In this document: piece after piece, positions 1 to 64,000 of the stretch | Position numbering within the stretch: position 1 is the first letter of the stretch | How the letters are laid out: each line of letters begins with the position of its first letter | Source of the DNA: a virus | DNA length: 64,000 bases | Reading direction: 5' to 3' (one strand) | Virus record (IMG/VR): IMGVR_UViG_3300028569_000021 | Span: 1-64,000 of that record | Position numbers and translations under genes: made by a program | Notes under the pieces: generated by a model | What the model was told of the DNA's origin: nothing | What the model saw: only the letters and a program-made list of their open reading frames with translations | The model's database searches: none

Positions 1-2271
1 TGTGCTATTGCAGACTTTAATGGAACTACATGTATGCTTACCATCCCCATTGAGACTATAGAGAGAGAGGGATTACACCCAGGTTATAAAGGTATGAGTG
101 CGATGTACCCTTTGAGAAACGGGTTTGGTAGTGATTACCAGAGAGATATAGATGTAAAGAGTAATTTTGGAGTTAATATAGAAGTACCAACGTTAACTTT
201 TGAGTCCTTACTTAAAAAACACAATTTTAGTAGTTTTGATATATTAATATGTGATGCAGAGGGTTATGATTGGAATATTTTTAAGCAGCTAGACTTAAAA
301 AAATACAGACCTAAATTTATTAGATTGGAATATATAAATTTAACTGATGAGGAGAAGACACTCACACAGGAAAAATTAAGAGCTAACGGATATGTTGTAG
401 ATATAAACCAGGATATTGATGCGGTACCTGAAGAATTATGGAGTTTAATTGAAGTACCTGCCGCGTTTGCGGAAACAAATACCAAAAGAATTGATAATTT
501 AAAGCAAGAGATCTGTAATCTTACAAAAGTCGAGAGAGAAGAACTAATTAAATATATGTCTATACCTGAAATAGAAGTAACAAATAAAGATTTAACTGTG
601 GTGACAGGCTTATGGAATATAGACAGACCTGGTAGAGATTTTTCTCACTATATTGAAAATTTTAAAAAGTTTTTAGATATACCTGTAAATTTATTTATAT
701 ATGTACCTGCAGAGCTTGAATATTTGGTATGGGAGAAAAGATCTAAAGAAAATACTTTTGTTAAGATCTTTAATTTTGATGATATAAAAAATATTTATAA
801 CCCTTTTTGGGAGAGAACTCAATCAATAAGAACGTCTCCTTCTTGGTTAAATATTACTGGTGAAGGAGGTTGGCTTAAAGACAGTCCACAAGCGGCTTTA
901 GAATGGTATAACCCTATTGTACAATCAAAAATGTTTCTAGTTAATGATGTTACTATATGGAATCCATTTAATACTGAATATTTTGTATGGCTTGATGCAG
1001 GAATAACTAATACTGTTTATGAAAAGTTTTTTACTGATAATAGAGTATTGGATAAAATTCAACCGTATTTAGATTCTTTTTTATTTTTAAGTTACCCTTA
1101 TCAAGCACAAGATGAAATACACGGTTTTGAATTTAAGACAATGAACCGTTATGCTGGTGAGGAGGTAAAGTATGTCTGCCGTGGAGGACTCTTTGGAGGT
1201 AAGAAGAGTGATATTAATAATGCTAATGCTCTATACTACTCTCTTTTAGATAGATCCTTAAGTGATGGTGTAATGGGCACAGAAGAAAGCATTTTTACTA
1301 TTATGTCTTATGTTGAGCCAGAAAAATATAGAAGATATGCTCTAGATGAAAATGGTCTTGTAGTAAAATTTGTACAAGAATTAATTGATGATAAGGTAGT
1401 ACTAGAGCCAATACCTGAGAGTAGAGTTAGATTTATCGAGCCATGTTTAAATACTAGTAAGATTAAAACTTCTCTCTATATGCTGACATTTAACTTCCCT
1501 GAACAGGTAAGATATACGTTAGAAAAATACAAGCAGCATCCAGGATTTTTAGATAGAACGAGAAAGATCTTAATAGACAATTCTAATAACGAAGAAGCTA
1601 TAGCAGGTAATAAGCAAATATGTGAGGAGTATGATTTTGAACATATTATTACAGGAGAAAATTTAGGTATTAATAGAGGTAGATTTAAAGCTGCAGAACA
1701 TTTCGATAAGTCAGATAGTGATTATTATATATTTTTAGAAGATGATATGGGTGTTTACTCTCCTGATAATAAAGAGTTTTGCAGAAACGGCTTTAGAAAG
1801 TTTGTACCAGATCTTTATGAAAAGATTCATAAAATTATGTTAAAAGAAGAATTTGATTTTCTTAAGCTTACTTTTACTGAGGTATATATGGATAATCATT
1901 TGCAAGTCTCTTGGTATAATGTGCCTCAAAGTGTGAGAACTGAAATATGGCCACATTATGATAAATTACCTATTCAGGGTCTAGATTTAAACTGTCCAAG
2001 AACTGAATTTAACAAAATTGATGTACTTGATGAATTGGCTTACGCCGCGGGACAAGTATATTACGCTAATTGGCCCATGATTGTAGGAAAAGAAGGTAAT
2101 AAAAAAATGTTTTTAGATACCACATGGGCTAATCCCTTTGAACAAACATGGATGAGTCACATGTTCCAAGAAGCTAGAAAAGGTAATTTAAAACCTGCCA
2201 TACTTCTGGCCAGTCCAATAGAACATAATAGAATAGTATATTATAAACCTGAAGAAAGAAGAGAAAATTAA
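1..2271 (+). CDS. Multi-domain glycan-modifying protein: FkbM-like methyltransferase + HtrL/YibB-like domain + GT2-like glycosyltransferase (5'-truncated by window edge)
   Basis: Frame is open from base 1 (CAIADFNGTTCM...). FkbM motif 'DILICDAEGYDWNIF...PKFIRLE'; HtrL/YibB-like 'TVVTGLWNI...WNPFNTEYFVWLDAG'; GT-A-like 'ILIDNS...NLGINRGR...YYIFLEDD'. Confidence 0.7.
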   Translation, partial: CAIADFNGTTCMLTIPIETIEREGLHPGYKGMSAMYPLRNGFGSDYQRDIDVKSNFGVNIEVPTLTFESLLKKHNFSSFDILICDAEGYDWNIFKQLDLKKYRPKFIRLEYINLTDEEKTLTQEKLRANGYVVDINQDIDAVPEELWSLIEVPAAFAETNTKRIDNLKQEICNLTKVEREELIKYMSIPEIEVTNKDLTVVTGLWNIDRPGRDFSHYIENFKKFLDIPVNLFIYVPAELEYLVWEKRSKENTFVKIFNFDDIKNIYNPFWERTQSIRTSPSWLNITGEGGWLKDSPQAALEWYNPIVQSKMFLVNDVTIWNPFNTEYFVWLDAGITNTVYEKFFTDNRVLDKIQPYLDSFLFLSYPYQAQDEIHGFEFKTMNRYAGEEVKYVCRGGLFGGKKSDINNANALYYSLLDRSLSDGVMGTEESIFTIMSYVEPEKYRRYALDENGLVVKFVQELIDDKVVLEPIPESRVRFIEPCLNTSKIKTSLYMLTFNFPEQVRYTLEKYKQHPGFLDRTRKILIDNSNNEEAIAGNKQICEEYDFEHIITGENLGINRGRFKAAEHFDKSDSDYYIFLEDDMGVYSPDNKEFCRNGFRKFVPDLYEKIHKIMLKEEFDFLKLTFTEVYMDNHLQVSWYNVPQSVRTEIWPHYDKLPIQGLDLNCPRTEFNKIDVLDELAYAAGQVYYANWPMIVGKEGNKKMFLDTTWANPFEQTWMSHMFQEARKGNLKPAILLASPIEHNRIVYYKPEERREN

Positions 2272-4193
2272 GGACAGGTGCTACCAAAAGCTAAGTCCGT
2301 AGAATTGTTCATATAATATAAACTGCTATTATAGGTAATACCTGAAAGAGCGACTTGTATATTCTTAGCGTAGCAGTTACCTAGATATTTTGCGAAGTTA
2401 GATTGATTAGCGGAATCCACTACTATGTAGTTAGCTGGATATTTAGATAATGTGAGATTACCTCCTCCACTAAGTGTGTACATTCTAGTGTTGTTGTATA
2501 ATCCTCCACCTGTATAAATATCGTCATGTCCGCTTATTGCTCCTACTATACAATTTTGTATTAGCAGAGATTTAGCGCTAAGAGGTGTTAAAGTAGGTCT
2601 ATCTTCTAGTAGGGTAGCTAAAATACCTGCAACTTGTGGACCTGCCATAGAAGTTCCACTGTATTTTATACAAAAGAAACTTGTACTACCAGGGTAAACC
2701 GCACCCGTGTTTGTATAATTAGAGCTCACTATCCAAGTACCAGGAGCATAAAAACTTACACCTGGACCGTAGTTTGAGTATATTGCTCTTGTATGAGGTC
2801 TTGTGCTATCATAGTCACCTAAGGCCCCTACACAAATTACAGGATTATTATCTTGACTAGACCATAGGTAATTAGGCCAACAAGGTGAATTTTCTTGACT
2901 AATATAATTTTTATTATTACTACCAACTCTATAACGATTAAAGGTAGGATCGGTAGGTACTGTTATAAATGCACTAGAATTACCTGCAGAATGTATAAAA
3001 TGCACCCCACTATCTACCAGAGATTTTACTGCAAGATTAACGTCATTAAGTACATTGTTATCATATCCGTAACTATTATTAGTAACAGTAGGTCTAAAGA
3101 CTGTTTTTAATTTTTTCCGGTTATGCCAGCTTAGTATTAAATTGTATACTTCTATTAAAGCAGGAGTAAGTGACGAATATCCCCCTAAATCATTGTCTAG
3201 ATCTATATGCATTGTATATATTCTAGCATCTGTCGCCCACCCGTACGCAGAACCTGCTACAGTTCCTGTGCAATGAGTTCCATGGCCGTTAGTATCGTTG
3301 TAAAAAAATTCATCATTAGTCTGTGTATTGTATTTTGTTCTAGTAATTACACCATTAATGTTTAAATTTCTACCGCTCCAATAATACATTACGTTTTGAG
3401 TTGTAGAAAATTCAGATCTATTTCCCCCATACACAGATAGAGTGACAGTACCTGTTGTAGCACCGTTTCTTGAAACGTATGTAGAACTAAATGGGGCGCC
3501 GATAGCAGGACCAATAAATAAGGGGTCATTAACGGTAGATCCATCAAGGTTAAAAGAATAAACTTCAGTTCTATAGGTAGTTGTACCATTACCATTAGGC
3601 TTATCAGAAACTACATATATAGTTGGATCTAATACCTCGTTCATAACATAATTATTGTAACTAAAGGAAACGGAAATATTTTTACTGGAGGTAATAGGGT
3701 AAAAGTAAGACCAGTTCTCTTTAACAAGTCTACTAACGCCATTTGTATTTAAAAACTCTGGATGATTTGGTATAATACCAGAATCAATTATTAAAACATC
3801 AACACCGCTACCTGTTTTATAGTGAGTAAAATTATTATCCCATGGTGGTAGTGCGGATATAGAATTACATCTCGACATACCCCAATTTTGATGTATGCTA
3901 TTATTAGTTGAAGAGTAGGTAGAATTTATTGTTCTTGTTACATCAAAATGACTAGCTTTTTGGTCAGTCTGTTCAGATATATTTTCTACTAGAGGATTAT
4001 TCTTTAATTCCTGTGCTTCGCTTTCAGTTAATTCTAATATTATCGTAATAGGTGAGACACCCATGTAGTCGTAAATAGGAGTAAAATCAGTAAGACTTGT
4101 ATTTTGAGGAGCTATACCAGGTGTAATTAACTCCTTTATTAATTGATCTATATTAACCTCATTTAAACTAGTTATTGAATATTTGTTTTTCAT
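2268..4193 (-). CDS. Subtilisin-like S8 serine protease, probably virion-associated
   Basis: Catalytic triad motifs IIDSG, NGHGTHCTG and GTSMAGP; oxyanion motif SAGN; N-terminal I9-like prodomain 'ELTESEAQELKNNPLV'. Confidence 0.9.
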   Translation of the reverse strand: MKNKYSITSLNEVNIDQLIKELITPGIAPQNTSLTDFTPIYDYMGVSPITIILELTESEAQELKNNPLVENISEQTDQKASHFDVTRTINSTYSSTNNSIHQNWGMSRCNSISALPPWDNNFTHYKTGSGVDVLIIDSGIIPNHPEFLNTNGVSRLVKENWSYFYPITSSKNISVSFSYNNYVMNEVLDPTIYVVSDKPNGNGTTTYRTEVYSFNLDGSTVNDPLFIGPAIGAPFSSTYVSRNGATTGTVTLSVYGGNRSEFSTTQNVMYYWSGRNLNINGVITRTKYNTQTNDEFFYNDTNGHGTHCTGTVAGSAYGWATDARIYTMHIDLDNDLGGYSSLTPALIEVYNLILSWHNRKKLKTVFRPTVTNNSYGYDNNVLNDVNLAVKSLVDSGVHFIHSAGNSSAFITVPTDPTFNRYRVGSNNKNYISQENSPCWPNYLWSSQDNNPVICVGALGDYDSTRPHTRAIYSNYGPGVSFYAPGTWIVSSNYTNTGAVYPGSTSFFCIKYSGTSMAGPQVAGILATLLEDRPTLTPLSAKSLLIQNCIVGAISGHDDIYTGGGLYNNTRMYTLSGGGNLTLSKYPANYIVVDSANQSNFAKYLGNCYAKNIQVALSGITYNSSLYYMNNSTDLAFGSTCP

Positions 4194-4194
4194 A

Positions 4195-4683
4195 TTATAA
4201 ATTTATAGTATATATAGTTCCGACTCTTGGAACTGTTTGGTTGCTAGATATACTTGGTGTAGGAGTTACACTTGGAGTCTTTGTAGGTGTTGGAGTGGGG
4301 GTCGTAGTCGGGGTAGTTGTTGGAGTAGGGGTCAGAGAAGGAGTATTTGATACAGCAATGGAAGGGGTGTTTGATACCGTCAACGTTGGAGTTATTGTTA
4401 TTGAAGGGGTATTTGTAATACTTGATTGAGACTTTGTAGGAGTTGTGGTAGGAGTTTTTGTGGGTGTTCTTCTAGGCAATAATGATGATTTTGAAGGAGT
4501 TCTTGTAGGGGTTCTTGTAGGGGTTTTTGTAGGGGGTTTTGTGGGTAATAAACTAACTATTGGTAACAATGAGGATTTCGAAGGAGTCTTTGAAGGAGTT
4601 CTTGTAGGAGTCTTAGTTGGGGTCCTTGTAGGCGTTTTTTTAGGCGTCTTGGTAGGAGTCATTGTAGGAGTCGGCCTTCTCAT
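4195..4683 (-). CDS. Low-complexity Thr/Pro/Lys-repeat (mucin-like) protein
   Basis: Almost entirely TP(T/S)(K/R) repeats. Abuts neighbouring genes on the same strand and has TAAATA upstream. Confidence 0.6.
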   Translation of the reverse strand: MRRPTPTMTPTKTPKKTPTRTPTKTPTRTPSKTPSKSSLLPIVSLLPTKPPTKTPTRTPTRTPSKSSLLPRRTPTKTPTTTPTKSQSSITNTPSITITPTLTVSNTPSIAVSNTPSLTPTPTTTPTTTPTPTPTKTPSVTPTPSISSNQTVPRVGTIYTINL

Positions 4684-4687
4684 TATG

Positions 4688-7600
4688 TTACTTATTATTT
4701 ATTAATTTTAAGTTATTATACATTGAAGATGATAGTATTTCTTCCATTCCCCCACCAAATTTTACCCACTCATTATATGTACTTGTATGAGGGCTGAAGG
4801 TAGTTAATTCATCATTAAAATCTATTAAACCATCATAAAGCTCTATATTTTTAGTTGGATTAAAATTAAAAAATTTATAGTAATTGTTTATCTCAACATA
4901 AGAATCATCTTTTTTACCTAACACTAGTCCCCATCCCCATTTATTTTTAACAGCAGATAAAGGGTATAATGTAAAAGGCTTCATATCTATTTCTGGTACA
5001 AGAGTATTTCTTATCAAATGATATTTCTTTGTAAAATAATCATAAGAAACTATAGGTTTACCTGTTATAAAGCTTCCTGTTTTTATATCTATCTCTTCGC
5101 CTAAATTAGAATACGGGCTGTACTCAAAAGTAGAGAGTATAAAATTATTGCTAAAGTTATTAACATTACCAAACAAAATGCATTTTTTGATAGATAATAA
5201 ATCTATTGTTCTTAAAAGATTAGGTGGAAAAATATTGGCAAAAGTTTCTTTGTTTTCCCCTAACATTTCATAAAGAGAATCTAAGCTTTTAATATTACAT
5301 TTATCTATATCAGAAGTATTATTTGTAAAGTTAGCTATTTTTTCATAAATTACTTTACCTAATTCATTTAAGCTATTGGTATTACCGTTTAATATAGGTG
5401 TAAAAAAATTATTAAATAAATTATTATTATTATAAAAAGGCTCCTGTAAAACATAACCTCTAAAGGTAGAAGCAATATCATAATTTTCATTTTTCTTAAC
5501 TATTACAGGTGTATAATCCTTTACACTAAAAAGATTACTTTTACCTGTTATTATTCTAGGTGTTGTATTTTCTTTAACTCTGTTTTTTAAATACCATCTT
5601 ACTCCAGCAATATCCCCTATTGTGTTATAATAGCTTCTATAATTATACTCAGCGTTTACCTCATCTATACCTTGCAATATTACGAAAGGCATTTGTTCTT
5701 CATCAATTTGTTTAGGATCATAGGCATTAAAGTAATTAAGAACCCCGTTAGAGTTATTTGCAATTAAAATATTACCATCTAAATCACCTGCAAAAGCTCC
5801 AAAATCTTGAACATAGTCTGTTGTACTTTGAGGGCTACCTATTACTATGTTAATTTTTTCTTGATCAGGAGTAACTCTACTAATAATATTATTCTCACTA
5901 TTAACCCACACATTACCACCACTATCCATAGTAATTTCTCCAAGAAAAGAAAACTCCATAACAAACGACTTTTCAATATTTTGAAAATTATAATAATATA
6001 GGTAATCTACCCTATCAATTATATTTTGAGTTTGAGGATTATCTATAGCATAAACAGGACTGTTATTAAAAGTCTGAACCCATAAGTTATTATCGCCATC
6101 AATTAATATATTTTTTGCTATATTAGGAAAAGGAAAAAATATAGTATCTAAGACTTCACCAGCATCACTGTATTTAGATACAAAACTACAGAGAGGATGG
6201 GTATAGGAAATGTATACATTGTCATCCTTATCTACATCGACACTTGTTGGTAGAATAGTATTTTCTCCTGCAAACCCACTAGTACTGGTCAGTAAGGAAG
6301 AATAGGTTAAATTAGTTAAAAATCTATTTTGAAAATCTGGAAAAACGTACGATTTTGCAACACCTGTAGTTTTATCTAACTTAAAAGAAGTTATGCAATC
6401 ATATAAGGTCACCCATGCATCACCGTTACTGTTGACTGCAATGTTACAAGGAGCTGCGCTTTTATTATCTGTAAATTTTCTTATATTAATTGTTTTTATA
6501 GAAGGTGTAACATCTCGACTCAGCAAACGAAGCTTCTGTAAATTTATATCTGGGCAAATCTTTTCACCGTCTTCATCGAAAACATATATATAATCTCTGT
6601 CACTCTCAGTAACCCATACATAACTACCTGAAAGTGGGTTAACCATATAACCTGGTACATACGTAATATTTACACCACCGCTTACAGGTGCTGTGATAGT
6701 GCCTCTTTCACTCGTTATAGATATCTCAAAATTTTCGCTATCTTTAAAAAAACCGTACTTAGGTAGTCTTTTTATTCTTCTAAATTTCTCTAAACCAGGT
6801 TGCATTAAAAAACAGTAACCTTTACTTGGAATATTTTTAGATAAATCTTGAATAAGTGCTATTGCTGAAAGAACGACAGAACTAGAAGTTTCATAACACT
6901 CTAAAATACCTGCAAAATAACTTCCACTTTCATTATATACAGGTACTGCGGAATTTTGAGTAAATTTAACATTCTCTAATTCTTGGGTAAATCCATCTTC
7001 AAAAACTTCCACTAAAGATAATTGTACATCATTAATTTTTAAGTCACCACCTTCCTTTAAATTTAACATAGGATAACATTTCGTTGTAAACCCGTCAGAG
7101 TCTTTTAAAGTGAGTATAAAGGGTATTTTTGAGTTAGTATATTTTAATGGATATAAATCAAAAGTATATAATTTTTGTGCGGATAATGTACCTTGATCTA
7201 TTAAACCTTCTATCGTTATACCGTTTGAAGTTACGGACAATGAGCTAGCACTATTAAAGATAGACTTTAAGAGCTGGGTAGAATAAGTAGTATTTACAAA
7301 ACCATAAGGTTCTCTTGAATTATAATTATAAGTTTTGTAATTAACATCCTTATATATCTTTGAATCAATTGAAGCATAAATTAAAATTACGCTTTCTGCC
7401 TCTCTTTTGGACGGTCTTTGGTCAATAAAATGAAGAGTTCTATCCTCTTTTATTTGACCCGAGGTCCCGCAAAAAACCGTACCTTCTTCAGGTTGACTAG
7501 AAAAACTTAACCTAACATCCCATATACCGTTAAAATTACCTGTATTAATTTTTTTTGCATAAACACTAGTACTAGTTGTTTCTGTTGAGTCTACTAACCT

Positions 7601-8203
7601 TTCAGTGAGAACATTATCTACGGTTACACTTCTTTCTATAAAGCCAAAATAGGTTCTTAGGTGAGACCATTGAGAGGTATAATAAGAACTAACAGATATA
7701 AAAGTACTGTTGCTACCTGAAGCATATAAATTTACAGTATAATTATTTCCATTTAATAAATCATTATATTGCCAGCTATTGTATCTTAAAATTTTAAGTG
7801 GTGGGGACTTTTTACCTGCATCTAGGGGGTATAGTGCATTAAAATTTTCTATACCCCCTATAGTAACCTTATCTGGTATTGCATTGTATACTTCAAGTAA
7901 ATTTTCAGAGTATACTGTATGTACGTTTCCTTCAACGTCATAAATTTTTGCAGATACACTATACGTACCAGGCCATTTATAATAATGTTCCGCTTCCGGT
8001 CCAGTATAAAACTCACCATCTCCAAAATTCCAAAAAATATTATTATTACTAAATTGCTGTTTGGTTTCTTCTGTAACAGAAGGTTCCCATACTAGTCTAA
8101 AATAAAAAGGAGTATTTTCTAGAGCATAGCTATAAAAACTTTGATATGCTTTACTTTCTTTATAGGTAGTGGTCCGAACTTTTAAACCTGTTAAAACTTT
8201 CAT
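4688..8203 (-). CDS. Large baseplate/virion protein with N-terminal PKD domain and beta-propeller-like region
   Basis: PKD motif 'WNFGDG...HYYKWPGTYSVS'; NHL-like repeats (IAVNSNGDAWV, VDVDKDDNVYI, IDGDNNLWV, MDSGGNVWV); directly downstream of gp6. Confidence 0.65.
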   Translation of the reverse strand: MKVLTGLKVRTTTYKESKAYQSFYSYALENTPFYFRLVWEPSVTEETKQQFSNNNIFWNFGDGEFYTGPEAEHYYKWPGTYSVSAKIYDVEGNVHTVYSENLLEVYNAIPDKVTIGGIENFNALYPLDAGKKSPPLKILRYNSWQYNDLLNGNNYTVNLYASGSNSTFISVSSYYTSQWSHLRTYFGFIERSVTVDNVLTERLVDSTETTSTSVYAKKINTGNFNGIWDVRLSFSSQPEEGTVFCGTSGQIKEDRTLHFIDQRPSKREAESVILIYASIDSKIYKDVNYKTYNYNSREPYGFVNTTYSTQLLKSIFNSASSLSVTSNGITIEGLIDQGTLSAQKLYTFDLYPLKYTNSKIPFILTLKDSDGFTTKCYPMLNLKEGGDLKINDVQLSLVEVFEDGFTQELENVKFTQNSAVPVYNESGSYFAGILECYETSSSVVLSAIALIQDLSKNIPSKGYCFLMQPGLEKFRRIKRLPKYGFFKDSENFEISITSERGTITAPVSGGVNITYVPGYMVNPLSGSYVWVTESDRDYIYVFDEDGEKICPDINLQKLRLLSRDVTPSIKTINIRKFTDNKSAAPCNIAVNSNGDAWVTLYDCITSFKLDKTTGVAKSYVFPDFQNRFLTNLTYSSLLTSTSGFAGENTILPTSVDVDKDDNVYISYTHPLCSFVSKYSDAGEVLDTIFFPFPNIAKNILIDGDNNLWVQTFNNSPVYAIDNPQTQNIIDRVDYLYYYNFQNIEKSFVMEFSFLGEITMDSGGNVWVNSENNIISRVTPDQEKINIVIGSPQSTTDYVQDFGAFAGDLDGNILIANNSNGVLNYFNAYDPKQIDEEQMPFVILQGIDEVNAEYNYRSYYNTIGDIAGVRWYLKNRVKENTTPRIITGKSNLFSVKDYTPVIVKKNENYDIASTFRGYVLQEPFYNNNNLFNNFFTPILNGNTNSLNELGKVIYEKIANFTNNTSDIDKCNIKSLDSLYEMLGENKETFANIFPPNLLRTIDLLSIKKCILFGNVNNFSNNFILSTFEYSPYSNLGEEIDIKTGSFITGKPIVSYDYFTKKYHLIRNTLVPEIDMKPFTLYPLSAVKNKWGWGLVLGKKDDSYVEINNYYKFFNFNPTKNIELYDGLIDFNDELTTFSPHTSTYNEWVKFGGGMEEILSSSMYNNLKLINNK

Positions 8204-8205
8204 TT

Positions 8206-10071
8206 TTAATATTCTCTCTTACTTGCAAGTAGTAATTCAGGTGTGATTATTTTTATTTGAGAAACAATATCTACTTTGTTATACCAAAAAGGTACTTTAT
8301 AAAAAGGTAGGGTTATAGTTTGATTATGTAAATTTATATCTTCCTGTGGTGCACTATAAACAGGATTATATCCTAATAACGATAATCCTGGTACAATAAT
8401 ATTATTTCTCTCAGTATAAACACTCTCTATACTACCTAAAGCATATATATCTTGAACTACCTTATCAATCTCTATACTGCCACCTAAAGTTGCATTAGAT
8501 ATAGAAAAATAACTTAAAATAATACTTTCAATTTTCTTTTTAATTTCACTGTCTGAAATACTTGAATTAGTAGATTTTATTATTATTAAATTAGTTTCGT
8601 TTGATATTTCTGGGTAAAGTTCTTTATTAAATATTTCTTCTTGACTTGCAGCTCCAAAACCTAATGCATAATAAACAGGATCCTGTAAAACAGGTTCTAC
8701 AGTAGACATTTTTAAATTTTCAACTTTATCAAGTACTAGATTTTTTAGACCTAAGCTTAAAAAACATCTACTAAAATTAAATTCATTACTTTGTAAAATT
8801 TTAGGTATACAATAAATGTACAAATTATTAAAATTGCAACTATCAGCAAAATTAACTTGATTATAAAGAACCCTACTATCTAGACTAGGTTGCTTTAATC
8901 CAATATTATAAAGATATCTGATATGCTCTTCAATATATTCCCAGTTATTAACCACCTTAACATCACTTATATAGCCACCGAAATTTGTTTCTACAAAAAA
9001 TTCAAAATCTTTTACAGTAACTAATCTACCTTGTTGTTTGAAAAAATTAGGTGCATTTTGTTTTATTTGCTTAGTTGTTTCTATGTCTGAATAAGGAACG
9101 GATGCATTTACATTAACAAAAGTAATATTATTTGCTTCTTCAGTCGTTATTAATTTGAGCTGAGAACCTCTAATATCACTCATTATAACATTATATTGAT
9201 CAGTATTATAAAAAAATAATTGACTGTCGTCAAGAGTACCAGGTCCTACCTCTCCTGTAATCTTATTGCTCTTTAAATAATATATTGCTACCAAATTTCC
9301 AGTATTTAATTTTTTACCATACACATTGTTACCAACCTTAATAGCGTACCTTTGATTTTCATTTAATCTGACCTCATACACTTTAGAACTACCCTCTTCA
9401 AGAAATATTGTTTCTACTCTCTTCCACTCTTCCCAAACCCCTCTATCACTTCTCACAAAGACTAAAATGTTATTACAATCTATAGGATCGTTCTCACCGT
9501 CATTGTTTACTGATACAATATTAAATTCTTCAAAAAAATCTCCTGTTGAGACATAAAGAGGATACTCAATATACTCTCCTTGAAATAGTAAAGAGTAGTC
9601 ACTCAATTCTGTTAAAAACTCTACTTCGTTAGTTGACTTAATAAAAGTAAGATCAGTAGTAAAAGAATAATAGATGTCATTTATTGTAAAGTAAGAAAAT
9701 CTAGGTATAGTATAAACCCCAGGCTCAAGAAATTCATTTGCTGTTGCCTTGAAGTCTAAAATAGAAGTCTGAATACCTTGAGGTTTATAATTTAATATTT
9801 TAACAATTTTATTCATGTTCTCATAAATTTGAGAACTACTAAATAGACTTTCACTGCTTGTCTGGTTTAGATAAAACATTAATACATTGTACATGTAAGC
9901 TACTACATCGAGTAAATTATTAAAATTGCTACCTTCAAAAATTTGATCCGTAAAAGTACCATTTTCAGCCAATCTTTGCTGCATCAAAGTCTTTAAATTC
10001 GAAGCATCAAAAGCAGCATAAGAATTATAGGATAACGGAAAGTCTTGTGAAGTTGGTTTAAGTTCGTTCAT
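8206..10071 (-). CDS. gp6: Baseplate wedge subunit (T4 gp6-like)
   Basis: 'FTDQIFEGSNFNNLLDVVAY...ESLFSSSQ', 'GNNVYGKK' and 'APNFFKQQGRLVTVKDF' motifs; follows gp25. Confidence 0.85.
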   Translation of the reverse strand: MNELKPTSQDFPLSYNSYAAFDASNLKTLMQQRLAENGTFTDQIFEGSNFNNLLDVVAYMYNVLMFYLNQTSSESLFSSSQIYENMNKIVKILNYKPQGIQTSILDFKATANEFLEPGVYTIPRFSYFTINDIYYSFTTDLTFIKSTNEVEFLTELSDYSLLFQGEYIEYPLYVSTGDFFEEFNIVSVNNDGENDPIDCNNILVFVRSDRGVWEEWKRVETIFLEEGSSKVYEVRLNENQRYAIKVGNNVYGKKLNTGNLVAIYYLKSNKITGEVGPGTLDDSQLFFYNTDQYNVIMSDIRGSQLKLITTEEANNITFVNVNASVPYSDIETTKQIKQNAPNFFKQQGRLVTVKDFEFFVETNFGGYISDVKVVNNWEYIEEHIRYLYNIGLKQPSLDSRVLYNQVNFADSCNFNNLYIYCIPKILQSNEFNFSRCFLSLGLKNLVLDKVENLKMSTVEPVLQDPVYYALGFGAASQEEIFNKELYPEISNETNLIIIKSTNSSISDSEIKKKIESIILSYFSISNATLGGSIEIDKVVQDIYALGSIESVYTERNNIIVPGLSLLGYNPVYSAPQEDINLHNQTITLPFYKVPFWYNKVDIVSQIKIITPELLLASKREY

Positions 10072-10074
10072 ATG

Positions 10075-10548
10075 TTAGTTTAAGTAAAAGCCAGAATCTG
10101 ATAATTTGCCTTTAATTGATACACCTATTATATTTAAGGAAGGTACATCTATTCTTAATGCTATTTCATAATTTTGATTTTCTATATCTGGAAATATATA
10201 GACTTTTTTGACTGTTACTCTAGGCTCAAATTTTGATATACCTTTAAAAATCAAATCACCTAACATTCTGGCACCTGTTTCTGTAATACCGTTAAAGACA
10301 AATTGTAATAAATTTAAACCATATACCGGGTTAAGAATCTTTTGACCTGGCATAGTTGTAAAGAGATTAAAGATACTGTTTTTTACTGCCTCTATATCAT
10401 ATGATACAGTTATATCTCTAACAGTCTTCTTACTATTTACAGTTGGCTCTCTTGTATAATCTAACTTTAAATCTAGATTTAGATCAGTATAAATTGCTTT
10501 ATTTTTGTTATCTGTTATTTTTAATGTATCTATTACTACAGAAGCCAT
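10075..10548 (-). CDS. gp25: Baseplate wedge subunit (T4 gp25-like)
   Basis: 'YTDLNLD...DIEAVKNSIFNLFTTMPGQKILNPVYG...FEPRV' is the gp25 signature. Confidence 0.9.
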   Translation of the reverse strand: MASVVIDTLKITDNKNKAIYTDLNLDLKLDYTREPTVNSKKTVRDITVSYDIEAVKNSIFNLFTTMPGQKILNPVYGLNLLQFVFNGITETGARMLGDLIFKGISKFEPRVTVKKVYIFPDIENQNYEIALRIDVPSLNIIGVSIKGKLSDSGFYLN

Positions 10549-10553
10549 GAAAT

Positions 10554-10603
10554 TATTTATGAGTATGTCTTTTTTTATGTAATAAAGACAATAAATATAA
10601 ATA
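10554..10603. promoter_or_regulatory. Divergent pair of T4-type late promoters (TAAATA on - at 10554-10559; TATAAATA on + at 10596-10603)
   Basis: Each motif lies 5 nt before the start codon of its gene (10548 on -, 10609 on +). A gp55 sigma factor is encoded in the window. Confidence 0.75.
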
Positions 10604-10608
10604 ACTAT

Positions 10609-11214
10609 ATGTCCAACTTTAATACGTTATACGAATCAGCAATACAGAGATTTACTAGAGGAGGATTCCTCATAGGCGATTTAGTTAAATTTAAAGAAGG
10701 TGCGCTTAGTCATGATTTTTTAAAGGATCAAGGTTCCAATTATATAGATAAAATTAAAGAATTTATGACCGGGGATCTTAATTTAAGAGTTTCAGCTATT
10801 AAGCCTATAAGACCAGCATATGGCCCGGGTAATATTCAAAATGAAGGTGAAGCATTTTTATGTGATGTAGTTCAAGAAAAAGCACCCGGTTTATACTATT
10901 CTTTCGTTACTGTCCCAGGTAGCATGCTAGAGCATATTGATACAGGTGTAAACTTAGCTAACGTACCAGATAGCTTAAGAAGACCTAATAATGAAATTAT
11001 AGATCCAGAAGAAATAACTCAAAAACAAGATCCTACGTCATATATGTCTCCATATAGACAGACGTCTACTACAGATAGAGGAAATGCTAAGGACTCTAAA
11101 ACAGAATTAAACTTACCTACAAAAAATATTAAAATACCGTCTGAGCCTGCTAAAGATGAAAGAGACCCTGCTGTAGCAGCTGGTACAGCAAGATATCTCC
11201 CTAAGAAAAAATAA
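10609..11214 (+). CDS. Hypothetical late protein (candidate head internal protein)
   Basis: 201-aa ORF with its own late promoter; N-terminus MSNFNTLYES. Confidence 0.6.
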   Translation: MSNFNTLYESAIQRFTRGGFLIGDLVKFKEGALSHDFLKDQGSNYIDKIKEFMTGDLNLRVSAIKPIRPAYGPGNIQNEGEAFLCDVVQEKAPGLYYSFVTVPGSMLEHIDTGVNLANVPDSLRRPNNEIIDPEEITQKQDPTSYMSPYRQTSTTDRGNAKDSKTELNLPTKNIKIPSEPAKDERDPAVAAGTARYLPKKK

Positions 11215-11215
11215 C

Positions 11216-12151
11216 TTATTTTAAGTTTTCAGACAATGTGATTAACATGCAATAGAAGTTAATCTCAGGATCGATCACAAAAGAATTTCTATACATATAC
11301 TCTCCTATTGTAATAAGCCACATTTTCTTCTGCAGATCAGTTATAGGTAAAGATATATTACATACAGTATCAAAAACTGCTTTTAATAACTGAGGGTAAT
11401 CTCCATTAAAACTTGCCTCTCTCTCAATAACATATCTCCTTGCAGCAAGAATATCGTTCTTAAGAATAAAATTAAGTAAGTCAAAAGCGAAGTCATCTAC
11501 TACATTATTGTCAGGTAATATAAGATTACCTTCAATGCAATACTTTTGTGCCTCATTAATTGCTTTTCTAGTATCAGGGTAAAGTTTTTTTACAAGGTAT
11601 ATAAGTTTTTTCTTATTTTCACTGTCGATCTCTATATTCTCACTCTTTAGTACATGAGCAACTCTTTTAACTATTCCTACAATAGGAGGAGCTAATAGAA
11701 AAGACTGACAGCGACTCTGCAAAGGTTGAATTACTCTATTAATAAAGTTACAAGTAAGAATATATCTACAATAACCAGAATTTTCTTCCATTGTGTTTCT
11801 CAAACCTCTTTGAGCATCGGTAGAAGAACCGTCTATTTCATCACAAATAATTACCTTCATCCTACCATTAAAACTTTTAGTCTGACTAAATTGAGTAATA
11901 GTCGTTCTTACTGTATCAATACCTACTTCAGAACAATTAAGAAACAAGTATTCCGCATCAACATAATTAACTAATAGTTTTGCAAGAGTAGTTTTACCTG
12001 TACCGGCATTGCCGTAAAACAATAGATTAGGTATTTCCTGATTTTTAATAAACTTATCAATAATTTGTTTATTTTCTTCTGTAAGAACAAGATCCTCTAT
12101 TTTTGATGGACGATACTTTTCTACCCACAAATTTTCAATATTGCTTTGCAT
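11216..12151 (-). CDS. gp44: Sliding clamp loader AAA+ subunit (gp44/RFC-like)
   Basis: 'LWVEKYRP', Walker A GNAGTGKTT, Walker B 'IICDEID' and SRC motif 'LQSRC'. Confidence 0.95.
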   Translation of the reverse strand: MQSNIENLWVEKYRPSKIEDLVLTEENKQIIDKFIKNQEIPNLLFYGNAGTGKTTLAKLLVNYVDAEYLFLNCSEVGIDTVRTTITQFSQTKSFNGRMKVIICDEIDGSSTDAQRGLRNTMEENSGYCRYILTCNFINRVIQPLQSRCQSFLLAPPIVGIVKRVAHVLKSENIEIDSENKKKLIYLVKKLYPDTRKAINEAQKYCIEGNLILPDNNVVDDFAFDLLNFILKNDILAARRYVIEREASFNGDYPQLLKAVFDTVCNISLPITDLQKKMWLITIGEYMYRNSFVIDPEINFYCMLITLSENLK

Positions 12152-12594
12152 TATTTTCCAGATGAACCAAACCCCTTATCGCCTCTTTGAGTATCTTGAA
12201 CTTCACCCCAACCAGTTTCAATGTCAAGGTTAAAGTGAAGCACTAATTGTGCAACCCTATCACCTTTTTTAACACTATATTGTGCCATACCATGATTGTA
12301 GAGTAATACTCCAAGATCACCTCTGTAACCGTTATCTATTACACCAGGGTGTGCTAAGACGCCATGTTTAAAAGAAAGACCAGATCTGGAGCATACCTTG
12401 ATCCAATAACCAGGCTCTAGGTACGCAAGCTTGAGTCCGACAGGTACTACCTTAATTTCATTATATTCAATCAAGACATCCTCAACAGCAAATATATCCC
12501 AACCAGCATCGTCTTTATGATTCTTTTTAGGTAGAATTGCATCTTCGTGAGTTTTAGCAAACAGCATTTTCGGAGTTTTAAATAACGATTCCAT
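12151..12594 (-). CDS. dut: Trimeric dUTPase
   Basis: Motifs AGWD, RSG, GVIDNGYRG, RVAQL and RGDKGFGSSG. Confidence 0.95.
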   Translation of the reverse strand: MESLFKTPKMLFAKTHEDAILPKKNHKDDAGWDIFAVEDVLIEYNEIKVVPVGLKLAYLEPGYWIKVCSRSGLSFKHGVLAHPGVIDNGYRGDLGVLLYNHGMAQYSVKKGDRVAQLVLHFNLDIETGWGEVQDTQRGDKGFGSSGK

Positions 12595-12601
12595 ATAATT
12601 G

Positions 12602-12629
12602 ATGATATATTATAAAAACAAATAATCAA
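12602..12629 (-). promoter_or_regulatory. Sigma70-like early/middle promoter of dut
   Basis: TTGATT-N16-TATCAT-N7-ATG on the minus strand. Confidence 0.65.
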
Positions 12630-12645
12630 CAGACTAACTAATTTA

Positions 12646-13161
12646 ATGGAACCAAGCTTAGAAGATGATTATCTTACAGTAAATGAATTGACAGAAAAAT
12701 TGAAAGAAGAAGTAGATAATATTAACAGTAAAGAAAAAGAGTACAGAGAAGAAAAAGATATTTTAAAAAAAGAAAATTTAGAGAAGTTTCTTTTAGAGAA
12801 GACCGGAATATTAGTTACAGAGGGGTTAGATGTTATAAGAGAGTTAAAAGATGTATTTGTTAATAATCCAGATGCAGAAGAGATTGATGCTTTATCTAAT
12901 GCGTTTAAAGCAGTAGGATCTGCTTTGTCTGTTCTTAAGGATATACAGATTTCAAATAGTAAAATAGATAGCAATAAAGAAATAAAGGAAATGGAGATAA
13001 AGGCAAAAAAAGAACTATCAGAACAGAAGAACAAAAATGAAGATAGTGAAAATAAGATTTTGCTTACTAGAGATGAGTTATTTAAAAGATTACTAGAAAA
13101 ATCTGATATTATAGAAGCTGATTTTGCAAAATTAGATGAAGAAACTCCTAAGCAAGATTAG
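12646..13161 (+). CDS. Putative terminase small subunit (gp16-like)
   Basis: Size, helical and coiled-coil pattern, and C-terminal 'NKILLTRDELFKRLL' resemble T4-like gp16; late-type motif TAACTA 5 nt upstream. Confidence 0.45.
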   Translation: MEPSLEDDYLTVNELTEKLKEEVDNINSKEKEYREEKDILKKENLEKFLLEKTGILVTEGLDVIRELKDVFVNNPDAEEIDALSNAFKAVGSALSVLKDIQISNSKIDSNKEIKEMEIKAKKELSEQKNKNEDSENKILLTRDELFKRLLEKSDIIEADFAKLDEETPKQD

Positions 13162-13993
13162 AGTTTTTGGGAGATGCAAAATCTTTGATTGGTGTTTTAC
13201 TCTTTTTAGTTAAATCTAAACCGGTGGGGGTCATGACTATCTTCTGACCTTCAACATCTTGCTCTAGAGCTAAACTAGGAGAACTTATATCACTATTTTG
13301 AACTCCAAAAGGATTGTAATTCATAGATTTTAATAAAAACGTATTTGCATCTCCTACTCCATCTAATAATTTTTTAGTAAAGTCTGTTACTACCTTACCC
13401 ATTCTCTCTACATGCTTTGTATCTGGTGTTAAATTACCCCCGTGATTTTTATCACTTGTAGAAATATTATCCATTACATTAACTATATTCTTATTAAATA
13501 GTTTTCCTACAATTGTAGAAGCTTGAGTTAAATTAGAAGTTATATAGCTTGGTAAATTAGTACCCACATCTATTAAATTTGTAGGTATCTGTGAACCTGG
13601 TATATTTACATTATGAGCAACTGGACCTGAGAGAATATTTCCCATAGATACTACTTTACCTTGAGGTAAACTTTTACCTAAAAAAGTAGGATTTGGTAAA
13701 AGCTTTAATGTCTCGCTCTTAACGTTAGAGGGTTGGGAGTCATAATGTGTTCTCCAACCTTGAATTATACCAGCATCATCAATCTGTTTTAATTTTGAAT
13801 CTAATTTTGCAAAAAAAGATCCTAAACTCTTACTAGGGGTATTAGAATTTTTAGCTTTATAGTGCTCTTTAAACAAATTTAAAACATCATCACCATACGC
13901 TTGCATAGCTTGCTTAAGCTGAGGTGAAGTAACCTCATTAATTGGGTTATAGTTTCTTAGTAATAAAAAGAAAGTTGGAGAAGGAGGTATCAT
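13148..13993 (-). CDS. Hypothetical protein in baseplate cluster
   Basis: 281-aa ORF overlapping the upstream gene by 4 nt. Confidence 0.6.
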   Translation of the reverse strand: MIPPSPTFFLLLRNYNPINEVTSPQLKQAMQAYGDDVLNLFKEHYKAKNSNTPSKSLGSFFAKLDSKLKQIDDAGIIQGWRTHYDSQPSNVKSETLKLLPNPTFLGKSLPQGKVVSMGNILSGPVAHNVNIPGSQIPTNLIDVGTNLPSYITSNLTQASTIVGKLFNKNIVNVMDNISTSDKNHGGNLTPDTKHVERMGKVVTDFTKKLLDGVGDANTFLLKSMNYNPFGVQNSDISSPSLALEQDVEGQKIVMTPTGLDLTKKSKTPIKDFASPKNSNLA

Positions 13994-15600
13994 ACTGTTT
14001 CGTTAAATGTTGGTTTATCATATGAATAAGGTTTAGTACCAAGTATAGTGTTCTCATACTTACCAAGCTTAAATTCATGTCTAAGGTAAGTAATCATATA
14101 CTTACCTAATACTGTATTGTCGTGTGATTTACTAACGTTACCATCCGTTCTATTTATAGTAAAAAATTTACCCGTCTGTCTTATTGTATTACCTCTTACC
14201 TTAAAGGTAATAGAAGTATTTTTAAAAAATAAATTAATCATCGCTCTGTTTGTACCAAAGCTTTTTGTTTGTGATTCATCCATAGCATAGGGAACGTACA
14301 TATGATCAACATTATTGAATTTTTCTCTTATCTTATTAGAAGCTAAGTTTGAGCTAGCTGGTTTACCTTGATCACTACTATTTCCTTTAACTAGGGCCTT
14401 ATCATACAACTCATTCATACTATTAAAATTACCAGGTTTAAGACTAGTGTTAAAGAATCCTCTTGGATCTACACCATGTACTACATGTGAAGTCATGTAA
14501 GATTGTAATTCTTTTGCATCTATTTTAGTAAAAGTATAATCATTAATTATATTATAATCTGTAGGTATTATTTCATTAATGCCCCTTGCAAGTGGTGTTT
14601 TAATATCAGAAGAATCGGGATCAATTTTACCTATTATAAAATCATCTATTACATCAGGCCCTTTTGAAATAGTACTACTCCCTAATATAGAACCTACACT
14701 TATACCACCTTTATAAAATTTATTTAAAGGTGTTAAGTTATATCTTTCAGTATAACGTTCTTTTTTTAAGATACAAGGCATATTAAAGTTATTCTTATCA
14801 CTTACATGAAAAGATAAGACGTAAGTTAGATCATTTACAGCTTTATTCATAGAAGGTGAATAATAGCATATTTTAGTAGAACCTTTTTCCCAATTTCCTT
14901 TATTAAATTTTAATTTTGATACGTCTACAAGAGAGCGTTTTAATATATCCTCTAACGCATCACCTGTAAAAATACTCACATCTGTATTTGATTTTGAAAC
15001 TTGGGTAGATGTTTTATTAGAGTCGAAAAAACTTTTATTATTTTTGACTTTATCTGCAGTAGAGTAGTTTATATTTAACTCATTTAAAATTTGAAAATCT
15101 CTATCCCAGAAAAAAAACTTTCTCTTTTTCTTACCTCCACCTTCTGTTAAATCTTCATATTTATAAATTGAACAGGTATGTTTAATATTATAATTTTTCT
15201 TTTCACTTTCAGAACTTCTTACTTCTAAGTATTGCTGCTCTTTAAGTTGAGGCATTATATCTATCTCTATAATATCTCGCCCATCGCCTCTGAAAACAAA
15301 AGGTTCTGTCTCTTTAGTACTACCTCCCGTTCCTTCAAACGATTCCAAAACATCTTCGTTATAGTTTATAGTTAAGGTACCGTAAACATAAAAATACCTT
15401 AAATCATCTATAATGTTTAATTCTTCAACAGCAGAAAATTTTATACCTACTCTAGAAGACCCATTATTTAAAAATAAATTAAAAATAAAATTATTGTCTC
15501 CAATCTGCTCAACATTATCTTCTTGATTACTTTGAGAGGTTCCACCTACAGGTATATTACCTGTTACATTTTGTATTATATTATTTAAAAAATCACTCAT
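13990..15600 (-). CDS. Putative baseplate hub protein (gp27-like)
   Basis: C-terminal 'ITFKVRGNTIRQTGKFF...GKYMITYLRHEF' is typical of hub proteins; context supports. Confidence 0.55.
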   Translation of the reverse strand: MSDFLNNIIQNVTGNIPVGGTSQSNQEDNVEQIGDNNFIFNLFLNNGSSRVGIKFSAVEELNIIDDLRYFYVYGTLTINYNEDVLESFEGTGGSTKETEPFVFRGDGRDIIEIDIMPQLKEQQYLEVRSSESEKKNYNIKHTCSIYKYEDLTEGGGKKKRKFFFWDRDFQILNELNINYSTADKVKNNKSFFDSNKTSTQVSKSNTDVSIFTGDALEDILKRSLVDVSKLKFNKGNWEKGSTKICYYSPSMNKAVNDLTYVLSFHVSDKNNFNMPCILKKERYTERYNLTPLNKFYKGGISVGSILGSSTISKGPDVIDDFIIGKIDPDSSDIKTPLARGINEIIPTDYNIINDYTFTKIDAKELQSYMTSHVVHGVDPRGFFNTSLKPGNFNSMNELYDKALVKGNSSDQGKPASSNLASNKIREKFNNVDHMYVPYAMDESQTKSFGTNRAMINLFFKNTSITFKVRGNTIRQTGKFFTINRTDGNVSKSHDNTVLGKYMITYLRHEFKLGKYENTILGTKPYSYDKPTFNETV

Positions 15601-15995
15601 TACTGGACTCTTTCGTAAATTTTATCTATAACATATCTTACAAATTTAGGGTATAATATTTTAAGCTGAGTACCAGGTATAGGGTACTCAACAGGGTTTG
15701 TAATATTATTAACTGCTAATATTAGCCACCATAAATTTATATTTCTATACTCGTTATAACTAACAGTAGTCCAAGGCATTTTTTTAGTTACTGTTATTTT
15801 ATAGTAGGTACTAGGATCTAATTCTCCTTCAAAAAATACCGATGTACCTATTATATTGTAAAAAAATTGATTATCCTTTGTAAGATACATTCTTAAGAAG
15901 GATTCAAAACTATATTCATCTACTTCAGGTAAATAAGGTACATCTTTTCTAAAAGAACCTAAAGCAGATATATTTTGCGAGCTTGTAGTAATCAT
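15600..15995 (-). CDS. Baseplate wedge gp53-like (LysM-fold) protein
   Basis: 'VSYNEYRNINLWWLILAVNNITNP...PGTQLKI'. Confidence 0.75.
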   Translation of the reverse strand: MITTSSQNISALGSFRKDVPYLPEVDEYSFESFLRMYLTKDNQFFYNIIGTSVFFEGELDPSTYYKITVTKKMPWTTVSYNEYRNINLWWLILAVNNITNPVEYPIPGTQLKILYPKFVRYVIDKIYERVQ

Positions 15996-15997
15996 AT

Positions 15998-17266
15998 TTA
16001 TTTTTTAGTTATTCTAGCTTCCTCTTGAGTATAACTATTAATTAAATTATTATATAACTCACCAAAAGGGTTAAAGTTTTCGTTACTGATAACCCTTACC
16101 ACATCTTGTTTATCTTGCAATGCAGCCATAAGAAAGTTTCTTGATTCTGCTATTAAACCTACAAGAGTAATAGTTACTTCATAAGCATCAGGTATAATTG
16201 TACTTATTGTTGTACTTCCACCCTGAATTGGTACTTCCATATTCATCTGACGTCTTGCACCTTTAAAATCAACCTTTAAATCCTTTATATAAGCAAAAGG
16301 CATATATTTTACACCAGGCACTGTAACTTCATAAAGACACGATGGATCAATGAGCTCCCTGCTTCTCCTATTGGGTCTGTTTTGATATGCGAGAAGAAAT
16401 ACTAGCTGCCAATTTAACCTTACATCCTCATATGTTGACCAACCTGTATTTATTAGAGGAAATTTTACTGTTAAAGAATCTCCATCTTCTTGAAAGTTAA
16501 AAAATTTAGGTCTTTCTATATATACCCCTGGTTCTGAAAAATTAGCAATTGCTGCTAAGTTCTCGGCGCCGCTTCTTATAGCGTCCATACCCCTGCTAGC
16601 TTTTCCACCCCCTAAGGCGCTATTGTCTGTTGCTGAAAAAAAGTTTGTTATATCATAACACCCATCATCAAAGTAAGGTAAATTATAAAAAAACTTTGTA
16701 TCTTCTGTTAAATATAACCCATCATATGCTTTTAATAAATCACTATTAAGACTATCAAAATTTTTAGATAATACATCTCTTAAATTACTATCTCCTGTAA
16801 GAACAGTCAATCCTCTATTAATAACTTGATTTTCAATAAAACCTAACCCCGCTGTACCAGCCTTAGAAAGAGATGGCCCAGCTATATCACTAAAAGCACC
16901 TAGATACCCCTTTATAGATTCATATGCCGGTCCACCTGCCGCCTGCACTCTAGGCAAAAGTGTACCAACAGAACCTGCTGATGAAGTTAAATAATAAGCA
17001 GCTGCTGCAATAATAGAATTTGTTCTAAGTCTTTTCTCTCTTAACTCTATCTTTGGTACCTCTTGTCTGGATTGAGAACCGGGAGGTGAAGTTGTCCATT
17101 GAAAATTGTTTACCACATCTATCATACCTGGCTGAAATCCAAGTAAGCTATCCTTAAAGATAAAATCATTACTATTTGTTGAAAGTTTAAAAGCATTAGA
17201 GGGCACAGCTCTAGGCGCGCCTGTTTTTGCGCTCTTTTGACTGTCGAATGAATATAAATTGCCCAT
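15998..17266 (-). CDS. Putative baseplate/tail-tube cap (gp48-like)
   Basis: Tube-fold-like C-terminus ('PSCLYEVTVPG...AYIKDLKVDF...IPDAYEVTITL') and position in the cluster. Confidence 0.45.
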   Translation of the reverse strand: MGNLYSFDSQKSAKTGAPRAVPSNAFKLSTNSNDFIFKDSLLGFQPGMIDVVNNFQWTTSPPGSQSRQEVPKIELREKRLRTNSIIAAAAYYLTSSAGSVGTLLPRVQAAGGPAYESIKGYLGAFSDIAGPSLSKAGTAGLGFIENQVINRGLTVLTGDSNLRDVLSKNFDSLNSDLLKAYDGLYLTEDTKFFYNLPYFDDGCYDITNFFSATDNSALGGGKASRGMDAIRSGAENLAAIANFSEPGVYIERPKFFNFQEDGDSLTVKFPLINTGWSTYEDVRLNWQLVFLLAYQNRPNRRSRELIDPSCLYEVTVPGVKYMPFAYIKDLKVDFKGARRQMNMEVPIQGGSTTISTIIPDAYEVTITLVGLIAESRNFLMAALQDKQDVVRVISNENFNPFGELYNNLINSYTQEEARITKK

Positions 17267-17267
17267 A

Positions 17268-18587
17268 TTAAGTTCTTGTTAAAAGATTACTTCCGCCTAA
17301 TTGAGATAGATCAAAACCAGTAGGAAAATCTTCCGATAAAGGTAGATCTCCTTTAAGATTTGATATTGGTTTTGATGCGGTTGATTGTTTGTTTGAGTTA
17401 TTGCTTTGAGGTTGGGTTGGTGTATCAGTTGAGCCTTGCCTTACAGGTGCAGATTGTTGTACATTGCTACTCTTTGATGTACCTGTAATTCCACTCTTAA
17501 GAGAACTTGCTAGTTCTTTTAAAATTGATGACATTGATGTTACAGCTTCTAGTATTTTTTGGGTATTATTAACCATAGCTGCATTATTATCTGGTATATT
17601 TTCTGCTTTTGGAGAAATTTGTGTATAGCTATTTTGGTTAGTAATAGAATCTTTAATAGCGTTATCCATTCCACCGTGATCTTCAATAGCGTTTTGTAAA
17701 TTACCTTGTGATTCGCTTATTACTGCAGAACCTAAATTTTTATCATTTACAACTACAGGATTATCTCCTTCATTACCTAAAAATTTTTCTGTCTCTATAG
17801 ATTTCTGCAAAGCATCATTACCTGTAGGAAACGATTCATTTGAAAAGTTAGGTACGAAATTTTCGTTATTAGTAAAAGGAACTGAGCCGTTAAGAGCTTT
17901 TTGCTGTTCATAAACTAATTTATCTTTTTGTTTCTTTAATAAGTTTATATCTCTTTTTAAATATTGCTTTTGTAAAGTATTTTTGTTAGAAAAAACTTCT
18001 ACAACACTATCACCTTCATCGTTAAAATCGTTATAGTTTTTGTCACCTAGCTGTACAGTATTGTTAAAGTTATTGTCACTTTGCTGTACAGTATTGTTAA
18101 AGTTATTTTTTTCTTCTAAATTTAAATTTTCTATTTGTTTTTCTAACCCAGAAATTTTATTTTCTATATTACTAATCTCCTCTACTAGTTCTTCTTGATT
18201 AAAAGAAGGTCTGTTTTGAGTTACTGGCTCAATTGCTGGTGAATTAGCAGATGTATTTGTACTAGTTAATAGAGAGTTACTGTTCTCTATAGAATTATTG
18301 TTTGAAAAGGGTATGTCTGCTGGTTTAGGTTCAGATGTATTATCAGAAATAAATGTGTTAGCTGGCTTCTGTATATCTGTAAAATCGTTTATTTGCTTTT
18401 CCGGTACATTAAGAATTGGCCGTATCTCGTTACTAGAAACAGGTTGCTCTGCTTGCTTCTCTTCTTGAGGCACAGACACGGGAAAACTCTCTAGAGATAA
18501 TAATTCTTTATTAGTAACGTCCTCTTCTAATAGATTACTCTCTTCTTTTTCAAAATATTCTTCCGGGAGATTTATTTCCTTTTCCAC
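17268..18587 (-). CDS. Low-complexity N/Q/S-rich tail-region protein (GTG start)
   Basis: 439-aa ORF; TAAATA 5 nt before the GTG; coiled-coil segment and an internal duplication. Confidence 0.55.
   Translation of the reverse strand: MEKEINLPEEYFEKEESNLLEEDVTNKELLSLESFPVSVPQEEKQAEQPVSSNEIRPILNVPEKQINDFTDIQKPANTFISDNTSEPKPADIPFSNNNSIENSNSLLTSTNTSANSPAIEPVTQNRPSFNQEELVEEISNIENKISGLEKQIENLNLEEKNNFNNTVQQSDNNFNNTVQLGDKNYNDFNDEGDSVVEVFSNKNTLQKQYLKRDINLLKKQKDKLVYEQQKALNGSVPFTNNENFVPNFSNESFPTGNDALQKSIETEKFLGNEGDNPVVVNDKNLGSAVISESQGNLQNAIEDHGGMDNAIKDSITNQNSYTQISPKAENIPDNNAAMVNNTQKILEAVTSMSSILKELASSLKSGITGTSKSSNVQQSAPVRQGSTDTPTQPQSNNSNKQSTASKPISNLKGDLPLSEDFPTGFDLSQLGGSNLLTRT
18050..18107. repeat. 25-nt direct repeat, two copies at 33-nt period (NNFNNTVQ x2)
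   Basis: gctgtacagtattgttaaagttatt at 18050-18074 and 18083-18107. Confidence 0.85.
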
Positions 18588-18591
18588 TTAA

Positions 18592-19380
18592 TTATTTAAT
18601 AGCATTAACCGTTTTATGTATAGTAAGAAGAAGATCCGCCTCTGCAGGTGTAATGTCAAGAAAGCTTTCATAACTTAAATTAATTTTTTGAGTTGAATGA
18701 TATAGCTTATAATAAAAGCCGGAAATATTTTGACTGAAAAATATTTTTATTAATTTAAAGGATAAATTATTAGTAAAACATATCTTTATATTATTAAAAT
18801 TTTCCATTCTTGTAATATCTACAACTTGAGTATTATTAACTATATGTTGCTTTATATCTTTTAAAATATCTTTGTTTATTTTTTTAATAACTGTCATCTT
18901 TTCTTTTTCTGACATTAACCTTATTGATCTTAGCTTATCCTTCACGTTAATATCTTCAATAATATCATATAATAAAAAAAGTAAGTTTTTATGATATAAA
19001 CTACTAGGTACTTTAAATTTAACGTTAAAATCTCCTTTTTCAAAATCGGGAATTTTAGTTAATTCAAAATCTATTAATTTTTTTATTACTTCTTTTATGC
19101 TTAGCTTGAGTGTAGTAGGAAGCTGATCCTTTATATTAATTTTTAAGTTTAATATATCACCTATACATGTTGACCTCAAACAGAGTAATATAAAAAACTT
19201 ATCAAAAGAGTTTATATCTTTAAAAGGTAAAATGGAATCTATGTAATCACTAAAGCCTTCTTCATCATTAGAAGATAAAAATTTATTCATGTACAATAAA
19301 TTTCTATTTGTTATTTCTTCTGTGTATTTGAAGGAAGAAAGAGACGGTATGTAAGTTTTAACTTTAAACTTATCTAACAT
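18592..19380 (-). CDS. Putative baseplate hub assembly protein (gp26/gp51-like)
   Basis: 'FDKFFILLCLRSTCIGD' and C-terminal 'FLDITPAEADLLL' resemble gp26/gp51. Confidence 0.55.
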   Translation of the reverse strand: MLDKFKVKTYIPSLSSFKYTEEITNRNLLYMNKFLSSNDEEGFSDYIDSILPFKDINSFDKFFILLCLRSTCIGDILNLKINIKDQLPTTLKLSIKEVIKKLIDFELTKIPDFEKGDFNVKFKVPSSLYHKNLLFLLYDIIEDINVKDKLRSIRLMSEKEKMTVIKKINKDILKDIKQHIVNNTQVVDITRMENFNNIKICFTNNLSFKLIKIFFSQNISGFYYKLYHSTQKINLSYESFLDITPAEADLLLTIHKTVNAIK

Positions 19381-20258
19381 TATTTTTGAAAAGGTGAGAT
19401 TTTAGGTATTTCAAGTTTACCTGCCTTATAACTATTAATAATTTGCGGTAAAGGTAAATATAAATTATTTTCTATGGTATAATTAGTGTAAGCAAAATTT
19501 ACTTCGTAGCTTTCAACATAATCTACTTCAGTGTAACTATATTTTTGAGAATTTATTGTTGTGGGTACGCAGTTATAAAAACGAAAAACTTTTCTAGGTA
19601 TCATACTGACATTCTGAAAAGTTTTTGAATAATATAGCAATGTTATATTGCATTTGATATTAAATTTAGGTTCTTTTCTTGTTACAAACCCATAATGACT
19701 TGCAAGCATAACCCATGGTCTTAATACGAAATCTATAAAACTAGTATTAGATTCATAAAATCCTAGAGAAAGTTGATTTTCTGCATAGCTACTCCTCTTT
19801 CCACCTATTATACCTGGTATAAAACCTCTATTATTATCTACAGAAGCTGATTCGATACTATAAGATTCCCCAGGCATCTGTATACTATTGGCAAAAATAC
19901 AACCTGCAACTCTTTGAAAAGGAAATGATGTTAAAGAAGCTTTTGCAATATTAATATCATACGCGTTATAATTACCTGCAGTTCGTTCTAACGTTCTTAA
20001 TATGGAGCTATTTAAAGTAGTAGGAAATCTATCTATTACACAAATCCATTGAGATTGTAAAGCAGGAGACGTTAACCAAGTGTTTAGTTGGGCAAGAAAA
20101 TAGTCTCTAGTACTTATTAGCGGGGTAGCTGGTATACTGACCCCTAAAATTTGAGCTATTTGTGGCTGAACTAGCGGATTCTGCCCGTTAAAAACCCCTC
20201 CAATATTATTTGTAAGGCTTCTAGCGGCGTTAGATAAAGCATTAGATAAAGCTCCCAT
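19380..20258 (-). CDS. Tail tube initiator (gp54-like)
   Basis: Tube-fold motifs 'SIQMPGE', 'FRFYNCVPTTI...VNFAY'; directly downstream of the tube gene. Confidence 0.6.
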   Translation of the reverse strand: MGALSNALSNAARSLTNNIGGVFNGQNPLVQPQIAQILGVSIPATPLISTRDYFLAQLNTWLTSPALQSQWICVIDRFPTTLNSSILRTLERTAGNYNAYDINIAKASLTSFPFQRVAGCIFANSIQMPGESYSIESASVDNNRGFIPGIIGGKRSSYAENQLSLGFYESNTSFIDFVLRPWVMLASHYGFVTRKEPKFNIKCNITLLYYSKTFQNVSMIPRKVFRFYNCVPTTINSQKYSYTEVDYVESYEVNFAYTNYTIENNLYLPLPQIINSYKAGKLEIPKISPFQK

Positions 20259-20282
20259 AATTATATTTATGGGTAAAAGCTT

Positions 20283-20828
20283 TTATAATATCTCGTAATA
20301 GTGATAAGCAATAGTACCTGAGAAAGATAATGGTGCACCTGTACCTTCAGCAATATTGTATTCTAATTCCCCAACATTTCTTACACTAACGCCAACTAAT
20401 TTAAACTCTTTAACTACTGAAAAATCAGGAGCTAATTGAGCCATTTGTATGTAGGAAGATTTTTGCGGCACACTGTAGTTACCAGTAGAATTAGCATCAT
20501 TGAAGATAGCTCTTGACCATCTCTCAAACTTTTCTCTTAACTTGCTGTCCCTATCACAATAAAATTCAAGAGTATAGCTTTCGCTTTGTGGATATTCAAC
20601 AACTCCAGGTATATTAAAGTTCATACCCATATACTTTGTTTGAACGTTAGTGATATTTCTACCAGGGATTTTACCTGCCTTTACATAAACTAAGTCTTTT
20701 TCGTCAAAAACAATACCAAGAGATGGATCTGGTACAATTTGAGTTATTCTAAAGCTTATATCTCTAGCGAAGTCTCTGGCTACCGCTTGATCATAAAAAT
20801 TACTAATTAGTTGGTTGATGTCTGCCAT
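20283..20828 (-). CDS. gp19: Tail tube protein (gp19-like)
   Basis: 'KAGKIPGR...YMGMNFNIPG...LREKFERW...FSGTIAYHY'; follows the sheath gene. Confidence 0.85.
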   Translation of the reverse strand: MADINQLISNFYDQAVARDFARDISFRITQIVPDPSLGIVFDEKDLVYVKAGKIPGRNITNVQTKYMGMNFNIPGVVEYPQSESYTLEFYCDRDSKLREKFERWSRAIFNDANSTGNYSVPQKSSYIQMAQLAPDFSVVKEFKLVGVSVRNVGELEYNIAEGTGAPLSFSGTIAYHYYEIL

Positions 20829-20847
20829 AATCTTTTAATATTTAGTA

Positions 20848-23532
20848 TTAACCTCCGATTAATTCGTTAAAATCTTGACCTGTTCTTGTAGCGTAGAACG
20901 AAACAAGAATAAATTCTGCAGTTCTAACTGGTTTAATATAGATATCAATCTTTAATTCATTATTATCAATAACATCAGGAGTATTATTTCTTTCATCGCA
21001 AACGATGAGATAATCGTAAAGACCTTCTGTATTTTTTGCATTATCAAAAATAGGTGATAATGTATTGATAATTTGTGTTCTTGTAAATAGAGTGTTTGGC
21101 TCAAATATAAAATATTTAACTGTATCTCTTGTTGCGACTTCAAGATTTAAGAACAATCTACGTACATTAATTCTATCAAATGCGGATGGTTTCTTAAGTA
21201 GGGTCTTTTGACCGAATACAACAAACCCTTCAGCAGGAAAAAACGCTACTGGATTTACAGATACTTTATACAATTGATCACGTTGTTTTAGTTTAGGATA
21301 AACTCCTAAGTCATTTACACTCGTTAAAATACCTCTAGTAAATCCAGCTGGTGCAAACCAGGGTTGGAAGTTACTATCTGTATTCGCCATTAATGCTGCA
21401 GCAAACCCAGAGAAAGGTACCCATATTTGTCTACTAGAGACACTATCAATAACCTGCACACAGGTACTGTAAGTAGTAGCATAAGATGAATTTATTGTAC
21501 TAAATTGATGTCTTAGCGGCCAGTAAATATGTTGACTAAAGTTAGTCGTAACATATCCCGGCTCATTAGGATCTGGATCAATACCTGCATTAGGTCCAAA
21601 AGTTTTTTTAGTATTAATGACTTTTGAATTAGCACCTTGAACAAATATGTTTCTTAATGGATCAAGAATGACCATGAAGTCTTTTCTGTTTTTTTCTGCT
21701 GCATTGACAAAAACATTTGCAACTGAAGTATAATTACTTCTTAGATCTAAACCTTCTTGTGATAAGCCTTCTGCATTTGTAGTATAAAATGCACTTAGAG
21801 ATTTCAAGGGTGTGCTATCTCTAAAATCTCCTGCTTCACCGACGTCTTCTCCGAGTTCTGCTGTCTGTTCTATAGCATTTACAAATATTGTACCTAACCC
21901 TGCTTCAACAGCAAGATTAATTTGATAAACATCAGCGTTTTCAACCAACTCAAAAGCTCTTTCAAGTTTTTTTGGTATATTACCAACTGATTTATCTCTT
22001 GCTATTGTGTTAGAGTAAACTCCAACAGCAAATAAAGCATCAGTTGATCCTAATTCTTCTAAAGCTTGTACAACCGTTTTTTTAGAAACACCAACTCTGC
22101 TAATATATTTTGCTTCGTCATCTCTATAACCTGGACCGTTTATAAATTCTGCAAGTTGCGGTGTAAGAAAACGTACTTTTTTATTAGGAATGCCATTATT
22201 ATCAGCCCATGTCTGTTCGAATCTATTGCTTACATAGGGATTAATAACAACATTTACATTGCTCGAGCTATCAGTTTGTTCACCGATAAAGAATGTCTTT
22301 GCAGGTCCACCTGTTTGATCAGCAATCTTTCTATGAAAATCAAATGAACCAACGTAACTTTCTGCTAGAGTATAATCAAGTGAAATTGTATCAGGAGTAT
22401 ATATACTCTTTCTTATTTTGAATAATCCAAACGAAACAGTATCATCAAAAGTATTGTTACCTAAATCAAATTGCGAAAGGTTTTCTAATACTTCTGAAAC
22501 ACTACCCCCTCCTGCAATATTTGCTGCACTTAACGAGAAATTAAGTCTTCCCCTTGGTACATTAATATATGTATTGTTATTTACTTCAGTATTCTGAATA
22601 CTTTTAACATAATTGACTCCGTTAAACGGAGTTGCAGGGTTATTATTATTATTATCTATAATACCGATATAATAACCTTCAAAAGTATTGTTTATGGTTG
22701 TTTGGGATTTATTAAGTACAATTAAACCCGCACTTCCAATATTATTAATATTAAATAAAGTAGACTTATCTTGTACTTCAGGTGTATCTAACCATTGTAT
22801 ATCTCCACTTTGTAATTGTTGATATTGTTCAGCATCAAGTTCGAGGTGTGTTGGAGTACCAAAAAGATAAACATCCGAATTAGATAGATCAGAAGTAAAA
22901 TCTGTTGATTCCTGCTCATCAAAAAGATCAAAATTATAAGAACCTAAATTAGCTGGTGTACCTTCAGTTCTCAAAGTACCAACAATCTCAAGACTAACTG
23001 GGTAAGTTGCATATTTTCCTCTATTTATTAATTCAAGACTCGTTATACTGCCTGCTACTGGGTCGAATACCATGGTATATTGTATATCCTCTATCGCATC
23101 ACCACCATTAACAATAACTTCTGGCTGAGTTAAATAACCAGACCCACCGTCCTGAAGCTCAAGAGTATCTAATCTAAAGTAAGATAAATTATCACTTCTC
23201 ATTCCTTTGACAGGATAAACAAGAGCACTATATCTCCAATTTGTAAATCCTTCGCCTTTTTGTGAACCGTATGGTAATCTTGTTGTTAAAACTCTTGCTG
23301 GTGACTGAAACGTTGCTTTAGCAGTTTGATAAAAATATTGTTCTGCAGCATTTGTTGGTGCGCCGTATATTTGCTCAAATTCGGAAATGTTTGAAGGTTG
23401 TAAGACTTCATCAATAGGTCCCTGATCAGCAAACCCAGGTATAAATACACTGGTACCTGCAACAGTTGCCGCTCTAATTGTGAAATCTACTTCCCTGATC
23501 TCAACACCTGGTGATTGAATTGTTCTTGCCAT
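20848..23532 (-). CDS. gp18: Contractile tail sheath protein
   Basis: 'SPGVEIREVD', 'PWFAPAGFTRG', 'FGQKTL...AFDRINVRRLF', 'FEPN' and 'IKPVRTAEFI'. Confidence 0.97.
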   Translation of the reverse strand: MARTIQSPGVEIREVDFTIRAATVAGTSVFIPGFADQGPIDEVLQPSNISEFEQIYGAPTNAAEQYFYQTAKATFQSPARVLTTRLPYGSQKGEGFTNWRYSALVYPVKGMRSDNLSYFRLDTLELQDGGSGYLTQPEVIVNGGDAIEDIQYTMVFDPVAGSITSLELINRGKYATYPVSLEIVGTLRTEGTPANLGSYNFDLFDEQESTDFTSDLSNSDVYLFGTPTHLELDAEQYQQLQSGDIQWLDTPEVQDKSTLFNINNIGSAGLIVLNKSQTTINNTFEGYYIGIIDNNNNNPATPFNGVNYVKSIQNTEVNNNTYINVPRGRLNFSLSAANIAGGGSVSEVLENLSQFDLGNNTFDDTVSFGLFKIRKSIYTPDTISLDYTLAESYVGSFDFHRKIADQTGGPAKTFFIGEQTDSSSNVNVVINPYVSNRFEQTWADNNGIPNKKVRFLTPQLAEFINGPGYRDDEAKYISRVGVSKKTVVQALEELGSTDALFAVGVYSNTIARDKSVGNIPKKLERAFELVENADVYQINLAVEAGLGTIFVNAIEQTAELGEDVGEAGDFRDSTPLKSLSAFYTTNAEGLSQEGLDLRSNYTSVANVFVNAAEKNRKDFMVILDPLRNIFVQGANSKVINTKKTFGPNAGIDPDPNEPGYVTTNFSQHIYWPLRHQFSTINSSYATTYSTCVQVIDSVSSRQIWVPFSGFAAALMANTDSNFQPWFAPAGFTRGILTSVNDLGVYPKLKQRDQLYKVSVNPVAFFPAEGFVVFGQKTLLKKPSAFDRINVRRLFLNLEVATRDTVKYFIFEPNTLFTRTQIINTLSPIFDNAKNTEGLYDYLIVCDERNNTPDVIDNNELKIDIYIKPVRTAEFILVSFYATRTGQDFNELIGG

Positions 23533-23589
23533 ATTATTAATTATATTTATAGATCTCCAGGCTACTTTTTGCTCTTGTTATCGATATTT

Positions 23590-24204
23590 TTAAAGTAAAG
23601 TGACCTCTAACTGGTGATAGGTAAACTCAAAAGTTGACTCCATTTCTGTTGCATCTCTGTCAGAGTACTGTATACCACCTAGTAAAACAGGAAAACAGTG
23701 TAAAAAGTTAAACTGTATTACTCTATTATTATATTCATCTAATCCAAATACATTAATAGTAGTTTCATAATTTTTAAGACTGCCTTTATCTTTAGGTATA
23801 TTAGATCTATATATACTTTCTCTCTCTTGATTTAAAATCTCTAACCATTTATAAATGACCCAATAGTTATTGAACAAATTATCTACAGTAAAATTGATTT
23901 TATTGTTAGGGTAGGAGGGTCTTGCCATACTTGATACCTTTAAAGTTTGACCCCCATAAGGTACTTCTTTTTCTGGTACGGCTATATCAGGTATAACAGT
24001 GCCGTAAATAGAAAATTGCATTGTATTAGGTATGACAGCGTTATTAGAGCGCTTTATATCACTCTTAATTGTCTTTAATGCTTCAGGAAGACTGAATACC
24101 ATTACAAATTTGTCTTTTCTCTGCTTGTTGAGCAGACTTTGTATCTGCATATTATTATCGACAGGTATATTCATTAATATGTATTTATATCTGGGAATCT
24201 CCAC
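23590..24204 (-). CDS. Tail completion / tube-like protein (gp3-like)
   Basis: Tube-family motifs 'NFTVDNLFNNYWVIYKW' and 'FLHCFPVLLGGIQY...FEFTY'. True start is probably M11 (24174) or later. Confidence 0.6.
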   Translation of the reverse strand: MEIPRYKYILMNIPVDNNMQIQSLLNKQRKDKFVMVFSLPEALKTIKSDIKRSNNAVIPNTMQFSIYGTVIPDIAVPEKEVPYGGQTLKVSSMARPSYPNNKINFTVDNLFNNYWVIYKWLEILNQERESIYRSNIPKDKGSLKNYETTINVFGLDEYNNRVIQFNFLHCFPVLLGGIQYSDRDATEMESTFEFTYHQLEVTLL

Positions 24205-25937
24205 CCCTGACTATGTAGCTCAGACATATCATCACTACTATAATATCTTTCATCAAGCCCTTCATCACCTGTATCGAACATGACTGGCATGGGTTGCATG
24301 CCAGAGCCATCAACTTCATTTGTGAAAAGACCTACAGGGTTTATTATCTTCTTACCCCCACCGTAATCTAGACTCTTTAATATAAGAGGTCTCATGTTAT
24401 CGTCGTACTTCACTACTTCAAAGTACCTTGCTACAATATCATTCTCTAAAACAATAAGAGCCCATACCAAAGCCATTACACGGTCATCAAGAGTTGCTGC
24501 TGTTCTACCAGACCAAGTCTGATTCTTATGTCTTACAAAGTCTTTTAGCTCATTTAATGTCTTTGTATCGTAAATTTTTATGGATCTCAACTCATTTAAC
24601 CAATATCTCATGTTCATTACACCTCTATATTTGGTATTTTGATGTGAGAGAATACCCATACGATCAAAAGCTTTATTTTCTACTGCTTTAGCACCCCATG
24701 ACACTATATTTTCATACCCATAAGTGTTGCGTAGGTTATCAACAACTTGTGCTCCACAGTTATTTCTTTCTATACTTACTGTAGGTCTTCCCCAATGTGC
24801 TAAAATTTCATTTAACTTCTGGGTAAAGTTATAAGGAGCCATACTTCTTGTATAATATTGACCTACAAGCTTAATATCAGTTAAATCAGTAATATCTAAT
24901 ATTTGAGCAACACTAGCGTTTAGGTTAAGACCTTCACCAACATCAACACCTACTGTGTAAAGTCTATCACTTTTAGGTTGATCCCATAGCACATAACTAC
25001 CTTCATCAAAGATATAATTAGGGTCAGTAGTATTATTTTTAAGTGAAGTGTATAGGCTTTCATCAATTGCTGTTTCTCCTGAAGAAATAAAGGTATTCTC
25101 AAACTCTTGACTAAACTTTTCCGCTGAACCAATAGTTCGTATTGTTCTTTGCTTCCACTCCTCATCTCTATCAGGTACTTCCCACCAATCGACTCGCTCT
25201 GACACCCAACCGTTCCATTCATCACCCTTTTTAAGGGAACCAGTATACAAAGAATGAAAGAGATTACCAACACCGTTAGGAGTACTCACAGCAAATATTT
25301 TTGCTTTCTTAGAAGATGAAATAACAGGATAAACCGAAGCCCAGAACGTATCCAATAAGCCAGAATCAATGAATGCAACCTCATCAAGACATAATAAAGA
25401 TACAGACCTACCTCTACCAGTATCAGAAGTAGTTGTTGTAACGCTTATTGAGCTACCATTACTAAATACCATTGATGTTTCAGCGTATTTTACAACAGTT
25501 GATTTGAGATAATTGGGAAGCATTTCATAAGCAAGTTTGACTCTCTTGAAAACTTCTTTTGCTGACTCCTCTTTGTTGGCGGCTAGCAATATACTTTGAT
25601 CTTCATTAAACAATGCGACCCATAACATGTAAATTGTTAAAACGGTACTCTTACCAATTTGCCTTGAAGCTAAACAAACAACAAAGCGATTATTCTTTAA
25701 GGTCTTTAAAAGTCTTTTTTGATATTTTCTTAGCTGAATAGCTTGTCGACCTTCGTCAATATTAATAATAAAAAAATAATTTTCAGCAAAATGCAATAGA
25801 GACTTTCTACATTTTTTAATTTCTGATACCCACTCAGGGTGATTATTATAATCATAAGATGACCCCGGAGCAGGCAAATTCGAATTACCCATGTATATTT
25901 TTTCGCCGTCTGCAACACCTTCTTTTATTTTAGCCAT
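24174..25937 (-). CDS. gp17: Terminase large subunit
   Basis: Walker A 'ASRQIGKS', Walker B 'LCLDEVAF', coupling motif 'STPNG', nuclease residues 'GVDVGEG' and 'DDRVMA'. Confidence 0.97.
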   Translation of the reverse strand: MAKIKEGVADGEKIYMGNSNLPAPGSSYDYNNHPEWVSEIKKCRKSLLHFAENYFFIINIDEGRQAIQLRKYQKRLLKTLKNNRFVVCLASRQIGKSTVLTIYMLWVALFNEDQSILLAANKEESAKEVFKRVKLAYEMLPNYLKSTVVKYAETSMVFSNGSSISVTTTTSDTGRGRSVSLLCLDEVAFIDSGLLDTFWASVYPVISSSKKAKIFAVSTPNGVGNLFHSLYTGSLKKGDEWNGWVSERVDWWEVPDRDEEWKQRTIRTIGSAEKFSQEFENTFISSGETAIDESLYTSLKNNTTDPNYIFDEGSYVLWDQPKSDRLYTVGVDVGEGLNLNASVAQILDITDLTDIKLVGQYYTRSMAPYNFTQKLNEILAHWGRPTVSIERNNCGAQVVDNLRNTYGYENIVSWGAKAVENKAFDRMGILSHQNTKYRGVMNMRYWLNELRSIKIYDTKTLNELKDFVRHKNQTWSGRTAATLDDRVMALVWALIVLENDIVARYFEVVKYDDNMRPLILKSLDYGGGKKIINPVGLFTNEVDGSGMQPMPVMFDTGDEGLDERYYSSDDMSELHSQGWRFPDINTY

Positions 25938-25944
25938 ATACTGA

Positions 25945-25970
25945 TATTTAAGACGCGATATTAATAAATA
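25945..25970. promoter_or_regulatory. Divergent pair of late promoters (TAAATA on - at 25945-25950; on + at 25965-25970)
   Basis: Each lies 7 nt before its start codon (25937 on -, 25978 on +). Confidence 0.7.
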
Positions 25971-25977
25971 AACTTAT

Positions 25978-26808
25978 ATGACAAGAGTTAAAAGTATATC
26001 CGACATAGGCAATCTTTACGAAAATAGTATTTTTAATAGAGAAAATAACATTTTAGAAGAAGCTAAAAAAAATAACAATAAATTTCCTAAAGATTCTTTC
26101 CCTAAACCAAGTGAGACAATGAAAAAGTCTAAAGATTTTGAGTCGACAGGACCTAATAAAGCAATGGGAACCAAAACTTCTAAAAAAGTTGGTAAAAAAG
26201 TTAAGAAAAAAGCTAGAAAAAATATAAGCGAGGATATAAATAGTTTTATGAAATCCAAATTTGACAAACTTTTTGAAAACGTCATGGAAGATGACGACGC
26301 AATGAATCTTTCTGCTGGACCTGGAGTCGGACCTGAGGGTAGCGATTTTGGCTCTGATGAAGGTGAAGATGATTTTTCCGATATCGGCGGCGAAGATGAA
26401 GGCGGCGAAGAAGTAACCCTTACATTAGATAGAGAAACAGCACAAAAATTGTGTGATATGCTTCAAGCACAACTTGATGGTGGTGAGTCTGAAGATGAAT
26501 CGGACCTCGAAGATTTAGAAATTGAAGATGAAGACATGGGTGAAGATTCCTTCGGTGGAGAAGAAGATGAAGGAAACTTCGGTGAAGGCATCGAATCTGA
26601 AAAACTTCCTGACTCCGCTGGCCATAAGCTTACAAAAGCTGGTACAGTTGGTAACGTTCACGCTTCTAAAGGTAAAGCCTCTTCTGAAGTAACTGACGAG
26701 ACTGGGTCTGAAACAAAAGGACACCCATTAGATCACAAATCGCCGCTTACAAAAGCAGGCACAGTTGGAAATCTTAAAGCCGGAAGCTCTTTATTCGGTA
26801 GCAAGTAA
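25978..26808 (+). CDS. Charge-segregated late protein (basic N-part, very acidic centre); possible prohead core/internal protein
   Basis: K-rich segment followed by a D/E-rich segment; two LTKAGTVGN repeats; followed by a terminator. Confidence 0.6.
   Translation: MTRVKSISDIGNLYENSIFNRENNILEEAKKNNNKFPKDSFPKPSETMKKSKDFESTGPNKAMGTKTSKKVGKKVKKKARKNISEDINSFMKSKFDKLFENVMEDDDAMNLSAGPGVGPEGSDFGSDEGEDDFSDIGGEDEGGEEVTLTLDRETAQKLCDMLQAQLDGGESEDESDLEDLEIEDEDMGEDSFGGEEDEGNFGEGIESEKLPDSAGHKLTKAGTVGNVHASKGKASSEVTDETGSETKGHPLDHKSPLTKAGTVGNLKAGSSLFGSK
26235..26250 (+). promoter_or_regulatory. Internal late promoter with in-frame ATG
   Basis: TATAAATA (26235-26242)-N5-ATG (26248), in frame with the 25978 ORF (Met91). 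Confidence 0.6.
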
Positions 26809-26831
26809 GAAAGTCAATAAAAAATAAAATT

Positions 26832-26863
26832 AAGGCCTCTATTAACTTAGAGGCTTTTTTTTT
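26832..26863 (+). terminator. Rho-independent terminator
   Basis: GCCTCTA-ttaact-TAGAGGC hairpin followed by T9. Confidence 0.8.
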
Positions 26864-26878
26864 GACTAAATAATATCA

Positions 26879-27241
26879 ATGGGAACGTTTAAACAATTTT
26901 GTGAAACTACTTGGAACGGTGGATTTGTTAATTTTTTTATGGACCCATCTCAAAAAAAAGGCTCAAGACACAGAGCCAATATCATTAGAGATATTGGTAA
27001 TAGGAAACATATACAAACTGTTCCAGAATATAAAAGAGTAGACCCTAATATTATACAGAAAGTTGAAAAGCTTAAAGGAAATTATTCACATTACGAGCCT
27101 ATTAATATTATTCAATTAAAACAAATTTGTAAAAAATATAATATTGACAAAGTTACAAAAACAGAACCCAGAAAACTTGGTAACACAGGTATTTCTATCG
27201 TATGGGACGAAAAAATACAAACTTTTGCTCTTAAAAAATGA
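26879..27241 (+). CDS. Small basic late protein with CTS-like N-terminus
   Basis: MGTFKQFCET; TAAATA-N6-ATG. Confidence 0.6.
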   Translation: MGTFKQFCETTWNGGFVNFFMDPSQKKGSRHRANIIRDIGNRKHIQTVPEYKRVDPNIIQKVEKLKGNYSHYEPINIIQLKQICKKYNIDKVTKTEPRKLGNTGISIVWDEKIQTFALKK

Positions 27242-27987
27242 TAAGCCTTGACAAATACGATGGAGTAAATTGCATCAGAACGTATCCCATGCAGGAATAT
27301 GTAACATCTACATTAAGATTTACTGATAAGGCAAATAATGGAGCAGAAAGATTACTGTACAGTAATTATTGGAGAGAGCAAATTGATATGTATGGGCAGA
27401 AGGTATTATACTATAGAAATAATTATAACGTATTGTCAGCAGATAATTTATATGGTGAGCAGCCACTTGCAGGATTTCAAGACCCAAGAACGTTAATAAT
27501 GGGTATACAGTTATCAGAAAATTCTCTTGTATTAAGTAAGTTTGGCTTTCAGAGTGATGATGCGGTAACCGCTTTTATACATATAAGTACTTTTTATGCC
27601 GTTTTTCCAATTAATACAGAGCCAAAAGCAGGTGACGTTTTTAAATTAGTTGAGTACGGCTCCGATAGACCCGGAGAGAGGGATGGAAAAATGTTTGAAA
27701 TTACAGAGAGATGTGATGAAGATAACTCTCAAATTAATCCCCTTATGGGACATTACGTATGGATGTTAAAGGCTAAGCGCTTTGACTACTCCTATGAAGT
27801 AAATATTGTGCCAGAGAAGGGGCTAACTCAAGTACATGATGATACTTTTTATGGTGATGTAACAGATTTAGGAACTTCAGTCATAGAAAGAGTATCAAGC
27901 TACCCTGTTGATGTAGATCACCTATCTAAAGAAACGGTTTACGACATGAGTAATAATAATACCTTGACTTATGGTGGATATTATTGA
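27238..27987 (+). CDS. gp14: Neck/head-closure protein (gp14-like)
   Basis: 'EQIDMYGQKVLYY...DNLYGE', 'LSKFGF...D', 'PKAGD...MFEIT' and 'YVWMLKAKRFDYS'. Confidence 0.8.
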   Translation: MISLDKYDGVNCIRTYPMQEYVTSTLRFTDKANNGAERLLYSNYWREQIDMYGQKVLYYRNNYNVLSADNLYGEQPLAGFQDPRTLIMGIQLSENSLVLSKFGFQSDDAVTAFIHISTFYAVFPINTEPKAGDVFKLVEYGSDRPGERDGKMFEITERCDEDNSQINPLMGHYVWMLKAKRFDYSYEVNIVPEKGLTQVHDDTFYGDVTDLGTSVIERVSSYPVDVDHLSKETVYDMSNNNTLTYGGYY

Positions 27988-28286
27988 GGGAGTTCAGTAT
28001 GATCTGGTGCACTCGAATAATGAACATATGTATTACCAATAAGGTTATGTTTTTCATCGTAGTTTAAATCAAGCATCATACTTTCAAAGCGATCTGCTAC
28101 ATACTTCTCAAATGCTAGTGGTTTAACCCAATCTTTTACTCTAAGGTCAATACCAAGAGTTTCTGCTTTTTGCTCCATAATATAAACCCCTTCTACAAGA
28201 CTAAGCCATCTACAAAAAGTGTCTTTAGACATATCGATAGTGCCGTTTTTCTTTGTATCAAAGGTAACATAAGTATTTTTATCCAT
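27981..28286 (-). CDS. Hypothetical early protein
   Basis: 101-aa ORF with its own sigma70-like promoter. Confidence 0.65.
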   Translation of the reverse strand: MDKNTYVTFDTKKNGTIDMSKDTFCRWLSLVEGVYIMEQKAETLGIDLRVKDWVKPLAFEKYVADRFESMMLDLNYDEKHNLIGNTYVHYSSAPDHTELPQ

Positions 28287-28292
28287 ACCGCA

Positions 28293-28321
28293 ATTATACT
28301 ACCCTTTTAAAAATAAATCAA
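28293..28321 (-). promoter_or_regulatory. Sigma70-like promoter
   Basis: TTGATT-N17-TATAAT-N6-ATG (28286). Confidence 0.75.
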
Positions 28322-28707
28322 ATGAAATATTTCTTAAAATAAGAAAACATTGTAGCAAACAAAACAGTAGATATATCTTGAATTGTAGATTTAGATTTAG
28401 ATGTTTCGTCTAAACTTTCCAGAATTTTTAATTGAGACTTAATAGTCTCAAAAGCTTGGTTAGAAATAAAGAGTCTTTGCCCTTCCTCTATCATATTATT
28501 TTTTAAAAGCTGTTCTAAGTTTAATATTAGATCTTTTAATGGAGTGCTATTACTTCTAGTACTATATGAATTATATAAGGCAACAAAGTTATAACCTTTT
28601 TTTGCAAAAATATTTAAAATTTCTCTTTCTATTTCCTCTATACTGATTACTGCTTTATATTCTTGAACCGGCACAACTGTGCTATATCTAGTTTCCTCTA
28701 TATTCAT
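28318..28707 (-). CDS. Hypothetical protein
   Basis: 129 aa; ATGA overlap with the upstream gene. Confidence 0.55.
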   Translation of the reverse strand: MNIEETRYSTVVPVQEYKAVISIEEIEREILNIFAKKGYNFVALYNSYSTRSNSTPLKDLILNLEQLLKNNMIEEGQRLFISNQAFETIKSQLKILESLDETSKSKSTIQDISTVLFATMFSYFKKYFI

Positions 28708-29111
28708 AATCTTGCAATAACTGTATCAGCAGGTGTTGTGGCCAGTGCAGTTTTAGTAGTCAAGAAAACTGTTACATCCTTTATACATCCTGGACATTTA
28801 TACTTATTTTCTCCATTAATATTAATAGGAATTGTAGTTTCAATATTTCTATCGCAAGGACATGTTACGATGGTCATCTGTCTAGATTGCTCTTGAAATA
28901 ATTTTAGCTCTACATCTAATTTTATTTTATTGTTTTTTCTCTTTATGTACTCCCCGTAAAAATAAAAAATAATAAATTGTAATAAAGTAAAAAGTAAAAA
29001 AGAAGGTAAAAATCCAAAACCAAAGGAATTTAATATAATTCCAAAAATTGTAGATACTAATAGAGTAATAATTAAACTCTTTCCAATAATTAAAAGCAAT
29101 GCATTTTTCAT
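28704..29111 (-). CDS. Two-TM membrane protein with C-terminal Zn-ribbon
   Basis: Two hydrophobic helices, then CPC and CPGC motifs; TAATG overlap with the upstream gene. Confidence 0.6.
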   Translation of the reverse strand: MKNALLLIIGKSLIITLLVSTIFGIILNSFGFGFLPSFLLFTLLQFIIFYFYGEYIKRKNNKIKLDVELKLFQEQSRQMTIVTCPCDRNIETTIPININGENKYKCPGCIKDVTVFLTTKTALATTPADTVIARL

Positions 29112-29515
29112 TAACTAATATTAGTTTTCTTTTCTGTTTTTTCAACTAATATATTTAACTCTTCAGTGCAACTGTAAATAATGTCTTGAATTTGTTTCAT
29201 TTTTCTATTTAAAATCTTTACAGCTTTAACTTTTTTCTCGCTTTCACTTATAATAGGTGATCTCTCTATTGACTTTACTAAACTGAACCTTAATTCTGCA
29301 GTTTTAGTAAAAATATTACCCAAGTAATCTAATAGCATATCTAAAGGAAAAGGTATTCTCTTTGGTGCTATATAATTTTGATTATTTCTATATCTGTTTA
29401 AAATATCATCTACAGTAATTACGTCAGCAGGAGCTTCCCTTTTGGCTATACCGGACACCCATTTGTTATAAATGTTCTGAGTATCTTCATTTAGTATTTT
29501 TAACTTTTTAATCAT
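29111..29515 (-). CDS. Hypothetical late protein
   Basis: TAAATA-N6-ATG; N-terminus MIKKLKILNED. Confidence 0.6.
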   Translation of the reverse strand: MIKKLKILNEDTQNIYNKWVSGIAKREAPADVITVDDILNRYRNNQNYIAPKRIPFPLDMLLDYLGNIFTKTAELRFSLVKSIERSPIISESEKKVKAVKILNRKMKQIQDIIYSCTEELNILVEKTEKKTNIS

Positions 29516-29556
29516 TTTAATTATTTATTTATACCCTGCTAGAATAAGTAATTTAT

Positions 29557-29976
29557 ATGTCATTATTCAAGAATGTTTTTAATACTCTCTTAGAACAAGA
29601 GGAGGAAGAAGTAGTACCACCTCAGGATGCAATGGAGGGTGAAGTTAATCCTTTGGAAGGTGAACTTGAAGATGGAACAGATCCTTCACAGTTTGGCGCT
29701 AACGTAGATCCGGGTCAAGATATAGAATCAATGAAGCAACAGAGTATAGAGACTCAAAAAGGTGAACTTGAAGAATGGATAGTAAAAATGGAAGAATTTA
29801 AAAAATTTATTAACGATCCTAAGTCTGACTCTATTCAGGTAAAACTTCAAAACGCGTCTTGTGATTCTTTATTTGAAAAAATTGCAAGCTCTGAACATAA
29901 GAGACTTTCCAGGGTTGCAATGGAGCTAAGTGGTATTATTGAAGCTTTTAGAGGTTATCAGAACGCAGGCGAATAA
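29557..29976 (+). CDS. Acidic late protein with CTS-like N-terminus
   Basis: MSLFKNVFNTLLEQE; TAAGTA-N6-ATG. Confidence 0.6.
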   Translation: MSLFKNVFNTLLEQEEEEVVPPQDAMEGEVNPLEGELEDGTDPSQFGANVDPGQDIESMKQQSIETQKGELEEWIVKMEEFKKFINDPKSDSIQVKLQNASCDSLFEKIASSEHKRLSRVAMELSGIIEAFRGYQNAGE

Positions 29977-30999
29977 TTACCCACTTGCAAGTAATTTACC
30001 TTTTAACCCGCTATAACTATTTTCTAAAATAATAGAAGCGTTAATACTATCTACATTATTATCACAACAGTAGTCATTTAAGTCTTTATATTTGCTCATT
30101 GTCTCTGGCCATATAAAAACTCTCTCACCTCTATCTAGTAATTTTTTTGTTTTTTGCCTACTAGTATTATCTAAGTGCTGATTATCTAAAACCCATATTT
30201 TTTCATGTAGGGGGAAATTAAGAAATTGTCTTTCCTGAGTACTAGTAAAACTTTTATCACCTTCATTAATACCAGCAATCCCTACTCCGTTTTTAATAAA
30301 CATTGCATCTATAGGCCCCTCAGTAATAAAAATATAGCTATAATCTTCATCAACGTTATTTGCTCCATATAGAGCTCTCTCACAACTTACTTTAGAAAGA
30401 TACTTTGCCCTATCATCACTAATTAATATCTTTCTACTTTGATACCATATGATTTTATTATTAAAATCTATAAATGGTATTATTAGTCTATTGCAATGCA
30501 CTCTATCATTAAGAGAGGTGTATAGAGCGTTAGATCTATTAATTGCCGTTTCAAGTCTTCTTTCCTTTATGAGATTTAAACATGCTTGAACAACATTGTT
30601 ACTTTTGTAATACTCTAATTGTCCCGGGTCAAACAGATTAATACTATCAGAAGGTAATACTGATGTATTTTCCTTGCTGTCAGTACGCTTTTTAATTACT
30701 GTTTTGTGAATTAATTCAGGATAGCTATCCTCATCAAGCTCTTTTTTAATCTCTATATAAGTCAGACCTGAAACTCTTTGTATCCAAACATAAGGATTGC
30801 TAAACCATCCACAATTATGACAACAAACAGATTTTTTAGCTACTATATAATAACATCTTCGTTTTTTAAGCCAAGAAGACCCTTCGCGACATATAGGACA
30901 AGAACCCTGATACACTTTTTGCGCCCTATTATATGTAGGTTTACCACAATAACGGTAAAATTTTGAAGCAACGTAATCTTCTGTTAGTTGTAATAACAC
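29977..30999 (-). CDS. gp61: DNA primase (GTG start)
   Basis: Zn finger CPIC...CHNCG; 'RLIIPF'; TOPRIM motifs 'ITEGPIDAMF' and 'VLDN'; 'KDLND'. Confidence 0.95.
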   Translation of the reverse strand: MLLQLTEDYVASKFYRYCGKPTYNRAQKVYQGSCPICREGSSWLKKRRCYYIVAKKSVCCHNCGWFSNPYVWIQRVSGLTYIEIKKELDEDSYPELIHKTVIKKRTDSKENTSVLPSDSINLFDPGQLEYYKSNNVVQACLNLIKERRLETAINRSNALYTSLNDRVHCNRLIIPFIDFNNKIIWYQSRKILISDDRAKYLSKVSCERALYGANNVDEDYSYIFITEGPIDAMFIKNGVGIAGINEGDKSFTSTQERQFLNFPLHEKIWVLDNQHLDNTSRQKTKKLLDRGERVFIWPETMSKYKDLNDYCCDNNVDSINASIILENSYSGLKGKLLASG

Positions 31000-31006
31000 A
31001 TAATAT

Positions 31007-31034
31007 ATAATAAAATGTGTTATTTAAAAATCAA
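31007..31034 (-). promoter_or_regulatory. Sigma70-like promoter of primase
   Basis: TTGATT-N16-TATTAT-N7-GTG. Confidence 0.65.
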
Positions 31035-31210
31035 CTTTGTTTTAATTCTTCTACTTTAACTATACCTTTACGGATAAAAATTCCAGAAACTGGATCAATC
31101 CAATGTGCCTCTGTAATTATTCTATGACGATCTCTAATAGTTACAATTTTTGGCTCTATATATTGCCCGCTAATAGGGCTAATTATTCTCTTTGGAGTTA
31201 CAGTTTCCAT
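31031..31210 (-). CDS. Small 59-aa hypothetical protein missing from the ORF track
   Basis: Manual translation: METVTPKRIISPISGQYIEPKIVTIRDRHRIITEAHWIDPVSGIFIRKGIVKVEELKQS*. It fills the gap between the 31179 ORF and primase. Confidence 0.7.
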   Translation of the reverse strand: METVTPKRIISPISGQYIEPKIVTIRDRHRIITEAHWIDPVSGIFIRKGIVKVEELKQS

Positions 31211-31493
31211 TTATATTATTTATACTTTTATACTCGTTTTCTACTACACAAAAGACTTTTTTAGGCAACCTCTCAATAAAATCTATTATACCTCCTTGTA
31301 TCCCTGTTTTAAAAGATTCAGCTGGTACCTGTCTTACAATTTTATCAGGCAGGGAAAAAAAATAATGTATACTGTCTTTACTTTCAAGAAAAATAAAGTA
31401 TTCACCTGAATATGTACCTTTTAAAACGCAATAAATATTACCTGCTTCTAGGAAACTATGTTTTTTAGATAAAGTTTTTAAAAATTTTAACAT
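31179..31493 (-). CDS. Hypothetical protein
   Basis: 104-aa ORF in a same-strand run. Confidence 0.55.
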   Translation of the reverse strand: MLKFLKTLSKKHSFLEAGNIYCVLKGTYSGEYFIFLESKDSIHYFFSLPDKIVRQVPAESFKTGIQGGIIDFIERLPKKVFCVVENEYKSINNINGNCNSKENN

Positions 31494-32328
31494 CTCTCTC
31501 TATTGACTCGTACGAATTTGGCAAAGATAAATTAAGACTTTCTATTTTTTTTGTACTAAGCGTGCAGTTGCTTCTTTTTGCCTTAGTATTAAGCATAGAT
31601 GTTTCAATAAAATTCCAATTTTTGTTCTCTATACAGTTTTGCTTCATTATATCAACAACTTCTTTTGATGTTATAGGAGATTTATTAACTACATTATATA
31701 TACCACCGGGTATATCTCTTAAAATAAATAAAAATCTAAACAAAAAATTATTTAAATCTGTCACACTTGTAACACTGTTCTTTTCACTAATAAGATTATC
31801 ATAATTTAATATTTTTGTAAGATAATTTTTAGAAACGTTTTTAAATGTAAAAGGTATTCTTATCCTCAATATATATACACAGTAATTATCTAAAAGAATT
31901 TCACTTGCGTGTTTACATTTACTGTAAAAACTGCTATCATTAGAATATAATCCAAAGTTTGGCTCGTCTTCCTCTGTGTAATCTTTATCTTGTCCATTAT
32001 ATATACAGCCGCTACCAACTTGAAGTACGGGCAATTTAAAGTCATTAGATACTTTAACTATATTAGTAGTATCTATTACGTTTCTCTTCCAGCACTCCTG
32101 TTTATTAATCTCACACCCATCAACATTCGGTGTGCCTGTATAGCCTGAAGTATTAATAACACAATGAAATCTCTTTGAATTATTATCTAAAAATTCAGCT
32201 AGTTTTTCTGTATTAGTATAATCAAGCATAGATTTCGAATAAATTTCATATTCAAGATCCACTTCATTAAAAAAACTAGATAAATTACTACCAATAAAAC
32301 CCTTACCTAATACTAATACCGTTTTCAT
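31465..32328 (-). CDS. NDP-4-keto-6-deoxyhexose reductase/epimerase-reductase (RmlD / NRS-ER-like)
   Basis: Rossmann motif 'VLGKGFIG'; 'GYTGTPNVDGCE', 'SGCIY', SDR YxxxK 'FYSKCK', 'LRIRIP'. Confidence 0.85.
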   Translation of the reverse strand: MKTVLVLGKGFIGSNLSSFFNEVDLEYEIYSKSMLDYTNTEKLAEFLDNNSKRFHCVINTSGYTGTPNVDGCEINKQECWKRNVIDTTNIVKVSNDFKLPVLQVGSGCIYNGQDKDYTEEDEPNFGLYSNDSSFYSKCKHASEILLDNYCVYILRIRIPFTFKNVSKNYLTKILNYDNLISEKNSVTSVTDLNNFLFRFLFILRDIPGGIYNVVNKSPITSKEVVDIMKQNCIENKNWNFIETSMLNTKAKRSNCTLSTKKIESLNLSLPNSYESIERDVKIFKNFI

Positions 32329-32654
32329 TCAAAAGAATTATTATTAAAAATAAATTTGTTAATAGCTGTTGAGATAGCATCAGCTTCTAGCTGAGATGAA
32401 GCTTGAATAATATTAACAGGTTGTCCTTTAACATCATATCCAATAAGCATAAAGGGACCTAGGTATTCAGAAATATAACCTGATAATCTATTAACTAAAT
32501 CCTCCCTACTCTTAATAAAAGTTGCCTGTTTAAAAACATACTCTCTCATGGCACTCTCAAGTAATTCTTCTATTTGTGCGCGTTCTGGAGAATTTAGTTT
32601 TTTATCCATTTTACTTTTCTGCTGTTTCCTGGGCTTGTTCGGTTCCTCGTTCAT
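32325..32654 (-). CDS. Hypothetical protein
   Basis: 109-aa ORF with operon-like overlaps. Confidence 0.6.
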   Translation of the reverse strand: MNEEPNKPRKQQKSKMDKKLNSPERAQIEELLESAMREYVFKQATFIKSREDLVNRLSGYISEYLGPFMLIGYDVKGQPVNIIQASSQLEADAISTAINKFIFNNNSFE

Positions 32655-33012
32655 TAATATCTTCCTTTCTTCTTACAGGTGACATGTAATATGGTGATGT
32701 CTTTGCATCATTGTTTACTCCATGTCTAATTAGATAGCTAATAACAACCTCAATGCTTTCTGTTTTTAAGATAAAATTTTTAGGAAATCTAACGCCACCG
32801 TCATTGACTTCAAACATTACATCACCGTTAAAATTCTTATTACTAAAACAAGTTACAAACGTGGAAGACTTACCTGGGTCAACTAATATAGTCCATCTTC
32901 TTGGATCTTGAATACTATAGCCGTTAAAAAGTTTTAAGACAATAAATCCGTTATCTCTTAATCTTTTACAAAAATAGGCCGGTGTTTTGATGGAATTTTT
33001 TGGTTTTTTCAT
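32611..33012 (-). CDS. Hypothetical protein
   Basis: 133-aa ORF; ATGA overlap with the clamp gene. Confidence 0.6.
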   Translation of the reverse strand: MKKPKNSIKTPAYFCKRLRDNGFIVLKLFNGYSIQDPRRWTILVDPGKSSTFVTCFSNKNFNGDVMFEVNDGGVRFPKNFILKTESIEVVISYLIRHGVNNDAKTSPYYMSPVRRKEDINERGTEQAQETAEK

Positions 33013-33740
33013 TTTGTAAGTGCAGAGACGATGTATTTAGACTTAACTGTATTATTTTCAAATACAAAAAGTATAACCCCTAATTTAGAAGATATTTTGC
33101 AGCTCAATGTATTAAATTTACTTGAACTCAGGGTACGAAAAATTTCAAAATTTAAACAAAGATCTTTAATTTCTTTGCCTTGAAAATTATCAGAAACGTT
33201 AATTTCAAAACAATCAATATTAAATTTTGTTTTATCAGTTAAATTACCTTTCAATAAATTACCGGTAGAAGTAATGTAAATTTTATTAGAATCTGATGAG
33301 AAAGTACTACCTTTTATAAGGTCATTAAGAGCCCTGTCTGTAACAGTAAAAGTACAATCAAATTCTAGGTCCTCTAGCTTTTGAACGTTAATTTTTGGTT
33401 GTGTAATGATACCGTCTTCGAAAAGATGATACTTAAATTGAATGTTATTGTCAGAGTAATTAATATTATTATTCTTAATATTAAACACTATATCTTCTTC
33501 GTCAATACAATCAAAAGCTCTAATAAGCTTTTTTATATCTCCTACATTCAAGGTAAGTGTATCTACACAATCTTCTGTCTTAATATTTAACTGAGTTGCT
33601 AAGATAATTGAACTATCAGGTGAGCATGTTACGCAACTGATAAAATTGCTACCTGCTTTAATTACCGCACTGTCAGAAATTTTACCAATTTGTTCAAGAA
33701 AGTTTCTCTTGAATTGTTGATTGTTAATAAAGATTCGCAT
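33009..33740 (-). CDS. gp45: DNA sliding clamp (gp45/PCNA-like)
   Basis: 243 aa with a repeated beta-alpha-beta clamp pattern and C-terminal 'KYIVSAL'; lies in the replication cluster. Confidence 0.7.
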   Translation of the reverse strand: MRIFINNQQFKRNFLEQIGKISDSAVIKAGSNFISCVTCSPDSSIILATQLNIKTEDCVDTLTLNVGDIKKLIRAFDCIDEEDIVFNIKNNNINYSDNNIQFKYHLFEDGIITQPKINVQKLEDLEFDCTFTVTDRALNDLIKGSTFSSDSNKIYITSTGNLLKGNLTDKTKFNIDCFEINVSDNFQGKEIKDLCLNFEIFRTLSSSKFNTLSCKISSKLGVILFVFENNTVKSKYIVSALTK

Positions 33741-33747
33741 GTATTAA

Positions 33748-34209
33748 TTAGTTTTTTTTTGTACTTAATTCTTTGTAAAGTAGGTCAATTTTTTCTTGTA
33801 AATTTTTAATATTTTTGTTTATATTTTTAAGTTCACATTGAAGATCTTCTGGTGTAATTTTTTTATAAAAATCAAACTCTAGTTGATTAGGATCGTAATT
33901 AACCGTTGCTTGAGATTGTTCAGACAGATTTGTAGATATATTAGTTACTGCATGCAATTGCGGTTGAGACAAGCCCTGTAGCACTGGCTGTTGAGTTACA
34001 ACAGGTGCTACAGGGGTAAAAGCAGTATTAAATTCATTAACCATTCTGTTGACATCAAGCCTTAGACCTGATACATTGCCACCACTACCTACAATATTTT
34101 TATCTATATCCTTCATCTCTGCAGTAGTCATACCTAACAACCTCAGAGCCATAATTCTAGGATCTGCAGGAAGGGTTTCTACTTCAAGAGGGTCAATGCT
34201 TTGATTCAT
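33748..34209 (-). CDS. Hypothetical protein with C-terminal coiled coil
   Basis: 153 aa; contains 'QLEFDF', a clamp-binding-like motif. Confidence 0.6.
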   Translation of the reverse strand: MNQSIDPLEVETLPADPRIMALRLLGMTTAEMKDIDKNIVGSGGNVSGLRLDVNRMVNEFNTAFTPVAPVVTQQPVLQGLSQPQLHAVTNISTNLSEQSQATVNYDPNQLEFDFYKKITPEDLQCELKNINKNIKNLQEKIDLLYKELSTKKN

Positions 34210-34217
34210 ATTATTTC

Positions 34218-35102
34218 TTAAAGATCATCAAAACCGTTAAGCAGTTCATTAATTTTATTTTCATCAATAAAGCTATCCACACTGCTCGAATCATCCTTAA
34301 CTTCATTCTTAATTACTGGCTTAGGTGTATCTACTACAGCAGAAACTTGAGATCTTACTTCCGGAGTACTACTTGACTTAAGGGAAGAGCTATTAGTACA
34401 ATAAAAATGCTCATCGAGAAGAGCTTGAATTTCATCAAAACTCTTAACAGCAAGTACTGCAGTGAGGTCATTAGTACTATCATATATGGTATTAATCTTA
34501 TCGTCAGTAAGTCCTTCAATAGCTTTAGGAAGTGAAAATTTACTACTTACGTAAGTTGGATATTCGCCTTGTTTTTCTGCCTTAATAATAAAGTTACACC
34601 CATTAGGAGACATATCAAAAATTCTTGGACCGAAATCTTCTGAGCCTTCCCCTTCCATTGCATCAACAATAATTTTATGAAGCTGCTTACCGTAACGAAT
34701 AATCATAATCTTATTTTCGTTTTCTGAATTACTAGGATCTTTTACGATATAAGCATTGACAAGCCACTTCTCACTACGCATTACCGAAGATGCACGACTC
34801 TTGAGGTCTTCGGTCTCACTATCATTACGCATAATGCGATATTTTGCCTCTAACACAGGGTCTCTTTCACCGAAAGTAGAAGGACTAACGTAGCTAATAT
34901 ACTGACCAGTAGAAAATGAAGTCCAACCTACCGAATAGTAGTGAAAGAAGGACTTATCTGGGGTTTTAATATTAGGTAGGAGCCTAACTGTGTAGTTATT
35001 ACCTGGGGTAAGCTTAAGAATATCCTTATAGGATGAGTTCTGAGTATTTTTTTGAAGTGCGCTTTTAATGCTTTCAAACATCGATGGTGTGAATTTATTC
35101 AT
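34218..35102 (-). CDS. gp32: Single-stranded DNA-binding protein
   Basis: 'VRLLP', 'NAYIVKDPSNSENENK...RYGKQL', 'GCNFIIK...YPTYVSSKF'; acidic tail ending FDDL. Confidence 0.9.
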   Translation of the reverse strand: MNKFTPSMFESIKSALQKNTQNSSYKDILKLTPGNNYTVRLLPNIKTPDKSFFHYYSVGWTSFSTGQYISYVSPSTFGERDPVLEAKYRIMRNDSETEDLKSRASSVMRSEKWLVNAYIVKDPSNSENENKIMIIRYGKQLHKIIVDAMEGEGSEDFGPRIFDMSPNGCNFIIKAEKQGEYPTYVSSKFSLPKAIEGLTDDKINTIYDSTNDLTAVLAVKSFDEIQALLDEHFYCTNSSSLKSSSTPEVRSQVSAVVDTPKPVIKNEVKDDSSSVDSFIDENKINELLNGFDDL

Positions 35103-35108
35103 ATAATT

Positions 35109-35136
35109 AATGTATAGTATTTTTGTTAATAATCAA
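35109..35136 (-). promoter_or_regulatory. Sigma70-like promoter of gp32
   Basis: TTGATT-N16-TACATT-N6-ATG. Confidence 0.6.
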
Positions 35137-35795
35137 GTTGTTTTTTGTTGTATTTTTTGTTCTATTATTTTTAATCCTGTTATTGCTATATTTTTTGTTG
35201 TTTTTGATGAGTAAAATTTTGTTCTAAAAAATGAAATTCTTGAAGCTAAATCGTTTAAAATAAACTTTAGAATGGAATAATCAATACTAGAATAAACTTT
35301 ATCAAATTCTTTAAATGGAAATAAGTTGTATATGGATATGTTTTTTTCTTTTAAATGTACTACAAAACTATTAACATTTGCACCTGGTTCCTTATATTTT
35401 AAGTAATCAGATAAATTAATTTGTTTAGTAATGCAAAATTTTTTAATAAAATTGATACCTCTAAGAACTGCTTCTTGTTGAACCTCGCAATCAGGTTCTA
35501 AATTCTTTTTTTTATCACAGAATAAATTATATACCTTTACTGCCGTCATGGAGTTATAAAAATCCAAGTCATAAAATCCTTCTTCCTCATATACTTCATA
35601 TGGAGCTGTAAAATAATCTTCTACATTTACAATATAATTACGGTCAAAAAAGCTTTTTAATTTAATTAAAAGATTATAATGTTTATGATTTTCAAAGTCT
35701 TCCCAATTAGATCTAAGCTTATAAGGCTTATCCTGCTTTTTTCTGGATATTCTCAAAAAGGTATTGTAAAGTTCCTGTATATTAGTATCTCTCAT
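35133..35795 (-). CDS. Hypothetical protein, possibly helicase loader (gp59-like)
   Basis: 220 aa, basic and aromatic-rich, immediately upstream of gp32 as gene 59 is in T4. Evidence is mostly positional. Confidence 0.35.
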   Translation of the reverse strand: MRDTNIQELYNTFLRISRKKQDKPYKLRSNWEDFENHKHYNLLIKLKSFFDRNYIVNVEDYFTAPYEVYEEEGFYDLDFYNSMTAVKVYNLFCDKKKNLEPDCEVQQEAVLRGINFIKKFCITKQINLSDYLKYKEPGANVNSFVVHLKEKNISIYNLFPFKEFDKVYSSIDYSILKFILNDLASRISFFRTKFYSSKTTKNIAITGLKIIEQKIQQKTT

Positions 35796-36070
35796 TTAAA
35801 AACACTCTTACCTTTTAGGTTATTAAGATATTTCATTATATACTTACTTTTGTAAAGTACAGGGTCAAATTCAAGAAATATTTTTATAGCTTCAAAATCA
35901 GTATATATAGAGAGTAGTTCTTTAAAAAAATCTCTAACTTTTTTATTCTGTAGATACAGAAGTAGAATGTTAGCTGTATTAAATTTTTTATTTCTAGTGA
36001 GACACATATAGCTACAAAACACTCTAAAGAGATGATTGTTTTCTCTATATTCTAATTCTTTATTAATCAT
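35792..36070 (-). CDS. Hypothetical protein
   Basis: 92-aa ORF with ATGA overlaps on both sides. Confidence 0.55.
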   Translation of the reverse strand: MINKELEYRENNHLFRVFCSYMCLTRNKKFNTANILLLYLQNKKVRDFFKELLSIYTDFEAIKIFLEFDPVLYKSKYIMKYLNNLKGKSVFK

Positions 36071-36972
36071 ATAAATCTATCCATTTGGTTAAGGAGTTTA
36101 CTAAATTCAAGAAACTCTTGAGTTATCAGACCGCCTGCTGCAGCCTCATGTCCTCCGCCCTTGCATATTCTTGAAGCCAGTTTACTTACATCAATAATAC
36201 TGTCCTTGCTTCTTCTAAAACTTACAGTCTCAGTCCTCGGATTAACTATAATTCCGACCTCACTCTTTGTTAAATTTAAAATTTCATAAGCAAATTCGTT
36301 AATGCAAAAATCGGCCATAACAGAGCAAACCTTAACTTCCCTTTTACCAAAAGTTATACCTGCAGAGTAAATTGGAGTTATTTCTAAATGCTTTTTGATC
36401 TTATTTTTGTAAAACAATATTATTTTATGTTCATCATTAGTAAAGGGTATAAATCCGTTATAATATTTTTCGGCAAATTTTTCTAATCGATTACCCTGAA
36501 GGTTCCAAAAAAGGGTATTTAAACCTACAGAGAGGTCTTTATTTTTTAAAGTATAGCTATCATAATCATGCCCTATAGAAACTAATAATTTTTTATTTTG
36601 ATCTAGATCTCTATTATATTTTTCTTTTAATTTTTTATATAAAAACTTGCATGCGCTACCTTCATTCTCTATGAATACTTTTGCATGTTTAAATTGATAG
36701 GTACAATTAATGCTGCCTAGATGATGATCAAAAATAGTTATATTTGGTTTATCATATAATTCAGGTGTTCTAGAAATATCAATATCTAAAATATAAACTC
36801 TACTATAATTATTAATATCATTATTATTTAAAAATTGTTCAAGGTCTTTCTTTAAATTTTTTTCTGTGGTAACTGTAACATTTAATTTTTTTTCCATGAA
36901 CCAGCACGATGTTAAATAGCATACTGCACCATCTAAATCTGCGTCAGTGAAGACATGTATTCCTTTACTCAT
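36067..36972 (-). CDS. DHH/DHHA1 family phosphoesterase
   Basis: Motifs DADLDG, ILD, FDHH, SFR and GGGH..AAG. Confidence 0.9.
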   Translation of the reverse strand: MSKGIHVFTDADLDGAVCYLTSCWFMEKKLNVTVTTEKNLKKDLEQFLNNNDINNYSRVYILDIDISRTPELYDKPNITIFDHHLGSINCTYQFKHAKVFIENEGSACKFLYKKLKEKYNRDLDQNKKLLVSIGHDYDSYTLKNKDLSVGLNTLFWNLQGNRLEKFAEKYYNGFIPFTNDEHKIILFYKNKIKKHLEITPIYSAGITFGKREVKVCSVMADFCINEFAYEILNLTKSEVGIIVNPRTETVSFRRSKDSIIDVSKLASRICKGGGHEAAAGGLITQEFLEFSKLLNQMDRFI

Positions 36973-36996
36973 TACCGTACTTAGTTTATAATATTG

Positions 36997-38322
36997 TTAA
37001 TCAACTAATTGACTAATGGACCTTGAGAAGTCCAATGTTTCTGCTGTACCTGTAATAATATCGTCTTCATTAATAGTAAGAGTGTGATAATCAATTCTAA
37101 GAGGTATAAAACCATGATTAGGTCCAAATCTATTCTTAACTATACCTAGATTTACTATACCTAACTCCTTATCCTCATCTCTTTGCCATATGCTAAAAAT
37201 AGCATCTGCAGTTGCTGCTAATCCAGTACTTTCAGATATAGTTTCTAGACCCGGTTGATCCATTCCGTATCCTGATCTATTAATTTGTGTTGCGCTAATT
37301 ACAGGACAATTAAATTCATAACTCATAGCTCTAACTTTTTCGGAAATATTTTTAATTCGTTCATAACTATTATTACCAACAGGGGAGTTAAGCAGATTAA
37401 TATAATCCAATACAATAGCATCAGGTCTAAAGCCAGACTGTACAATCTTTTTAATAAAAGCACTTACTTGACCTGGGCTAATTGTTGAGGGTGGAAATTC
37501 TTTAATGAGTACTGCAGACTTTTTATCTTTTTCTCTCGTCTCAATAAGAAGTTGCTTAAGAGTCTGACTATCTGCTCTTAGATTACTCATAGGGATTTTA
37601 GTAATAGAAGAAGCCAAGCGCTTTGCATACATTATTTCAGACATCTCAAAGGTGAGTAGCAATACTTTCTTACCTTTGAGTGCAATATTGGTAGCAATAT
37701 TACCTAAAAATATACTCTTACCTACATTTGTTTCACCCATAAACAAATACAGAGACCTACCATTCTCAAAAAACCCCCCTCCTAGCTTTTCATCGAGCCA
37801 CTTCCAGCCAGAAGAAATAACAGGTTCGTCCCTATTAAGTTCTTTAATAAAATAATCTACATCATGAAGCAGATTAGTACCTTGGCTTGTTGATAGATCG
37901 ATATTAACAGCTTTTTCTATTTTCTGCAGAAGCTTATTAGTATCTAAGTTTTTTGAATCTAACTTATCAGCTGCTTCTAAGAGAGTATTAAAAACATGCC
38001 TCTCTTTCAAGAAAACTTCCGTATTACTATATAGCTCTTCTTTATTAAATCTTTTGTCTATATCTACTAATTTAGACAGTACGGTTTTAAAACTTTGCTT
38101 TAGATTATCATCGCTTAAATATGCTTTAATTTCAGTATTGGTAGGTAAACATCCCCTATCTTTAAAGAAATCAGTAAGAATACTAATGACAGACTTAATA
38201 TCTTTGTTTTTAAATATAGCAGGTGTAATATAATCACATACACTTGAAATATACGAACTATCTACAAGACAATTGTAGAAGATGATATGCTCATAAAGCT
38301 CTTGATCTATTTGTTTTTCCAC
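36997..38322 (-). CDS. gp41: Replicative DNA helicase (DnaB-like)
   Basis: Walker A GETNVGKS, 'TFEMSE', 'IKEFP', 'VLDYINL', 'SATQINR' and 'KNRFG'. Confidence 0.95.
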   Translation of the reverse strand: MEKQIDQELYEHIIFYNCLVDSSYISSVCDYITPAIFKNKDIKSVISILTDFFKDRGCLPTNTEIKAYLSDDNLKQSFKTVLSKLVDIDKRFNKEELYSNTEVFLKERHVFNTLLEAADKLDSKNLDTNKLLQKIEKAVNIDLSTSQGTNLLHDVDYFIKELNRDEPVISSGWKWLDEKLGGGFFENGRSLYLFMGETNVGKSIFLGNIATNIALKGKKVLLLTFEMSEIMYAKRLASSITKIPMSNLRADSQTLKQLLIETREKDKKSAVLIKEFPPSTISPGQVSAFIKKIVQSGFRPDAIVLDYINLLNSPVGNNSYERIKNISEKVRAMSYEFNCPVISATQINRSGYGMDQPGLETISESTGLAATADAIFSIWQRDEDKELGIVNLGIVKNRFGPNHGFIPLRIDYHTLTINEDDIITGTAETLDFSRSISQLVD

Positions 38323-38981
38323 TTTTTAATAAAATTATCGTTACTGACATTCCAACTCGAGTTAAAATCCTTTAAACCAGGTGATTTATGGTTTATAAGA
38401 ATTGGCCACACACCTATTTTAAGTGAACTTTTGTTACATTGCAAGCTAAAGTCAATATCATAGTGATGAAATTTAAAATCTTCATCAAATTTAATATTAG
38501 AGTCAATAATCTTCTGTAAATTTATAGCCATAAAAACCCCGTCTATAATAGCCACTCTTGATGGGGTAGGGCCAAAGGAAGTAACATAGAAAGAGTCACT
38601 TGCTTCATCTATAGGATGACCTGCAATACCTCTAAAGTTTTTTTTATCCCCTGCCATCCAGTGCCATAGATTCCTTTCTATAATTTTTGGATTTACACAA
38701 CCTGCAACTCCTAAGACATCATAAGTTTTTAAACCTTGCTCTACTTGAGAAAATACATCATTATTGATAATTTGAACATCATCATGACAAAATATTAATG
38801 TGTTTATTTTAGGCTGTTCTTTGTATTTTTCTATGCACTCATTATAGAATTGACTCAGTCCTTTCTTACCATCATTATGTTGTTCAAAGCAAATATTACA
38901 TATATTATTTTTTAAAGTAGATTTGTAAAGAATAGTATCAAAGAAATTATTTTTTGTAATGCTACAAATTACTGTATTCAT
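38307..38981 (-). CDS. GT-A fold glycosyltransferase (GT2-like)
   Basis: 'YNECI...IFCHDDV', 'GVAG', 'IDGVFMA', 'FDEDFKFHHYDIDFS' and 'HKSPG'. Confidence 0.8.
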   Translation of the reverse strand: MNTVICSITKNNFFDTILYKSTLKNNICNICFEQHNDGKKGLSQFYNECIEKYKEQPKINTLIFCHDDVQIINNDVFSQVEQGLKTYDVLGVAGCVNPKIIERNLWHWMAGDKKNFRGIAGHPIDEASDSFYVTSFGPTPSRVAIIDGVFMAINLQKIIDSNIKFDEDFKFHHYDIDFSLQCNKSSLKIGVWPILINHKSPGLKDFNSSWNVSNDNFIKKWKNK

Positions 38982-38987
38982 ACAAAT

Positions 38988-39015
38988 ATTATATACTAAA
39001 CCATAAATAATTCAA
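38988..39015. promoter_or_regulatory. Interlocked divergent promoters: early (-) TTGAAT-N16-TATAAT and late (+) TAAATA
   Basis: Minus strand: -35 at 39010-39015, -10 at 38988-38993, ATG 6 nt on (38981). Plus strand: TAAATA at 39004-39009, ATG at 39016. Confidence 0.75.
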
Positions 39016-39891
39016 ATGAATAATGACATCCATAAAATTTTCGAAACTTATAGTAGACATAGGAACAATTTACTTAATGAAAACGTTCCCGTAGAAATAG
39101 AAGGAGGATATGGTGGCACAGGAGAAGAAGTAACTGCAGAATTTCCTGAATTATCTAAAGGTAAATATGATCTTTCTCCTGATGAAACAAAAGCTGTTTT
39201 TAGTAAGTTTTTTCAAAAATTTAGAAGTATGGGTGGAAGATCTCCAAAATTATATAAGGATTTTTATGAGATGGAGATAGGACCTGTAATAAGAGAAGTC
39301 AAGCCTTCCATTAATAATACAAATGCAAAGTATTCTTCAAGGGTTTTATACAATGCGTTGAAGGCTGCTAAAGTTTTAAGAGATGAAAGAGACGGTTTAA
39401 CATCAGGTGTAAAGTTAGAGAAAAAGCCTTCACCTGCTGGTGTTGAGAAACTAGCAGAATATACCTTTAAAAAAGCAGGTGAGTTAGGTAATACGGAAGA
39501 AGAGGAAACTGAAGGTATTACAGGACAGCAAGGCGAAGGTATCGATGATCCCGCAATGAAGCGCTTTTGGATTAAAATTCTTGATGAAGGTGACTATACA
39601 AGAGATGAATTAATAAGAATGTATATTGAAGATAATCCTGATGTGGATGATAATGATGCAAAAATGTCTATATCTTCTCTTATAAGCACAGGTTACTTAG
39701 TTAAATCCGGTACTAACCAGTTTAAAGCTGCAGACCCTGAGGAACAGTCGGATGAGAGAGAGGCTAAAGAAGGTGAAGGTACTGGTGAAATTACTTCAGG
39801 TTATGAAGATGAAGATGTCGCAGACATGGATAAGGATGAATGGGGCGGGGTTCATGTAGGTGGATGGCGCGGTGAAGGAGATATGAATTAA
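39016..39891 (+). CDS. Acidic late protein, possible C-terminal winged helix; candidate internal protein
   Basis: MNNDIHKIFETY...LLNEN; 'YTRDELI...ISSLISTGYLVK' is wHTH-like. Confidence 0.6.
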   Translation: MNNDIHKIFETYSRHRNNLLNENVPVEIEGGYGGTGEEVTAEFPELSKGKYDLSPDETKAVFSKFFQKFRSMGGRSPKLYKDFYEMEIGPVIREVKPSINNTNAKYSSRVLYNALKAAKVLRDERDGLTSGVKLEKKPSPAGVEKLAEYTFKKAGELGNTEEEETEGITGQQGEGIDDPAMKRFWIKILDEGDYTRDELIRMYIEDNPDVDDNDAKMSISSLISTGYLVKSGTNQFKAADPEEQSDEREAKEGEGTGEITSGYEDEDVADMDKDEWGGVHVGGWRGEGDMN

Positions 39892-40556
39892 ATAGTAAAA
39901 AACGGACTATCACATTCAAAGTCTGCAACTGCTGTAATACCTTCAGAAGTTACTTGAAAAAGTACACCTTCATCTAAACTCGATAGACCCTTATCCTGTA
40001 CTGAACTAAAAGTATTCTCATACACATCAGCGAATAAAGTGACCCCGCATTTTGCTAAAAAGGAATTACCTGTATTAGCATTAAACATCCATAAACCGAA
40101 AGTACCTTTTAGTAACTGAAGACAGTTAACAATAACATCAATTTCTGTATTTCTAGAACTAAATGTCTGCGTAGCATATAAAATATAAGGTATTATGCTG
40201 GTATCTACAGGGTTATTATAAGGCATCTCAAATTGATTGACAAGCTCTTTAAAATTTGTGAGTACTCCATTGTGAGCAACAACCCAATTCTCAACAATAA
40301 AGGGGTGTGTAGTATTAATATCAAATTTTCTTTGCGATGAAGTAGGTGCTTGAGCGTGACCCATATATAGATCAAATTTTTTCTTCTTAGGAAATCTATA
40401 CTGAGTCTTAATAACGTTCTGCATAGGTACTTTATGTATTTCAAAGCCGTCTCTATCAACAAATAAAGTACTGTGAGCAAAGTCACCTCTTTTAAGATTA
40501 AGCTTTTGTAAGTTTAAGTATTTTTCTCTTTTATTTGATCCAAATATCCCACACAT
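39888..40556 (-). CDS. Stand-alone class II (Ntn) glutamine amidotransferase
   Basis: N-terminal nucleophile MCGIFG; 'GHAQAPT', 'HPF', 'AHNG' and 'VDT'. Confidence 0.9.
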   Translation of the reverse strand: MCGIFGSNKREKYLNLQKLNLKRGDFAHSTLFVDRDGFEIHKVPMQNVIKTQYRFPKKKKFDLYMGHAQAPTSSQRKFDINTTHPFIVENWVVAHNGVLTNFKELVNQFEMPYNNPVDTSIIPYILYATQTFSSRNTEIDVIVNCLQLLKGTFGLWMFNANTGNSFLAKCGVTLFADVYENTFSSVQDKGLSSLDEGVLFQVTSEGITAVADFECDSPFFTI

Positions 40557-40561
40557 TTTAA

Positions 40562-41224
40562 TTAGTTAGTCTCTTCAATTTCAGGGAACAGATATTTATT
40601 TAAGAATAATTTTGCATTGTCATCACCTATTTCATTTGCTAATGACTTAAATGTCTTATCATTTTTCTTTTGACCTACGCAATATCTATTTTGTATATTA
40701 ATGTTCTTTTGATATATTTTAGTATAGTAAGTAATATAATAAAGATAATTTTTTATAATAATATAAATTTGATTAAAAATATAATCTAATTCTTCCGCTT
40801 CTGGTGTAATACAAATAAAATCATCACTAAAAAAATTAGCCCATTCTGGTAAATTTCTGGTAGGTGACTTAATTTTACTTTTAAGATTTCTTAAGCTGGT
40901 TATATCAAATAAAGACAGTGATGTAGGTGTGAGATCAAAAAATATTCCTGTAATTTTATCCCCTAGAGCTATAACATCGAATCCTAAAATAGGTAAATCA
41001 ACATGTGAATTGGGAAAAATATTTGAATGCAACACACACATTTTATTAGTTTTATAATATTCAAGATGCACGTGCCTAGTAACATCAGTATTAAAAAAAT
41101 AATTTAACCATTCGTGTTCTTCTTTCTGAAAAGGTAGCTTCTTATTATCGAAGCTACCCATATAGTCAGAAAAAATATCAGCTAAATCGTTAAAATAGCC
41201 TTTAAGTAGATTGTGGGATTCCAT
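40562..41224 (-). CDS. pcyA: Ferredoxin-dependent bilin reductase, PcyA/PcyX type
   Basis: 'RHVHLE...VLHSNIFP...LPILGFDVIA...DLTP', 'RNLPEWANFFS', 'QNRYC..QKKNDKT...L' and 'YLFP'. Start placed at MESH (41224); the track starts at 41260. Confidence 0.85.
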   Translation of the reverse strand: MESHNLLKGYFNDLADIFSDYMGSFDNKKLPFQKEEHEWLNYFFNTDVTRHVHLEYYKTNKMCVLHSNIFPNSHVDLPILGFDVIALGDKITGIFFDLTPTSLSLFDITSLRNLKSKIKSPTRNLPEWANFFSDDFICITPEAEELDYIFNQIYIIIKNYLYYITYYTKIYQKNINIQNRYCVGQKKNDKTFKSLANEIGDDNAKLFLNKYLFPEIEETN

Positions 41225-41798
41225 TATAAATTTGATCAAATAGAGTAACGTGAAACTCAAAAAAATTATTTACTTCTAATACAAAATCATCTTCACTAAC
41301 ATTGTCATTTGTAATATCAACAATTGCTCTTACATCACTAATAACATTTTGTGCATTATTATAAATGTACATTTGATTAAAAGGTGCAAGTTTTGTAGAT
41401 AGTAACCTACCGCCGTAAAGATCAGCTAACCACCTAACGTATAGGTCCGCTTTAAGCAAAGCAACTGGCTTAGACCAAGCTTTTGATACCCATTCCTCTG
41501 CAATTGCTAAAGGTTTTAACAAGTAAACATTGTCTTCATTAATATGCTTTCGAGTAAGTGTGATAATATCTTTAGAGATTGTCTGAGTCCTCCTTAAGTC
41601 AGAGTTTCTAAAGATATTTGCTGACAATAGTCTTTCCTCCACAGCACTATATGTAGGTCTCACATTAACAAGAAATTGTAAAAGTTGTCTTTCATCGTAT
41701 TTGCCACTAATAAAACTGGCCATCAGTGGATGATTTTCTGCTCTTTTATGTGATTCTGTTGTTTCTTCTTTAAGTCGTTGTTGCAATGTATTACTCAT
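41202..41798 (-). CDS. ho1: Heme oxygenase (ferredoxin-dependent HO1/HemO type)
   Basis: 'LKEETTESHKRAE' carries the proximal His; distal helix 'YVRWLADLYGG'; 'FVLEVNNFF'. Confidence 0.88.
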   Translation of the reverse strand: MSNTLQQRLKEETTESHKRAENHPLMASFISGKYDERQLLQFLVNVRPTYSAVEERLLSANIFRNSDLRRTQTISKDIITLTRKHINEDNVYLLKPLAIAEEWVSKAWSKPVALLKADLYVRWLADLYGGRLLSTKLAPFNQMYIYNNAQNVISDVRAIVDITNDNVSEDDFVLEVNNFFEFHVTLFDQIYNGIPQST

Positions 41799-41802
41799 AT
41801 TT

Positions 41803-42540
41803 TTATATTAACTTACAGTTGTGTTTTTTCCACACACTATCTAAATTTTGTTTATATTCCATAGGATCAATCAACCCGGCATTAATAAATCCCTTAATTC
41901 TTAATGAGGATGAGGCTGATGAAGCGTCAGCAGGTAACTCACCTGAGTAACAAGTATATGTCTTATCAAATTTAACGCCAAGCTTTACTCCTTCCTTAAT
42001 AATATCAACCTTATCCATTTCAATTAAAGGCGCTATAACTTTAATACTCTTTTCTCTATTCAATTCTATAACAGAATTAAACCTATTAACAAACGTTTCT
42101 TCTGCATCCCAATATCCGGCAAGACTATCAATCTTAGTAGCACCATACCATACTTCCTCCGCACCTACAGTCTCTGCATAAGCACAGCACATACTTAAAA
42201 ACATTATATTTCTGAACGGTACGTAAGATTTTGGCTGTGCTTCACCCATCATATCTTTAATATTAGGTGTATCAATATTATCGTTAGTAAGAGAGCTAGT
42301 ACTAGCTAACTCTCTAATAGCAGTAACGTCAATTATTTTAAGTTGACCTGTTAAATTATTAAAGTCCGCTTGTTGTACTGCACATGTTTTTTCAATAATA
42401 TGTCTTTGACCATAGTCAAAAAACAAGGGATAAACATTATTATTACCTACTTGCTCTATTGCTTTCCACAATAGTACGGCACTATCCATACCACCTGAAA
42501 GCGTAACTACAATTTTTTTATTCTTCATCTTTTGTAACAT
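41803..42540 (-). CDS. queC: 7-cyano-7-deazaguanine synthase (atypical Zn site)
   Basis: PP-loop SGGMDS, 'FDYGQRH', 'SSLT', 'YVPFRN', 'APL...K' and 'TYTCY'. Likely start is MKNKK. Confidence 0.92.
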   Translation of the reverse strand: MLQKMKNKKIVVTLSGGMDSAVLLWKAIEQVGNNNVYPLFFDYGQRHIIEKTCAVQQADFNNLTGQLKIIDVTAIRELASTSSLTNDNIDTPNIKDMMGEAQPKSYVPFRNIMFLSMCCAYAETVGAEEVWYGATKIDSLAGYWDAEETFVNRFNSVIELNREKSIKVIAPLIEMDKVDIIKEGVKLGVKFDKTYTCYSGELPADASSASSSLRIKGFINAGLIDPMEYKQNLDSVWKKHNCKLI

Positions 42541-43606
42541 CCTCTTTTACAGGTCCATGAGAATATTTGTATTTTTCCCCAAGAATTACCTCTAATTTAG
42601 GTAAAATAATATCCTCGTAGAATTTTTCATTAATAAAATTCTTTTTATAACCTAGCTTAGTACCATCAGGCATGGTGTAGGTAGATCCCGTTTGCATAAT
42701 AATACCATGATTGACAGCCATCTCAAACAAGCCTGAATACCTATCTAAACCTTTAAGAAAGTTAAGATAAAGAGAGGCTTCAAGAAATGGCGGTACAAAT
42801 CTATTTTTTACAGTTAGTGCTCTCAATGTTGCACCACTATAATTTTTTGCCTCAGGTAAGATTTCATCAGCATCGTCATTTTCAGCTTTTTCATTCTTCT
42901 TAGCTAGCTGCACAATTACCGAAGCCATATAAAGCGGTCCCGAACCGCCTGATTGATTCTTAATAAGTGACGGGTAGAGGGCTACAGGGTCTGCATAAGT
43001 ATGATTTGATATTAACACTGTAACCCCAGCTTGACCTGCTTTAAGAGTAAGAGTTCTCAAGAGACTCTTTATGCCTTTAGCTCTACTGCCCATATCTGCT
43101 GCTGCCTTATCCTTAAGCATATCTTGCTGTTCCTTTTCAGAAGAAAGATTACCAAGACTATCAATAGAAACTATAAATTTACCTTGTAGTTTATTTTCTA
43201 TAACCTTATCAAGAAATTTAGAGATAGAATTACGTAAACCTTCCACTGTATCAACAGGTATATACTTTGTCTTTTCCGGGTCTAATCCAACGTTAATAGC
43301 AGATTGTGAATCAACTGCAAACTCTGAATCAAAAATAACAGGATATATGCCTTGCTTCTGTGCAAGACCTAAGATCTTATTAATGAATAGGGTTTTACCA
43401 GTTCCAGTTTCACCCGCAAATATAATTACTCTACCCTTAGGTACCCCCCCGTCTTTAAGTTTGCCAGAAATAATTGCGTTAAGTGCGTATGAGCCTGTAT
43501 CATACCAAGTATCTACATTTGTAAGAGTGCTTTCCGAGAGATATGTAGCATAAGGATTCTCATCCAACACATCAAATACATCCTGCATTTTTTTATCTTT
43601 TTCCAT
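42518..43606 (-). CDS. uvsX: RecA-like recombinase
   Basis: 'DTGSYALNAIISG', Walker A GETGTGKT, 'DSE', 'IDSLGNL', 'DMGSRAK', 'NHTY' and 'KNRF'. Confidence 0.95.
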   Translation of the reverse strand: MEKDKKMQDVFDVLDENPYATYLSESTLTNVDTWYDTGSYALNAIISGKLKDGGVPKGRVIIFAGETGTGKTLFINKILGLAQKQGIYPVIFDSEFAVDSQSAINVGLDPEKTKYIPVDTVEGLRNSISKFLDKVIENKLQGKFIVSIDSLGNLSSEKEQQDMLKDKAAADMGSRAKGIKSLLRTLTLKAGQAGVTVLISNHTYADPVALYPSLIKNQSGGSGPLYMASVIVQLAKKNEKAENDDADEILPEAKNYSGATLRALTVKNRFVPPFLEASLYLNFLKGLDRYSGLFEMAVNHGIIMQTGSTYTMPDGTKLGYKKNFINEKFYEDIILPKLEVILGEKYKYSHGPVKEDVTKDEE

Positions 43607-43612
43607 ACAAGT

Positions 43613-43640
43613 AATATAGTGTATATTTTTTATAATTCAA
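43613..43640 (-). promoter_or_regulatory. Sigma70-like promoter of the uvsX-queC-ho1-pcyA-gat operon
   Basis: TTGAAT-N16-TATATT-N6-ATG, located just after a terminator. Confidence 0.7.
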
Positions 43641-43641
43641 G

Positions 43642-43671
43642 AAAAAAAAAACCATCTCAAAGAGATGGTTT
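43642..43671 (-). terminator. Rho-independent terminator
   Basis: Minus strand ACCATCTC-ttt-GAGATGGT followed by a T-run. Confidence 0.8.
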
Positions 43672-43696
43672 AAAAAGTATTTTTTTAATTTTGTTA

Positions 43697-44044
43697 CTAT
43701 TCGTCAAAAAGTTTTACTACTTCATCTGACGATGAGCCTGGATTTTGAGCTGTCGGTGCACCGCAAATAGATTGATACTGACCAACTAAACGCTCTTCTA
43801 GAACTGCATCACTAACAACAATACGGTTCTTAGGATAGATAAATGTAACCCCTTCTTTGCGAGTCTCTTGAGTAAGAAATTCCCTAAACAAAACCGGCAA
43901 GAGTTGTACTTGAAGTTGATTTTGTTGATTAGGTGCAGCTTGAAGAACAGCAGGATTTTTAACCACTACTTTGTTCTCGTCAACTTTAACCTTTTCAGCG
44001 ATGATTGTAAACCCTACTGGGTCGATGAATAATATTGTTTCCAT
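43697..44044 (-). CDS. Conserved-type small beta-rich (Sm-like) phage protein
   Basis: 'TIIAE...VVVKNPAVL...LVGQY...' pattern; sits between polymerase and uvsX as in many T4-like phages. Confidence 0.55.
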   Translation of the reverse strand: METILFIDPVGFTIIAEKVKVDENKVVVKNPAVLQAAPNQQNQLQVQLLPVLFREFLTQETRKEGVTFIYPKNRIVVSDAVLEERLVGQYQSICGAPTAQNPGSSSDEVVKLFDE

Positions 44045-44077
44045 ATGTCTTATAAATTATATTATGTTTGCAATAAA

Positions 44078-46633
44078 TCAACTCAATAACTCGAATAAAT
44101 CACATTGAATTATTTCACCTGGCTTAGAAGGTACCCAATTAACGTTTTCATAAAAGCGTTTTACAATAGAATACACAATTTTTTCAAACATAGCCTCATA
44201 GTCTAATTGAAAGAGCTGTTTAAATTCGTCAGGATAATAATACTTGTAAGCTATTTTTTTAATTCCAAATCTATTAGGAGTTTTTAAAGCCATATGTCTT
44301 ATCTTATCTCCAGATTGAATCTTTTCATACTTTTTTTCTATACCTAGTCTTTTAATTAACTCGTTATAAAAATATGCCGCTTTAACATGGTGTGGCATGC
44401 CTTTAGCTGTTTTAAACCCCTCACATAAAGTAGAATACCTCTCTAACCCTTTAATACCTGACACTTCAGCAATATCTTCCACCGACAATTGAATAAATTT
44501 ATCATATACTTCACTTACAACCTGGTTTGTCTTTTGGTGATTTTGGGTCAGCAACATTGTTTCAATAATGTTTTTTACTAAAGGTTTGAGACTTGGAGGC
44601 ATTGTTGTCCTCTTGACCTCTACACCTACATACTTAAACTCATTAGAAGGTGTACCTTCATCGTCTAGTACATGTAGTACATATCTTTTCTTTTTAAAGA
44701 AGCATGCCACGTCACAGATCTTCTCTCTTTTAAAGATAAATCTACAGTCTTTACTATTGAGAACCTTTTCGCCCCACAAAGTAATTTCTGTATTAAGGTA
44801 ATCAGTAACTCCGTCTACAATCTTATGAAACTCTTTTGTTATTAGACCATTTTCAACCGCGTTAATTTTATGATATTTAACCAAATGATCCAAAGCAAAA
44901 TAACAGCTGTCTGTATCAGTATATTTGTTTACCTCGCCCGGATCTTCTCCTGTTTCTTGTTGAATGTATCTTTTAACAATTTCTGCACTCTCTTTAATAA
45001 CAGCTTGACCGGTTAATGTGATGCTTTCTGCCAAATCATCATCACCAAGAGGGAATACTTTATTGCCGAGAACACCATATACGGAGTTAATGAAAATTTT
45101 AATTGTAAGTTGCTTGGTCTCTAATCTGTTTATTTCTTGCTCTAATTCTTTTTTATCTTCTAATTTTGCTATTTTCTTTTTTAATTTAGACAATTCTTTT
45201 TTAACCTCTACACGCTTACTGTAATAATAGTCTACTACTTCAGGAATTAATCCTTTTGTTTTCTGAGTAAACAGTACACCTGCTCTTGAAATAGCTAGAT
45301 CCTTATCTTTAACTAGCGTCGCAAATTTACCTGTGCTTAGCTTATATGTATTATTATTAACATCCTTAATGGTAATCTCTTCTTTATTCTTACCCACGAT
45401 TTTGCCGATTTTAGTTTCTGGTGAGAGATTTAACGTAATCATCGTATTAGGGTACAGAGAGTTAGCATCGAAGCTAACTATATTCTTTTGAAAACCTGGC
45501 TCAGGTACCTTAACATACGCTCCTGCATTTTGAGAACCGTCGTCCGGGGGTCTAATAAAGGTAGGAATAATTTGACCTCTCTGTCTAGCCTTAATTGCAC
45601 AAGCACCAACAATAACAGACATTGAGCCCATAGACGCTTCAACTGTAGTAAGACCCGCAATTGAAAGCATTCTCAAAAGTTCAATATATTTTAATGTTTG
45701 CTCGAGTTTTACAAGAATTTTAACGTCTTGAATGTTATAGTCTACGAAAACGTCCCAGCGGTTATCAGCAAGGTCTGATAGATTACTACTACCATAATCA
45801 ATCTTCTGTTCGTCAAGTTCTAGTCTAGCAATAGTATCAAGCTTATAATTTTCTCTATTAGGTGCGAATTTTTTATATACGTCCAAGTAGTCGACCGATG
45901 ACACACCATCAATATACCATCTTGTCTGGTCTTTACCGAACTGACCTTTCATAGTCCTACTATACATTCTACCTGTAGGTGACAATCTTTGAGCTGTTTC
46001 AAAGTCAAACAAGTTAGTAATTCTATTAATAATATAGGGCAAGTCAAAGCCGTGAAAGTTCCAACCAGAAATAATATCCGGGTAGTCTTTTGTATAATAG
46101 TCTAGAAATTTTAGAAGAAGGTCCTGCTCATCTCTGCATTTAATATAAACTTCGTCAGGATTTTTAGGAGTATATTCTTTCTTTAGACCAAACGTATGAT
46201 ATTTATTTGTTAATGAGTCATGCGAAGTTATAAGATTAATAACATGCGTCGCAGTTTCTGGAACAGGAAACTCATCGACTGAATAAGTCTCGATATCTAT
46301 CATGAACACCTTAAGCGGATTCTGAATAAATTCTGGCTTTTCATAATCCTTATAAAAGGTATCAATTAAAAATTGCTGATTTACAGACAGATTTTCAAAA
46401 AGTCTCTTAACATTCGACTCTTTAAAGAACTTGCTCCTCTCGTATTGATTTTTAAATTTGCGCTTCTTAAGAGGAGTATTAAAAATACTCGTAGCATCGG
46501 GTTTATTATTAGACTCTACATACAGGTAAGGATTGTAGGAAACATCGTAGGACACTCGTCTCCCTTCATTATCCCATGTATATAAGATCATACACTCTCC
46601 TTTTGGGTTATACGCAACGTTTCTATAGCTCAT
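44078..46633 (-). CDS. gp43: Family B DNA polymerase
   Basis: Exo I DIET, Exo II 'GWN..GFD', Exo III 'YNIQD'; Pol A 'SFDANSLYP', Pol B 'KIFINSVYG', Pol C 'YTDTDS'; KKRY. No intein or intron. Confidence 0.98.
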   Translation of the reverse strand: MSYRNVAYNPKGECMILYTWDNEGRRVSYDVSYNPYLYVESNNKPDATSIFNTPLKKRKFKNQYERSKFFKESNVKRLFENLSVNQQFLIDTFYKDYEKPEFIQNPLKVFMIDIETYSVDEFPVPETATHVINLITSHDSLTNKYHTFGLKKEYTPKNPDEVYIKCRDEQDLLLKFLDYYTKDYPDIISGWNFHGFDLPYIINRITNLFDFETAQRLSPTGRMYSRTMKGQFGKDQTRWYIDGVSSVDYLDVYKKFAPNRENYKLDTIARLELDEQKIDYGSSNLSDLADNRWDVFVDYNIQDVKILVKLEQTLKYIELLRMLSIAGLTTVEASMGSMSVIVGACAIKARQRGQIIPTFIRPPDDGSQNAGAYVKVPEPGFQKNIVSFDANSLYPNTMITLNLSPETKIGKIVGKNKEEITIKDVNNNTYKLSTGKFATLVKDKDLAISRAGVLFTQKTKGLIPEVVDYYYSKRVEVKKELSKLKKKIAKLEDKKELEQEINRLETKQLTIKIFINSVYGVLGNKVFPLGDDDLAESITLTGQAVIKESAEIVKRYIQQETGEDPGEVNKYTDTDSCYFALDHLVKYHKINAVENGLITKEFHKIVDGVTDYLNTEITLWGEKVLNSKDCRFIFKREKICDVACFFKKKRYVLHVLDDEGTPSNEFKYVGVEVKRTTMPPSLKPLVKNIIETMLLTQNHQKTNQVVSEVYDKFIQLSVEDIAEVSGIKGLERYSTLCEGFKTAKGMPHHVKAAYFYNELIKRLGIEKKYEKIQSGDKIRHMALKTPNRFGIKKIAYKYYYPDEFKQLFQLDYEAMFEKIVYSIVKRFYENVNWVPSKPGEIIQCDLFELLS

Positions 46634-46669
46634 AAGTAGTTTTTTTTACAAGTTAGAATATATATTAAT

Positions 46670-46867
46670 ATGAGTGAAGATCAAATTAATTTTTTTATAG
46701 AAGATAAGCCTTGCCCGGAAAGTATTGTTAACTGTTCTAATTTAAGAAAAGAATTTTTTAAAGAATTAGAAGACTATAAGAAGCAAGGAGCATGCAGTAG
46801 TTGCGCTGAAAGGAGTTTAAGAAACAAATATCTTACTTTTATAATGTCCTCTACCCCTACAACTTAA
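46670..46867 (+). CDS. Small Cys-rich protein
   Basis: 65 aa with C...C...CSSC; TAATG-coupled to the next gene. Confidence 0.6.
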   Translation: MSEDQINFFIEDKPCPESIVNCSNLRKEFFKELEDYKKQGACSSCAERSLRNKYLTFIMSSTPTT

Positions 46868-47187
46868 TGACTATTTTATTTTTACTTGGATTACTAAATG
46901 TCAATAGTTTACTGACTCTTTGGTTTTTTTCTCCTATAAAAAACACTATTGGTAAAATTTTCTTTAAAAAAGATTTATCTCCAATGCAGTTTGACGATTA
47001 TCTTTTTGTAAAAAATAAAATTTTAGGAGAGTTAACCTCTTGTTGGATATGTTGTAGTTTTTGGCTCTCTTTACTAGTAGGTGCAGCTTATACATTTATT
47101 TTTAGTTTAAGTCCTCTATGGCCTTTACTAACTTTTTTGTCTTACCCTTGTATAAGCTATCTTTTTTATATAATCGTTAAACGATAA
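46867..47187 (+). CDS. Membrane protein with CxxC (DUF1360-like)
   Basis: Hydrophobic helices; 'GELTSCWICCSFWLS'. Confidence 0.6.
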   Translation: MTILFLLGLLNVNSLLTLWFFSPIKNTIGKIFFKKDLSPMQFDDYLFVKNKILGELTSCWICCSFWLSLLVGAAYTFIFSLSPLWPLLTFLSYPCISYLFYIIVKR

Positions 47188-48376
47188 TTCCGTTTATTCG
47201 ATTTATTCTCTTCCTATCTTTATGACCATATGGTAGAGTAAACAGTTCCTGATAACAATCAAGATTTTCACCATTCTCAAGCCATCTAGTATTAGCTATA
47301 TTACGTGCTTTTGCAGAAAGATTCATATATCTACCTTTCTTGCTCAAAACATCGCTACATATGTCAATCATCTCACTTCCTGTCTTAAATTTAAAAGGTG
47401 CATCTTCATAAGTGCATAAGTCTTGACATGCAATCGGTATCCCGAAAGCATTTGCCTCAATTAACTTAAGATCAGATTTTGACTTATTAAAATTATTATC
47501 TTTAAGAGGTGCAACCATCATATTAACTCTAAGATTTTTAATTTTTTCTCCGTAATTATAAAGATTAGACCACTCGTGGAATTCAATTTTTTTAGACTGT
47601 ACTAAATTTCTCAAAGGAAGTGGGTAAGCTCCTAGAAATACCCACTGGAATTTATCAACAGTATCATGAATTGCTTTAACAACATGAGAAAAATCATCAT
47701 CTTGTCCAACTCTATTGTCTACATCAAAGTGTGCACCGGAACCAGTATAAAGAATTCTTGGTTTTTTCGAGTGCTGGTCGTAATTATCAGAAATTGTCTT
47801 TACATCATAATGATTTCCAATCCAAAATTTAGGTGGGTAATTGGGAATAATAGTAATATTATTATGGCCAGTTTTTGCTGCATAATAATCCTTCATGAAC
47901 TGACATGTTACTGTAATTTCATCACACATTCCCATAATCTCTAGAATGTTTTTTCTTATATCTGGATCAGTAAAAGCAGGTTTAAACTTGTTATATTCAG
48001 GAATGTCTTCATGAAAGACTAAGTCATCAATTTCATAAATTAATCTAAAACCTACCTGCTTTTGAACTTCTTTTAAAAATTTAACAAATGCGACTTGATG
48101 GGATGTAGCTTGTCTTTGAATTCTTACAACCTTAGTATGTACATACCATCTTGGATCTAAGCACATAACAGTACTACCATGCACTACTCCTTTATTATAA
48201 GCATTAATTAAATGCTCCGGCCAGATCATTCTCCAGAAACCACACCCGCTATAATCAGCATAGAATTGAATTGTTCTTGGTAGCTGAGTTTCAGGTGGCG
48301 TAAGATCTTGCTGCTTTTGTACGGGTTGAGAAAAATTATTTTTTTGTACGTTTCTTTGTAAAGGTGATATCAACAT
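47177..48376 (-). CDS. GT-B fold glycosyltransferase
   Basis: 'GCGFWRMIWP', 'YEIDD', 'CDEITVT', 'IPNY', 'APLKDNNFNKSKSDLKLIE' and 'GIP'. Confidence 0.8.
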   Translation of the reverse strand: MLISPLQRNVQKNNFSQPVQKQQDLTPPETQLPRTIQFYADYSGCGFWRMIWPEHLINAYNKGVVHGSTVMCLDPRWYVHTKVVRIQRQATSHQVAFVKFLKEVQKQVGFRLIYEIDDLVFHEDIPEYNKFKPAFTDPDIRKNILEIMGMCDEITVTCQFMKDYYAAKTGHNNITIIPNYPPKFWIGNHYDVKTISDNYDQHSKKPRILYTGSGAHFDVDNRVGQDDDFSHVVKAIHDTVDKFQWVFLGAYPLPLRNLVQSKKIEFHEWSNLYNYGEKIKNLRVNMMVAPLKDNNFNKSKSDLKLIEANAFGIPIACQDLCTYEDAPFKFKTGSEMIDICSDVLSKKGRYMNLSAKARNIANTRWLENGENLDCYQELFTLPYGHKDRKRINRINGIIV

Positions 48377-48418
48377 ATTTTAAATTTGTATTATTTACTT
48401 TTTCTTTTTTTAATTCAA

Positions 48419-50224
48419 CTACTCCAAGTATTGAACTCTTTTTGTTATACCTTCTTGCTTTTCAAGAAAGATAACATCCCCTGTACTCAATTTAGAGCAT
48501 TCTTTTCTATGGGATATGACATATATACCATATTTTTTTGCTTGTACCAATTCTGTCAAAAGACTTATAACCATCTCTACCCCTGCTTCATCTAGACTAG
48601 TATCGAGAAGCTCATCATAAAATTGTATGTTATAAGATATATTGCTTTGAAGTCTTAGCATTTCAATAAAAGTAAACATAATTGCTAAATCAATAACTTT
48701 TTTTTCTGCTCCGCTAAAGTTAAAATAACTCATCTCAACCCCTTTATTATTAACAATAGTCTCTTCAAAATATTCATCAAATTTAATAAAAGCATTAGAA
48801 TTTAATTTTCTTAAGTAGCCGCTAAGCTTATTATTAAACAAGTTAAGTATCTTTTTAACAATATAACTCCTTACTCCGTCTTCACCTAATACAAATTTTA
48901 CTAGGTCGAGTATATTTAAATTATGCTTATCTTTTTCTATCTGTTGAGTAATAGCATCAACTTTTTGCTTAATAGTTTCAATAGCATTTGTTAGATCATT
49001 ATTTGTATTTTCTAAATCTTCAATATCTCTATCAACAGTAGCAACATAAGATTGTAAGTCTATTTCTTTTTGAGTAAGGTGTTGTTTTTGTTGTTCTCTT
49101 AGCTTTTGTCTGCTAACAATCTCTTTAAGCTTACAAAACGCGCTGTCTAGCTTTATTTTAGACTCTTCATAAACAGTCAATTTATTTTCTAGTTCATTAA
49201 TGCTAATATCATATTCACTTATTTCTTTCTTAAAAAGCTTCTTTTGATCAGATATATGATTTTTATCCAATGCAGTAATAGGTTTTAAGCATACAGGACA
49301 CATGTCTTTTTCAGTACCTATCTTCGTTAAAGACACTTTAATAAAATCTCTTTTTGTTTCTACAGATGTAATATCTTTGCCGATAATATTAATCTTGGAT
49401 AATAATTCCTGTAGTTTATCACCTGCATAGGTTATTTTATTTTGTACTTCAGTAATATCTATATTTTGTATTTTATCTATAGTAACTTTTACTTCTTCTA
49501 TTTCTTTAGCAGCGCTCTCTCGCCTACTCTGCAAAGTTTCTCTTCTCTTTTTCTTTTCTATTTCTTTATTTAAAGATTGATCCACAAGACTACTATAATG
49601 TTTTTTTATTTCTTCAAATTTAGCATTCTTAATATCAAAATCTTTTTTGGTCTCTTGCATTTCAGCCTTAAGATTACTGTTCATACTACTAAACATTTCT
49701 AAATTAAAAATACTCTCAATAAACTTTCTCTTTTCTACCTTCTTCTTTGCCATGAAAGGTACCATATTATTAAGAGTCATTGCAATGCAGTTTTGAAATA
49801 TTTCAGGCGTAAGTCTTAAAATACCTTGAACATATTCAGTGGTATTAACCATAGAATCTCTTGTAACGTCTATACCATCTTCATATAGATAACACTTACT
49901 TGGTTCTATTGTCCTGTGTAATTCATATTTTTTAAGTATATTATTTTCTTGAATACTAAAAACAAGAGAAACTTTAGGAGTCTTTTTAGTAATATTGTTA
50001 ACAATAAACTCCTTCTTTAACTCTCTTAGGGTATTACCAAACAACACAAAGCTAAGACCATCAAGAATAGTACTCTTACCAATACCGTTTCGTCTATCAG
50101 ATTGGTCTTTATTGGTACCGGTAATAACATGTAGACCTGGCTTTAAATCTATTTCTACTTGCTCTTTACCAATTGATAAAAAATTTTCTATTATTAATTT
50201 ATCAAAATTTACAAATTTAGTCAT
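48419..50224 (-). CDS. gp46: Recombination endonuclease ATPase subunit (Rad50/SbcC-like)
   Basis: 'NFLSIG', Walker A NGIGKS, zinc hook CPVC, signature FSGAE and Walker B 'YDELLD'. Confidence 0.95.
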   Translation of the reverse strand: MTKFVNFDKLIIENFLSIGKEQVEIDLKPGLHVITGTNKDQSDRRNGIGKSTILDGLSFVLFGNTLRELKKEFIVNNITKKTPKVSLVFSIQENNILKKYELHRTIEPSKCYLYEDGIDVTRDSMVNTTEYVQGILRLTPEIFQNCIAMTLNNMVPFMAKKKVEKRKFIESIFNLEMFSSMNSNLKAEMQETKKDFDIKNAKFEEIKKHYSSLVDQSLNKEIEKKKRRETLQSRRESAAKEIEEVKVTIDKIQNIDITEVQNKITYAGDKLQELLSKINIIGKDITSVETKRDFIKVSLTKIGTEKDMCPVCLKPITALDKNHISDQKKLFKKEISEYDISINELENKLTVYEESKIKLDSAFCKLKEIVSRQKLREQQKQHLTQKEIDLQSYVATVDRDIEDLENTNNDLTNAIETIKQKVDAITQQIEKDKHNLNILDLVKFVLGEDGVRSYIVKKILNLFNNKLSGYLRKLNSNAFIKFDEYFEETIVNNKGVEMSYFNFSGAEKKVIDLAIMFTFIEMLRLQSNISYNIQFYDELLDTSLDEAGVEMVISLLTELVQAKKYGIYVISHRKECSKLSTGDVIFLEKQEGITKRVQYLE

Positions 50225-51249
50225 TTTATTTGATTATATAAAAACAATGTATGTTTAATTACTTCATCTTTTTCTTCTATATCTAGCATATTAACAAATT
50301 CTACTATAGCTTTTGAGACATCTACTCCAGAAAGATCACATTCATTTTGATCTTCTATAGAAACACTATAATTAACTAGAGGGTCAATTATTAACGACAA
50401 CGGACTATATCCATTACAAACGTTAATATACTCATCTATCTTTTTTTGATCTATATTTTTATCTATTACAATTTTAATAAAGTTATTTTTATAATGCTCT
50501 TTAAGATCTTCATTGTTTTGTAGTTCAGAAACTAAAAATTTTTTATGTACAGGTGAAATATTATTTTCATAAAAGTTATATGTAATATTATCATCAAAAT
50601 CTAATACGTAATACCCTTTTTTACATTCTCTTTCACCAAAATCTAACTGAAAAGGGCTGCCTACATATATAATTTTACCTTCATCATACTCTCTTTCTTC
50701 GTTAAGATGAAAATGACCAGAAAAAATAAGAGGTGCTTTTTGCAAAAGATCTCTTGGGTTTGTACCTTTCTCACATAGCTTATGTGCATTCATCCTAAAA
50801 GTCTCTATCTCAAAGTGACCAAATATGGCACTACCTTCAGGTATATTATTTTCATTAAACCCCCAGGGACAAAACGTTACACTATGTTTACCAATAGTCT
50901 TACTAGTAACGCTGTCAAATATAGTTATATTACTATATCCTTTCAATATTGAAAGAGAATGTACATTAGCTTTATCCTTATAATAGCAGTCATGATTACC
51001 TGGTATCATTAATACTTCAAAATCTTTAAATTTATCTAGGAATTCGGCTGCAGCATGGATCGTATTAACGGATATTTCTGATCTAGAATGAAAAAAATCA
51101 CCAGTAAATATAATATTTTTAATTTTCTTTGATTTTAATTCAGCAATAAACCAATCTGCCCAATCAAGGGCAATTTTATGCCATACTAAACTATTTTGAT
51201 GAACTCCTAAATGAAGGTCTGTAAATAAAGCGTATTTTGTTTGTGACAT
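50221..51249 (-). CDS. gp47: Recombination nuclease subunit (Mre11/SbcD-like)
   Basis: DLH, GDFF, GNHD, GHFE, SGHFH and YVGSP metallophosphoesterase motifs. Confidence 0.95.
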   Translation of the reverse strand: MSQTKYALFTDLHLGVHQNSLVWHKIALDWADWFIAELKSKKIKNIIFTGDFFHSRSEISVNTIHAAAEFLDKFKDFEVLMIPGNHDCYYKDKANVHSLSILKGYSNITIFDSVTSKTIGKHSVTFCPWGFNENNIPEGSAIFGHFEIETFRMNAHKLCEKGTNPRDLLQKAPLIFSGHFHLNEEREYDEGKIIYVGSPFQLDFGERECKKGYYVLDFDDNITYNFYENNISPVHKKFLVSELQNNEDLKEHYKNNFIKIVIDKNIDQKKIDEYINVCNGYSPLSLIIDPLVNYSVSIEDQNECDLSGVDVSKAIVEFVNMLDIEEKDEVIKHTLFLYNQIK

Positions 51250-51253
51250 TTAA

Positions 51254-51886
51254 TTAAGTATCGCTAAAAACATCGTTATCGTAACCTGTAGGTTTAGTAT
51301 AAATTTTATGTGAATTCATCTCTTCATCACTATTAATGAGATTATTGTATTGTCTTTCTTTATAGTCTTCTAGCACTTGATAATGTTTCTTTTCTTTTTT
51401 AATTCTACTAATAAAAGCGTGAAATGCAATAGTCGTAAAATAACTAAAAGGAGAAAAACCATGATTAAGTTTAAATTTTTTATGCTTAAGAGCCTGATAC
51501 ATCTTTACTATAGCATCTCCTATCATATCTTCTTTAAAGGAGTAATTGATAAAGTTAGGTGCGTATGATAAACCTACAGCAATTTTTCTTAGACTATCAC
51601 CTAGATAATTTGTAATTTTATCTGTCTGATAATAGACGGTGATTGCATCTTCAAACTCTCTACCATTAACATAATGTTCTTTTTCTTCTGCAGACTTTTT
51701 TTTCTTACGTTTCTTAGGTGGATCTTCCGCTACAATAACAGGTAATATAATAGTTTCAGGTATTGAGCTTTTCATAAGCTGATCAACGCTTACTATAGAA
51801 ACGTTTTCTTGAATGCTACTCTCTAATTTCGGTTTTTTGATAAGGGATTTTTTCTTGTTCATAAAATTGTATGCGTTTATTACCAT
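51254..51886 (-). CDS. gp55: Late-transcription sigma factor
   Basis: 'HYVN..EF', 'IAVGLSYAPNFINYSFKEDMIGDA' and 'PFSYFTTIAFHAFISRIKKEKK'. True start may be MNKKK. Confidence 0.93.
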   Translation of the reverse strand: MVINAYNFMNKKKSLIKKPKLESSIQENVSIVSVDQLMKSSIPETIILPVIVAEDPPKKRKKKKSAEEKEHYVNGREFEDAITVYYQTDKITNYLGDSLRKIAVGLSYAPNFINYSFKEDMIGDAIVKMYQALKHKKFKLNHGFSPFSYFTTIAFHAFISRIKKEKKHYQVLEDYKERQYNNLINSDEEMNSHKIYTKPTGYDNDVFSDT

Positions 51887-53264
51887 GGTCTATACCATAT
51901 TGAAGTTGATCTTGTAAATCTATAATTTGAAGTATTTTTTTATCTTTATGTAATCTAAGACCTCTTCCAATACTTTGTAAGGTTTTAATTTTAGCTTTAC
52001 CACCCCCTGCAAATATTATATAATGTAAGTTCTTAATATCAATACCTGTAGAAAATATTTTAGAGATAGCAACACAAACAACATTATTTTTGTATTCCAT
52101 CTTTTTTCTTATTTCTTCTCTTGCATCGGTTTCAACACTACCTTGAATAAAATATATTTCTTTATTTTTAAGGTTGGCAGATAGTACTTCAAACAATTTT
52201 TCACCGTGTTTAATAAAATCTACCATTATAAGTATATTATTATTTGCGTTAGAAGAAATTTTGTTTATAATTTTATTTCTATAGCTATTAGAAAAAAGAA
52301 ACTCTAATTCTGATCTGTATTTATCGTTAGTAAAGATACGCATATCAGGTTTAGTTTTATAAAATATTTCTAGAATAGAAATTTGTACACTAGAAACAAA
52401 ATTGTCTTTCCTTAATTCATAGCTCTTTCTCTCGTACAATTGAGGTCCCATTTTACCTATAATATTCCAGGTATCTATTTTAGATTCAGGCATAGTACCT
52501 GTAAATCCAAAGCGGTGAGGTGTTATAATAGTATCTATAATTTTATTAATACTATTACCTGTTCTTAAAATGTGTACTTCGTCAACAATTAACATATCTA
52601 CTGTTTCTAGAATAGAGGTATCAGTATTTTTGCTTTGTAATATGCCTATATTACATACTATAACATCAGTAGCTAAATTGAGAGGATTGTTACCTGTCCA
52701 TTTAGAGTATGTAAAATTAACACCGTACTCTTGAAATTTATCAATAGTTTGTTCTACTAAAGAAAGGGAGGGTACTACTAGTGCACATTTAAAATCTTGC
52801 TTATCAGCATACACTGTATTTCTTATATGATTAATAAGAGAGGAAGTAATAAGTGTTTTTCCTCCAGCAGTTGCCAGTACTATAGTACCTCTACCTGCTG
52901 TAAGACATTTTTTAACAACATCTTCTTGATAATCATAAAGTTTTAAATTTAAATCTAAAATATTTTCAGTATAATTTGTATGACTTTTCCATTTTCTAGA
53001 AGGAATAAGATAATCTATTAAGTGTTCAGAAATAATTAGCTTCTCTTTAGGATCGTTTTCTTTAATATAATTAACAATTTCGTAGGCCAGGCCAGGTAAG
53101 AATCGACCGGTAGGTGTAATGGCATATTTACGCATAGGTATAAACTTATACCTATTTCTTGCAAATTTGGCACCATCATTTTTTTCAGAAAAATGTTCTC
53201 TTATTTTAGTAAATAAGTCTCCTTTTAAAATACCTTTAAACTTTTGGAAATCTAACTCTGTCAT
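51816..53264 (-). CDS. uvsW: SF2 DNA helicase
   Basis: Q motif YQ, 'ATAGGKT', DEVH, 'GFTGT', 'STGIDI' and 'QSIGRGLR'. Confidence 0.95.
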   Translation of the reverse strand: MTELDFQKFKGILKGDLFTKIREHFSEKNDGAKFARNRYKFIPMRKYAITPTGRFLPGLAYEIVNYIKENDPKEKLIISEHLIDYLIPSRKWKSHTNYTENILDLNLKLYDYQEDVVKKCLTAGRGTIVLATAGGKTLITSSLINHIRNTVYADKQDFKCALVVPSLSLVEQTIDKFQEYGVNFTYSKWTGNNPLNLATDVIVCNIGILQSKNTDTSILETVDMLIVDEVHILRTGNSINKIIDTIITPHRFGFTGTMPESKIDTWNIIGKMGPQLYERKSYELRKDNFVSSVQISILEIFYKTKPDMRIFTNDKYRSELEFLFSNSYRNKIINKISSNANNNILIMVDFIKHGEKLFEVLSANLKNKEIYFIQGSVETDAREEIRKKMEYKNNVVCVAISKIFSTGIDIKNLHYIIFAGGGKAKIKTLQSIGRGLRLHKDKKILQIIDLQDQLQYGIDHGNKRIQFYEQEKIPYQKTEIRE

Positions 53265-53656
53265 AATGTTTCAAGTTGAACTATTTTAATTATATTAGAC
53301 ATGTCATAACTCATAGAAGAAATAATCTTTTCAGTTCTTTCTAAGAAATCAATTATCATTTTTTCTTCATCAATATCCTTTACTACAGATATAACCTCTG
53401 TAGTCTCTTCTGCTTTTTCTTTTATAAAATTATCAGAAAGCTTTACAGGTAAGGATTCTTTAACTCTAGGTAAAGCATCTCTTATAATATTTTTCTTTCG
53501 TTTCTCTAATATATTTAAATTATTTTTATGATTAATAATTCGAGCTACCCACTTAGCCTTAATAGCAGGTAGTGATAGAGCCTTCTCCTTAAGATTTATT
53601 TCATTAACAATTGTATCTTTTTTAAGCTCTTCAATATAAAGTGTAATGTTAACCAC
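53261..53656 (-). CDS. uvsY: Recombination mediator (UvsY-like)
   Basis: 131-aa helical protein with 'KKDTIVNEINL...KAKW' and 'MSYDMSNIIK'; adjacent to uvsW. Confidence 0.75.
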   Translation of the reverse strand: MVNITLYIEELKKDTIVNEINLKEKALSLPAIKAKWVARIINHKNNLNILEKRKKNIIRDALPRVKESLPVKLSDNFIKEKAEETTEVISVVKDIDEEKMIIDFLERTEKIISSMSYDMSNIIKIVQLETL

Positions 53657-53662
53657 CTTGTT

Positions 53663-53690
53663 ATAGTACTATAATTGATTAAATAATCAA
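53663..53690. promoter_or_regulatory. Interlocked divergent promoters: early (-) TTGATT-N16-TACTAT-N6-GTG and late (+) TAAATA-N6-GTG
   Basis: The -35 at 53685-53690 overlaps TAAATA (53680-53685) on the opposite strand. Confidence 0.7.
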
Positions 53691-53691
53691 G

Positions 53692-53895
53692 GTGAAAAAT
53701 TTTAAAAAATTCCTAGAGCAAAATATGGCTGGTTCTGGGGGAGTTTTTGGCGATTACTCGACCTCTAGTGAAGGGGGAGCTAGTGTTGGTAATAGTGATA
53801 CTTATGCTAAAGAACATGGTGCTATTATACCAAAAGTACTGGGACTGTACACAAGAAATGGTAGATTAAAAACTAAAAAAAGGAAAAAGAAATAA
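53692..53895 (+). CDS. Small late protein with CTS-like N-terminus
   Basis: MKNFKKFLEQ; basic tail KTKKRKKK. Confidence 0.65.
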   Translation: MKNFKKFLEQNMAGSGGVFGDYSTSSEGGASVGNSDTYAKEHGAIIPKVLGLYTRNGRLKTKKRKKK

Positions 53896-54326
53896 TGGAT
53901 CTAGGTCACTGGTTAGCAAAAGAAGGAACTGTTTGTAGTGAGGATATGTTTGGGTTTGTTTATGAAATAATAAACACCACTAATAATAAAACTTATATAG
54001 GTAAAAAACAATGTTGTAGAAAAGTGAGAAAAAAACCTTTAAAAGGTAAAAAAAAAAACCGTATTGAGTTAAAAGAATCTGATTGGAAAGGGTATACTGG
54101 CTCTTCTTTTGATCTTAATGAAGATATAATGAAGTTAGGTAAGGATAAATTCACGTTTACTATTATTAAAATATGTGGTTCTAAGTGGGAGTTAGGGTAT
54201 GAAGAAATAAAAGAGCAAATTAAAAGAGATGTTTTGTTACAAGAGAATTTTTATAACGGAATAATAAATGTAAGAATAGGTAGACCACCAAAAAGCTTGT
54301 TAAATAAAAAAAGTATATTAAACTAA
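53895..54326 (+). CDS. GIY-YIG family nuclease
   Basis: 'FGFVYEIINTTNNKTYIGKK', 'WKGYTGSS' and 'FYNGII'. Confidence 0.8.
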   Translation: MDLGHWLAKEGTVCSEDMFGFVYEIINTTNNKTYIGKKQCCRKVRKKPLKGKKKNRIELKESDWKGYTGSSFDLNEDIMKLGKDKFTFTIIKICGSKWELGYEEIKEQIKRDVLLQENFYNGIINVRIGRPPKSLLNKKSILN

Positions 54327-54330
54327 GGTA

Positions 54331-54825
54331 GTGGAAGACTACATTTTTAGTAGATATAATATTGTTTATATAGACTGTACCGGTTTTTATAATAATACCC
54401 TTAATAAGATAAATGATTTGCATATCTATAAGCCTAGTAGCAGAGATATTAAAAAGCTTATATTTCACTTTATTATTAGGGACTTACTATACACTAGTAA
54501 AATAAAAAAAACTAAAGAAAAGCCGGTTTTTTTCTTTCGTAGTAATGATTTTTTAAAGACTGATACAACTTTTATTGTTCAGTTTATTAATGTTGTTAAG
54601 ATGTTAAAGAAATTGCTACCTGTACCTGTTTTAATTTTTAAAGATGAAGAAATTTTTAAGAAAAATAATGGAAACTTAAAAGGTTTAAGTGAAAAAATTT
54701 TTAATTTTTACTCTACAAGAGATCATAGTACTAAAAAATTAAGAAAATATTTAGAAGTTGAAGAATATTATGAATTAATTAAGGTTTTAGGTGAGGTAAG
54801 GAGTTTAAAAACCTTGGTAAACTAA
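54331..54825 (+). CDS. Hypothetical protein
   Basis: 164-aa ORF with GTG start. Confidence 0.5.
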   Translation: MEDYIFSRYNIVYIDCTGFYNNTLNKINDLHIYKPSSRDIKKLIFHFIIRDLLYTSKIKKTKEKPVFFFRSNDFLKTDTTFIVQFINVVKMLKKLLPVPVLIFKDEEIFKKNNGNLKGLSEKIFNFYSTRDHSTKKLRKYLEVEEYYELIKVLGEVRSLKTLVN

Positions 54826-54833
54826 ATAATATT

Positions 54834-55304
54834 ATGCAAAGTAATTTTATTAAAATTTTAAATAATTCCTACAAAGGAATCCTGACAGAGCAAGGTCCTG
54901 AGATGCCTGTTGATCCGGCAGCAAATATGGCAGCTGCACCTACTCCTGCACCTAATTCTATAACCCCACCACCAGGAGCTCCTGCACCTGAAACAGAACA
55001 TCCTGTAGAAGAGACAGAGTCTAGAAGTAGCAGTGATGCTTTTTTAATAGGTATGGTTGCAAAGGCATTATTAGTTAACCTAGATGATGACGATAAGCTT
55101 AAAGTAGTTAAATTTCTTAAGAGCCTAAACAAAGATAATGCTAGTAAAATAGAAGAAAACTTAGTTAATATCATTAACGGCTATGATTATCAAAACTTAG
55201 ATATCGATTTAGATTCGAATTTTAAAATACCACCTAAAAATTCTAGAAAAGTTATAAAATTTTTAAATAAAATTATGGATGATTATGTTAATACCGAATA
55301 TTAA
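54834..55304 (+). CDS. Late protein with Pro/Ala-rich linker
   Basis: TAAATA-N5-ATG; MQSNFIKILNNSYKGILTEQ. Confidence 0.6.
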   Translation: MQSNFIKILNNSYKGILTEQGPEMPVDPAANMAAAPTPAPNSITPPPGAPAPETEHPVEETESRSSSDAFLIGMVAKALLVNLDDDDKLKVVKFLKSLNKDNASKIEENLVNIINGYDYQNLDIDLDSNFKIPPKNSRKVIKFLNKIMDDYVNTEY

Positions 55305-55807
55305 AGTCTGTTAGCCTTTAGACATTCAATATTAAAAATAACGTTTTTGAGTACAGCCTCATTAACTCCCATACCTTCCCCGTCAAGCATACCTTTAATG
55401 TTTGAAGCTAATCTTAATCCATCATTCATATCCTCTACATCACTTGAATTCATACATTCTTTTTCAAATTTATCGTATTCAAGTGCTTTTTTAACAGATA
55501 TAATGTAATCTGAAGCTTTTACTATTTTACTTAGCATCCATGGATCCATGTCTTCAGTATGGTTTAACATATCTAAAAGATCTGTACCATCTTTAAGAAT
55601 ACTAAAAAGCTCACTTTTAGCCATATCAGAGTTTCTCTTTTCTGGTTCTGGGTTTTCATGAGCAGAGTGTATTACCGGTTGAATTTGTGGTACCGGACCT
55701 GGTTCATTGTCAAATAACGAACTCGACAAATCCATATAGTGCATGTCCTCGTTAATTACTTTTTCATATACGCTACGGATTCTATCAAGTTCATATTTCT
55801 TACTCAT
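55301..55807 (-). CDS. Late protein (candidate internal protein)
   Basis: TATAAATA-N5-ATG; 'MAKSEL...LLDML...MDPWMLSKIVKASDYI' motif. Confidence 0.6.
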   Translation of the reverse strand: MSKKYELDRIRSVYEKVINEDMHYMDLSSSLFDNEPGPVPQIQPVIHSAHENPEPEKRNSDMAKSELFSILKDGTDLLDMLNHTEDMDPWMLSKIVKASDYIISVKKALEYDKFEKECMNSSDVEDMNDGLRLASNIKGMLDGEGMGVNEAVLKNVIFNIECLKANRL

Positions 55808-55833
55808 AATATTATTTATATTATGAGATTAAT

Positions 55834-56481
55834 TTAAGTATTTTTCTTACTAAATTCTACAAATTTATAGAATTCCGCTCTAGAATTATCATTATTATCA
55901 AGAAATGCACCTGACATACGCGCAGTTCTCATAGTAGAGTCATGCTTAATGCCCCTGTTAGAACAACAGGAATGATTTGCTTCAATCAGTACTGCAACTC
56001 CATTATTCCTTTCACATACTTTATTGACATACTCATGGATTTGTGCTGTAAGGTTTTCTTGTACTTGCGGACGACGAGCAAACCAATCTACAATGCGATT
56101 TAGCTTAGACAATCCAATAACTTTACCCTTAGCGGAAGGTATGTATGCAACATGTGCAACGCCTGTAAAGGAAGCATGATGATGTGAGCATAAAGAAACT
56201 ACTTTAATGTTATTCTGACAAACTATACCATCATATTTGTCGACATTATCAAATGCTGTAACTTTTGGTGGCTCAGTATAACATCCCATGGCTAGATCAG
56301 TTACGAAGGCCTTTGCCACTCTCAAAGGGGTATTACTGCTATTAGGATCGTTTCTCCAGTCAAAACCAAGTGCATCAAGATATGCTTCATAAGCAATTGC
56401 GGCCCTTTCAATAAGATCAGTCGTCTCTTCTGGTGTATGGGGGTTGTTGTGATTGGCGTATGAAAGTTTCTTTTTAATCAT
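55834..56481 (-). CDS. folE: GTP cyclohydrolase I
   Basis: 'TPLRVAK', 'SLCSHH', 'GLSKLNRIV...RRPQVQE' and 'HSCCSNRG'. Confidence 0.95.
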
Positions 56482-56487
56482 AAGACT

Positions 56488-56521
56488 ATTTTAATCTATA
56501 TATTAACTTTTTCAATAAATA
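56488..56521. promoter_or_regulatory. Back-to-back early (-) folE promoter TTGAAA-N16-TAAAAT-N6-ATG and late (+) TAAATA-N5-ATG
   Basis: The -35 at 56510-56515 abuts TAAATA at 56516-56521. Confidence 0.7.
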
Positions 56522-56526
56522 ATATT

Positions 56527-56997
56527 ATGAAATTTTTTAATATTTTCAAATCCGTGTTTGAGGATAAAAGTTTAAAGAAAGTGCGAATTAAGGTTGACCC
56601 CGTCTGGGCAGAAAAGCTTGGTGCTTTATATAGTCCAAATTATGAAGGTTACATTTTACAGGAATGTCATGATAGCGGAGGATCACAATTTAAAATTTTT
56701 ATAGTAAACGTACCTCCCGGTTATAATCCTATACAAACAGTTAGTAGTAATAATATAGAGGAAATACCCCAGGACAAATTAGAAGAAGTACCGCAAGTAA
56801 ACTACTCTAGATTGACTCTACTTAAAAAGGCAATATTAGATAAAGTAATAGAAAAAGGAAAAACAAAGGATGACCCTGATGTGCTGCAATTATTAAACTC
56901 AAAAGACATAGGTTTTATTGAAACGTTTTTAAGACAGATGGGATTAACAGAAGAGGATATTTTAAACTTATATAGAAAATGCTTTAAGAAGCTATAA
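56527..56997 (+). CDS. Late protein with CTS-like N-terminus
   Basis: MKFFNIFKSVFED. Confidence 0.6.
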   Translation: MKFFNIFKSVFEDKSLKKVRIKVDPVWAEKLGALYSPNYEGYILQECHDSGGSQFKIFIVNVPPGYNPIQTVSSNNIEEIPQDKLEEVPQVNYSRLTLLKKAILDKVIEKGKTKDDPDVLQLLNSKDIGFIETFLRQMGLTEEDILNLYRKCFKKL

Positions 56998-57008
56998 ATA
57001 AATTTATT

Positions 57009-57332
57009 ATGCCATTTAAAAAGCAATCATCCAAAAAAACAGTTTCAAAAAATAAAGAAACAGAAATGAAAAAATATAATAAAACAGGTAAAGCTGGCAA
57101 ATCAAAGCCAGGCAGTGGTAAAGATAAGGTTGTTAAAGGCAAAAAGCTTACTGAGGCTGCTAAAGCTAAGAAAGACTACGATAAAGACGGTAGAGTAAAA
57201 ACACCAGAACAAAAGTTCAAAGGTTCTAGAGACAAGGCTATCAAGAAAGCCAAAGGTAAGAAGACTTCTACTTTAAAAGAAAATTTTAATAATTATATTA
57301 AAGATTTGCTTAAGAAAGCTTTTTTTAATTAA
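57009..57332 (+). CDS. Very basic Lys-rich late protein (candidate DNA-condensing internal protein)
   Basis: About one third Lys; 'KKDYDKDG' motif; TATAAATA upstream. Confidence 0.6.
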   Translation: MPFKKQSSKKTVSKNKETEMKKYNKTGKAGKSKPGSGKDKVVKGKKLTEAAKAKKDYDKDGRVKTPEQKFKGSRDKAIKKAKGKKTSTLKENFNNYIKDLLKKAFFN

Positions 57333-58426
57333 AAAGAACCACCAGGTCTTATATCACCTATCTTACCGGAAGCAAAACCAGGTCTTCTCTGTAAGGTATG
57401 TTTATTTTTACTTGCTGCACCTAACTTCTTCAAAGTATCTATAAGGGATTGACCCTCTGCAGCATTTCTTTCTATCTCAGCGTCTAAAGGTTCTTTTATT
57501 GAATTAGCCATTCTCGCACCACCTACTACTGCTGGTAATAATTCCTTACCAAATCTAGACGGTTTTATTATTTTTGCTGCAGCCTTTGCTTTTTTTGCTG
57601 CTTTTATTTTTGCTGCTTTTATTTTTGCTGCATCATCTGGAACTATAGTTTGTTTTGCTGTTTTTAATTTTGCAGCATCATCAACTGCTAAAGCCGCTTT
57701 TTCTGCTTGTTTAGATATAGGAACTTCCGCTTGTTTAATTAATTTTTCAAGTTTTACAATTTCCCTTTCTGGTAACAATTTATGTCTTCTTAAGAAATTA
57801 ATGTAAACTTCTGATGCTTTTTTACCGCTTGAGGTACTTATTTTATCTAAAGACTTAACACTATTAATAGAAATATTTTCTACTGCTTTTGGATTTGATC
57901 TAAACCAATCTGTTACATTTTCTACCATGTTACCTAGTGATTTTCCCCCTGGAACTAATTTAGCCATAAACTTTATTGGCATCATCAGTAATTTTAATGT
58001 ACCCCATATAAGTGTCGCAGGTTTACCTCCTACGGGTATTATAGATAAAGCAGCTAGTACTAGAAATATTGTGTTCCAAGGTCCCTGGTTTTTATCATAT
58101 TCATTTATTGCCTCAACAAATGCAGGCCAAGATAGAATTCCTGTAGGTTCAAATACAGCAATTGTATTATAAACCCATGCAGGTAAATCAGTCCAGCTAT
58201 CAAAATTAGAAAGTTCATTCCATGTTAAGTCATTTTCTGGTGGTACTTCAACATTTAAATTAAGATTTTTGAATAAAGTAGAAAACTTTGTATTAAAAAT
58301 TTTACTAGAAATATCACCTTTAAATAAATTGTGAATTTGTTGAGGTATAAAGCTTTCTGCTTCTGTAATCTGATCTTCAGATCTATACATATTAATAAGA
58401 CTCTCTATCTTTCTATCAAATATCAT
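57329..58426 (-). CDS. Late protein with hydrophobic hairpin and K/A-rich repeats
   Basis: TAAATA-N5-ATG; 'IFLVLAALSIIPVGGK'; 'DDAAK' x2 and 'AAKIK' repeats. Confidence 0.6.
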   Translation of the reverse strand: MIFDRKIESLINMYRSEDQITEAESFIPQQIHNLFKGDISSKIFNTKFSTLFKNLNLNVEVPPENDLTWNELSNFDSWTDLPAWVYNTIAVFEPTGILSWPAFVEAINEYDKNQGPWNTIFLVLAALSIIPVGGKPATLIWGTLKLLMMPIKFMAKLVPGGKSLGNMVENVTDWFRSNPKAVENISINSVKSLDKISTSSGKKASEVYINFLRRHKLLPEREIVKLEKLIKQAEVPISKQAEKAALAVDDAAKLKTAKQTIVPDDAAKIKAAKIKAAKKAKAAAKIIKPSRFGKELLPAVVGGARMANSIKEPLDAEIERNAAEGQSLIDTLKKLGAASKNKHTLQRRPGFASGKIGDIRPGGSF

Positions 58427-58455
58427 ATTTTTATTTAGTCTATAAAAAAATAAAG

Positions 58456-58483
58456 TTGATATATTATTATTTTACCTTATAAT
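58456..58483 (+). promoter_or_regulatory. Sigma70-like promoter
   Basis: TTGATA-N16-TATAAT-N6-ATG (58490). Confidence 0.75.
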
Positions 58484-58489
58484 AGGTGT

Positions 58490-58708
58490 ATGAAAGGAAA
58501 CAACAACCAAAACATGATTGATTACAACAACAAAAACCTCCGCTCAAAAACCTTCTTCGCGAAGATTGAGCGTGATCGTAACGGTGAATTTACCGTTAAG
58601 CGTGTTAATGTTCTTGAGCGTACTAATCAGTACTCCAAGGATATCCGCCGCGTAGATGCTCGCGATTTTACGCGCGCTATCCGTAAGAACGGACTTCAAG
58701 TTGCCTAA
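58490..58708 (+). CDS. Small Arg-rich early protein
   Basis: 72 aa with its own promoter and terminator; distinct codon usage (CGT/CGC, AAC, TTC). Confidence 0.7.
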   Translation: MKGNNNQNMIDYNNKNLRSKTFFAKIERDRNGEFTVKRVNVLERTNQYSKDIRRVDARDFTRAIRKNGLQVA

Positions 58709-58733
58709 AATTTAGGTAGTAAGAGTGATAGGT

Positions 58734-58769
58734 AAAAGAGAGAGGGAGAAATTTCTCTCTCTTTTTTTT
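58734..58769. terminator. Bidirectional Rho-independent terminator
   Basis: AAAAGAGAGAGGGA-GAAA-TTTCTCTCTCTTTTTTTT between convergent genes. Confidence 0.85.
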
Positions 58770-58775
58770 ATAATG

Positions 58776-58973
58776 TTATAAAACTACTCTGAGAGCCCAT
58801 TGATCGTAAATATTAACTGCAGTCAATGCTTCTGCACCAGCATCCCATTCAGGCCTATCAATTGTAATAACGGATGTAGCAGGGTAAGAGGTACTATCAG
58901 CTTGTGTTAAATTTACATAGGATTGGGCTATTCTTGTTTGAAAAGTATCGATTTTATTAAAAACAATGGGCAT
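58776..58973 (-). CDS. Small late protein
   Basis: 65 aa; TAAATA-N5-ATG; ends at the terminator. Confidence 0.55.
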   Translation of the reverse strand: MPIVFNKIDTFQTRIAQSYVNLTQADSTSYPATSVITIDRPEWDAGAEALTAVNIYDQWALRVVL

Positions 58974-58994
58974 AAAGATATTTATTAAAAAGCC

Positions 58995-59051
58995 TTGCCT
59001 TAATTTAGGTATCAGTTATAATTTTTATAAATAAAAAAAGATCTTTGATAA
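58995..59051 (+). promoter_or_regulatory. Tandem early (TTGCCT-N16-TATAAT) and late (TATAAATA) promoters plus boxA-like GATCTTTGATAA ahead of tmRNA
   Basis: -35 at 58995-59000, -10 at 59017-59022, TATAAATA at 59026-59033, boxA-like element at 59040-59051. Confidence 0.65.
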
Positions 59052-59054
59052 TTT

Positions 59055-59495
59055 GGGGGTGTACTGGTTTTCGATTTATAATTGAAACCTAAGAGTGCAT
59101 GCAGAGGTTAATCGATGGCCTCTATAAAAATCGATTAAAAACCTAAATGCAGAGGATAATACTTCTGATCTTTTAGCTGAAGCTGAATACATCATCAATC
59201 ACGCTGACGAGTTTCTCGTTGGTTGTGAAGATGAGTACGAACTCGCAGCCTAAAAGCCTAATAGAGGATCCTCTAAATCTATTTTGAAACGCAGAGGTTT
59301 TGATGAACTGTTAGAGATCATAGAAAAACTAATACAGAGGGAACATACGACCTGATCACGTATGTAGGCAGACTTTAAAAGATGGTCGATGAGCCAAGAC
59401 AGCCTTTAGTCAAAAAATGTCAAATTCATCTAAGCATGTAGTACCTTTTAGAAGATATTGTAAAGACAGGGGTTCGAATCCCCTCACCTCCACCA
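59055..59495 (+). ncRNA. ssrA: tmRNA (one-piece, 441 nt)
   Basis: 5' GGGGGTG pairs with 3' CACCTCC-ACCA and gives a G3-U alanine identity pair. T-arm AGGGGTTCGAATCCCCT; helix 2 TGCATGC/GCATGTA; PK1 GAGG/CCTC + TTAATCGAT/ATCGATTAA. Resume codon GCA at 59149; tag ends YELAA-TAA at 59253. Confidence 0.95.
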
Positions 59496-59499
59496 ATTT

Positions 59500-59589
59500 G
59501 GAACGATGGCTGAGCGGCCGAAGGCAGAGCTTTGCTAAAGCTCCGAGGACTAAAAACCTCCGAAGGTTCAAATCCTTCTCGTTCCGCCA
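59500..59589 (+). tRNA. tRNA-Ser(GCT)
   Basis: Acceptor GGAACGA/TCGTTCC, G73 and encoded CCA; anticodon arm GAGCT-TTGCTAA-AGCTC; long variable arm; T-arm GAAGG-TTCAAAT-CCTTC. Confidence 0.95.
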
Positions 59590-59639
59590 TTTTTTTTATT
59601 TTTTATAGTATTATTTTATAAGAATGATTAAATATATTC

Positions 59640-60836
59640 ATGGCCTTACAGACTATTGAATATTTAAAATCAAAATTCGAAACAGGAGATTTACCTGATC
59701 AAAACGATTTTCAGGATTTAATAGATAGCTGTTATAATTTAACTCAGTCGGACTTATCTCTTTTAATTATAACTATTGTTGAAAATATTACAATAAATTC
59801 AAGAAATGTTTTTTACGACAATACAGCAGGTATTGATAATATTATAGTAGGTCAGAACGTACAAGATGCAATAACTCAGTTATCCTTTATGGTTAAGGAA
59901 TTAAACAACGTTGTTTTTCCTTCTCCTACGCCAACCCCTACCCCTAGTATTACACCAACTTTAACACCTTCTGTAACCCCTTCAGAGACCCCTTCAGAGA
60001 CCCCTTCTGTGACTCCTACAGTAACTCCGACACCGACACCTACAGAAACACCTAGCTTAACTCCCTCTAAAACACCATCTGTAACTCCTTCAGAAACGCC
60101 TAGCTTAACTCCCTCTAAAACACCATCTGTAACTCCCTCCAAAACGCCATCTGTAACTCCTAGCTTAACTCCCACAATTACACCATCAAATCCAACTCCT
60201 TTTTCTTTAGTATGGGATAATTTCTCTACACTACCTACTTTCTCTTATACTGATACCGGTAGTATTGAAGTTATTAATAACTCTACACAAATATTGTTGA
60301 GACCTAAAAGCGCGCTATTGACATTTGAAAGTAGTTATAATACTGCAAATGGAGATGTTAACTTTTCGAGCTGCTCTAATCTAACATTTTTAAGACTTAA
60401 AGATAACGGTATTTCTAGTTTAAATGTTTACAATTGTACATCTTTAGATATCTTAGACTGTTCTACTAATAATCTCTTATCTCTTGATATTATATCATGC
60501 TCCGTTTTAACAGATCTTGATGCAAGTGGAAATCAATTAAATACAGTAACGCTTAGTGGGCTTACTCTTTTAAATACAGTTAATTTAGAAGGAAATAACA
60601 TAAGTTCTTTAAATGTTACTAATGATGTAAACCTAAGTTCAATTAATATAGGCTATTGTAACTTTAATATTTCCGATTTAGATACTTTATTTAATAATTT
60701 ACAGGATCGTACAAGCTCTACATCTGGTAATATTGATATATATTCCAATCCCGGTACTAGTGGTGCTAATTCTTTAATAGCAGAAGGAAAAAACTGGGTA
60801 GTTAACAAGATTGGCCCATTAAATGCTCAAGTCTGA
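59640..60836 (+). CDS. Putative tail fibre/adhesin: N-terminal anchor motif, TP(S/T) repeat stalk, C-terminal leucine-rich repeats
   Basis: '[22 protein letters not shown]'; about 90 aa of TPS(V/K/E/L) repeats; LRRs '[16 protein letters not shown]', '[11 protein letters not shown]'; late promoter. Confidence 0.7.
59920..60200 (+). repeat. 12-nt-period coding tandem repeats (TPSx tetrapeptides)
   Basis: Repeated cctagcttaactccctctaaaacaccatctgtaactcc and gagaccccttc units. Confidence 0.85.
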
Positions 60837-60906
60837 TAAATCCTAAGAATAGATATAGGACAAAGTACTGTACACAATAAACTCGAACATATACATAAAT
60901 AGTTAT

Positions 60907-61509
60907 ATGAAAAGAGTATTTCTGTTCTTAATATTTTTTTGCTTTTGCTTACCTTCCTGTACTATATATACAGAAAAGCAATCAGAAGCATTATCACGTT
61001 CTGTGTATGCAACAAAAGATTCTTTAGATAATGCTAGATTAGATTTAGCAGATACATATACTAGTGAGTCAGTAAGAATAGTAAAGCCGCCAAAACAAAG
61101 AATAGATATTAAACCTGTTTACAAAAAAACTATTAATGTTATTTCAAGTCAAAGTAAAGCAAGTCCAACTTTTATAAACAAACAAAGGGTTTTAATAATT
61201 CCAGAAAAATATAGAGGTGACACTGTTGTTGTAGTTAGCTCAGAAGAATATCAGCAGCTTTTAAAAGATAAAGAAACATATGATCAAATAGAGAAAGATA
61301 ATAAAAATTTATTCGAGACAAAGCAATTAGTAGATCAGGAAATAATACGTCAAATGGAATATAACGATAAAATGATAAAAGATTTGAATATAATGCAGAA
61401 AAAATTGGTAGAAAAAGATTTAGCTATTTTGCAAAGAAATATTGTAATAGTACTACTTCTAGCTGCTATGGGCGGGGCAACATATCTAAGAATAAAGGGA
61501 ATACTTTAA
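60907..61509 (+). CDS. Putative unimolecular spanin
   Basis: Lipoprotein signal with lipobox LPS-C18 plus a C-terminal TM helix 'IVIVLLLAAMGGATYL'; first gene of the lysis cluster. Confidence 0.6.
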   Translation: MKRVFLFLIFFCFCLPSCTIYTEKQSEALSRSVYATKDSLDNARLDLADTYTSESVRIVKPPKQRIDIKPVYKKTINVISSQSKASPTFINKQRVLIIPEKYRGDTVVVVSSEEYQQLLKDKETYDQIEKDNKNLFETKQLVDQEIIRQMEYNDKMIKDLNIMQKKLVEKDLAILQRNIVIVLLLAAMGGATYLRIKGIL

Positions 61510-61510
61510 T

Positions 61511-61936
61511 ATGTGGGAGAAAATAGTTGATATAACAAAAACAGCGAGTGCTATGCTTACTAGTGGTAAAGTACCTCCCAATACTCCACCTGAGTATACA
61601 GAAAATTTAAGTAAAATAAACTTCCTTGCATCTAAGAAATTTTATGTTGTGTTTTGCTCAGTAATTATTCTTGCTTTGTTTTACGTTGCTAGTATTGTAG
61701 TTTTGTTTTTAACTGCTACTTCTCCTAGTTTAACTGTTCCTTTTGTAACCATATTTACAGAAACTATTAAAATCTTAGCAGTAATAATTGCAAGTTATCT
61801 GGGAGTACAAACGGTTTTAGATTATAGAATGCAATCAAACAGTAGTGTTAATTTACATGGTCAAAATACAGTAATTAAGGAAGATATAACTGTAATACAA
61901 ACAAACATAAAAGATGAAGATTATGAACTCTATTAA
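61511..61936 (+). CDS. Putative holin (2 TM)
   Basis: 'SKKFYVV' followed by two TM helices, then 'YLGVQ'; lies between spanin-like and endolysin genes. Confidence 0.6.
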   Translation: MWEKIVDITKTASAMLTSGKVPPNTPPEYTENLSKINFLASKKFYVVFCSVIILALFYVASIVVLFLTATSPSLTVPFVTIFTETIKILAVIIASYLGVQTVLDYRMQSNSSVNLHGQNTVIKEDITVIQTNIKDEDYELY

Positions 61937-62540
61937 ACCATCTGAAAAAACATTAGATTTACTTCTTAAGTATGAAGTAGGGGGTGGTAAGTTTTACTAT
62001 GAAAAGTATCTATCTAAATTTACTTGGCCTGGTGGAGCTTCTGGACCTACTATAGCAATAGGGGTAGATTGTGCTTATTATACTCCTGAAGAATTAGCTA
62101 ATATTTTTTCCTTTTTAAATAGCGAGCAATTAAATTTGATAAAAGAGGCATCTGGCAAAACAGGCGAGAGAGGGAGAGAGTATACCAAAAAATTGAGAGC
62201 TGCTGACATTGTTGTTACCTGGGAAAAAGCTTTAGATATTTTTAATACTTTAACCTGGCCAAAATTTACCAAGCTAGCTGAAAGAGCATTTCCTGGATTG
62301 TCAGAATTAGATCCTGATGCTTATGGGGCTATAATATCCTTAGTCTTTAATAGAGGAACTAGTCTTAAAGGTGAGTCAAGAAAAGAAATGGTAAATATAA
62401 AAGAAATAATACCAAGTAAAAATTACAAACAAATAGCTAAAGAGTTGCGTAACATGAAAAGAATATGGATAGGTAAAGGTTTAGATGGTCTATTAGAGAG
62501 GAGAGAAGCGGAAGCAAATTTAGTAGAAAGCTGCGTCTAA
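61914..62540 (+). CDS. Endolysin, lysozyme-like (pesticin/GH24-related)
   Basis: 'YEVGG...WPGGASGPTIAIGVD', 'SLVFNRG' and 'GLLERREAEA'. Confidence 0.8.
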   Translation: MKIMNSIKPSEKTLDLLLKYEVGGGKFYYEKYLSKFTWPGGASGPTIAIGVDCAYYTPEELANIFSFLNSEQLNLIKEASGKTGERGREYTKKLRAADIVVTWEKALDIFNTLTWPKFTKLAERAFPGLSELDPDAYGAIISLVFNRGTSLKGESRKEMVNIKEIIPSKNYKQIAKELRNMKRIWIGKGLDGLLERREAEANLVESCV

Positions 62541-62554
62541 TAACCTTACTCATA

Positions 62555-63100
62555 TTAATTTTTTACAATTAACCAGGACGTATTTTCAAACTGTTTATAA
62601 TTACCAAAAATTTCTACTACTGCTTGTTTAACCCCTCCTATAATAACATCATGACCAGCAATTATACCACCTTGTTTTACTTTTGGTAACCAAACTAAAA
62701 TATCTTTTTTGACATTCTCGTAGTCATGTGCAGCATCAATATAAACCATGTCTAAGCTTTTATCGTTAAATAATTTTGATACATCTTCACTGCTAGATTT
62801 AATTTTATTAATATTAGAGTATTTTTCTTTAAGTAAGTCGAATCTCTTCTCACCTTCAACTATTTCCGGTGTATTAATTTCCTTATACGATTACCATCTA
62901 TCAACACAATTAAGCTCTTTACAATGCATAGCAAAGAGTTCTGAAGAGATTCCAGAAAAGGAACCAATCTCAACCATAACAGTTTTGTCAGTTACATTTC
63001 CTTTTATAAGATCATAAAGACCTTTAAGGTAATTTTGAGGTACTAATGTACTGTAGTACATTCTCGGAGTTGTGAGCAATTCTTGTATTCTGTTATTCAT
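62555..63100 (-). pseudogene. Class I SAM methyltransferase (Methyltransf_24-like) interrupted by one in-frame TAA
   Basis: Track ORFs 62891-63100 and 62555-62749 are in the same frame. Reading through gives VEIGSFSG...CVDRW*SYKE...SLDMVYIDAAHDYENVKKD...GGIIAGHD. Confidence 0.85.
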
Positions 63101-63770
63101 TTTTAATTATAATTGAGGTAATGCTTTTAAATTTATAATCTAACTGCACATTTTTATTTTCTGATTCATATATATTAATATCTTTTATATTATTTTCAAT
63201 ATATAAACTCTGTTCTTTATCTAAGAAAATACTTTTAAATGGCTTAGTTTTTAAAAGGTTTAAAGTAGTATTGCTGCCATCAGTATTATTCTCCATAGGT
63301 CTACCGTATACATCTGTACCCGGATTGCATAAAGAAGTGTGTAGATCTTCTACTATATAAATGCCACCGGGTTTAAGCATGGGAAATAAAAAGCCTAAAG
63401 TTAATTGTTGATCAGAAATGTGATGGCTACCATCATCAATAATAATATCAAACAAAATTTTATTTTTATTTGCAAATTGATATAATTGTTCTTTTTTGGA
63501 TTGATCCAATACATTACATTTAATTCTTTCGTTGTTAAAACTACTTTTATTATTGATATCTAGCCCTAAAATTTTTGCATTTATAAAATACTCATACCAC
63601 ATTTTAAGAGAAGAACCATCATTTATCCCTATTTCTAGAATATTAATATAATCGTTTTTTAATTTATTAAAGTATTTTTCATAAATTAATGTAAAGCCGT
63701 GCTTTGATCCATACTCTGTTCCCTTATCTGATTTATACTTATTAGCTAGTTCTGTTAAATTATTACTCAT
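63093..63770 (-). CDS. Class I SAM-dependent (sugar O-)methyltransferase
   Basis: 'SDKG...HGF..YEKYF', 'ILEIG', 'GLDI', 'FDIIIDDGSH' and 'LKPGGIYIVED'. Confidence 0.85.
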   Translation of the reverse strand: MSNNLTELANKYKSDKGTEYGSKHGFTLIYEKYFNKLKNDYINILEIGINDGSSLKMWYEYFINAKILGLDINNKSSFNNERIKCNVLDQSKKEQLYQFANKNKILFDIIIDDGSHHISDQQLTLGFLFPMLKPGGIYIVEDLHTSLCNPGTDVYGRPMENNTDGSNTTLNLLKTKPFKSIFLDKEQSLYIENNIKDINIYESENKNVQLDYKFKSITSIIIKNE

Positions 63771-64000
63771 ATTTTTCTTTTATATATTTAAACTCTTTAT
63801 CTCTTAATTCCTGATTAGCAATAAGACGAGTTATTTGTTTAGGGTGATTTCTATTTACTACAGTAGGGGTATTACCCAAGGCAGGTACACCGTAATTATC
63901 ATACATTCTTCTATAAAAATCACAATCCATTAACCATATTAAGTTTTCATCAAACTGTAAAAAACTATCTTTAAATAGCATTATTACACTTGGTGAACTA
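63763..64000 (-). CDS. C-terminal part of a GT2 glycosyltransferase (truncated by window edge)
   Basis: 'SSPSVIML...FDENLIWLMDCDFYRR...RNHPKQIT'; frame is open to the window end. Confidence 0.65.
   Translation of the reverse strand, partial: SSPSVIMLFKDSFLQFDENLIWLMDCDFYRRMYDNYGVPALGNTPTVVNRNHPKQITRLIANQELRDKEFKYIKEKYE

Follow-up and report, generated by a model that had tools for sequence, protein, structure and literature searches.

The locus considered here raises the question of why a phage should carry a tmRNA gene of its own, and why the peptide tag encoded by that gene should run to 34 residues. It lies in a window of 64,000 nucleotides (positions 1 to 64,000 of virus record IMGVR_UViG_3300028569_000021), the record itself being a 93.8-kb IMG/VR contig that is about 44% complete. 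PHROG matches were obtained to a tail sheath protein, the large terminase, a T4-type DNA polymerase, a DnaB-like helicase and an SbcC-like nuclease subunit, a set of proteins that identifies the virus as a T4-like myovirus. No cultured phage has a DNA polymerase more than ~30% identical to its own. Lake-water metagenomes account for 20 of the 21 listed public runs that hold the window stretch, and among the runs listed, those with at least a fifth of the window's words are lake runs only.

The original prediction, made from the letters of this DNA, was of a tmRNA of phage origin whose tRNA-like domain and first pseudoknot (PK1) are intact. ARAGORN and Rfam both find a tmRNA here, with identical coordinates on the plus strand (Table 1), and the match to Rfam family RF00023 covers the full model (positions 1-374) with a score of 120.1 bits, where the gathering score is 47, and an E value of 2e-46; the same match was recovered when the whole virus record was searched. 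A blastn comparison of the tmRNA with 50,697 GenBank phage records gave no match, which means that it has no cultured relative at the DNA level.

Table 1. Features of the tmRNA locus, in window coordinates
Feature	Position	Strand	Basis and remarks
Terminator-like hairpin and T-run closing the upstream gene (58490-58708)	58734..58765	+	
Candidate sigma-70-like promoter, TTGCCT-16 nt-TATAAT (10/12), ~30 nt before the mature 5' end	58995..59022	+	consensus match only
TATAAATA, matching the T4 late-promoter consensus; overlaps the region just past the -10 box	59026..59033	+	sequence match only
One-piece tmRNA gene, 441 nt, with encoded CCA	59055..59495	+	ARAGORN, Rfam, covariation, RNA-library contigs
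Acceptor stem, 5' strand GGGGGUG, pairing with 59485-59491; G3:U70 alanine identity pair	59055..59061	+	sequence reading
PK1	59103..59136	+	stem 1, 59103-59107/59119-59123; stem 2, 59110-59116/59130-59136
Single-stranded 12-nt linker AAAAACCUAAAU with frame-setting U(-5) and A(-4)	59137..59148	+	rule from PMC2481249
Tag frame: resume codon GCA, 34 codons, stop TAA at 59251-59253	59149..59253	+	reading, Rfam, codon comparison
Tag parts: residues 1-4 AEDN; 5-22 predicted helix; 8-23 conserved core; 27-29 acidic run; 30-34 YELAA			
GAA, ARAGORN's alternative resume codon, in the same frame	59179..59181	+	ARAGORN; judged a miscall
T-arm (59468-59484), acceptor 3' strand (59485-59491), discriminator A and CCA (59492-59495)	59468..59495	+	
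tRNA-Ser(GCU), 4 nt past the tmRNA, followed by a T-run	59500..59589	+	ARAGORN, Rfam

Comparison of 33 distinct relatives reveals that the fold of this RNA is under selection. Over the whole pairing scheme 89.5% of cells pair, as against 40-55% when the partners are slid out of register, and 32 of the 46 pairs have changed on both sides. The G3:U70 pair is the same in all 33 relatives. Stem 1 of PK1 is 100% paired, with compensatory changes in four of its five pairs, and in stem 2 all six pairs of the main helix show such changes, as do all five pairs of the T-arm and one pair of the acceptor stem. Helix 2 comprises 22 pairs in three segments, in which 77-93% of cells are paired and 16 pairs have changed on both sides, these figures being somewhat favoured by a pairing scheme that was taken from the window's own sequence. 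All of this occurs on a scaffold whose mean column identity has fallen to 59%, with differing T-arms and retained pairs. On the 3' side of the tag, in the place of PK2-PK4, the Rfam alignment has low posterior probability and large inserts, and the length of the region differs widely among relatives. Taken with the T4-like context, the Rfam score and the covariation bear out the predicted phage tmRNA, and we consider it very probable that positions 59055 to 59495 encode a functional one.

The frame of the tag was the second part of the prediction. From 59149 to 59250 it is open for 34 residues, of which 11 are Asp or Glu and none Lys or Arg, and it ends in ELAA; upstream in the same frame there is no ATG, GTG or TTG back to the stop codon at 59125-59127. 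An open frame of 34 codons is by itself possible by chance in AT-rich DNA, and it is conservation that makes this frame real. The Rfam alignment brings the consensus resume codon onto GCA at 59149-59151, and the spacing fits: between the last base of PK1, 59136, and GCA lies the 12-nt linker, which has U at -5 and A at -4. The E. coli tmRNA likewise resumes 12 nt past PK1, with its frame set by U85 and A86 (PMC2481249).

ARAGORN, which agrees with Rfam on the coordinates of the gene, disagrees on the resume codon and reports GAA at 59179. Were translation to resume there, the tag would have 24 residues and the ten upstream codons would be an untranslated linker. The program's call matches the start that it gives in a relative (L004), and the pentamer UAGCU before 59179, with its U at -5 and A at -4, resembles the UAGUC of E. 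coli (PMC2481249). On the other hand, GAA 59179 lies 42 nt past PK1 where about 12 is usual, the Rfam consensus favours 59149, and the ten codons in dispute vary as coding sequence does. Among 60 distinct relatives their summed entropy is 4.6, 3.5 and 10.3 bits at codon positions 1, 2 and 3, and the core motif follows the resume element, which was located independently of frame, at a distance of 30, 33 or 36 nt in every case, changing in steps of three only. Over these ten codons the window and another relative (L005) differ by synonymous changes only. We therefore prefer 59149, on the strength of the Rfam alignment, the 12-nt linker with its U-5 and A-4, and the codon-level comparison of relatives, and regard a tag of 34 codons from GCA 59149, as originally predicted, as highly probable and resumption at GAA 59179 as quite unlikely. 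No resume codon further downstream gives a tag of normal length, and even the one chosen by ARAGORN would leave a tag more than twice as long as usual.

The surroundings of the gene are those of a separate transcription unit. The gene upstream is closed by a terminator-like hairpin, which implies that the tmRNA opens a new unit, and the T4 late-promoter match beyond the sigma-70-like sequence is a possible second, late promoter. The tRNA-Ser(GCU) gene behind the tmRNA is probably co-transcribed with it. GTP cyclohydrolase I is encoded 3 kb upstream. Of the other neighbours, the ORFs at 57329-58426, 58490-58708, 60907-61509 and 61511-61936 gave no Pfam family, the first of them no PHROG match either, and the ORF at 59640-60836 gave a weak, sub-threshold hint of LRR in Pfam together with two PHROGs of unknown function. 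Near the tmRNA of some relatives lie genes for an RNA ligase and a metallophosphoesterase, which fits a region devoted to sustained translation. The original prediction had further tied the tmRNA to leaderless phage mRNAs in a conjectured translation-takeover system. Shine-Dalgarno sequences are indeed not enriched in the phage genes (11% versus a background of 14%), but neither leaderlessness nor a tie to the tmRNA follows from this; of 102 start codons, 27 have the sequence TAAATA no more than 15 nt away.

Four lake metatranscriptome runs from one study contain an assembled contig 97% identical to the tmRNA, extending from 59055 or 59062 to 59493 or 59495. Illumina adapter sequence abuts position 59495, the CCA end, in two of the runs and position 59062 in one. 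The depth of the tmRNA contig is 1840x, 880x, 26x and 12x, compared with 3-24x for contigs of flanking genes, contig depth being a poor measure of expression. Both differences that fall within the tag frame (59154 and 59241) are synonymous, and the other ten or eleven lie outside it. These assembled contigs, which represent a 97% relative rather than the exact phage, are good evidence, if not a measurement, that the tmRNA is made and is of roughly mature size.

We scanned IMG/VR in several ways. The 3' end of the tmRNA recovered five clear relatives, a more distant tmRNA (L007) and two other long-tag phage tmRNAs. Among these loci ARAGORN missed three of the seven full-length tmRNAs found by Rfam, a caution for annotation, as the program shortens long tags or overlooks these tmRNA genes entirely. 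The 5' end was less useful: a 19-mer of the acceptor drew mostly permuted tmRNAs of other kinds, making it a poor unbiased sample, and a 20-mer from the start of the window's own tmRNA gave no more than three loci. When IMG/VR was scanned with a degenerate DNA pattern encoding the peptide motif A-E-Y-I-x-N-x-A-x-E-F, 90 loci from roughly 70 samples were returned, with the motif in the same tag frame in all 90. These tags comprise 60 distinct sequences of 32-35 codons and two of 45, and their consensus has an AEDN start, the core AEAEYIFNNADEF, an acidic run and a Y-x-L-A-A end. As eight core residues were preset by the search pattern, their invariance among the 90 loci is circular, and the tag is sampled without bias only in the smaller sets recovered by way of the tRNA-like domain. 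In those, the exact core is present in 22 of 24 family tags, and the other two depart from it conservatively (Tyr to His, Phe to Tyr).

The window tag belongs to this family, scoring 72.9 bits against its profile. It has the A(E/D)D-type start, the core AEAEYIFNNA(D/S/A)EF at residues 10-22 (with two differences from the consensus, F16I and N18H), the acidic run, the hydrophobic end and a length within 32-35 codons. The peptide is identical in one other locus (L077) and differs by one residue in another (L058). The DNA polymerases of the tag carriers are 35-76% identical to that of the window phage, and a complete 170-kb carrier (G009) has only 10-19 gene clusters in common with the T4-like carriers, compared with 63-74 among those. 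The long-tag tmRNA gene thus sits on at least two phage backbones, and the long-tag tmRNAs are a large family, found so far only in uncultured aquatic phages, most of them T4-like.

Within this family the variation of the tag is that of a protein-coding sequence. Over the whole tag the summed entropy at the three codon positions is 13.0, 12.0 and 33.0 (60 distinct tags), so that the third position varies ~2.5 times as much as the others, and every change in tag length among relatives is in frame, which argues that the peptide is under selection. Judged from its codons, the tag peptide is under purifying selection across these phages. Codon families are swapped freely (GCT/GCC/GCA/GCG; TTA/TTG/CTA) while the amino acids stay fixed. 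This pattern bears directly on the idea that the stretch is kept for its RNA, as a base-pairing part of the tmRNA, a protein-binding element or a small RNA with a function of its own. A hairpin-like element at 59150-59167 does overlap the first tag codons, and in other species the tmRNA reading frame is partly structured (helix 5), both of which speak for a constraint of this kind; third-position variation and free codon exchange with fixed amino acids are the opposite of what it would produce, and we consider it very improbable.

A different objection is that the long tag has no special role, being an ordinary degradation tag with a tolerated spacer, which looks conserved only through a recent spread of the gene. 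Ribosome rescue in E. coli is little affected when the tag template is altered (PMC2481249), an LAA end is by itself sufficient for ClpXP (PMC9382460), and the search for a reader of the tag helix described below found none. Unrelated long tags also occur in other phage tmRNAs (Bxz1, L006, L009), and tag length in phages may be only loosely constrained. Recent spread cannot explain the conservation of the tag, however, since its synonymous sites are well mixed (for example, 28 GAT and 28 GAC). The RNA scaffold has diverged as described above, with many compensatory changes, while the peptide core is unchanged, and this core is found in phages whose polymerases are as little as 35% identical and in one carrier on an unrelated backbone. 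In the carriers the core is more strictly conserved than the DNA polymerase. We therefore consider a tolerated spacer improbable. Purifying selection across phages with such divergent polymerases instead supports the proposal, made in the original prediction, that the extra ~24 residues are a functional module, and they do behave like a functional peptide module in these comparisons. The particular roles named alongside it, those of an adaptor or protease selector, a solubility tag or a decoy, are guesses.

An AEDN start is typical of ordinary tags of the clostridial type, and of the E. coli tag only DENYALAA aligns with the family profile, at its last eight residues. The phage tag therefore reads like an ordinary tag of ~9-10 residues, AEDN...Y(A/E)LAA, into which an acidic insert of ~24 residues has been placed. 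AlphaFold2, run with an alignment of 48 tags, predicts a helix over tag residues 5-22 with a pLDDT of ~91-93 and a less confident tail; the predicted helical core of the insert is ~16 residues long and has its hydrophobic residues on one face. The amphipathic-looking core noted in the original prediction agrees with this single hydrophobic face, the hydrophobic moment of 0.40 being reached by 3.9% of shuffled sequences. The net charge of the tag is about -11, and self-association seemed implausible. Look-alikes of the tag in the ESM Atlas were unnamed clusters only, all below 0.9. With its E-L-A-A terminus the tag has the C-terminal Leu-Ala-Ala of a ClpXP-type degron (PMC9382460). It lacks the compactness of an E. 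coli-like degron (~10-11 residues), having 34 codons with ~24 residues between AEDN and YELAA, and it ends in YELAA rather than in a C-terminal motif of the Mollicute NYAFA type.

To see whether the tag might be that of the host, the degenerate motif was scanned against bacterial and archaeal genomes, one per species, for a total of 185,579 species. There were 13 hits, none of them within a tmRNA; the ORFs that contain them are ordinary or else short and unannotated, and belong to unrelated taxa. The tag is absent from the sampled bacterial tmRNAs, which leaves without support the possibility, recognized when the tag was first noted, that the host's own tmRNA carries it.

We also searched the phages for a partner of the tag. 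SmpB is absent from the 94-kb contig and from five relatives that are 96-100% complete, and among the ORFs of the contig no other matched the tag profile. A family of proteins with acidic C-termini, encoded by seven ORFs at 79.7-89.2 kb of the contig, was considered and rejected, as it bears no resemblance to the tag. Across 91 loci none of the genes around the tmRNA recurs in more than 24, and the commonest of them belong to no family. At the level of BLAST, the only genes common to four complete carriers, one of them on a different backbone, encode a DnaB-like helicase, PhoH and an enzyme resembling GDP-mannose dehydratase. Of the five complete relatives, two encode ClpP and one a Clp-type ATPase.

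These results can be combined in a working model. The tmRNA and tRNA-Ser would be transcribed together from the tmRNA's own promoter and processed into a CCA-terminated RNA of 441 nt, which host alanyl-tRNA synthetase would charge by way of G3:U70. As the phage has no SmpB, the tmRNA must rely on that of the host, as well as on host alanyl-tRNA synthetase and EF-Tu, and with SmpB it would enter stalled ribosomes. Translation would then resume at GCA 59149, adding the 34 encoded residues after the charged alanine. Phage T4 destroys host mRNA, and we infer that in the T4-like infection caused by the window phage the destroyed mRNA should strand ribosomes. The phage tmRNA would free them and label the unfinished proteins, rescue being in effect taken over during infection. 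The LAA end should still route the tagged proteins to Clp-type proteases of the host (PMC9382460). The helix would offer an additional docking surface for a reader, the host's more likely than the phage's, which could speed or redirect the fate of the protein. As a whole, a functional phage tmRNA with a two-part tag that serves a phage-run rescue system is the best explanation of the locus, and we would put its probability at roughly 0.75.

It could be argued that the tmRNA is mainly a decoy or inhibitor, acting as a sponge for SmpB, blocking trans-translation in the host or flooding Clp proteases with tagged substrates, the last having been suggested when the locus was first noted. The lack of a phage SmpB and the apparent abundance of the tmRNA in metatranscriptome contigs both count for this, and there is a parallel in phage DS6A, whose molecule with a tRNA-like domain only has been proposed to titrate SmpB (PMC4131195). 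A pure SmpB sponge, however, would need no translated frame, no PK1 and no conserved peptide, all three of which are under selection here. Flooding of the Clp proteases is compatible with the data. Overall we judge a principally decoy or inhibitory function to be quite unlikely, and return to rescue by a tmRNA with a two-part tag.

Under that preferred reading the role of the tag probably goes beyond the marking of proteins for destruction, since the peptide is kept in many related phages and is absent from the sampled bacteria. A possible role for the predicted helix is that of a docking site related to proteolysis, which we put forward tentatively, with the odds somewhat against it. More speculative still is that the acidic helix is a phage-specific address label for a dedicated reader, either an adaptor or unfoldase of the host or a phage protein that has diverged beyond the reach of BLAST. 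In that case the phage may steer the rescued chains, mostly those of the host, toward faster recycling, sequestration or the blocking of host proteases, a viral rewriting of bacterial protein quality control across abundant lake phages. The usual view of tmRNA tags is that they are simple degradation signals; here an insert of ~24 residues is kept in an otherwise ordinary tag, and a large group of abundant freshwater phages has retained it. If the insert is a docking site, these phages re-label the products of stalled ribosomes, which would be a new layer of host take-over, and the insert could serve synthetic biology as an orthogonal degradation or targeting tag.

A full-text search of the literature found no description of the long-tag family. 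Phage tmRNAs as such are known from mycobacteriophages, Bacillus phage G, Melnitz, pelagimyophages and huge phages (PMC4131195, PMC9004378, PMC7162821). Long tags are also known, and the description of this one as exceptionally long was overstated: published tmRNA tags have 8-35 residues (PMC8012679), that of Bxz1 has 25, and members of the present family have up to 45. The closest match in architecture is E. coli SsrA (RF00023), with which the phage tmRNA has in common the G3:U70 acceptor and CCA, the T-arm, the long helix 2, PK1, the A-rich 12-nt linker with U-5 and A-4, the GCA resume codon and the Y-x-L-A-A end. The E. coli tag (ANDENYALAA) has 10 codons in place of 34, without the acidic insert of ~24 residues between AEDN and YELAA, and the phage gene, unlike bacterial SsrA, resides in a genome that lacks SmpB and encodes a tag found in no sampled bacterium.

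Among cultured phages, Bxz1 and the other mycobacteriophages of subcluster C1 offer the nearest comparison, being myoviruses with a one-piece tmRNA beside tRNA genes (tmRNA Website; PMC4131195). The Bxz1 tag is likewise long, acidic and free of basic residues, but only length and acidity are common to the two. It scores 1.9 bits against the family profile, that is, with no detectable similarity, it ends in ALV rather than LAA and shows no amphipathic signal, and both host and phage lineage are unrelated. In habitat and kind of phage the two-piece, circularly permuted tmRNAs of marine and lake phages, such as the OM43 phage Melnitz and the pelagimyophages (PMC9004378; RF04321), are closer, as they too belong to aquatic T4-like phages and have an early promoter. 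Similar roles have been proposed for them, namely that hijacked ribosomes are kept running and host proteins are tagged for recycling. They differ from the present tmRNA, which is in one piece and has the acidic insert; the permuted phage tmRNAs met in our scans mostly have tags of 10-15 residues, and some have tags of 29-31 residues with several basic ones.

The insert itself may be compared with two other kinds of tag. In the Mollicutes, as in mf-ssrA of Mesoplasma florum, a longer tag goes with a changed protease, Lon (PMC9382460), and these tags are a natural precedent for specificity that depends on tag length. The Mollicute tag is bacterial and ends in NYAFA, whereas the phage tag keeps LAA, and its extra part is an internal, acidic, predicted helix. 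The engineered DAS+4 tag is similar in principle, in that residues placed between the start of the tag, which the adaptor binds, and its end, which ClpX binds, alter delivery to ClpXP (PMC9382460). In DAS+4 these are four arbitrary residues, whereas in the phage tag they are ~24, conserved in sequence and largely predicted to be helical, suggesting that the phage insert is more than a spacer.

The only tRNA encoded in the window is a tRNA-Ser(GCU) immediately behind the tmRNA, and the two are probably made as a single transcript, with RNase P cleaving in between. In a subset of relatives, an RNA ligase lies upstream of the tmRNA in all 16 of the loci that have both close together, and a metallophosphoesterase is found close to the tmRNA in 15 loci, downstream in most of them. 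The presence of these two enzymes near the tmRNA suggests a region for RNA repair and translation maintenance. One complete relative encodes a Clp-type AAA+ protein of 831 residues, and two further complete relatives, neither of them the AAA+ carrier, encode ClpP; the occurrence of these proteins among tmRNA carriers is patchy. Coordinates of these and other features are listed in the table.

Features of the window, of the full record and of related or compared loci
Feature	Location	Remarks
tRNA-Ser(GCU)	window 59500-59589	starts 4 nt past the tmRNA CCA; T-run behind
GTP cyclohydrolase I (FolE)	window 55834-56481	
Seven ORFs sharing an acidic C-terminal motif	G000 79684-89176 (L113, L114)	F-x-D-x4-E-L or similar; outside the window
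RNA ligase / metallophosphoesterase, example loci	L075:1473-2486; L094:5953-6666	
Clp-type AAA+ or ClpP, positions in relatives	G001:C1:195982-196500 (L112); G002:C1:94394-94888 (L110); G004:C1:46683-47171 (L111)	
DNA polymerase in pieces	G004:C1:85628-90903; G005:C1:115427-118338	
45-codon tags	L015:83-217; L016:9915-10049	long-tag family members
Tag-like peptide, Prevotella contigs	L098:6674-6706; L103:3815-3847; L107:477-509	
GOLLD RNA	L167:2524-2979	175.8 bits; lake phage contig, within tRNA array, permuted tmRNA nearby
Group I intron match	L161:5544-5735	69.3 bits; within phage tRNA array
72-nt tmRNA-model match	L159:7355-7426	66.7 bits; model positions 1-374

Among 102 ORFs of the full record containing the window (G000), Shine-Dalgarno sequences were not enriched before start codons (11% versus 14% background). 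Upstream of the same start codons A is enriched and G depleted, and TAAATA occurs within 15 nt of 27 of them. Some relatives (G004 and G005) have a DNA polymerase gene broken into two or three segments, with gaps of hundreds to thousands of bases between them; these could be split genes or could contain an intron or intein.

A short ORF of 38–56 residues common to three Prevotella contigs contains ELAEYI(S/F)NSADEFI, which is near the tag core in sequence but lies outside any tmRNA, and the resemblance is probably a chance match aided by the search pattern. The seven ORFs of G000 that end in an acidic motif differ in length, and this motif shows no resemblance to the tmRNA tag.

Circularly permuted (two-piece) tmRNAs (Rfam RF04321), of both beta and alpha types, are present in eight lake phage contigs (L157, L158, L161, L162, L163, L166, L167 and L169), which have a 5' acceptor 19-mer in common with part of the long-tag family. 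Their apparent tags are mostly of 10–15 residues, while others have 29–31 residues with several basic ones; the family core motif is absent from these 29–31-residue tags in the eight contigs. The L163 tag reads as only 8 residues, a reading that is unreliable.

Published tags range from 8 to 35 residues, a range exceeded by the 45-codon tags of two family members, in which an extra insert of approximately 11 residues sits C-terminal of the predicted tag helix. The 72-nt match in L159 appears to be a mini-tmRNA consisting of the tRNA-like domain alone, resembling the tRNA-like-domain-only molecule described for mycobacteriophage DS6A.
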